A DNA stretch of 29,790 nucleotides from a virus. Its lineage: Duplodnaviria; Caudoviricetes. The notes under the pieces were generated by a model, which saw nothing but the letters and a program-made list of their open reading frames with translations, had not been told where the DNA came from and searched no databases. The position numbers were made by a program, and so were the translations under genes. The stretch lies in the IMG/VR virus record IMGVR_UViG_3300046739_000328, positions 1 through 29,790 of that record, one strand, 5' to 3'. This document shows positions 1 through 29,790 of this stretch, one piece after another. Numbering within the stretch: the first letter of the stretch is position 1; every line of letters starts with the position of its first letter.

Positions 1-43
1 GGTGCGGCGCCCCCAGAGCCGCTGTTACCCCCCACATACCCCC

Positions 44-80
44 AAAAAAAAAACGCCCGGCGACGGCGCCGAGCGTTTTT
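44..80 (-). terminator. Intrinsic terminator downstream of the tRNA-Pro 3' fragment
   Basis: Hairpin CGCCCGGCG-ACGG-CGCCGAGCG. The mismatch is a G-U pair on the minus strand. Flanked by A10 (44-53) and T5 (76-80). Confidence 0.8.
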
Positions 81-91
81 CCTAGCAATTT

Positions 92-141
92 TGGTCGGGA
101 TGACTGGATTCGAACCAGCGACCCCCTGACCCCCAGGCAGA
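92..141 (-). other. 3' half of tRNA-Pro(GGG); att-core-like fragment, not a full tRNA
   Basis: Minus strand reads CTGGGGGTCAGGGGGTCGCTGGTTCGAATCCAGTCATCCCGACCA (anticodon loop, T-arm, CCA). No D-arm or 5' acceptor strand upstream. Confidence 0.85.
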
Positions 142-175
142 GGGGCATCGCGGAGCGTCGTGTCGGTTCGCGTCA

Positions 176-517
176 TCACCCCGGGAACCTGTTCCGCCAG
201 GCGTTGCGGCTGCGATACCGAGCGACGTGGATGGTGTCGGCCCGCAGGCGGGTCTGCGCGACGTCATAGGCGGCCTGCATCCGCAGCAAGGTGTCCATCG
301 ACACGCCGAACGCTTTCTCCACCCGCAGCGCCATCTCCCCCGACAGCGACGCTTGCCCCTTCAGCAGCTTGGACAGCGCCGACTGTCCGACGCCGATCAC
401 GGCGGCGGCCGCCGTGATCGTGAGGTGGTGCGGGTCGAGGATCTCTTCCCGGATGAAGACGCCCGGATGCGAGGGGCCGGCCATCCGGCGGACCGCCCGG
501 CGCGACGGGACGCTCAC
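176..517 (-). CDS. higA: HigA-family antitoxin (XRE HTH), no cognate toxin adjacent
   Basis: HPGVFIREEIL...SLSGEMALRVEKAFGVSMDTLLRMQAAYD signature. GTG at 517 follows AGGGGG RBS; alternative ATG at 484. Confidence 0.85.
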   Translation of the reverse strand: MSVPSRRAVRRMAGPSHPGVFIREEILDPHHLTITAAAAVIGVGQSALSKLLKGQASLSGEMALRVEKAFGVSMDTLLRMQAAYDVAQTRLRADTIHVARYRSRNAWRNRFPG

Positions 518-548
518 GATTCCCCCTGATCGGTTTTGGTGCGGCGCT

Positions 549-915
549 GTCCGGGCGAGAGTCCGGGCGAGAGTTGCCCAAAAAGTTGCCAAGAACGCAG
601 AACTTTAAATTGCTCAAGCATATGGTGTGACCTGCGGTTTCCCTTTCAAGGCTAAAACGCGGGTTCGAATCCCGCTGGGGACGCCAGCCAGAATCCCCCC
701 GAATTCTTAGCAAATCATTCAATACTTCGTGGAATTCCGGCCTCGTCGCCCATCGGCATCGGTGCAGGATAAGTGCTGATAAATGCGGCTCTGTGGGGTG
801 AGAGTTGCCAGAAAGTTGCCAGGAACTTGGCCACGACCCGGGTGGTTTTTGGGTGGGCTCAAGAGCGCTAATACCCGGGCCTGGACGCAGCGCGTTTGGC
901 AACTCTTGGCAACTT
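549..915. repeat. Integrase arm-type repeats (AGTTGCC) on both sides of the tRNA-Glu core
   Basis: Tandem AGTTGCC pairs at 572-590 and 803-820, an inverted pair TTGGCAACT at 896-914, and a 12-bp direct repeat GTCCGGGCGAGA x2 at 549-572. Confidence 0.75.
641..686 (+). other. 3' half of tRNA-Glu(TTC); probable attP core
   Basis: CCCTTTCAAGGCTAAAACGCGGGTTCGAATCCCGCTGGGGACGCCA with the 5' half absent. Lies just past the 3' end of the integrase gene. Confidence 0.85.
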
Positions 916-2052
916 TGAGACGCTGGGCACGACCAGCACCGGCGCCGGCGTGAACCCCGGCGTCGTCGCGGTGAACCCCGCAATCGCCGCGGCGTCGACT
1001 TCGCCATGCGCCGCCTTCGTGTACCGGGCGGTCATCACTGAGCCCTCGGCGTGCAGCATGAGGCGCGCGACCGTCGCCTGATCCCCGGTCACGCGATACA
1101 TCTGCGCCCCGAAACTGTGGCGGAGGTCGTAGAGCGTAAAGTGCGCCAACCCGATGCGGCGCGCCGCGCGTTTGACCGACACATTCACCGGCCCGACGGC
1201 GAACGGCCCGCAGGCGCCGGCGCGGATGAGCGCGGCCAGGGCGGCGGCGCCCTGCGTTGTCAGCTTCAGCCGCCGCGCCTCGACGCCCTCGCCTTTGTGC
1301 CGTTTGGGCACGCGCACCGTCGGCGGTGTGTCCGTGAGCCGGCAGTCGGCCGGCGTCAGCTGGCCGAGGAGGCCCGGCGGGATGCCCGTATAGGCGACGA
1401 CCGCGGCGCGGAGTTTCGAGAACGCCGTCGTCTGGCCGTGCGTGACGTAGTAGTAGTCCGGCATGGCGTCCAGTAGGCGCGCGACCGTGGCGTAGTCGGT
1501 GCCGCGGACCTCGGGCGGGCCGGGCGCAAAATTCTGCGCGTCCTGCACAGGGTTGCGCAGCTCGAGCCCGGCGTTAAGCACGGCGTAGAACGTGCGCAGC
1601 GAGTTGCGATACTTGCGAATCGTCTGCGGGTCGAGGCCGCGGGCCCGGACCGGCCGGCCGCGGTCCGTCTGGCGCGGCGGGGCGCAGAGGAGCCACTGCT
1701 GAATGACGGTGTTGATGTCGGCAGTCGTCACCGAGTGGCGCGACCGATCGCGACCTAGCGCGGACGCCCACTGGTGTAAGTGCGCAAGGATTTGCGCGCG
1801 CGTCGGTTTGGCGACGATCAGGCGTTCGTAGTTCGCGATGTCCTCGGCGAGGCTCGTCGCCGTGGCGCTGCGGCTGCCGCCGCCGAAATGCTCGCGCTTG
1901 GTGGCCGTCCGCCACGCGGCGATCGTGGCGAGCGGCGTGCCGGGATCGAAGGATTGCCGATAGAGCACGCCGCGCACGCGGACATAGCCTTCGAGTTTAT
2001 TGCCCTTACGGCGCACACCCTTCCCGATCGATTGGCCTTTGCGTTTCGTCAC
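868..2052 (-). CDS. int: Tyrosine recombinase / phage integrase
   Basis: YTG(IPP), YDLRHSF, LMLH and MTARY motifs; 394 aa; next to an att core. Confidence 0.9.
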   Translation of the reverse strand: MTKRKGQSIGKGVRRKGNKLEGYVRVRGVLYRQSFDPGTPLATIAAWRTATKREHFGGGSRSATATSLAEDIANYERLIVAKPTRAQILAHLHQWASALGRDRSRHSVTTADINTVIQQWLLCAPPRQTDRGRPVRARGLDPQTIRKYRNSLRTFYAVLNAGLELRNPVQDAQNFAPGPPEVRGTDYATVARLLDAMPDYYYVTHGQTTAFSKLRAAVVAYTGIPPGLLGQLTPADCRLTDTPPTVRVPKRHKGEGVEARRLKLTTQGAAALAALIRAGACGPFAVGPVNVSVKRAARRIGLAHFTLYDLRHSFGAQMYRVTGDQATVARLMLHAEGSVMTARYTKAAHGEVDAAAIAGFTATTPGFTPAPVLVVPSVSKLPRVAKRAASRPGY

Positions 2053-2678
2053 AGTGCTTCGTCTTTCTCACTCACGGCGGGTTTGCTGTTCTTCTTCTTC
2101 GGTCGCCCGCGGCGCGGTGTGGGCGCTGGCGGCGTGGATGGTGGCGGGGCCTCCGGCGTGGCCTCTAGTGCGGCGATGTCGGCGTCGGTCTTTGTGAGCA
2201 TCTGGGCGAGGTCGCGGCGGAGCTGTTGGAGCTTGTCACGCCGCGCGCGCGTGGCCTTCTCGGTCGCGAGCATGTCGACGCAGACCGACACACACACATC
2301 GCAGATATACACGGCGCTCTTTCCTTGGATCAGGAGCTCTATCTCGTCATCGCCCAGCCCACAAAACGAGCACGCGACGCCACTCACGGTCTTGTTCTTC
2401 ACCGTCTCGTCACTCATGAGCTGCACCTGCGCGGGTTTCTCGATCGCCGGTGCGCCATTCGTCGTGAGGGCCGCTGGCGTCGTCCCAAGGAGGCGCGCGA
2501 GACGCGCGAGGGTTTCGTGGTTGGGATACTGCGCGCCGCGCTCGAGCGCGCGCAACGTGTTCGGGGTGATGCCGGCCTGCTGACAGAACGTCGCTTTATT
2601 GAGATCCAGCTGGGCGCGCCCCATCCGAAGCCGTTCGGCGAATGACCGGAGGAGATCGTCCGTGTCGCGGTCGGTCAT
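2049..2678 (-). CDS. XRE HTH regulator fused to a ClpX-type C4 zinc finger
   Basis: N-terminal FAERLR...TLRALERG HTH; CSFCG...LLIQG..VYICDVCV matches the ClpX zinc-binding domain pattern. Confidence 0.8.
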   Translation of the reverse strand: MTDRDTDDLLRSFAERLRMGRAQLDLNKATFCQQAGITPNTLRALERGAQYPNHETLARLARLLGTTPAALTTNGAPAIEKPAQVQLMSDETVKNKTVSGVACSFCGLGDDEIELLIQGKSAVYICDVCVSVCVDMLATEKATRARRDKLQQLRRDLAQMLTKTDADIAALEATPEAPPPSTPPAPTPRRGRPKKKNSKPAVSEKDEAL

Positions 2679-2715
2679 TGTCCCGCCTTGACTAGTGCCT
2701 GGCTTTTGAGGGGAG

Positions 2716-3150
2716 TTAGACGGAGCGTGCCGGCGCGCGGGGACTGCGCGCCTCCTGGAGCTCGATGATTCTGGCGAGAATTTCTTCGAGGGCCTTCCGG
2801 GTCTTGGTCATCTCGGGCGCTGATTGCAGCCGGCGCCATTGGCGGGTGCGCTCCTCTTCGAGCGGGGTCAAGCGAAGTCCGCCCGATCGGCCGGCGCGTC
2901 GCTGGGCGGGCGCCCCGTAGAGGTCTTCGATAAGCTCGGCCACATCCCCGTGGCCCGCCGCGCGGAGGAGTTTCGAGGGCGAGGTCCCCGTGACGTCCGC
3001 GATCTTGAGGCAGATCGTGGGGTCGGCGGGCTTGCCGGCCAGCAGCCGGCTGAACGTGTCGGGTCGAACGCCGATCGCTTTGGCAAACTCCGCGTGGGTG
3101 CCTCCGCGTTCGTCGGCGAGGCCGCGCAGTAATGTCCCAAAATGGCCCAT
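2716..3150 (-). CDS. XRE-family repressor-like protein (paralog B)
   Basis: EFAKAIGVRPDTFSRLL HTH; similar over most of its length to 3496-3954. Confidence 0.8.
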   Translation of the reverse strand: MGHFGTLLRGLADERGGTHAEFAKAIGVRPDTFSRLLAGKPADPTICLKIADVTGTSPSKLLRAAGHGDVAELIEDLYGAPAQRRAGRSGGLRLTPLEEERTRQWRRLQSAPEMTKTRKALEEILARIIELQEARSPRAPARSV

Positions 3151-3185
3151 GGGTAGCCACTAGTGTAAACGTGTGGCGGCAAACC

Positions 3186-3200
3186 TTGCAATAATTGCAA
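3186..3200. promoter_or_regulatory. Operator palindrome TTGCAA-TAA-TTGCAA
   Basis: Perfect inverted repeat upstream of paralog B; same motif at 4012 and 4110. Confidence 0.7.
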
Positions 3201-3225
3201 AGTGTAGCGGGGCCCTGGACCGCGT

Positions 3226-3408
3226 TCACCCCCGGCGCCCCATCATGCGGATCAGCGTCGACACCGCGCGTTGAATATGCGGGGGGAGAAACTGCCAGGC
3301 GACTTGGTCGCGTGGCAGTTTCGCGCGGGCGGGTTTGGCTCGCGGCACGGTCCGCACCACGCCCTTCGCTGTCACAATGTGCAGTTTCCTGTTGGTCTTC
3401 GCAGCCAT
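3226..3408 (-). CDS. Small basic hypothetical protein
   Basis: 60 aa; ATG preceded by GGAGCAGGA; fills the gap in the leftward operon. Confidence 0.5.
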   Translation of the reverse strand: MAAKTNRKLHIVTAKGVVRTVPRAKPARAKLPRDQVAWQFLPPHIQRAVSTLIRMMGRRG

Positions 3409-3495
3409 CGGTGTCCTGCTCCGTAGAAAGGAACGCGACCCCGACGAGGCGTCCCGCGTGTGTGCCGGTGTCGTCTCCGTGACAGGGGTCGGGAC

Positions 3496-3954
3496 TCATG
3501 AGGCGCCCTTCTGCCGACGGTTCGCCTCCAGGCGGCGGCGAAAGGGCGTCAGTTTTGGGACCCGTCCCTGCTTCTGGACGCTGTAGTCCACGAGCGTATA
3601 GAAGGCGCTGGCGGCCTTGGGGTCAAGGCCGCGCAGGGCCGCCACATGTTTTTGTTCGTGCGGCGTCAGTTGAATGCCGAGAAACGCCTGCCGGCGTTCA
3701 GCGGCCGGGCCATAGAGGTCTTCAATCACGTCCGCGACGTCCCCTCTGTCCGCGGCGCGCAAGATCCGTGACGCGGAGGTTCCCGTCACGGTGGCGAGCC
3801 GCAAGCACACTTCCACGCTCGGCGCGTGCGCGCCGCGGCTCGTGAGGAAATGACTCAGCGTGGACGGCGTCACGCCGATCGCTTCAGCTAGATCCTTTTT
3901 CGTCCCTCCGTACTGCGTCACGAGTTCTCCCAAGAGTTGTCGAAATTCGGTCAT
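3496..3954 (-). CDS. CI-like XRE repressor (paralog A)
   Basis: DLAEAIGVTPSTLSHFL HTH; first leftward gene of the divergent switch. Confidence 0.8.
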   Translation of the reverse strand: MTEFRQLLGELVTQYGGTKKDLAEAIGVTPSTLSHFLTSRGAHAPSVEVCLRLATVTGTSASRILRAADRGDVADVIEDLYGPAAERRQAFLGIQLTPHEQKHVAALRGLDPKAASAFYTLVDYSVQKQGRVPKLTPFRRRLEANRRQKGAS

Positions 3955-4159
3955 AGCTGCATCTGTCCTTTGCTTGTCGTGTTTCCGCCGCACTGTGGAA
4001 ACTTACAGCCTTCTTGCAAATATTGCAAGACTCAGCATTGACGATTGAGCTATCCACCGATCGCGACTTGACTTTATAGCATGTCAATTGTAGCCTTTGC
4101 GTTCTTGGCAAGTGCAATGATTGCACTTTACGCAATCACAAGACACGCGAAGGAGTCGC
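3955..4159. promoter_or_regulatory. Divergent lysis/lysogeny control region with two operators
   Basis: AT-rich intergenic region; TCTTGCAA-ATA-TTGCAAGA (4012-4030) and AAGTGCAA-TGA-TTGCACTT (4110-4128). Confidence 0.75.
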
Positions 4160-4447
4160 ATGACTCAGGACCGGCCGGACAACCCCTTGGCGCTGCTCGA
4201 CGACTACCGCCTAGCGCACGACTGGACGTGGGCGGATTTCGCGGCCGCGATGGCGCGGGTCGAGATCCAGATGTCCCCGCGGACGCTGCACTACCTGGCC
4301 AAATCGGCGGCGGCGTCGAAGCCGCACGATCGCACAGTGCACAAGATTCGGCTGTTCTTCGAGCGCGCGAAGAGCAACCGCGCGGCCCACTCCCGCGACT
4401 GCAAGTGCCGCCTGACGAGTCGGCGGAAGACGGTGAGCGCCGCATGA
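4160..4447 (+). CDS. Cro-like HTH protein
   Basis: AAGGAG RBS; first rightward gene; helix pattern WADFAAAM...SPRTLHYL. Confidence 0.6.
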   Translation: MTQDRPDNPLALLDDYRLAHDWTWADFAAAMARVEIQMSPRTLHYLAKSAAASKPHDRTVHKIRLFFERAKSNRAAHSRDCKCRLTSRRKTVSAA

Positions 4448-4462
4448 TCGGCGAGTCCCGCC

Positions 4463-4675
4463 ATGAGTGACCGCTGTTACACCCGGGCGCAGGTCATGGA
4501 CAAGCTCCAGTTGCCGCGCCGCACGTTCTTTGCCTTGAAGCAAGCCGGGCGGTTGCCCATGCTCGAGGAGCTCCGTCCGCGTATCGGTCGCGCTGCACGC
4601 TATCGCGCCGATCTGATCGACCGTTACCTCGAGGGCCGCTTCCAGGTGGTCCGATCCTTCTCGCGCGCGCGGTGA
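4463..4675 (+). CDS. Excisionase/AlpA-like HTH protein
   Basis: YTRAQVMDKLQL.RRTF...G.LP...RYRADLIDRYL pattern; 70 aa. Confidence 0.7.
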   Translation: MSDRCYTRAQVMDKLQLPRRTFFALKQAGRLPMLEELRPRIGRAARYRADLIDRYLEGRFQVVRSFSRAR

Positions 4676-4986
4676 CGCCGATGCCGCCCGAGCTCCGACC
4701 GGCCGCGCCGGCGCCGACCACCTTCCTCAGCCCCCGTGCCGTCATTCGCGGGACCGCGTGGGTCGTGCCTCGCCGCGGCGACCCCGGCACGCCCTATTAC
4801 TTGATCGTCACCGGGCCTGACCAGGACCCCGGCGCCGCCGAGCAGCTCTATCTCACGCGCGACCCGGCACTCTACGCGATGGCTGTCGCGCTCGAGGGGA
4901 GCGAACGCCGCGTGCAGTTGCAGTGGCATCCAGGCCAGGCTGTCGGCGGCCAGCGCGCGCGCCGTGTGCTCGAGATGATCAGATGA
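4672..4986 (+). CDS. Hypothetical protein
   Basis: Start/stop overlaps with both neighbours. Confidence 0.55.
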   Translation: MTPMPPELRPAAPAPTTFLSPRAVIRGTAWVVPRRGDPGTPYYLIVTGPDQDPGAAEQLYLTRDPALYAMAVALEGSERRVQLQWHPGQAVGGQRARRVLEMIR

Positions 4987-5336
4987 GGCCCCGGGAAGCC
5001 GGCTTTGTCCACGGCCTCCGCGTGCGCGTCGGCAACGACAAGGGCGTGCTCCTGCGCTGCGAGCCGCGCGCCGGCGATCCCTACTGGCGCATCCGCCTCC
5101 AGACCGGCGAATGGCTGCAGCCTCGCGACTTCATCGTCGACGGGCCGGGCGACGAGGTGGACGACTGTTCGCAGTGCGGGCTGCCGTGCTATCACCGGCC
5201 CGGCGACCTGCTCTGCCAACGCTGCGACGTCGCCGCGTTCGGTCCGACAACACGGCCCATCGAGAACGCCACCACCCGCGATGACATCGGACCGCGCCGC
5301 GGTCTCCATCGCCACCGCCGCCCCTGGCACGCCTAG
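4983..5336 (+). CDS. Hypothetical protein with CxxC...CxxC zinc ribbon
   Basis: ATGA overlap at 4983; CSQC and CQRC motifs. Confidence 0.55.
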   Translation: MRPREAGFVHGLRVRVGNDKGVLLRCEPRAGDPYWRIRLQTGEWLQPRDFIVDGPGDEVDDCSQCGLPCYHRPGDLLCQRCDVAAFGPTTRPIENATTRDDIGPRRGLHRHRRPWHA

Positions 5337-5344
5337 GAGGAACG

Positions 5345-6094
5345 ATGAACACCAGCCTCGCCGTAGTGCCCGAGTCGCCGGCGCCGCTTGTGACGCCGGC
5401 ACAGCTCGACCTGATCAAAGCCACCGTCGCGCGCGATGCCACCGACGCCGAGCTCGCGCTCTACCTCTTCGACTGTCAGCGGCGCGGCGTGCACCCGCTC
5501 GACCGGCTGATCCACTTCACTAAGCGCGCCGGCAAGTACACGCCGATTACCTCGATCGACTTCATGCGCACGCGCGCCGCGACCACGGGCGAGTGTGCCG
5601 GTATCGAGGACGCGCAGTTTACCGACGGGCCCGAGTCGCCGGCCACGTTCCGCGCGACGGTGACGGTGTGGCGCCTGGTGCAGGGGCAGCGGTGCGCGTT
5701 CACGGCGACCGCGTGGTGGCAGGAATTTCGGCCCGAGCAGAACGACTTCATGTGGCGCCGGATGCCGCACGTGATGCTCGGGAAAGTCGCCGAGGGGCAC
5801 GCGCTGCGGAAAGGCTTTCCCCAGCAACTCGCGGGGCTCTACGCCGCTGAGGAAATGGACCAGGCGCGCGAGGACGGCGAGGCGCCGCCGCGGCCGGCCG
5901 GCAAACCCGACAAACCGATTACGGCGGCGCAGCGCAAGCGGCTGTTCGCTATCGCGAAGGACTGCGGCGTGTCAGAGGAGGCGCTGCGCGCGGCGCTCCC
6001 GCCTGGCGTCGAGAGCACCAAAGATCTCACGCAAGCGATGTACGAGGCCGTAATCACGCGGCTGCAGACGCCAGGCGCCGATGACGTCCTCTGA
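5345..6094 (+). CDS. bet: Bet/RecT-family single-strand annealing protein
   Basis: QLDLIKATVA..ATDAEL..YL..C...G.HPL and W.RMP.VMLGKVAE.HALRKGFP...GLY..EEM; AGGAGG RBS. Confidence 0.9.
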   Translation: MNTSLAVVPESPAPLVTPAQLDLIKATVARDATDAELALYLFDCQRRGVHPLDRLIHFTKRAGKYTPITSIDFMRTRAATTGECAGIEDAQFTDGPESPATFRATVTVWRLVQGQRCAFTATAWWQEFRPEQNDFMWRRMPHVMLGKVAEGHALRKGFPQQLAGLYAAEEMDQAREDGEAPPRPAGKPDKPITAAQRKRLFAIAKDCGVSEEALRAALPPGVESTKDLTQAMYEAVITRLQTPGADDVL

Positions 6095-6254
6095 GCCGAT
6101 GTTCCCGCGTCTCGTGCACAGCCAGGCCGCGGCGCTCTGGGGCGTCGAGTATCTCGACCCAGAGCTCGGCCTCTGTCGCCTGTGGTTTGAGTCGCAGCGT
6201 GAGGCACGACGCGAACTGTTGCGGAGAAGGCGCGCCGAGGTGACCGAGCGATGA
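6081..6254 (+). CDS. Small hypothetical protein (57 aa, below the ORF-track cutoff)
   Basis: MTSSEPMFPRL...VTER*; overlaps the bet stop and the next start (ATGA). Confidence 0.45.
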   Translation: MTSSEPMFPRLVHSQAAALWGVEYLDPELGLCRLWFESQREARRELLRRRRAEVTER

Positions 6255-6667
6255 CGCCTGCGCGCTGCCTGTTCTGCGGTGAGCCCGTCAAGGACGGAGG
6301 CGATCTCCTCCATCGGCTGCACTGTGACGGCCGACAAGGCCGCGTCGAGGCCGCGGTGCCTGACCCTGGCGCCTGGCGACGTGTGCGAGTCACGGACCCT
6401 GACACCAGCCACGACGCCGCGGCCCTCGACCGCGCGCGGGACCGTGACCGTGCCTATGCCGCGCTCGCGCGCGCGCCAGAAGGGCTCACCGACTTCGAGC
6501 TCGGCGCGGCGATTGGGCGGCAGCAGACCAGCGCCGGGAAGCGGCGCGGCGAGCTGCGCGATGCCGGCCTGGTGGTGGATTCGGGCGAACGTCGACCGGC
6601 GCCGAGTGGGAGTCGCGCGATTGTGTGGCGGCTCGTCGAAGCGGTGAGGCGCGGCAGCAGACATTGA
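6251..6667 (+). CDS. Phage protein, probable winged HTH
   Basis: R.TDPDTSHDAA motif, then GLTDFEL...KRRGELRDAGLVVDSG.RR...SG.RAIVW. Confidence 0.7.
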   Translation: MTPARCLFCGEPVKDGGDLLHRLHCDGRQGRVEAAVPDPGAWRRVRVTDPDTSHDAAALDRARDRDRAYAALARAPEGLTDFELGAAIGRQQTSAGKRRGELRDAGLVVDSGERRPAPSGSRAIVWRLVEAVRRGSRH

Positions 6668-6687
6668 TGGGAGGGGCGGCAGCTCCG

Positions 6688-6893
6688 AGCAACGCAGTCA
6701 CTGAACGATCCAATGGAGTCAATTAGCGAATCGATCGACTCAGAGGATCTAGGCACAGAGTCAGGGACCGAGTCATGGATGCAGGCAGACAGATATTCAA
6801 CGAGGGAACGAACCAAGACCACGCACGAATCGAACGAAGCAGCCGAATGACGGGAGTGATAAAGCCAAGCAATCGAACAAAGGAGCCAACAGA
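6688..6893 (+). repeat. A-phased tetramer array 1 (ANNS)n; putative guide ncRNA
   Basis: A at every 4th base, with 18 consecutive in-phase As at 6747-6815. Shorter runs on either side are separated by 1-2 nt phase slips. Confidence 0.9.
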
Positions 6894-7709
6894 ATGACGA
6901 CAAAAAAGACCGAGAGCCAGAAGGCGGACGGTGCCACCGTCACCGTCCGCTACGATTCCGAATCCATCGCCAATATGGCGCTGAAGGTCAAGGCCGAGGG
7001 CTTCGTGCCGGCCGAGGACCTCAAGGCGGAATTCGGCCCGGAGAAATTCACGCGCGGCGTTGCGGTGCTCTATCGCGATTTCCGCATGTTCCGGGAAGTG
7101 CGGCGCGCCTGGAAGGACGGCGTTGACGCGCTCGGGTATGAGTGGGCCGATCGGCGCTTCAGCAAATCCGAGGTCAAGAAGATTCCCCCGGAGCTCGGCT
7201 TCCTCGTGGACCTCGCGAGCCCCATGGCGCCGAAGTACAGCGACTTCCAGAGCGTGACGGTGAAATGCCGCTACGTCACCGCGGCGCTCGGCGGCTGTCC
7301 GGTGAAGGACACGGACGGCTCACCGATCAACGCGTTTGAGCGCGACCGCGACGGCCAGATCCAAATCCTCCGCTACAACCTGCGCGCGATGATTACGCCG
7401 GCGCTCCCGATGATCGGCAAAGAGCAGGCCCTCGCGCGCCGCATCGGGTTCAAGACGATCCGCATCGCGACCAATGGCAACCTCTCGAAGGTCGAGCGGC
7501 CCGTCAACGACCACGGCCAGGGCAAGGGGTTCTGCCGGAGCGAGAAACTCGCGGATGGCACGGACTTCACCATCGAGGCGCTGATTCCGACGTCGATTCT
7601 CTCGGTGTCGGAGTATGTGCAGGCGCTGCGGCTTGCTGGCGAGATGGTCGGCTTGTCGCCGGGCCGATCGGCCGGATTCGGCGATTTCGAGGTGATCGAG
7701 GTCGGCTAA
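6894..7709 (+). CDS. Solitary Cas7-like RAMP protein with an N-terminal extension
   Basis: RAMP motif order VTVKCRYVTAALGG / DGQIQILRYNLRAMI / EKLADGTDFTI / C-terminal glycine loop AGEMVGLSPGRSAGFGDFEV; AAGGAG RBS. Confidence 0.75.
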   Translation: MTTKKTESQKADGATVTVRYDSESIANMALKVKAEGFVPAEDLKAEFGPEKFTRGVAVLYRDFRMFREVRRAWKDGVDALGYEWADRRFSKSEVKKIPPELGFLVDLASPMAPKYSDFQSVTVKCRYVTAALGGCPVKDTDGSPINAFERDRDGQIQILRYNLRAMITPALPMIGKEQALARRIGFKTIRIATNGNLSKVERPVNDHGQGKGFCRSEKLADGTDFTIEALIPTSILSVSEYVQALRLAGEMVGLSPGRSAGFGDFEVIEVG

Positions 7710-7714
7710 ACACG

Positions 7715-8238
7715 ACCGATACAGCTAATGAATGACTGATCGAACGATCGAACGAACAGACGCACGCAGTGAACTAAGGATCGAAAGATCTAGCCAGGCA
7801 GACAGCCCAAGGATGCAGGAAATCACACAACAAATGACGGATGGACCGATCGAAAGACCAAAAGAGCGATGCAGGCCGAGTGAATTACAGAGGCAGGCTA
7901 GCGATACAGAGATGGAAAGAGACACTGACGCACGCAACGAGTCTCACGCATCGATGCACCAACTCATGGAATTAGCTAACGACGCAGCTAATCCACAGAC
8001 GGACCGATCGAGTGACAAATGGATGGAATAAGTCCCGGACCGATAAAAGCAAGGAAGGATTCACAGATCCAATCAGCTATCAATTCATGGAGACAGCGAA
8101 ACACGGACTGACCGAAGCGACGGATAGATAGACGAAAGTACGGATAGAACGAACGACCGAGGCATTGACGGAACGAAGCAGTGACGAAAGTTCAAACATG
8201 CAAGGAAAGAGGTCAAACGCCATGCAGACAATGACCGA
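7715..8238 (+). repeat. A-phased tetramer array 2 (about 500 nt); putative guide ncRNA
   Basis: In-phase A runs: 7715-7755 (11), 7756-7804 (13), 7809-7873 (17), 7900-7940 (11), 7946-7990 (12), 7995-8115 (30 of 31), 8116-8188 (19). Confidence 0.92.
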
Positions 8239-8734
8239 CCCCGCAGTTGATGCCGCCGAGAATCCCACCGCACGCACGTGGAGCGCGACGGACGCCTATG
8301 TCCGGCAGGCGCTCACGGCCATCAAACGCGGCGCGGTCACGACCGCTGACGAGCTCGTCACGTGGGATTACGAGCACGATCAGCGACTCTTCGATTGGAA
8401 CGATCTGACGGCGGCCGCCTGGGCACGTAAGGCCCAGGCGGTCTTGTTCTTCAATCGCTTCCGCGGCGTCTTCGACAAGATGCGCATCCGCGCGCTGATT
8501 CACGTCCGCGAGGACGCCGACGCGGTCCTGGCCATCGAGGCGTCGGGCTACTTTCCCGTCGAGATGATTGCCGATCATCCCGGGATGCGCGCGCAGGTCA
8601 TCAGCGATCTCGTGCGCCGCATGAAAGTGCTCGCGAGTGAACTGCGACTATGGAAGCTGACGCGCGAAGAACAGGCGGTGATGTTCCGGCAACTCGCCGA
8701 GGTGATCGATGGAACGAACGACGAGGCCGCGTAA
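8222..8734 (+). CDS. RAMP-associated hypothetical protein (F[DE]W[ND]D..AA...R..QA type)
   Basis: LFDWNDLTAAAWARKAQA...IRALIHV...GY motifs; GAGG RBS before ATG 8222; enclosed by arrays 2 and 3. Confidence 0.7.
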   Translation: MQTMTDPAVDAAENPTARTWSATDAYVRQALTAIKRGAVTTADELVTWDYEHDQRLFDWNDLTAAAWARKAQAVLFFNRFRGVFDKMRIRALIHVREDADAVLAIEASGYFPVEMIADHPGMRAQVISDLVRRMKVLASELRLWKLTREEQAVMFRQLAEVIDGTNDEAA

Positions 8735-8745
8735 CCGCGTGGCCG

Positions 8746-8826
8746 ACTGAGCGACGAAATGAAACACGCAGGAACCTATTGACCCAGAGAATCAATCAGG
8801 CAGACACAGAGCGATTGAACTAACCA
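8746..8826 (+). repeat. A-phased tetramer array 3; putative guide ncRNA
   Basis: 21 consecutive in-phase As from 8746 to 8826, the last being the A of the next ATG. Confidence 0.92.
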
Positions 8827-9380
8827 TGCTGTACGTCGACGACAAATTCCCCGAACATCCGAAGCTGTTCAAGGCCGCCGCGAAGCTCGGGCCGAACGGC
8901 GGCGCCCAGGCGCTCGCGCTCTACATGGTGGGTCTGGCGTACGCGCGGGAACACCTCACCGACGGGTTTGTCCCCATGCACCTCGTTTGTGCTTGTGGTC
9001 TCGTTCAGACACCACAAGACGTGGCGAACGTCCTCTGTTCGCGGAGCGTTCGACTGTGGCATCGGGTACCCGGCGGCTTCCTTATTCACGACTACCTCGA
9101 CTGGAACCCAAAAGCCAGTCTCATCAAAGAGAAGCGGGAAAAATGGCGCGCGAAAAAGGAGGCGCAACGGCGCGGCGGGAACGGGCAGTACCGCGGGGAG
9201 TCCCCGGGGGAGTCCCCCGGGGACGTGCGCCGAGACTCGCGCGCGCCCGTACCACGATCCAAGTACGTACTAGTACCGGGAGAGGCACGATCGGATCGTA
9301 CGGGTTCTAGTACCTTCCGTGTATTAACCGCCGCTGCGCGTCGGTTTGTACGAAAAACCGACGAAAGACAGGCCGCCTAG
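8826..9380 (+). CDS. Phage replication initiator / replisome-organiser-like protein
   Basis: VDDKFPEHPK...AYAREHLTDGFVP...IHDYLDWNP...KREKWRAKK; internal DNA repeats. Confidence 0.7.
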   Translation: MLYVDDKFPEHPKLFKAAAKLGPNGGAQALALYMVGLAYAREHLTDGFVPMHLVCACGLVQTPQDVANVLCSRSVRLWHRVPGGFLIHDYLDWNPKASLIKEKREKWRAKKEAQRRGGNGQYRGESPGESPGDVRRDSRAPVPRSKYVLVPGEARSDRTGSSTFRVLTAAARRFVRKTDERQAA

Positions 9381-9599
9381 ATGGCCCGCCTACTCACGCA
9401 TCGGATCCTCTGCGCGATGGCGAGTGAAGAGCTCGCCGCCGCTGCCGACTACACCACCTGGGCCGAGGCCGTGAAACACCGGCTGGTGCGTCAAGGCTTT
9501 CCCTATCCGCCCACCCACACGCTCACCGCGGCGCTCGCCGCCGTCGCCTACGTCACCGAGCAGAGGAGGACCGCATGGCCCGCGCAAAAAACACGATGA
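9381..9599 (+). CDS. Hypothetical protein
   Basis: Starts immediately after the upstream stop codon. Confidence 0.5.
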   Translation: MARLLTHRILCAMASEELAAAADYTTWAEAVKHRLVRQGFPYPPTHTLTAALAAVAYVTEQRRTAWPAQKTR

Positions 9600-9931
9600 C
9601 TGGTACGGTGGCTCACCGCCGTGTCCCACCGGCGAAGCCTCGCGCGGCGCCGTTGCCCGGGATGGAAGACCACGCCATCAAGCCGCTCGACGACATTGCG
9701 GCCGAGTACGCGGAGATCCGTGATGACCGGATGGCGCTGACGCAGCGCGAGCGCGCCGCGAAAACGCTCGCGCGGAAGCTGATGAAAAAATACGACAAAA
9801 CGATCTATCGGCACGATGGCATCGAGATCACGATCGTGCCTGGCGAGGACGACGTCAAGGTTCGAGTCAAGAAGCACGAGGACGACAAGGACCAGGCCGA
9901 CGGCGTCGCGTTCACCGAAGCGGAGCACTGA
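9575..9931 (+). CDS. Hypothetical protein
   Basis: GAGGAGG RBS; coding-like codon usage. Confidence 0.7.
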   Translation: MARAKNTMTGTVAHRRVPPAKPRAAPLPGMEDHAIKPLDDIAAEYAEIRDDRMALTQRERAAKTLARKLMKKYDKTIYRHDGIEITIVPGEDDVKVRVKKHEDDKDQADGVAFTEAEH

Positions 9932-10224
9932 TGCCGACGTCGTCCAACGTCCTCTGCGGGTGCGGTCGGTTCATGTCGGTGAAGAAAAACAGCGTCACCG
10001 TCGAAGAGTTGCTCGAGGATCAGTCCCCCTACAAGCTCTGGGACGCGGACTGCTACGAATGCGTCGAGTGCGGCGTCGAAGTGATCACCAGCTTCGGCAA
10101 GAGCGCCTTCGTCGAGCACTGGCAGCGCGACTACGCGACGACGCGTGCCGTCTTCGCGACGCGAGGACCCATTTACCCTGGCCGTTGCCGCGCGGTCATC
10201 GAGGCAAAGGACGAAGCGATATGA
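9931..10224 (+). CDS. Zinc-ribbon hypothetical protein
   Basis: C.CGRFM...WDADCYECVECG; TGATG coupling. Confidence 0.7.
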   Translation: MPTSSNVLCGCGRFMSVKKNSVTVEELLEDQSPYKLWDADCYECVECGVEVITSFGKSAFVEHWQRDYATTRAVFATRGPIYPGRCRAVIEAKDEAI

Positions 10225-10439
10225 GTAAACGCCGCAACGGTCTCGACCAGGCGATCGAGCGCGTCCAGGACAACATCCGCGTGCAGCAGGCGGCGCTCGT
10301 GATTCTGCTGCAGCAGCGCGGCGACGACGTGCATCCGCCGTTTCCGCAGAACAGGGAAGTGCGAGAGGGTGCGCTCCGCCGCCGGCCGCGCTCGGCCACC
10401 GTGGCGCTCGGGCCCGATGGGAGCAAGCTGCTGCCATGA
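10221..10439 (+). CDS. Hypothetical protein
   Basis: ATGA overlap; MSKRRNGLDQAIERVQ. Confidence 0.5.
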   Translation: MSKRRNGLDQAIERVQDNIRVQQAALVILLQQRGDDVHPPFPQNREVREGALRRRPRSATVALGPDGSKLLP

Positions 10440-10566
10440 CCTACCGCGAGGCCGGCTGTCGACCGTTACGCTACCGTCGCGGTGGGCGTCGGTTCTGGCG
10501 CACGTATCTGGCCGACCGCGTCCTGGCCTTTCAGCGCGCCATGTCGGCGCACACTGTCTAGCACCG

Positions 10567-10986
10567 ATGTCATTTGCCACGGCTCGCCTCTGCGCACGCG
10601 GCCACACGGTCACTGGCGGTGGCCGCTGCCCGAGCTGCGACCGCCGCCGTGGCACGGCGCACGCGCGTGGCTACGACCGTGACTGGCTCACCTTCCGGCC
10701 GCACTTCCTTGCCCAGTTGGTCGAGGCTGGGGTCCTCCCGGTGTGTGGTGCCGCCCTCCCGACCGGTCCGCACACCACCGACAGTGCCTGCCAGGCCGCC
10801 GGCCTGTTCACGTTCACCAGTGCGGACGGCTCGAGCCTGCACCTGGACCACGAGCCGCCGCTGACCGACACCGAACGACGCACCACGCGCGCGGTGTGCG
10901 ACGTCACACGCGTGCAGCTGCTCTGTGTCGCGTGTCACTTGGCGAAGACACGGCGCGAGGATGGTCGCGCCGACGGGGGGGCCTGA
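10567..10986 (+). CDS. Terminase-associated HNH endonuclease
   Basis: RGTAHARGYDRDW...LHLDH...VQLLCVACHLAKT; directly upstream of terS. Confidence 0.85.
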   Translation: MSFATARLCARGHTVTGGGRCPSCDRRRGTAHARGYDRDWLTFRPHFLAQLVEAGVLPVCGAALPTGPHTTDSACQAAGLFTFTSADGSSLHLDHEPPLTDTERRTTRAVCDVTRVQLLCVACHLAKTRREDGRADGGA

Positions 10987-11079
10987 AAGTTAATGGCAAC
11001 AAGGGGCGTCCGAAACCCGGCCGGGTCTTCAACATGCGTGGATGGGTCAAACGGATCCGATCCCCAGGAAATTTGACTG
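10975..11079. other. Candidate cos/packaging region
   Basis: G-run followed by a short intergenic stretch between HNH and terS, where cos lies in HK97-like phages. Positional inference only. Confidence 0.35.
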
Positions 11080-11577
11080 ATGCCCAGGGGAGGTCACGTC
11101 AAGAGCGGGCCGGCCGTCAAGGACGCCGCGACGCGCGCGCTGCACGGGAGCCGCGACCGGCCGCAGCATCGGACGAAGGGGGACGCCGGCGCGGCGATGA
11201 TCGTCTGCGCGCCGTCCCCGCCGGGCCTCTCGCGGGCGGAGCGGGGCTTCTGGACGTACTACGCGCCGCTGCTCGCCGCGGAGCACCGGCTCACGCTGAA
11301 GGCGCGCGACACGCTGGCAAAGTATTGCACCGCCCTGGCGGTCGTCGCGGATCTGCGGCGGCGCTGGGGGTCCCGGCGGGCGGCGGATCGCGCGGACCGG
11401 TCGGCCACGCTGAAAGAGCTCCGGCAGTGGGTGCTCGCGAGCCGGCTCTACGAGAACGACCTGATTCTGAATCCGGCGTCCGCGATTCGGGCGCCGAAGG
11501 TGAGCGGCGGCGAGGGGCCGCCGGCGCAGGGGGACGCGCTGAGCGATTTCGATGACGATGACGCCGCGGTCAACTAA
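11080..11577 (+). CDS. terS: Terminase small subunit
   Basis: P.PP.LS..E..FW...D..TLAKYC...L.LNPAS; immediately upstream of terL. Confidence 0.85.
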   Translation: MPRGGHVKSGPAVKDAATRALHGSRDRPQHRTKGDAGAAMIVCAPSPPGLSRAERGFWTYYAPLLAAEHRLTLKARDTLAKYCTALAVVADLRRRWGSRRAADRADRSATLKELRQWVLASRLYENDLILNPASAIRAPKVSGGEGPPAQGDALSDFDDDDAAVN

Positions 11578-13315
11578 TCCAGTCGACGCCTACGCGCGCC
11601 GCGTGGTGGCGGGCGAGCTGCCGGCGGGCAAGTATCACCGCCTGGCCTGCGCGCGACATCTGCGCGACCGCGCGCGCGAGGGGACGCCGGGGTTCCCGTT
11701 TCGGTTCGTGTGGGAGGTGCGGGACGCGCGCGTCCGGCTGAAGCCCTGCGCGCTGCGCTTCCTCGACTTCGCGCGCCAGGCCAAGCACTACAAGGGCCGC
11801 CAGTGGGCCGGGCACCTCTTCGAGCCGACGGAGAGCCAGGTCTTCCGCCTCGGGTCGATCTTCGGCTGGCGACATATCGAGACGGGCTATCGGCGGTTCA
11901 CGACGGCCTACAACGAGCTACCACGTAAGCAGGGGAAGTCCTTCGAAGCGGCGATCGTGGCGATCTATGCCGTGTTCTTCGAGGGCGAACCGGGCGCGGA
12001 GGGCTACGTCATCGCGACGAAGGAGAAGCAGGCCAAAATCGTCTTCAACGACGCGAAGAAACTCGTCGCAATCACGCCGGCGCTGCTGGCGCGCATCACG
12101 GTGAGTGCGGCGAATCTGCATCGCGACGAGACCTCGAGCAAGCTCGAGCCCCTCGGGTCCGATTCGGATACAACGGACGGCTTGAACCCGTATGTGATCG
12201 TCGTCGACGAGCTCCACGCGTTCAAGGTGCGTGACCTGCTCGACGTGATGGAGAGCGCGACCGGCGCGCGCGATACGTTCCTGAATTTCCAGATTACGAC
12301 CGCGGGCAACGATCTCGTGTCGCCGTGCGGCGACCAGCACGACTACGCGTGCAAGATTCTCGACGGGGTCCTCGAGGACGATGCCTCGACGCTGGCGTTC
12401 TTTGCGTTCATTGCCCACGCCGACGTCGACGATGACTGGCTCGACGAGCGGACGTGGCAGAAGGCGAATCCGCACTTCGGCCTCTCGGTGAATCCCGACG
12501 ATCTGCGGAAGCTCGCGCTGAAGGCGAAGAACATGCCGAGCGCTGCGGCGGAGTTTAAGCAGAAGCGGCTGAACCTCTGGGTGAATACGAATGCGCCGTG
12601 GCTGTCCCTCGACGGCTGGCGGCACGGGCAAACGGTCTGGTCGACTGATAGTCGCTTTGTGATTCCCGAGGACTTGCGCGGCCGGCCGTGTTGCCTTGGG
12701 GTTGATCTGAGTTCGAAGATTGACCTGACGGCGATCGTGGCCGCGTTTCCGCCGGTCGCGGGGGGGAGTGACCGCCGATGGCGCCTGGTCGTGTGGGCGT
12801 TGACCCCGGAAGACACGGTGGACGAGCGGGCATTGCGGGACCGAGCGCCGTATCGCGTGTGGATCGAGCGCGGCTTCCTGCGGACGAACCCGGGTAACCG
12901 CATCGACCAGGGCGTCGTCGTCGACATCATTCGCGAGGCCGTGGCGCTGTTCGATGTGCAGCAGATCGGGTTCGATCCGTGGAATGCCGGCAATCTCGAG
13001 CAGGACCTGCAGGCGGAAGGGTTCCCGGTCGTCGAGATTCCGCAGACGCTGGCGCAGATGAGCGGCCCGTCGAAAGACTTCGAAGCGGACGTCCTTGACG
13101 GCCTGGTCGACGCCGGCGGCCATCCGCTCATGGCGTGGTGCATCAGCAACGTCGTGGTGCAGCGCGACGGGAAAGACAATATCTACCCGGTGAAGAAGAA
13201 AAGCCGCGGGCGGATCGACCCGGTCATCGCGGCGCTCATGGCGCGCAAGCTCGCGACGCTGCCGCCGGAGTCCGAGCCGGAATACCAGATGTTTGTGATC
13301 GGAGGGGCGCCATGA
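11552..13315 (+). CDS. terL: Terminase large subunit (HK97-like)
   Basis: Walker A PRKQGKS, Walker B VVDELH, ITTAG, GVDLSS, RIDPVIA. Confidence 0.97.
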   Translation: MTMTPRSTNPVDAYARRVVAGELPAGKYHRLACARHLRDRAREGTPGFPFRFVWEVRDARVRLKPCALRFLDFARQAKHYKGRQWAGHLFEPTESQVFRLGSIFGWRHIETGYRRFTTAYNELPRKQGKSFEAAIVAIYAVFFEGEPGAEGYVIATKEKQAKIVFNDAKKLVAITPALLARITVSAANLHRDETSSKLEPLGSDSDTTDGLNPYVIVVDELHAFKVRDLLDVMESATGARDTFLNFQITTAGNDLVSPCGDQHDYACKILDGVLEDDASTLAFFAFIAHADVDDDWLDERTWQKANPHFGLSVNPDDLRKLALKAKNMPSAAAEFKQKRLNLWVNTNAPWLSLDGWRHGQTVWSTDSRFVIPEDLRGRPCCLGVDLSSKIDLTAIVAAFPPVAGGSDRRWRLVVWALTPEDTVDERALRDRAPYRVWIERGFLRTNPGNRIDQGVVVDIIREAVALFDVQQIGFDPWNAGNLEQDLQAEGFPVVEIPQTLAQMSGPSKDFEADVLDGLVDAGGHPLMAWCISNVVVQRDGKDNIYPVKKKSRGRIDPVIAALMARKLATLPPESEPEYQMFVIGGAP

Positions 13316-13533
13316 CTGACAAACGACCACCAGGCCGGCCGTCGATCTACGGGACGCGCACAGACACGACGCTCACGCTCCGCGTGACCACCGCGCAACG
13401 CCTCGAATTGCGACGGGTCGCCGCCGCGCGCGGGACGGATGTCTCTGGGATCTTGCGCGAGATGATCGATACGCACGTCGAGGACCGGCGTCCGTTCCCG
13501 GGCGTCTTCCGCCTCACCGATCCGATCAAGTGA
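13312..13533 (+). CDS. Ribbon-helix-helix DNA-binding protein
   Basis: GRP...TLTLRVT..QR.EL...A...G.DVS.ILREMID; GGAGG RBS; ATGA overlap. Confidence 0.7.
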   Translation: MTDKRPPGRPSIYGTRTDTTLTLRVTTAQRLELRRVAAARGTDVSGILREMIDTHVEDRRPFPGVFRLTDPIK

Positions 13534-13589
13534 CCGGGTTTCGTAAGACGAAACCTCAACGGTAAGCGCACACTTTTCGGGCATCAGAC

Positions 13590-15602
13590 ATGCCCGAAGC
13601 CGTTTCACGTGAAACCACGCCGCGCCGCGCCTATGCTCGGCTCGAGCTGAAGGCGGTTGACGCCGAGCGCCGCACGCTCACCGGCGTCGCGACCTCTGCC
13701 TCCACCGACCGCTACGGCGACGTGGTCGAACCCGCCGGCGCCGAGTTCGCGCTCCCGCTCCCGCTCCTCTGGCAGCACGACAGCAAGTCCCCGATCGGCA
13801 TGGTGACGCAGGCGCACCAGGTCGGCGACGCGATCGAGATCACGGCACAGATCGCGAAGACCGACGTGCCCGGCGTGCTGAAAGATCGCCTCGACATGGC
13901 GTGGCAGTCGATCGCGCTCGGGCTCGTGCGCGGCCTGTCGATCGGGTTCATGGCGCTCGAGGAGAGCTACGACAAGGTCACCGGCGGCTTTCACTTCCTG
14001 CGGTGGCAGTGGCTCGAGCTCAGTGCCGTGACGATTCCGGCGAATGCCGACGCGTCGATTCAGACGATCCGTGCCTACGACACCAGCGCCGCGGCCGCGT
14101 CAGGCCCGCGCGCGCGCCTGGTCCCCCGTTCACTGTCCGGCGTTTCGGACTCACCGCGCGTCGTCTCGATGCGCTGGAAATCTCCGATGGCCAAGAAAAC
14201 ATACGGTGAACAGATCAGCGGCTGGGAAGCGACGCGCGCCGCGAAGACCGCGCGCATGGACGAACTGCTGGAAAAGTCCGGCGACGCCGGCGAAACCCTG
14301 ACGGAGGCCGAGAAGGACGAGCACGACGGGCTCGCGCTCGATGTCAAGGACATCGACGGGCAGCTCGTGCGGCTGCGCGCGGCCGAGAAGCGCGATAAAG
14401 AGGCGGCCGTGCCGGTCCACGGGACCACGATCGAGACCGCGTCGACGTCCCGCACGGGCGTGATGGTGCTGCCGAAGAAGCTCGAGCCCGGCATCCTGTT
14501 CGCGCGCACCGCGATGTGTATGGCGATGGCGCGCGGCAACGAGCTGCAGGCGAAAGAGTACGCGCGGCAAAGCTACGGCGACGACGCCGTGCCGCTCGTG
14601 AAGATGATCGACTACATGACCAAGGCCGCCGTCGGGGCCGGCGCGACGTCGGTGAGCGGGTGGGCGTCGGAAATGGTGCCGTACAACATCATGGACGACT
14701 TCATCACGTTCCTGCGCCCGGGGACGATTCTCGGGAAGTTCGGCACGACGCAGAACGGGACCACGTATCCGAGTCTGCGGCGCGTGCCGTTCAACACCCG
14801 CGTGAGCGGCTTCTCGGCGGGGCTGACGGCCAACTGGGTGGGAGAGGGCTTGCCGGCGCTGCTGAGCAAGGCGACCAGCTTCTTCACCTCCCTGACCTGG
14901 TCGAAAATCGCGGCGCTCGCCGTGCTGACCAAGGAAGAGATCCGCTTCTCGAACCCGAGCGCGGAAGCGAAAGTGCGCGACGACATCGCCGCGGCCATCA
15001 TCGCGAAACAGGATCGCGACTTCATCGACCCGGCGAAGGCGGCTGTCGCCAACGTGTCGCCGGCGTCGATCACGAACGGGACGACGCCGATCCTGCCGAC
15101 GGGCCCGAGCGCGGCGCAGTTGCGCACCGACCTGGCGACGCTGCTCGCCACCTTCGCCGCGGCCAACCTGTCGCCCGAAGATATCGTGCTCATCATGTCG
15201 ACGGTCGACGCGTTGAACATCTCGCTGATGATCACCTCGCTCGGCAACCCGGTCTTCCCGGGCCTGACGATGCAGGGCGGCAACCTGCTCGGCTTCCCGG
15301 TCATCACGACGACCGCGATGGTCGGGGTCGGGTCACCGGTCTCGAACATCATCGTCGCCGTCAAGGCCGGTGAGGTGTACCTCGCCGACGATGGCGTCGT
15401 GACGGTGGATGCGAGCGACCAGGCGTCGGTCGAGATGGTCGACTCCGGCTCGGCGCAGAGCGGTATCAGCGGTACGGGCGCCTCGCTCGTCTCGTTCTGG
15501 CAGGCGGGCCTCCTGGGCCTGAAGGCCACGCGCGAGATCAACTGGAAGCTGCGCCGCCCGCAGGCGGCCCGCTATATCTACAACTCGGCCTACAAGGCGT
15601 AA
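13590..15602 (+). CDS. Prohead protease - major capsid protein fusion (HK97 fold)
   Basis: DRYGDVV, LLWQHD, GLSIGF, ELSAVTIPAN protease motifs, then a coiled-coil delta domain and capsid motifs (WVGEG, LLGFPV, SFWQ). Confidence 0.95.
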   Translation: MPEAVSRETTPRRAYARLELKAVDAERRTLTGVATSASTDRYGDVVEPAGAEFALPLPLLWQHDSKSPIGMVTQAHQVGDAIEITAQIAKTDVPGVLKDRLDMAWQSIALGLVRGLSIGFMALEESYDKVTGGFHFLRWQWLELSAVTIPANADASIQTIRAYDTSAAAASGPRARLVPRSLSGVSDSPRVVSMRWKSPMAKKTYGEQISGWEATRAAKTARMDELLEKSGDAGETLTEAEKDEHDGLALDVKDIDGQLVRLRAAEKRDKEAAVPVHGTTIETASTSRTGVMVLPKKLEPGILFARTAMCMAMARGNELQAKEYARQSYGDDAVPLVKMIDYMTKAAVGAGATSVSGWASEMVPYNIMDDFITFLRPGTILGKFGTTQNGTTYPSLRRVPFNTRVSGFSAGLTANWVGEGLPALLSKATSFFTSLTWSKIAALAVLTKEEIRFSNPSAEAKVRDDIAAAIIAKQDRDFIDPAKAAVANVSPASITNGTTPILPTGPSAAQLRTDLATLLATFAAANLSPEDIVLIMSTVDALNISLMITSLGNPVFPGLTMQGGNLLGFPVITTTAMVGVGSPVSNIIVAVKAGEVYLADDGVVTVDASDQASVEMVDSGSAQSGISGTGASLVSFWQAGLLGLKATREINWKLRRPQAARYIYNSAYKA

Positions 15603-15613
15603 TTCCCAGGGCG

Positions 15614-15653
15614 CGCGTCGGCCGTCTGCCGCGCTCGGTGGATGGTCGACGCG
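15614..15653 (+). other. 18-bp RNA stem-loop after the capsid gene
   Basis: CGCGTCGGCCGTCTGCCG-cgct-CGGTGGATGGTCGACGCG; all four non-Watson-Crick pairs are G-U on the + strand. Confidence 0.7.
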
Positions 15654-15680
15654 GGCGTCCCCTGCGTTGAGGGCGACGAC

Positions 15681-15887
15681 ATGCCACTCGATAACTTCAC
15701 TCTCCGCAAGTACCGCGCGCTGAAGGAATGCCCGCAAGGGCAGCTCCCCGGCGAGGTCTTCGAAGCGACCGAAGATGCCGGCGACGTGCTTATCAGCGTC
15801 GGCGCCGCGGAGCGCGTCGACGACGATCCCGCCTCCACCCCGCCCGTCGGCCGCCACAAGCGGCGCGACCTGCGCGCTGAAGACTGA
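15681..15887 (+). CDS. Small head-associated protein
   Basis: PGEVFEA...KRRDLRAED; TGATG coupling to the portal gene. Confidence 0.7.
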   Translation: MPLDNFTLRKYRALKECPQGQLPGEVFEATEDAGDVLISVGAAERVDDDPASTPPVGRHKRRDLRAED

Positions 15888-17269
15888 TGCTCTCCCCCCG
15901 GACCGCCCTCCGTCGCTGGCTGGGCGTCGAGAAAGCCGCGCCGCCGACCGATCTCATTACGCATATCTCTGGCGGCTGGTGGCCCGTCATCCGTGAGAGC
16001 TTCGCCGGCGCCTGGCAGCGCGGCATCGTCGTCGGCGTCGAAGAGGCGGCGACGCATCCGACGGTGTGGTCCTGCGTGACGCTCATCGCCGGCGACATCG
16101 CGAAGTGCCGGCCGAAGCTCGTCCAGGAGGACAGTGACGACATCGAGACCGAAGTCGACAACGCCGCCTACTCGCCGGTCTTGCGGCGGCCGAATCACTT
16201 CCAGAACCGCATTCAGTTCTACGAGTCGTGGGTGCTCTCGAAGCTGCTGCGCGGCAACGCGTACGCGCTGAAGGTGCGGGACGGCCGCGGGGTCGTGACC
16301 GATCTCTATCTGCTCGACCCGATGCGCGTGCAGCCGATGGTGACGCCCGCCGGCGACGTCTACTACGCGCTGCAGCAGGACGTGCTGGCCGGCGTGACCG
16401 AGGCCTCGGTCGTCGTCCCCGCGAGCGAACTCATCCACGACACGATGTATGCGCTCTATCACCCGCTCGTCGGGCTGTCGCCGATTTACGCCTGCGGCCA
16501 TGCCGCGATGGAAGGCCTCGCGATCATCAACAACGCGACGCAGCTCTTCAAGCACGGGTCGCAGATCGGCGGCGTGCTGACGGCGCCCAAGCAAATCAGC
16601 GCCGAGACCGCGGCGCGACTCGAGAAGTACTGGCAGGAGAACTACGCCGGCGAAAAGAACATCGGCAAGGTCGCGGTCCTCGGCGATGGGCTGACCTTCG
16701 AGAAGCCGCCGGTGATGTCGGCGGTCGATGCGCAGCTGATCGATCAACTGCACTGGGGCGACGAGAAGATCTGCGGCGTCTACCACGTGCCGCCGTTCAT
16801 GGTCGGCGTCGGGCCGCTGCCCAGCTACAACAACGTCGAGGCGCTCGGGCAGCTCTATTACGGCCAGTGCCTGCAGATTCACTTCGAATCGCTCGAGCTC
16901 TGCCTGACGGAAGGCCTCGAGCTGAAAACGCCCTATGAAGTCGAATTCGACATCGAGGCGCTGGATCGCATGGATTCGGTGCAACGGATGGAGGTCGCGA
17001 CGAAGGGCGTGATCGGCGGCATCTACAAGCCGAACGACGCGCGCGCGAAGTTCAACCTGCCACCCGTGCCGGGCGGCGACCAGGTCTATCTGCAAAAACA
17101 GAACTGGCCGCTCGAGAAGCTCGGGAGCGACAACGTCAAACCGCCGGTGACGCCCGGGCCACCGCCGCCGCCGCAGGATGGCGCGCCGCAAGACGGGCCC
17201 CCGGCGAAGGCCGTCGCCGTCGATTACGACGAGGTCCTCGACCTGGTGCTGAAGGAGTTCGCGGCATGA
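15887..17269 (+). CDS. Portal protein, HK97 family
   Basis: VWSCVTLIAGDIAK, RPN.FQ, LLRGNAY, GLSPI, PNDARAK.NLPPVPGGD. Confidence 0.96.
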   Translation: MLSPRTALRRWLGVEKAAPPTDLITHISGGWWPVIRESFAGAWQRGIVVGVEEAATHPTVWSCVTLIAGDIAKCRPKLVQEDSDDIETEVDNAAYSPVLRRPNHFQNRIQFYESWVLSKLLRGNAYALKVRDGRGVVTDLYLLDPMRVQPMVTPAGDVYYALQQDVLAGVTEASVVVPASELIHDTMYALYHPLVGLSPIYACGHAAMEGLAIINNATQLFKHGSQIGGVLTAPKQISAETAARLEKYWQENYAGEKNIGKVAVLGDGLTFEKPPVMSAVDAQLIDQLHWGDEKICGVYHVPPFMVGVGPLPSYNNVEALGQLYYGQCLQIHFESLELCLTEGLELKTPYEVEFDIEALDRMDSVQRMEVATKGVIGGIYKPNDARAKFNLPPVPGGDQVYLQKQNWPLEKLGSDNVKPPVTPGPPPPPQDGAPQDGPPAKAVAVDYDEVLDLVLKEFAA

Positions 17270-17898
17270 CCGAGAGCGAGCGGCTCGCGAACGTGATCAG
17301 CGTGGCTGTGCGCAGCGCGACGGCGCCGCTCTGCGAACGGCTCACCGTCCTCGAAGCGCGCAGCGCCGTCCCTGGGCCCCCCGGGCCGCCTGGCGCCAGC
17401 GGCGCGGACGGGCCGCCCGGCCCCGCCGGTCCCGAAGGCACACCGGGACGCGATGGGCAGCCGGGCGTGGCCGGCCGCGATGGCGCGCCAGGCGCCCGAG
17501 GTGAGCCCGGCGAGCGGGGCGCGGATGGCGTTCACGGCCGCGACGGCACGCTCGAGACGCTGCGGGTCGAGCCGCTCGACGACCGCACGATCCGGTTCGT
17601 CCGCGCCGACGGGACCCCGGTGCCCGGCGGCGAGCGGCTCGCCTTCCCCGTGCCGCTCGACGAAGGTGTCTTCAAGCCCGACCAGAGCTACGCGCGCGGC
17701 GCCGGCGTGACGCACGCGGGGTCGTTCTGGATTGCCCAACGGGCGACACACGGGGCGCAGGAGCGACCGGGCGACGGCTCCGGGGCCTGGCGCCTGGCCG
17801 TCAAGGCGGGCCGCCAGGGGGCCGAGGGGAAGGCCGGGCCGGCCGGTCCGCGCGGGCCGGCGGGTGAGCCTGGGCCGCCCGGAAGGACGTACGCGTGA
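17266..17898 (+). CDS. Collagen-like (Gly-X-Y) virion protein
   Basis: Two GXY tracts flanking Y.RG.GVTH.GSFWIA...PG.GS.AW.LAVK.GR.G. Confidence 0.85.
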   Translation: MTESERLANVISVAVRSATAPLCERLTVLEARSAVPGPPGPPGASGADGPPGPAGPEGTPGRDGQPGVAGRDGAPGARGEPGERGADGVHGRDGTLETLRVEPLDDRTIRFVRADGTPVPGGERLAFPVPLDEGVFKPDQSYARGAGVTHAGSFWIAQRATHGAQERPGDGSGAWRLAVKAGRQGAEGKAGPAGPRGPAGEPGPPGRTYA

Positions 17899-18515
17899 GG
17901 CCCTCCGTGCCGCGTCTGTGGCCGGGCGCAACGATCGTCTGCCTCGGCGGCGGGCCGAGCCTCACGCTCGATGACGTCACGGCGGTCCGCGGCCGTGCGC
18001 GGGTGATCGCCATCAACGACGCCTACCGGCTCGCGCCCTGGGCCGACATCCTCTACGCGTGTGACCAGCAGTGGTGGAGCTGGCACGCCGGCGTGCCGTC
18101 GTTTCCCGGCCCGAAGTACGGCCTCGCCGGGTCGATTCCGATCACCTGGCCCGACGTCCAGGTCCTCGAGAACACCGGCTGGACGGGGCTCGAGCTCGCG
18201 CCGACGGGGCTGCGCGCCGGCCACAACAGCGGCTACCAGGCGGTCAACCTCGCCGTGCATCTCGGCGCCGCGCGCGTGTTGCTGCTCGGCTACGACTTGG
18301 GGCCCGACGGCGACCGGACGCACTGGTTCGGCGAGCATCCGAGCCTGGTGCCGTCGCCCTACGCGGAGATGCGCGCGGCCTTCGAGACCATCGTCGCGCC
18401 GCTCGCAGAGATTGGCGTCGAGGTGCTGAACTGTTCGCGGCGCACGGTGCTGACGGCGTTCCCGTGTGTGGCGCTCGAGGACGCGCTCGCGGTCGCGACG
18501 GAGCGGGTCGCATGA
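17895..18515 (+). CDS. DUF115/MAF-like (sialyltransferase-type fold) putative glycosyltransferase
   Basis: IVCLGGGPSL, IAIND, NSGYQAVNLA.HLGA.RVLLLGYD, VLNCS. Confidence 0.75.
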   Translation: MRPSVPRLWPGATIVCLGGGPSLTLDDVTAVRGRARVIAINDAYRLAPWADILYACDQQWWSWHAGVPSFPGPKYGLAGSIPITWPDVQVLENTGWTGLELAPTGLRAGHNSGYQAVNLAVHLGAARVLLLGYDLGPDGDRTHWFGEHPSLVPSPYAEMRAAFETIVAPLAEIGVEVLNCSRRTVLTAFPCVALEDALAVATERVA

Positions 18516-19423
18516 CGCGCGTCTTCGGCGTCGACTACCAGTTTCTCTCGTGCGGCGACGTGTTCACCGAGGGGCTCGCGCACGCCGCGGCGGATCTCGG
18601 CCTCGCCTACGCGCACGCCGACTGGGCGGCGCCCGACCTCGCGTTCCAGATCGAGACCTTCGCGCCCGATCTCATCTTCGTCGTCCACGGCCGCCGCTTC
18701 GCGCAGCGGTTCTACAACCTCAAGGGCTTCGGCGTGCCGACGGCCGTGTGGCTCCTCGACGAGCCCTACGAGGTCGACGACACCGCGGCCTGGTCGTCGC
18801 GTTTTGACCACGTGTTCGTGAATGACGTCGCGACGCTCGACCGCCACCCGCGCGCCGCGCGGCTGCCGGTCTGCTACGACCCGCACGTGCACCAGCCGGC
18901 CGGCCTCGAGCGGCCGTTCCGCGTCGGCTTCATCGGCGGCGGCAACCCGACCCGCGACGCCGTGCTCGGCGCGCTCGCCCGTGCCGGCCTCCTCGACTAC
19001 GTCGTGGGCGGCGCGTGGGACGACCCGGACGTGGCGCGGCGCTGCGTGAGCCCGGGCATCATCGCGTGCGAGACGGCGCGCTACTACCAGAGCACGCGGA
19101 TCGTGGTGAACGTCTTCCGCGATCGGCACCACTTCAACCGCAACGCGATCCCCGCGACCGCGATGAACCCGCGCATCTATGAGGCGCTGGCCTGCGGCGC
19201 GCTGGTCGTCAGCGAATGGCGCCCCGAGCTCGCCCGGGTGCCGGACCTGCCGACCTTCGATCGTCCGGCTGAGTGTGTCGCCCTGGTGCGCACCCTGCTC
19301 GCGGCCGAGGCCGACGAGGTCGAGCGCCTGCGCGGGCGCTGCGCGGTGGCGCTCGCCGACGACACCTACGCGGCGCGGCTCCAGACCGTGCTGACGGTCA
19401 TGCGCGCCGAGGTGGCGGCATGA
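18512..19423 (+). CDS. CgeB-like GT-B glycosyltransferase
   Basis: AVWLLDEPY, VGFIG, RIVVN, NPRIYEALACG, TYAAR. Confidence 0.85.
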   Translation: MTRVFGVDYQFLSCGDVFTEGLAHAAADLGLAYAHADWAAPDLAFQIETFAPDLIFVVHGRRFAQRFYNLKGFGVPTAVWLLDEPYEVDDTAAWSSRFDHVFVNDVATLDRHPRAARLPVCYDPHVHQPAGLERPFRVGFIGGGNPTRDAVLGALARAGLLDYVVGGAWDDPDVARRCVSPGIIACETARYYQSTRIVVNVFRDRHHFNRNAIPATAMNPRIYEALACGALVVSEWRPELARVPDLPTFDRPAECVALVRTLLAAEADEVERLRGRCAVALADDTYAARLQTVLTVMRAEVAA

Positions 19424-20046
19424 CGCCCCGCGTCACCATCGTGACGACGGTCTACGACCGCATGGACTGCCTCGCGCGGTGTCTGCGGGCGACCAAGCAG
19501 AGCACGTGCGCCGATCACGAGCAGCTCGTCGTGTCCGACGCGCCGGGCCCGGCGATCGAAGACCGCATCGACGCGATCGTCGCCGGCCTCGACGACCCGC
19601 GGGTGCGCCATCTGCGCCGGTCGGACCGCGCGAACGACTGGGGCATGAGCCCGGCCTTCGACGGGCTGCGGGCCGCGGCGGGCGAGTTCGTCTGCTTTCT
19701 CTCCGACGACAACGCGTATCTGCCCAACCATTTTTCACCGCTCGTCGACGCGCTCGACCGCGACCCCGATCTCGGCTTCGTCTACGCCTCCTGCCAGTAC
19801 GCCGCGTTCCGCGAGCTCCGCACGGCGCCGCCGGCCGGGTCGCAGATCGATCTCGGCCAGCCGCTCTTCCGCACGACCGTCCTGCGCACCGCGTTCCCGC
19901 ACGGGTTTCCGTTCCAGGAATTTGCGTGGGACTGGCGCGTGATTCACGTGCTGTTGCTGCTCGGCGTGCGCTGGCAGCACATCGACACGGCGTCGTTCAT
20001 CTTCCGCCTGGCCGCGTACCCCGAGCACCTCGAGGCGCTCCGATGA
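19420..20046 (+). CDS. GT2-family glycosyltransferase
   Basis: VTIVTTVYDR, LVVSD, GEFVCFLSDDN, DW. Confidence 0.9.
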   Translation: MTPRVTIVTTVYDRMDCLARCLRATKQSTCADHEQLVVSDAPGPAIEDRIDAIVAGLDDPRVRHLRRSDRANDWGMSPAFDGLRAAAGEFVCFLSDDNAYLPNHFSPLVDALDRDPDLGFVYASCQYAAFRELRTAPPAGSQIDLGQPLFRTTVLRTAFPHGFPFQEFAWDWRVIHVLLLLGVRWQHIDTASFIFRLAAYPEHLEALR

Positions 20047-20771
20047 CGACGCTGCATGTCTGCGCGATCGTCCGCGACGAAGGGCTGTATCTCGCGGAGT
20101 GGCTGACGCACTACCGCACGCAGGGCGTCACGCGCTTCTGGCTCTACGACAACGAGTCGACCGATGGCGGGCTCGACGGCCTCGGCATCGACGTGGTGGT
20201 CGAGCCGTGGCCCGGCCGCGGCGTCCAGCTCGCCGCCTATCGGCACGGGCTGCTGCGGGGCGCGGCGGACTGGCTGGCGTTTCTCGACGTCGACGAGTTT
20301 CTCTATCACCCCGACGGCCGGCGCGTCCTCGATGTCCTGGCGGCGCAGCCGCCGGCGGTCGACGCGGTCTGGGCGCCGTGGCGCATGTTCGGCTACGGCG
20401 GGCACCTGACCCGCCCGGCGGGCTCCGTGGTGCAGGCGTTCCGTACCCGCGCGGCCGACGACCATCCGCATCACGCCTACGCGCATGGCGGCAAGTCGAT
20501 CGCGCGCCCGTCGCAGGTGCGGGCCTTCCTGGACCCGCATCATCTGCGCCTGGCCAACGGCGACAGCCATCGCGTCAACGACAGCGGGCTGCTGGTGAAT
20601 CACTACGTGACGAAGAGTCGCGACGAGGCGCTCGTCAAGATCCAGCGGCCGCGCATCGACACCGGGTGGTATCGCGCCTGGCCAGAGGTGGACGGCGACG
20701 CGCAGACCTATGGGGCGGTCCGTGACGACCGCCTCGCGCAGCTCACCGCGGGAGTCCTCCATGCGTCCTGA
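20043..20771 (+). CDS. GT92/GT2-like (GT-A) glycosyltransferase
   Basis: CAIVRDEGLYLAEWL.HY, YDNESTD, WLAFLDVDEF, KSI, NHY.TKS. Confidence 0.88.
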   Translation: MTTLHVCAIVRDEGLYLAEWLTHYRTQGVTRFWLYDNESTDGGLDGLGIDVVVEPWPGRGVQLAAYRHGLLRGAADWLAFLDVDEFLYHPDGRRVLDVLAAQPPAVDAVWAPWRMFGYGGHLTRPAGSVVQAFRTRAADDHPHHAYAHGGKSIARPSQVRAFLDPHHLRLANGDSHRVNDSGLLVNHYVTKSRDEALVKIQRPRIDTGWYRAWPEVDGDAQTYGAVRDDRLAQLTAGVLHAS

Positions 20772-21336
20772 GCTGCAGGACCTCCCGGCCGGCTGGTTTC
20801 ATCACGGCGAGAAGATTCTCGCCCTGGTCGAGGCGCACCGGCCGCGCGTCTGCGTCGAGCTCGGGACGCACAAGGGGGCGTCGGCGATCGGGCTGACGCG
20901 GCTCCTGCGTACGTGGGGCGGGCACCTGGTCTGCGTCGACAGCTGGAACCCCGTCTTTTCCGGTGAGTCCGGCGTGCTCGCCATGTGCGCGGCGAACCTG
21001 CAGGCCGCCGGCGTCGCGCCGTGGGTGCGCCTCATCCTGGCCACGACGGCCGAGGCCGCGGCGGCGTGGCGGGACGGGCCGATCGATTACCTCTACATCG
21101 ATGCCGACCACTCGCGCGAGGGCTGCGCCGCCGACCTGGCGGCCTGGTGGCCGCACGTGCGGGAGGGCGGCCTGGTCGCCGGCGACGACTACGACAACCC
21201 GGACAGCCCGGGGGTCGCGGAGGCCTGGGACACCTTCGAACGCACGCACGGGCAGACCTTCGAGCGGTTCGCGACGCCGAACACGGCGCCGCTCGGGATG
21301 CGGCTGGTCTACGGGACGAAGCGGAGTGCGGCATGA
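20761..21336 (+). CDS. Class I SAM-dependent methyltransferase (Methyltransf_24-like)
   Basis: VELGTHKGAS, CVDSW, IDYLYIDADH, GGLVAGDDY. Confidence 0.9.
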   Translation: MRPELQDLPAGWFHHGEKILALVEAHRPRVCVELGTHKGASAIGLTRLLRTWGGHLVCVDSWNPVFSGESGVLAMCAANLQAAGVAPWVRLILATTAEAAAAWRDGPIDYLYIDADHSREGCAADLAAWWPHVREGGLVAGDDYDNPDSPGVAEAWDTFERTHGQTFERFATPNTAPLGMRLVYGTKRSAA

Positions 21337-22073
21337 GGCAGACCGAGCTCCGCATCACCGACTCGCTCGTGAGCACGGTCGCGGCCGGCTCGCCGCCGGT
21401 CTCGGCGTTGACGCTCGACTACGCCAAGCAGCACATCCGCGCGCTCGGCACCGTCGACGACGTCCTGACGGCGGTCTACATCGACGCCGCGGCCTCCTAC
21501 TTCGAAGAGCAGACCGGGCGGCAGCTGCTCACGGCGACGCGGGAAGCGTGGCTCGATGCGTTCCCGTTTGTCGGGGCGAGCGGGATGCGCGCGCGCATTG
21601 AACTACCGCGGCCGCCGCTGCAGAAAGTGCTCGACGTGCGCTATGTCGATGGCACGACCGGCGCCTGGCACTCGAGCCTCGGCGGCTCGCCGCCGGCGCC
21701 GCTCTTCGCCTACACGGCGCCGGTCGGCGACTACGCGCGCCGGGGCTTCGTCGAGCCGCTCTACGGGGCCAACTGGCCGCAGGCGCGGCCCCAGACGGCG
21801 GCCGTGCGCATCTCGTATACCTGCGGCTATGGCGCGTCGATGACAGCGATCCCGCCGCTCGTGCGGGGCGTGCTCTGCTATCTCGTCGCGCACTTCGATA
21901 CGTTCCGCGCCGCTGTGCACGAGGCCCGCCGCGGCGCCGTGCTCGAGCTCCCCTACGGCGTGCAGATGATGCTGGACGGCTTCAAGTACTCGGCCTATCC
22001 CTCGCAGCTGCTGCGCGAGATGCACTGGCCCGAGGGCGTCGCCGACAGCCTGGCCGGAGGGGCCCGATGGTAG
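21333..22073 (+). CDS. Head-tail connector (gp6-like)
   Basis: LTLDYAKQHIR...YIDAA..YFE..TGRQL...IELPRPPLQ...AVRISY.CGYG. Confidence 0.85.
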   Translation: MRQTELRITDSLVSTVAAGSPPVSALTLDYAKQHIRALGTVDDVLTAVYIDAAASYFEEQTGRQLLTATREAWLDAFPFVGASGMRARIELPRPPLQKVLDVRYVDGTTGAWHSSLGGSPPAPLFAYTAPVGDYARRGFVEPLYGANWPQARPQTAAVRISYTCGYGASMTAIPPLVRGVLCYLVAHFDTFRAAVHEARRGAVLELPYGVQMMLDGFKYSAYPSQLLREMHWPEGVADSLAGGARW

Positions 22074-22432
22074 CGATCGAGATCGGGTCGCTGCGCCAGC
22101 TCGCGACGCTGTCGAACCCGGGACCGCCTGCGATGGACGGCGACGGGAGTTACACGCAGACCTACGTGCCGCTCACTCCGCCGACCTGGCGCTGCGCCAT
22201 CGAGAAGGCGAGCGTGCAACAGTCGGAGAAGCACTTCGCGTCGACCGTGCTGTCGCACGCGACCTACATCTTCAGCGGCCGCTTCCATCCGCAGATCTCG
22301 TCGTTGCTGCCGACGCGCATCCAGTGGACGGACCGCGCCGGCATCGCGCACACCGGGACCGTGCTCGATGTCAACGACACCGAAGGGGCCGGCGTCGAAA
22401 CCGTCCTGCTCGTGACGGAGGTGGCCCAGTAA
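22067..22432 (+). CDS. Head closure/adaptor protein
   Basis: IGSLRQ..TL..P...DGDG.Y; synteny. Confidence 0.7.
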   Translation: MVAIEIGSLRQLATLSNPGPPAMDGDGSYTQTYVPLTPPTWRCAIEKASVQQSEKHFASTVLSHATYIFSGRFHPQISSLLPTRIQWTDRAGIAHTGTVLDVNDTEGAGVETVLLVTEVAQ

Positions 22433-22848
22433 TGGCGGCGCACGTCCGCTTTGAGGGGCTCGAGGAACTCCGCGCCGCGCTGCGCGCGTTGCCGGCGACG
22501 CTCGTCGGTGAAGCGACGGGCCTGGTGCAGGCGGCGGCCGAGAGCGCGAAGGCGGACATCGTCGCCGCCTATCCACGGCGCACCGGGAACTTGCGCGATC
22601 ACGTCCAGGTCACGACGCCCATCGCGAGCGCCGCCGGGGTCGTCGTCGTCCTGCGCAACACGTCGAAAGAGGCGCGGTACTTCGAGCACGGGTCGCAAGT
22701 GCGGCATACCGCCATCGGCGCCAATCGCGGATCGATGCCGCCCGGTCACGTGTTCGAGCCGCGCTACCAGAAGTGGCGGCGCCATATGTGGGACACGCTC
22801 GCGGATCTGCTGCGCCGCGAAGGCCTGAGCGTGAGCGGGACACCATGA
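22432..22848 (+). CDS. HK97 gp10-like neck protein
   Basis: GLEELRAALRAL...P.RTGNLR...YFEHG. Confidence 0.8.
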   Translation: MAAHVRFEGLEELRAALRALPATLVGEATGLVQAAAESAKADIVAAYPRRTGNLRDHVQVTTPIASAAGVVVVLRNTSKEARYFEHGSQVRHTAIGANRGSMPPGHVFEPRYQKWRRHMWDTLADLLRREGLSVSGTP

Positions 22849-23528
22849 GCCGCGCCCCCCGCGATTCGTCCGACATCGATAACGCGCTCGTCGCGTATCT
22901 CGCCTCCGACGTGGCGCTCCTGGCGCTCTGTCCGAACGGGATCTACATCGACGAGGCGCCGCCCGGCGCGCTGCAGTTTGTCATCGTCTCGGTCGTCGAC
23001 GCGGTCGACGAGGCGGTCTTCGGTGGCCGCGCGATCGAAGACATCCTCTATCTCGTCGAAGCGCGGATGCTCAGCACGACGCACGGCAACATCAAGGGCG
23101 CCGGCGCGCGCATCGACGCCCTGCTTGACGATCAGGTGCTCCCGCTCGGCTCGCCGTCGCGCGCGCCGGGCTACGTGCCGATCGCCATGTTTCGCGAAAC
23201 CCGGCTGCCGGGCCGCACGGAAGTCGACGAGGTCGACCCGTCGCTGCGCTGGTGGCGCCGCGGCGGCCAGTATCGACTGCAGATGGCGATCAACCCGTTC
23301 ACGGCGGTGGGGCCCGCCGTCACATCAACCGAGTCAGGGATCCCCCACAGGGTCACGACGGACACCAGAAGAGGGTACGCAGATGATCAAGACCGGACGG
23401 TACGGCACGGTGAAGTGGAACGCGGTGGCAGGCTCGCCGGTGACGCTCAAAACCATCGCCAGCCTGAATTCGTGGAAGCTGAGCCTCAAGACCACGAAGG
23501 AAGACGTCACCTGCTTCCAAGACCCTAA
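22845..23528 (+). CDS. Tail terminator/completion protein, with a long C-terminal extension
   Basis: ALVAYL.SD..L.AL...IYIDEAP..A..FVIV; synteny. The frame stays open into the tail tube gene. Confidence 0.65.
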   Translation: MSRAPRDSSDIDNALVAYLASDVALLALCPNGIYIDEAPPGALQFVIVSVVDAVDEAVFGGRAIEDILYLVEARMLSTTHGNIKGAGARIDALLDDQVLPLGSPSRAPGYVPIAMFRETRLPGRTEVDEVDPSLRWWRRGGQYRLQMAINPFTAVGPAVTSTESGIPHRVTTDTRRGYADDQDRTVRHGEVERGGRLAGDAQNHRQPEFVEAEPQDHEGRRHLLPRP

Positions 23529-23796
23529 CCACGTCTTCGTGCCGGGTATCCCTGAGATCAGCGGCAGCCTCGCCGGATTTTTCAATGGCTCCGAGCTCTC
23601 GCTGATTGCCGCCGCGGCGACCGGCACCGCGCCCGGGCAGCTCGCCCTCGGCCACAACTCCTTCGAGCCGAGCCTCGTGTTCTCCGGGCCGGCCTACATG
23701 GACGCCGACATCGACTGCACGCTCGCGGCGCCGAAACTCTCCGGGACGTTCGCCGCCGCCGGGCCGTGGACGATTCCGACCGTGCCGGTGCCCTGA
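23383..23796 (+). CDS. Major tail (tube) protein
   Basis: W.LSL....EDVTCFQD....VPGI..ISGSL.GF; GAGGG RBS. Confidence 0.8.
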   Translation: MIKTGRYGTVKWNAVAGSPVTLKTIASLNSWKLSLKTTKEDVTCFQDPNHVFVPGIPEISGSLAGFFNGSELSLIAAAATGTAPGQLALGHNSFEPSLVFSGPAYMDADIDCTLAAPKLSGTFAAAGPWTIPTVPVP

Positions 23797-23808
23797 TCGG
23801 GGCCGGCC

Positions 23809-24081
23809 ATGTTTCGGTCGCTTCAGCTGCACGGCCCGGCGGCGACCCTCGTGTGGGGGTATCAAACCGCCGCGGATCTGCGCGGGTGGCGCATTGTGAA
23901 GGACGCGAACGGGTGGACCTTGACCGCCACGCTCGCGTCGCTCAATGGCTACGCCTCGCGCCGGACCCCGCTCTATTTCACGGCGCCGCGCGACCAGGGA
24001 CGCTGGTGCTTCCCGGTCGCCGGCGAGCTCGTCATCACCGGCACGGCGCTGACCGTGCCCCTGGCCGACCCGGAACAGTAA
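23809..24081 (+). CDS. Hypothetical tail-region protein
   Basis: 90-aa ORF filling the operon gap. Confidence 0.6.
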   Translation: MFRSLQLHGPAATLVWGYQTAADLRGWRIVKDANGWTLTATLASLNGYASRRTPLYFTAPRDQGRWCFPVAGELVITGTALTVPLADPEQ

Positions 24082-24091
24082 CAGGACTGGT

Positions 24092-24547
24092 ATGCCCTCA
24101 CGCTTCGTCTCCCCGCAGACCACCACGCTCAAGCTCTCGAACGGCGACACGCTGACCGTCAAACGTCGGCTGAATTTCGGCGAACAGACGGACCAGCTCG
24201 CGGCGATGGCGAGCGCGCCGCTCCCCGGCGAAACCACCATGCGGGCCAACCCGTTCGAGATCGGGATCGCGATGGTGCTCGCCTATCTCCTCGACTGGTC
24301 GCTCACCGATGAGGACGGCGTCCACGTCGAGATTCGCGATAAACCGCGCGAAGAGGTGCGGTCCATCCTCCGGCAACTCGACCCGCTGGACTTTCAGGAA
24401 ATCCGCGTCGCGGTCGAGACGCACGTCGCGGCCCAGGACCAGCTGCGGGAGGCGGAAAAAAACGGCCAGGGTGGCGGGAGCGCATTGCCAGCAACCTCGC
24501 CATCGCTCGTCGCTGTCGCTGGCGGTATGAGTGGGTCACTGAGCTAG
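24092..24547 (+). CDS. Tail assembly chaperone (gpG-like)
   Basis: Between tube and tape measure; LLDWSLTDEDG; ...EKN slippery site. Confidence 0.8.
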   Translation: MPSRFVSPQTTTLKLSNGDTLTVKRRLNFGEQTDQLAAMASAPLPGETTMRANPFEIGIAMVLAYLLDWSLTDEDGVHVEIRDKPREEVRSILRQLDPLDFQEIRVAVETHVAAQDQLREAEKNGQGGGSALPATSPSLVAVAGGMSGSLS

Positions 24548-24636
24548 ACCCCGACATCTATCAAGTCTTGCTCGAGCAGCTGCGCGACGAAGATGCGGCG
24601 GTCGAGCGCGCGCACGATCCTGACGATCTGGGGTAG
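24457..24636 (+). CDS. -1 frameshift extension of the tail chaperone (gpGT-like)
   Basis: A AAA AAC heptamer at 24457-24463; the -1 frame reads KKRPGWRERIASNL...WVTELDPDIYQVLLEQL...DLG* and ends 6 nt before the tape measure ATG. Confidence 0.8.
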   Translation, partial: KKRPGWRERIASNLAIARRCRWRYEWVTELDPDIYQVLLEQLRDEDAAVERAHDPDDLG

Positions 24637-24642
24637 ACACCA

Positions 24643-27600
24643 ATGCCGATCTCCGGCAAGTTCGAAGCGGACTTCACGTCGTTCACCGCGGCGGTGGCGC
24701 AGGCCGAGGTGTCGCTCAAGAACTTCGAAGCCGACGGCGCCAAGGTCGAAACCCGCCTGACGAACGTCAGCAACGCCCTGTCCGGCGTCAAGGTCATCCA
24801 GCAAGCGACGATCGCCGCCGAGGCCGTCACGCGGCTCGGGGAGGCGGGCGGGACTACGGCGGGCCTTCTGAAACTCACCGACGCGGAACTTGCGCGCGTC
24901 GGCGCCACCGCGCTCGAGGCGCAAGCGAAATTCCAGGCGCTCGGCCAGACGGCGCCGGCGGCCATTCAAGAAATTGCGAAAGCCGCCACGGACCTCGCCG
25001 AGAAACAGAAAGAGGGGGGCGGGCAACTCGGCGACTTCGCCGGCGCGCTCGGCGGCCTGGTCACGAAATTTCTGACGGCCGAGGGGGCGATCGAGCTCTT
25101 TAAGAAAGCCTTTGATTTCACGAAAGAGGCGGTGGCGAACGCCGCCGCGCTCGAGGACCTGAGCCGCGCGACCGGCATCACGACCGACGGGCTGCAACGG
25201 CTCTCGTATGTCGGCGCCGAATTCGGCGTCGATACCGAGACGATGGCGCGCGGCGTTGAGCAACTCTCGACGAAGCTCGCGCACGGCGACAAGAACGCCA
25301 CGGAGGCGGTCGAGGCGCTCGGGCTGTCGGTGAAGACGCTGATCGCGGCCGGGCCGAAAGAGGCGTTTTTGGAAGTCGCCGAGGCGGCCGGGCGCCTCGA
25401 TGACCCAATGACGAAGGCGGCCACGGCGGCCGATCTGTTCGGCGGCAAGCTCGGGAAACAGCTCGTGCCGATGCTCGGGCAGTTGCGCGAGAAGATGGAC
25501 GAGGTCCCCAAGGACGCGATCATCTCCGAGTCCACGATCAAGTCGGCGCACGATTTCGAGGTGGAGCTCGCGCATCTCGAAACGCGCATGAAGGCGTTCA
25601 CGGCGAATACCTTCGGCGTGGTCTATGCCGGCTGGCGCTCGTTGATGGGCGACGACGCCGCGGTGATTGCCGCGGCGATCGACAAGATCAACGCGAAGGC
25701 CGACGAGACGGCCGCCGCGAATAAGAAAGTCGGCGCGAGCATTGGCGAGGTGACGGCCGGCTGGGGCAAAGTCGCGCCGGCCGCCGACGCCGCCGCCACC
25801 GGCGGGATCAGCAATGCCGATCGCCTGGCGCTGCATCTCAAATCGCTGACGCGCGACGCGCTCGCGCCGCTCAACGCCGAGGAAAAAAAGTATCTCGATG
25901 CGGCGATGGCCGCGAACGAGACGACCGCCGACAGCGCGAAATGGCTGGGCGCGTCCGAAGCGGCGATTAAGAGATACGAGGACGCGCAGAAGGCGGCCGC
26001 CGAGGCGGTCAAGAAACACACCGAAGCCGTCACCGCGCTCGAGGAGAAGATCCGCAATACCAAAGCCGACGAGGAAGCGCGCAATCTCGCTGAGGCGGTC
26101 GCCAAGCTCGGCGGCGCGAGCAAGCTGAGTGCCGACGATCAGAAGCGCCTGGCCGATGAAGTCGGCAAGCTGTGGAAAGAGGGCGCGAAACTCGATCCCA
26201 TGCTCGTCGATCTCGCGGTGCGCTTCGGCGAGCTCGATCCCAAAGTCACCGAGGGCACCGCGGCCTTCGAACATCTCGGCGAAACCATCAAGACGATCAC
26301 GCTGCCGGCCGCCGTGCTGATCAATGCCGAGATCGACGCGCTGCAAAAGAAGATCACCGCCGGCTTTAGCGGCATGGGCGAGATTGGCGAGAAGGTCGGC
26401 GACGGCTTCAAGGAGGGCGCGAAAACGATCGAGGAGGCGGCGGCGCGGGATATCCGCGCGATGGGGCAACTCGGGCAGGCGTTCAATCAAGTCGCGTCGA
26501 TCGCGCAGTCGACCGGCCACGCGACGGCGGCCTCGGCGCTCTCGAGTTTCGGCGGCATCGCGAACGGGCTGCATCAAGCCGCGGCGGCGAATAAAGAGTG
26601 GTCGGGCAGCGCGGGCATCGCCAGTGCGCTCTTTAGCAGTCACGCCTCGACCACCGAGAAAGCCGCGGCCGGCATCTCGAGCGGCCTGGCGATTGCCGGC
26701 GGCGCGATGAACGTGTGGGCCGCCACCGCCAATGCCGGCGGCAAGGCCGCGGGCGCCTTCAAGGGCGCGATGGCTGGCGCGGAGGCGGGGTCCGCCTTCG
26801 GGCCGTGGGGCGCCGCCGTCGGCGCGGCGGCAGGCGCGCTCACGGGGTTTATCCGCAATCTGACCGCCGGCCGGAAAGCGGTCGAGGACTTCGCCAAGTC
26901 GCAGGGCGGCTTCGATGCGCTGCACGCCCAGCTCGACGCGCTGCCCACTGGCCAGGGCGAAACGCTCTGGAAGCAACTCACGCAGGGCACCGCGAAGGGC
27001 GACCCGAAGGCCGCGCAGGCCGCGATCGACAAGATCACCGCGGCGCTCGCCGCCGCGGATAAAGCCACCGCGCAATTCGACACCGACGCCGGCAACGTCT
27101 TCCAGCAGATCCAGTCCTTCGGCGGCAACATCGACGCCTCGATGCTGCCCTACCTGAACGATCTCGCGAAGGCCGGGAAACTCTCCGCGGACAACGTCGC
27201 GCTCCTCGGGAAGATGAGCGGCGACGGCAAGCCGACCTATCAGCAACTCGACACCCTCGCGAAGAAATACAACCTGACGCTCGACCAGATGGGGCAAGGG
27301 TTCCAGGGCGCCAAGATCCACGATGAATTCCAGTCGCTCATCGACGACATGGACGAGCTCCAGCGCGGCGGCGTCGATCTCGGCGCGGTGCTGACGACGA
27401 CCGGCGCGGACGGGAAGCTCGCGCTCTCGGACCTCGGGACGTCGGTGCAGAACGTGATCGACCAGTCGATGAAGTACGGCCAGGACGTGCCGGAGAACAT
27501 GAAGCCGGCGGCGCAGGCGCTCATCGATCAAGGGCTCCTGCTCGATGCCAACGGCAACAAGATCACCGACATCAACCAGATCAAATTCGGCGAGTCGATG

Positions 27601-27984
27601 CAGACCTCGCTCGAGACGCTGAACAAGACGCTCAAGGATCTGATCGATTCCCTGCATACGCTCAGCGGCACCACCGCGACCCCAACCATTGCGCCGCGCT
27701 ACGTACCGCCGAGCAATGCGCCGGCCGACACGCCGGCGCCGGCCTACGGTGGCGCGCAGGCCGCCGGCGGCGATTACTACGTGACCAAGCCGACGTACTT
27801 CCTGGCCGGCGAGGCGGGGCCGGAGGCGGTCTCCTTCGGGGGGGCGAACGGCACGCGCGGCGGTCGGACGGCGAGCACCGTCCCGATTCACGTCCACGTG
27901 ATGATGCCGGACGGCCGCACCCTCGCGGAAGTCGTGGTGCCGCATATCCCCGTCGTCGTCCAGGAATACGGCCTGACGCGATGA
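24643..27984 (+). CDS. Tail tape measure protein
   Basis: 1113 aa, Ala/Gly-rich and helical; C-terminal A.GG...V..PT.FLAGEAGPE.V. Confidence 0.93.
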   Translation: MPISGKFEADFTSFTAAVAQAEVSLKNFEADGAKVETRLTNVSNALSGVKVIQQATIAAEAVTRLGEAGGTTAGLLKLTDAELARVGATALEAQAKFQALGQTAPAAIQEIAKAATDLAEKQKEGGGQLGDFAGALGGLVTKFLTAEGAIELFKKAFDFTKEAVANAAALEDLSRATGITTDGLQRLSYVGAEFGVDTETMARGVEQLSTKLAHGDKNATEAVEALGLSVKTLIAAGPKEAFLEVAEAAGRLDDPMTKAATAADLFGGKLGKQLVPMLGQLREKMDEVPKDAIISESTIKSAHDFEVELAHLETRMKAFTANTFGVVYAGWRSLMGDDAAVIAAAIDKINAKADETAAANKKVGASIGEVTAGWGKVAPAADAAATGGISNADRLALHLKSLTRDALAPLNAEEKKYLDAAMAANETTADSAKWLGASEAAIKRYEDAQKAAAEAVKKHTEAVTALEEKIRNTKADEEARNLAEAVAKLGGASKLSADDQKRLADEVGKLWKEGAKLDPMLVDLAVRFGELDPKVTEGTAAFEHLGETIKTITLPAAVLINAEIDALQKKITAGFSGMGEIGEKVGDGFKEGAKTIEEAAARDIRAMGQLGQAFNQVASIAQSTGHATAASALSSFGGIANGLHQAAAANKEWSGSAGIASALFSSHASTTEKAAAGISSGLAIAGGAMNVWAATANAGGKAAGAFKGAMAGAEAGSAFGPWGAAVGAAAGALTGFIRNLTAGRKAVEDFAKSQGGFDALHAQLDALPTGQGETLWKQLTQGTAKGDPKAAQAAIDKITAALAAADKATAQFDTDAGNVFQQIQSFGGNIDASMLPYLNDLAKAGKLSADNVALLGKMSGDGKPTYQQLDTLAKKYNLTLDQMGQGFQGAKIHDEFQSLIDDMDELQRGGVDLGAVLTTTGADGKLALSDLGTSVQNVIDQSMKYGQDVPENMKPAAQALIDQGLLLDANGNKITDINQIKFGESMQTSLETLNKTLKDLIDSLHTLSGTTATPTIAPRYVPPSNAPADTPAPAYGGAQAAGGDYYVTKPTYFLAGEAGPEAVSFGGANGTRGGRTASTVPIHVHVMMPDGRTLAEVVVPHIPVVVQEYGLTR

Positions 27985-29790
27985 GCACCTGGGCCTTCAG
28001 CATTGCCGGCGTGCTCCACCCGTTGCAGCTCGGGTGGCAGATGCAGCTCACCACGAGCGGGCGCAACCGGTTTGTCGGCAAGGTCTTCTCGAAGGACGCC
28101 TCATATCGGCCGCAGCTCGATGACTCGGTCGGCGTCTACGAACGCATTCCGATCAAGACCATCACCGCCGGGAACCCGACGACCATCACGACGACCGAGA
28201 CGCACGGCCTGGTCAGCGGGCAGATGGTCAACGTCGGCGCCGTCACCGGCAACGTGCCGTCGACGATCAACAGCACGATGCGCTGCACGGTCCTGAGCCC
28301 CACCCAGTTCTCGGTGCCGCTGGCGACGACGACGGCCGGCAGCGGCGGCGTCGCGGAGCGCGCGCTGTTTGGCGGCTACACCATCACGCCGCGCGAGCGC
28401 GGGATGCTCGATGAACCGGGCACGCCGATCTACACCGAGGTCACGGCGGTCTCGTTCGACCAGATGACGGAGCGCCGCTACGCGAAGGAAATCCTCGTCA
28501 GCGGCACGCTCAAGTCGATGCTGACGACGCTCGTCGCGCACTACATGCCCGGCGTCGTCGTCAACGCCACGCAGGTCGACGGCCCGGTGCTGCCCGCGGT
28601 GCCCTGCGACTACGCGCTGGTGCGGGACGTGCTCGATACGATCGCGGGCCTCGCCGGCGGCTACGTCTGGGAGATTGATTCGCATTTGCAAGCGCGGATG
28701 TTTCTCCCCTCCTCCGAACACGCGCCCTTCGACGTCATCGCGGGCGACCGGCACGCCATCGGCGACGTCACCGCCGAGCCGACCCGCAACGCCTATGCGA
28801 ATCGCGTCATCGTGCAGTTCACCTCGGCGGCGATTGCGGCCTACGCCTTCCTGAGCGCCGACCAGAATTTCGCCGATGGCGAGACCGTGGTCGTCGGGTC
28901 GAAGACCTACACCTACCAGGCCACGCTGACGGATGCCGACGGGCACCTCACCGTCGGCGCGAACGCGCTGACCAGCATCAACACGCTGCTCGCGGCGATC
29001 AACCTGTCGGGCGGGAACTACGCGGCGTCGATGACGAAGCACAGTCAGGTCACCGCCTCGGGCGGCAGCCAGGCGGTGATCCAAGTTACGTCCGTCAGCG
29101 CCGGCGCCAGCGGGAACTCCATCGGCGTCTCGACGACCGGGGCCCACGCCCGCTGGTATGGCGAGGGCTCGGTGCCGCTGACCTCGCTCGCGCAGGGCAC
29201 CGATGCTGCGCTTACGAGCGTCGCGATCGCCGAGAACACGGGCGAACAAGCCACCCACGGCATCTGGGAGGCGGTCGTCTCGGCCGCCGACATCACCGAC
29301 TACAACCTCGCGCTGCAAGCGGCCCAGGCGTATCTGGCGATGCACTTGCTGGTGCCCCGCACGGTCACCTACCGCACCCGCGAGCGCGGGCTGCTGCCCG
29401 GCCAGTGGCAGACCATCACCCTGCCGAAGCGCAACCTCAACGGCACCTTCCTCATCACCGACGTCAACGGCGGCAACCCCAGCGAGAACGCCGTCGAGTG
29501 GACGGTCACCGCGGTCGAGAGCCTGACGCCGGGCGCGGCGCCGCAGTGGCGCGACACCTACAAGCAGTGGGCCGGGTCGGTGGGCGGCAGCGGGACCGCC
29601 ATCTCGACGAGCGGCGGCGGCGGCCCGAGCGGCGGCACCGGGCCGCGTACGCCGGTCTATTACCTCGGCGGCACGCCGACGACCTACGTCCAATCGCCCG
29701 GCCCGAGCTGGATTCCCGCCGACGGCACGCCGCCCGGCGACTCGGGCACCGAATACATCATCGACACCGTCCTCCGGCAGACCATCACCG
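27981..29790 (+). CDS. Tail tip/hub protein (partial, runs off the window)
   Basis: ATGA overlap with tape measure; MSTWAFSIAG... with no stop seen to the window end; GYVWEID and L.PGQ...I....R.LNGTFLIT.V hub-like motifs. Confidence 0.75.
   Translation, partial: MSTWAFSIAGVLHPLQLGWQMQLTTSGRNRFVGKVFSKDASYRPQLDDSVGVYERIPIKTITAGNPTTITTTETHGLVSGQMVNVGAVTGNVPSTINSTMRCTVLSPTQFSVPLATTTAGSGGVAERALFGGYTITPRERGMLDEPGTPIYTEVTAVSFDQMTERRYAKEILVSGTLKSMLTTLVAHYMPGVVVNATQVDGPVLPAVPCDYALVRDVLDTIAGLAGGYVWEIDSHLQARMFLPSSEHAPFDVIAGDRHAIGDVTAEPTRNAYANRVIVQFTSAAIAAYAFLSADQNFADGETVVVGSKTYTYQATLTDADGHLTVGANALTSINTLLAAINLSGGNYAASMTKHSQVTASGGSQAVIQVTSVSAGASGNSIGVSTTGAHARWYGEGSVPLTSLAQGTDAALTSVAIAENTGEQATHGIWEAVVSAADITDYNLALQAAQAYLAMHLLVPRTVTYRTRERGLLPGQWQTITLPKRNLNGTFLITDVNGGNPSENAVEWTVTAVESLTPGAAPQWRDTYKQWAGSVGGSGTAISTSGGGGPSGGTGPRTPVYYLGGTPTTYVQSPGPSWIPADGTPPGDSGTEYIIDTVLRQTIT

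Follow-up and report, generated by a model that had tools for sequence, protein, structure and literature searches.

A phage cassette with 4-nt periodic arrays around a RAMP-like gene as a candidate VIPR-like RNA-guided system

TIGR-Tas systems are phage-associated and show multi-guide arrays with an 18-nt period and a non-RAMP effector. The Cas7/Csm3 backbones of class 1 CRISPR systems flip bases periodically, which is also stated in the accessible text of the VIPR papers. All VIPR types described in that text are pentanucleotide (GGY/NN), with the variants NNNGG, YNNNG and NNNNG (10.64898/2026.04.26.720920), and VIPR is described there as binding dsDNA on either strand (10.64898/2026.04.26.720920, 2026.04.26.720927). 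In the accessible part of a genome-language-model survey, the main periods are 5, 18 and 60-79 nt, and 7, 8 and 10 are mentioned for some of the others; 66 clusters lie outside its three bands and the VIPR variants that it names are 5-mers only (10.64898/2026.10.21.760802). A search of the openly accessible literature text found no 4-nt system; one may be described in figures, bioRxiv supplements or subscription journals. Here we analyze a phage cassette with arrays of 4-nt units, a decodable and apparently undescribed 4-letter array system. With good confidence, we read the arrays as guide RNAs of a VIPR-like system that the phage encodes, with 4-nt repeats, and that would silence competing satellites and phages, likely an RNA-guided weapon against rival viruses.

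Cassette layout and array grammar

The window (the whole stretch of 29,790 nucleotides of viral DNA that was analyzed) belongs to a temperate soil phage with 67% GC, in which integrase, RecT and replication initiator were called by Pfam/PHROGs and packaging genes were read from the ORF list. The window also shows three tandem repressor-like ORFs, all on the minus strand (2049-2678, 2716-3150 and 3496-3993), the first of which encodes an HTH fused to a ClpX-type C4 zinc finger, and, at 17895-21336, between head and tail genes, an ORF cluster which by eye, on the ORF list, resembles glycosyltransferases and a methyltransferase.

Period-4 A runs are confined to about 6688-8826, where an array, the 271-aa RAMP gene, a second array, the accessory gene, a third array and the replication gene follow each other (Table 1). 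The earlier note had placed the main array correctly and overlooked the two flanking arrays, which share its grammar. The period-4 register continues through the ribosome binding site to the start codon of every downstream gene (6868-6893, 8194-8238 and 8806-8826); therefore, the arrays also serve as 5' leaders.

Table 1. Features of the period-4 cassette (positions in the window)
Feature	Coordinates	Strand	Remarks
Upstream period-4 array, 49 units	6688..6888	+	Reaches into the RBS of the RAMP gene
271-aa RAMP gene, likely effector	6894..7709	+	Predicted fold
Main period-4 array, 127 units A-N1-N2-N3	7715..8238	+	Overlaps the accessory gene's RBS and start with its last units
Decoded integrase guide, 16 units, sense	7879..7943	+	Spans the +1 slip at 7899; matches more weakly as far as 7861
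Module common to relative L024, 7 units	7946..7974	+	14/14 N1N2 identical; no target found
Accessory gene, about 167-170 aa, start 8222 or 8231	8222..8734	+	Distant homolog of the accessory gene in 5-nt VIPR-like loci
Downstream period-4 array, 21 in-phase A's	8746..8826	+	Stops at the ATG of the replication initiator

In the main array, A opens 126 of the 127 units, and the information per unit position is 1.93, 0.01, 0.06 and 0.40 bits. The first position is thus fixed and positions 2 and 3 are free, which agrees with the invariant A every 4 nt that had been claimed from the letters alone. In-phase A runs of 11, 14, 17, 11, 12, 11+20 and 19 units, at 7715-8188, essentially reproduce the earlier hand counts; a C substitution at 8035 divides the 11+20 run. 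Eight runs have at least 8 units, and 5000 base shuffles of the same stretch gave at most 2. Over 1842 units, positions 2-3 carry 0.00-0.03 bits and A is kept at 97%. Position 4 leans to G and C (G 68, C 38, T 11, A 10) and is therefore biased rather than free, a bias absent from the earlier note. Contig pieces overlapping the array from six of eight other runs show zero differing letters, which excludes an assembly artefact.

No direct-repeat unit was found: TRF reported a single 18-nt fragment and a repeat search only irregularly spaced look-alikes of 65-80%. An Rfam scan of the array matched no family and its RNA folding does not go beyond shuffles (z 0.53), so that the array RNA is predicted to be unstructured. 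Furthermore, no conserved structured 3' tail, ribozyme or processing signal was found, and the arrays abut coding sequence. The proposal of a multi-guide array that has no direct repeats and escapes repeat finders is supported. The exclusion of a decayed microsatellite was upheld by the positional information together with the failure of TRF to find the array. The assertion that period 4 is incompatible with codon structure was wrong, since the units are codon-sized and codon-like once the A is dropped.

The RAMP gene, the accessory gene and related loci

The 271-aa protein was modeled by AlphaFold2 with a pLDDT of 91. The best Foldseek matches of the model are Cas7-11, type VII Cas7 and Csm3, with E values of about 2e-7 and TMq of 0.37-0.44, and a viral RAMP is also matched. 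No sequence match was found in Pfam, PHROG or PDB. The C-terminal RAMP/Cas7-like domain has a glycine-rich loop, and residues 22-108, approximately, are predicted to form an N-terminal winged-helix-like part, according to the topology read from the model. On the basis of this predicted fold, the protein is likely the effector of the system. It has 111 close homologs, and profile searches gave 147 clusters at E<=0.001 and 26 at 1e-30; only 1 of the 44 profile homologs tested reached the Pfam RAMP cut-off. The distant homologs (P0253-P0370) fall in size classes of 150-200, 250-300 and 340-440 aa, almost all without Pfam match, and their flanks may carry other periods.

Removal of three duplicates from 28 fetched loci and addition of the window gave 26 distinct loci. 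Arrays flank the RAMP gene in 25 of them, the sole miss being a short fragment. These loci contain 54 arrays, with 66 phase slips of +1, 30 of +2, nine of -1 and six of +3. Comparison with these phages showed that modules vary as units, as the earlier note had predicted: two modules which adjoin at 7900-7990 in the window occupy separate arrays in the relative L024, where the module at 7946-7974 is found in a different array.

The accessory gene is present in 19 other distinct loci. It matches phrog_15946 with an E value of 1.2e-4, members of its family reach 6e-9, and a gene of a 5-nt locus matches the same group at 5e-26. In addition, an HMM of the accessory family matches the accessory genes of L261 and L265 (2e-4 and 1.5e-3), although direct BLASTP was not significant. 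The L261 and L265 accessory genes adjoin RAMP-like genes and period-5 tracts. Such tracts with RAMP-like genes were found in three related phages, L261 (about 8700-10500), L264 (11206-13110) and L265 (3940-6000), and the 5-nt loci occupy the slot of the window cassette, between RecT and the replication gene. Alignment of the RAMP with that of one 5-nt locus by hhalign was weak (E 0.0018, probability 15%), and a second 5-nt-locus RAMP showed no link. For both genes of the L265 locus, some 25 mycobacteriophages contain homologs that are annotated as hypothetical.

Codon-like units, candidate targets and rival readings

After removal of the A, the triplets are codon-like both in a sense and in an antisense register, and position 4 takes the wobble place in each. 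This was analyzed in 92 segments of at least nine units, with seven marked for exclusion as duplicates or in-gene runs. The codon log-likelihood was 220, against 97±22 when position 4 alone was shuffled, and none of 300 shuffles reached 220. Stops in both registers were found in three of the 92 segments (11.3±2.6 expected), and 3 of 58 TA units force a stop (13.8±3.2 expected). One A-N1-N2-N3 unit stands for one triplet of the target, and N3 falls on the wobble of the codon, a two-bases-plus-one rule.

Four motif scans of IMG/VR were made. Three gave seed matches only, without extension; the other succeeded, and one of its two matches is in frame within a tyrosine integrase. The integrase guide of the main array matches the L149 integrase at 32 of 32 N1N2 positions, 14 of them beyond the seed, in the catalytic-motif region of a tyrosine integrase found in satellite-like Acidobacteriota elements. 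It scores 17-32 across 10 family loci. As the guide had served to find this family in the first place, its score there is not a blind draw; L369, which came from a capsid search made independently of the guide, is blind and scores 27.5. By PHROGs, L149 and L369 each combine integrase, primase and capsid genes, and the ORFs scanned include no tail gene; both elements are therefore considered satellite-like. The integrase relatives are located in Acidobacteriota/Vicinamibacterales genomes, which suggests a host of this group for the phage.

All 54 arrays were also scanned, on both strands, against 6.7 million and 1.15 million letters. As nulls on the larger set, one shuffle scored at most 17 and a 4-nt step at most 18; on the smaller one, the maxima were 18 for three shuffles and 17.5 for three other rules. 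Target steps of 2, 4 and 5 gave no score above 18. A guide of L021 matches codons 2-22 of a satellite portal gene (34/42, score 22, antisense), and a guide of L024 matches the same integrase as the window guide (21/22, score 19.5). A guide of L007 matches a prohead-protease-like gene (22/24, score 19) and one of L006 scores 19 on L346, within no recognisable gene; scores of 19-19.5 barely exceed the null maximum of 18. The matched genes, which come from other samples, are candidate targets that would be homologs of the actual ones. The best score of the window arrays against their own genome is 13.5, and no self match was thus found. When the system's own loci and 80 terminase neighbourhoods were scanned, matches were not in excess of those of shuffles. 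In the main array, 16 of the 127 units, perhaps 20, have a target.

In the upstream array, 6747-6794 is compatible with a Bet/RecT motif of other phages in 11 of 12 residues, in sense orientation, in the best of 120 Bet homologs; the score is 9.5, against 4-5 in two shuffles, at the protein level only. Positions 8790-8821 fit eight residues of a phage nuclease-like protein, within the null range. Weaker in-frame matches, also within the null range and considered as leads only, concern terminases, a second integrase, RecT/Bet and one serine-recombinase family. Different motifs of this last family (L201, L202, L346) are fitted by three guides from different loci (L003 1838-1885, L013 about 5810-5850, and L014 about 2150-2178 / L016 4767-4802), each within the null range. 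The guide at 5921-5964 of the relative L010 fits the window RecT (5345-6094) in frame and antisense, with a null-range score of 17; targeting among phages that carry the system is possible on this match.

Our tentative reading, which we hold at slightly less than even confidence, is that a guide repeats the target sequence and adds an A after each triplet, the triplets being either read contiguously (3 bp and one flipped A) or kept with the third base as a relic. The contiguous version taken by itself, in which N1, N2 and N3 all pair with an unbroken target, A alone is flipped out, each protomer covers 3 bp and N3 is the most mismatch-tolerant base, is possible and somewhat less probable; it would imply the same biology with a code unlike that of VIPR. 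In 11 guide-target pairs, four strong and seven picked by us from null-range scores for being in frame in phage genes, position 4 equals the third base of the target in 60 of 104 N1N2-matched units (33.7 expected if independent, 44.9 from codon usage) and leaves the encoded amino acid unchanged in 37 of the 46 split codon boxes (22.2 expected), and the G excess at position 4 would fit G-T wobble pairing. However, position 4 lies on the wobble in both orientations, like the base skipped by VIPR, homologous guides disagree there in 6 of 18 units, the count for positions 2-3 being 1 of 36, and a G in one unit of the window guide corresponds to a His codon that ends in C or T in the targets. Position 4 tracks the third base of the target and yet changes more quickly from one homologous guide to another; thus it either pairs weakly or is left over from copying and does not pair. 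Strict N1-N2 pairing with weak or optional N3 pairing is favoured. On either version of the A-inserted reading, the arrays would retain every base of the target codons, which would indicate that guides are written from a template. A related question is where guides end. The main array shows +1 slips near 7756, 7808, 7899, 7991 and 8116, +2 slips at 7877-78, 7944-45 and 8192-93, and two more +2 slips within its last 30 nt. That each slip-bounded segment is one guide, as the earlier note had proposed, is unlikely as a rule. It agrees with the integrase match, which stops right at the 2-nt slip 7944-45, the place at which the module kept elsewhere by L024 starts, and the perfect part of which begins after the slip at 7877-78; furthermore, the L024 match ends at a slip and the Bet match starts at one. 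However, four matched guides contain five +1 slips: the window integrase match passes over that at 7899, L021 passes one, L007 two, and the homologous integrase guide of L024 has its own at another place in the same target region. Slip-to-slip lengths range from 1 to 36 units, 35 of the 66 +1 slips look like a single added A, the Bet match stops within an in-phase stretch, and partial matching persists upstream of 7877 in L156 and L369, which makes the 7877-78 boundary uncertain. Thus, slips are probably tolerated bulges in most cases and junctions in some: the one-base slips likely are bulges within guides of roughly 11-21 units, which would abut with a slip at some junctions only.

Targeting of RNA, either mRNA or nascent transcripts, as in the Csm3/Cas7-11 relatives, is quite improbable. 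The nearest solved folds are type III and VII Cas7 subunits, and the antisense register is the commoner one, best in 51 of the 92 segments against 18 for sense, with similarly skewed nulls; however, the best match, that of the integrase, and the Bet match are sense and these guides could not pair with mRNA, and dsDNA is what published VIPR binds. Far less credible still is a decayed tetranucleotide microsatellite, or a DNA-level protein-binding lattice, without guide function. Genuine period-4 microsatellites occur in the related phages L089, L115, L264 and L265, and most array units have no assigned target; however, the near absence of information at positions 2-3 next to the retained A, the restriction of the arrays to the cassette, the 32/32 match to a host-appropriate integrase and the codon-consistent position 4 are not what repeat decay yields.

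For the guide RNA reading that we prefer, VIPR structures and the predicted fold suggest the following mechanism. The array RNA of the + strand would be co-transcribed and RAMP protomers would polymerise along it, one per 4-nt unit, each holding the invariant A and presenting N1N2(N3) to the dsDNA of competing satellites and phages. Transcription of satellite or phage integrase and packaging genes would be blocked, and these elements silenced. DNA rather than RNA targeting is inferred from the presence of both sense and antisense matches, and repression rather than cutting would be expected because no nuclease domain was seen.

Comparison with known systems

The 4-nt unit means that the footprint and code of a RAMP can change while the locus plan and the prey stay constant. 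Because position 4 retains a trace of the third base of the target, the way in which non-contiguous guides are written from the target becomes testable, and the denser code, with one scaffold base per unit, is relevant to programmable DNA targeting.

A microsatellite has a consensus unit with identity decaying at all positions, which is not the pattern found here. As in TIGR-Tas, the arrays are phage-associated and multi-guide; here they have period 4 and a RAMP instead of an 18-nt period and a non-RAMP effector. The predicted RAMP fold with a G-rich loop and the proposed periodic base flipping are shared with the Cas7/Csm3 backbones of class 1 CRISPR systems; in contrast to these, there is no direct repeat-spacer array, the window contains no other cas genes and the period is 4, not 6.

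The closest likeness is to VIPR as described in the accessible text of its reports (2026.04.26.720920, 2026.04.26.720927, 2026.10.15.759431), in the phage-encoded pair of a single RAMP gene and one accessory gene, with periodic non-coding tracts on its flanks. The window likewise shows a single RAMP-fold gene with a G-loop outside a CRISPR locus, in a minimal phage locus of RAMP, accessory gene and long intergenic tracts, the kinship of the accessory gene being drawn via the 5-nt-locus genes. Two specifying bases per unit, a 3-nt target step and a third base on the wobble were found computationally, and the matches, with few guides assigned, lie in satellites and prophages, on one strand or the other, with recombinases among them and none in self. 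Unlike the 5-nt units of VIPR (GGY/NN, NNNGG, YNNNG, NNNNG and GAC/NN-type), the unit here has 4 nt with one fixed A and no period-5 tract lies at the gene. The guide holds a base at the register that VIPR skips, and this base tracks the target. Some VIPR types have a conserved structured 3' tail or ribozyme, unlike the arrays studied here, and the RAMP has 271 aa with an extra N-terminal winged-helix-like part, against about 20 kDa for published Vipr. Although VIPR-like in working, the system is not filed as a VIPR member because it is not pentanucleotide, and there is a fair chance that its pairing code is distinct from that of VIPR. If guides are A-inserted copies of their targets, this would be a third RAMP guide code, between the 2-of-5 code of VIPR and the 5-of-6 code of class 1 CRISPR.

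Follow-up and report, generated by a model that had tools for sequence, protein, structure and literature searches.

A probable VIPR-like guide system in a temperate phage, with Cas7-fold protein and arrays of four-base A/NNN units

In a genome fragment of a temperate soil phage, arrays of four-base units, each a fixed A followed by three variable bases (A/NNN), lie around a gene for a protein with a RAMP/Cas7 fold. When the A is deleted, three array segments from this locus and a related one match conserved motifs of phage recombination and packaging genes, in both orientations and with the third base of each unit on the wobble position of the target codon. Each decoded segment reads as a rival gene's sequence into which an A has been inserted after every third base, following the wobble base. 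Judged from sequence, structural models and analogy, the system likely works like VIPR. We hold, with somewhat more confidence than doubt, that the arrays are guide RNAs for the adjacent Cas7-fold protein, that the third base would be paired but tolerant, and that the complex would silence the DNA of rival phages. The stretch analysed, hereafter the window, comprises 29,790 nucleotides of the IMG/VR record IMGVR_UViG_3300046739_000328 (Duplodnaviria; Caudoviricetes).

Table 1. Coordinates of the array locus and its parts in the window
Feature	Position	Strand	Description
Array 1	6688..6891	+	Phased A/NNN units 5' of the RAMP gene, up to 18 in a row (6747-6818)
Bet-matching 12-unit segment of array 1	6747..6794	+	After A deletion, sense match to GQxGPxWCGxD of Bet/RecT
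Vipr-like protein, 271 aa	6894..7709	+	RAMP/Cas7 core at residues 116-271, C-terminal glycine-rich loop, N-terminal extension of ~105 aa
Array 2	7715..8213	+	About 10 phased runs with short phase slips between them
Partner gene	8222..8734	+	Vap-like position, mostly helical; start at 8222 or 8231 inferred
GGCCG motif	8741..8745	+	Immediately 5' of array 3
Array 3	8746..8825	+	20 A/NNN units, up to the next start codon
Array 3 units 12-19	8790..8821	+	Lead only: weakly matches, in antisense, the EVKAWSP motif of an exonuclease family with a Cas4 domain
Replication-initiator-like gene	8826..9380	+	PHROG 2447, E 1.7e-23; directly 3' of array 3

Arrays and genes of the locus

Three arrays enclose two genes, encoding the Cas7/RAMP-fold protein and a partner (Table 1). 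Array 3 consists of 20 consecutive units with A first, and the ATG of the next gene keeps its phase. The 20 triplets that a first-pass annotation had listed for this array after removal of the As were confirmed letter for letter, and a recount agreed with its third-base G/C figures of 16/20 for array 3 and 15/17 for 6747-6814 (given there as 6747-6815). In array 3 this compares with 12/20 at position 1 and 10/20 at position 2 (binomial P 0.019), and over 1564 pooled units G or C occurs 789, 925 and 1163 times at positions 1, 2 and 3. When the 80 bases of array 3 were shuffled 20,000 times, phased-A runs reached at most 14 units.

The periodicity is confined to this locus, as all 10 period-4 A runs of at least eight units in the window fall in 6747-8829. 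In the window and the 26 distinct loci related to it, 94 runs of at least nine units lie in the 58 kb beside the RAMP gene, on its own strand, against none in 324 kb elsewhere; such runs occur in 24 of the 27 loci, window included, and flanking A/NNN arrays were found at 23 of the 26 related ones. Duplicate loci (L007, L018, L029, L174, L175, L383-L389) and 120 loci from a motif scan were excluded before these counts. That scan, for a generic period-4 motif in viral contigs (8 of 64 parts), returned no locus with the RAMP protein and only one of 120 with a diverse run. Array 3 is not an assembly artefact, since it appears with identical letters on contigs from other soil runs (X4, X7, X12 and X19; likewise on X3, which may itself be the source of the window). 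No strain variants were seen within the arrays across eight runs. In array 2 the run lengths vary from 5 to 20 units, and the slips of 1-4 bases between runs do not always fall at target boundaries. One clade member (L016:10865-10938 and L017) shows phased As over a short, weak stretch only, which may be an array that is decaying or reduced.

The motif GGCCG precedes 18 of 54 arrays, compared with 5% of random positions, and its copy before array 3 is a candidate 5' handle or processing mark. By eye, the 3' flanks consist largely of ribosome-binding sites and start codons, and many of the arrays continue into the start of the following gene; in one related locus the last units of a 29-unit run (L006:1182-1297) themselves form the partner gene's ribosome-binding site and start codon, in phase. 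No Rfam family matched the arrays, no sigma-70 promoter match was found, and the arrays fold less stably than shuffles.

The 271-aa protein has 111 homologs and is modelled with a pLDDT of 92.4. Its core adopts a Cas7/Csm3 fold (Z 12.5, rmsd 3.7 over 155 residues) in a fold search against a library to April 2026, in which type III and VII subunits are the best matches. A profile of this core with 56 distant relatives has SUSP1 Vipr as its first PDB match (36pp_D, E 0.0017), covering the glycine-loop region only. Among 35 records of related phages, the same profile also detects four loci bearing five-base arrays; in these related phages (L386, L387, L388, L389) the RAMP homologs accompany five-base arrays anchored on G. 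Five-base and four-base systems coexist in one phage community. The protein belongs to no Pfam or PHROG family, its ESM Atlas matches are all under 0.9, and it was not found in named genomes, in cultured phages or in genomes sampled from the likely host order and phylum (401 + 401). The N-terminal extension (6894-7210) is modelled as three helices and a hairpin, winged-helix-like in secondary structure, and a similar extension occurs in some distant relatives. As for the partner, a homolog is the next gene after the RAMP gene in 19 of the 26 distinct related loci; the family corresponds to PHROG 15946, of unknown function, in 19 of 20 members, and the model reaches a pLDDT of 77.

A protein family scan found an integrase, repressors, RecT, terminase, capsid and portal in the window, the gene set of a temperate phage. 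Close relatives of its terminase occur in Vicinamibacterales bins (three of the five best matches), no more than a hint that this order may supply the host. The replication-initiator-like gene 3' of array 3 is phage context outside the system; it contains a short G/C-rich tandem repeat (9194-9224), possibly an origin element. Elsewhere in the window (2049-2678, minus strand), a helix-turn-helix protein fused to a ClpX-type C4 zinc finger is encoded between the integrase and a second repressor-like gene.

Targets read after deletion of the fixed A

For the decoding, 150 A-deleted runs were searched against phage loci fetched using real proteins as bait, with a final set of 372 loci. Two runs, holding three segments, exceeded their shuffles; the other 148 had no match above shuffles in the 372 loci. 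Relatives of Bet and terminase were added to the loci once marginal first matches to these genes had appeared, an enrichment that favours real guides over shuffles. The matched genes are to be taken as family members, not as proven natural targets. With a target step of 2 or 4 bases, no match rose above shuffles.

The first segment lies in array 1. Without its As it matches the Bet motif at 11/12 residues in the best of 120 Bet proteins (P0123); five of the matched columns are invariant among the 120, and agreement ends at unit 13, a position at which every one of the 120 has glycine. The earliest Bet match was marginal (69, best shuffle 68). One Bet gene (L430) then gave a sense match of 31/33 nt over units 2-12, with a score of 27, where the best of 750 shuffles scored 18, and 10 of its 11 third bases agree with the segment. 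In another, PHROG-annotated Bet locus (L032), 23/24 first and second bases match and 4/12 third bases. The window's own RecT is of a distant type that does not have the GQxGPxWCGxD motif.

The 29-unit run of L006 matches terminase in antisense at two motifs, which are about 14 codons apart in the gene and adjacent in the array, in antisense order. One motif matches 9/9 residues in two proteins and the other 13/14 residues in P0414. The earliest terminase match had a score of 16, equalled by 11 of 750 shuffles. A stretch of L413, retrieved without terminase as bait, matches the first motif in antisense at 27/30 nt, including 8/10 third bases; measured against codon usage, the third base matches at 8 of 9 sites where 5.0 are expected. 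The first-pass proposal that the A-deleted triplets spell a target code was borne out in sister arrays of array 3, for Bet and terminase and with a three-base step.

Array 3 itself, for which that proposal was made, has no established target. Its best lead is an antisense match of units 12-19, in the wobble register, to the EVKAWSP motif of an exonuclease family of related phages (PHROG 1990, Cas4-domain), with 16/16 first and second bases and 5-6/8 third bases. Shuffles reached this in 3-4% of cases (12/300 for the gapped score, 8/300 for the contiguous one). In the loci searched, the proposed comparison of A-deleted and gapped searches with shuffles had a positive outcome for two runs and not for array 3. 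The match does not extend beyond units 12-19 in 30 family loci, would require base 3 to mismatch at an invariant lysine, and stops immediately short of the conserved glutamate. Going by sequence, the motif may be the target of these units, though we would sooner expect that it is not. Units 1-11 had no match among the loci searched. The A-deleted array is open in the forward frame and in the antisense frame.

No decoded run matched above shuffles in the window or the RAMP loci, which would have indicated targeting of own genes, except for the Bet match in L001. This locus has two segments in common with array 2 (window 7900-7943 and 7946-7973; L001:4179-4223 and 4760-4787). In the first of these all 11 forward-frame residues are kept in L001 despite four codon changes and a one-base slip. 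The segment presumably resembles a tyrosine-recombinase motif. An integrase target for it was sought and none was found among the phage loci searched.

The third base and competing readings

In all three matched segments, sense and antisense alike, base 3 coincides with the wobble base of the target codon and is immediately followed by the fixed A; the first-pass annotation had suggested a check of codon phase. The searches that found these segments favoured this register. In a hand count over Bet and terminase, base 3 fits the conserved residue at 13/13 two-fold or single-codon sites (chance ~8e-5), which argues against the earlier suggestion that the G/C bias merely reflects a protein preference with base 3 free.

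Beyond the matched segments, a mixture fit to 155 segments assigns 24% to the sense and 57% to the antisense wobble frame, together about 81% compared with 33% for random registers. However, shuffling base 3 gives similar weights (0.25 and 0.46), and the fit is thus composition-driven; a protein preference for G/C could generate the register. The antisense wobble frame has 15 stop codons against 24.5 in shuffles (P 0.009) and is codon-like with z 6.1 relative to base-3 shuffles, while all six frames exceed z 2.5. Array 3 had earlier been read as forward codons, a reading that is not supported; segments of antisense appearance outnumber sense ones, and the only lead for array 3 is antisense.

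Comparison of the window with L001 adds a second view of base 3, as the units of their common segments differ at 1, 0 and 6 of 18 for bases 1, 2 and 3, and all four altered codons in the longer segment are synonymous. Either drift at a position that tolerates change or independent copying of synonymous variants would fit this pattern. Across arrays G makes up 47% and C 27% of third bases, where codon copying predicts 42% G and 40% C; one idea is that G may be preferred as it could pair with both C and T.

Two models had been put forward at the outset, namely that the three variable bases pair contiguously with the target while the A is flipped out, or that only two are read and the skipped base falls on the wobble position. 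Each seems half right, as far as the sequences tell. The first has in its favour that base 3 matches the targets at 10/11 and 8/10 sites, and the second that the register is wobble-aligned, but base 3 carries target information. A full copy in a wobble-aligned register combines the two, and neither alone fits.

Among the alternatives to a paired but tolerant base 3, the nearest is that all three bases pair equally and the A alone is looped out, the wobble register being a by-product of a G/C preference beside the A. We consider this unlikely. It would account for the near-exact contiguous matches, for the fit of base 3 to conserved residues and for the fact that base-3 G/C tracks the locus's own third-codon-position G/C (rho 0.57, 24 non-independent loci). 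However, the common guides vary mostly at base 3, the three matched segments are all wobble-aligned (though the searches favoured that register), and reading bases 2+3 or 1+3 gave no new target.

Lower still in probability is a reading of bases 1 and 2 alone, as in VIPR, with base 3 and the A serving as a protein-selected scaffold of two bases. If base 3 were scaffold, it would not be expected to predict the target, and yet every informative site fits, 10 of 11 third bases match in L430, and the antisense frame is codon-like against base-3 shuffles. The three-base step and the wobble skip are the same as in VIPR, however, base 3 has an excess of G beyond codon copying, and the best Bet match by first and second bases, in L032, shares few third bases, all of which this reading would explain.

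We give similarly little credence to the possibility that the complex binds messenger RNA instead of DNA, like the type III Csm3 filaments closest in fold. The best fold matches, to type III and VII subunits, and the excess of antisense over sense segments point in this direction. Against it, the Bet and 7900 segments are sense on the operon strand and would be unable to pair with mRNA if the arrays are co-transcribed, and VIPR binds double-stranded DNA. That the arrays are decayed repeats or DNA-binding sites of the partner protein is very improbable despite the 148 of 150 runs without a match above shuffles and the missing RNA family match, as the units are highly diverse, restricted to the RAMP locus and decode to conserved foreign-gene motifs with sharp ends.

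A probable VIPR variant with a four-base code

VIPR consists of Vipr, Vap and a vrRNA, with the reference type II system from Escherichia phage SUSP1 (bioRxiv 10.64898/2026.04.26.720920, 10.64898/2026.04.26.720927, 10.64898/2026.10.15.759431). According to the portions of these reports available, double-stranded DNA is bound (10.64898/2026.04.26.720920, 10.64898/2026.04.26.720927), and two bases are read while the third target base stays unpaired, giving a three-base target step (10.64898/2026.04.26.720920, 10.64898/2026.10.15.759431). The seven types are all described as pentanucleotide (GGY/NN, or NNNGG, YNNNG, NNNNG), and the term "tetra" is absent from the text and supplement as available (10.64898/2026.04.26.720920). 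Non-canonical five-base arrays have been reported as GAC/NN, CAC/NN, WGT/NN and TGH/NN; the accessible part of that survey names periods of 5, 7, 8, 10, 18 and 60-79, not 4, and describes 66 clusters outside the main bands in part (10.64898/2026.10.21.760802). The literature searched, as far as its text was accessible, held no four-base guide system, and published figures or data could include the clade in undecoded form.

Several features are in common with VIPR, for instance a phage-borne, stand-alone RAMP protein with a glycine-rich loop, and a minimal locus of RAMP gene and one partner gene (Vap-like by position) flanked by short-period arrays. Guides of VIPR, in the published portions available, span about 9-16 units, and the segments matched here about 10-14. 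The three-base target step, the wobble alignment and the targeting of rival mobile elements are likewise common to both, as is the targeting of both strands, here with Bet in sense and terminase in antisense, on the count of three segments only. In contrast, VIPR has a five-base unit with GGY or a related G-based scaffold, whereas the unit here has four bases and one fixed A; three bases vary instead of two, the third copying the target base that VIPR omits; the conserved structured 3' tail of VIPR was not seen here by eye or with Rfam; and the protein carries an extra 105 aa at its N-terminus. The non-canonical VIPR arrays offer a precedent for a scaffold sequence that changes while the protein fold stays, but a period of 5 and two variable bases are kept throughout in the arrays described in the accessible text. 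As the units are not pentamers, we do not class the system as canonical VIPR, and regard it as a VIPR variant with its own four-base code.

Class 1 CRISPR provides a second reference. Besides the common fold with Cas7/Csm3, the Cas7 guide keeps a complementary base where the thumb disrupts pairing, at every sixth position (10.64898/2026.04.26.720920, accessible portion), and we infer the same for base 3 here. CRISPR spacers are contiguous, unlike the present units with their inserted scaffold base. No CRISPR direct repeat-spacer family was present among the window's 20 largest repeat families, and no Cas family among 20 window proteins scanned.

By analogy with VIPR structures, we propose that the Cas7-fold protein would polymerise along the guide RNA with one four-base unit bound per subunit, and that its thumb would interrupt pairing once per unit. 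The fixed A would be flipped out of the duplex and the other three bases presented to rival phage genes. Bases 1 and 2 would pair strictly, and base 3, beside the flipped A, would be complementary yet tolerant of mismatch, so that guides survive synonymous change. The target would be double-stranded DNA, on either strand, and recombination and packaging genes could as a result be silenced at the level of transcription. Array 3 may provide one or two further guides of about 8-12 units each.

If this is correct, a RAMP filament would be able to alter its step and devote three of every four bases to the target. The four-base unit would give a shorter guide with more specificity per base, and the code is a possible link between gapped and contiguous guides. 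How guides are acquired in VIPR is given no explanation in the published text accessible. Since the A-deleted array is a near-verbatim copy of its target, targets can be read directly and guide acquisition becomes testable. Tentatively, and with more doubt than belief, we suggest that the guides are written as codon-register copies of a rival gene to which an A is added after every third base, which would make this a third RNA-guide code, between the gapped one of VIPR and the contiguous one of CRISPR. If true, the guide retains the base that VIPR discards and would constitute a direct record of guide acquisition, a record that includes two separated pieces of a terminase gene placed side by side, in order.
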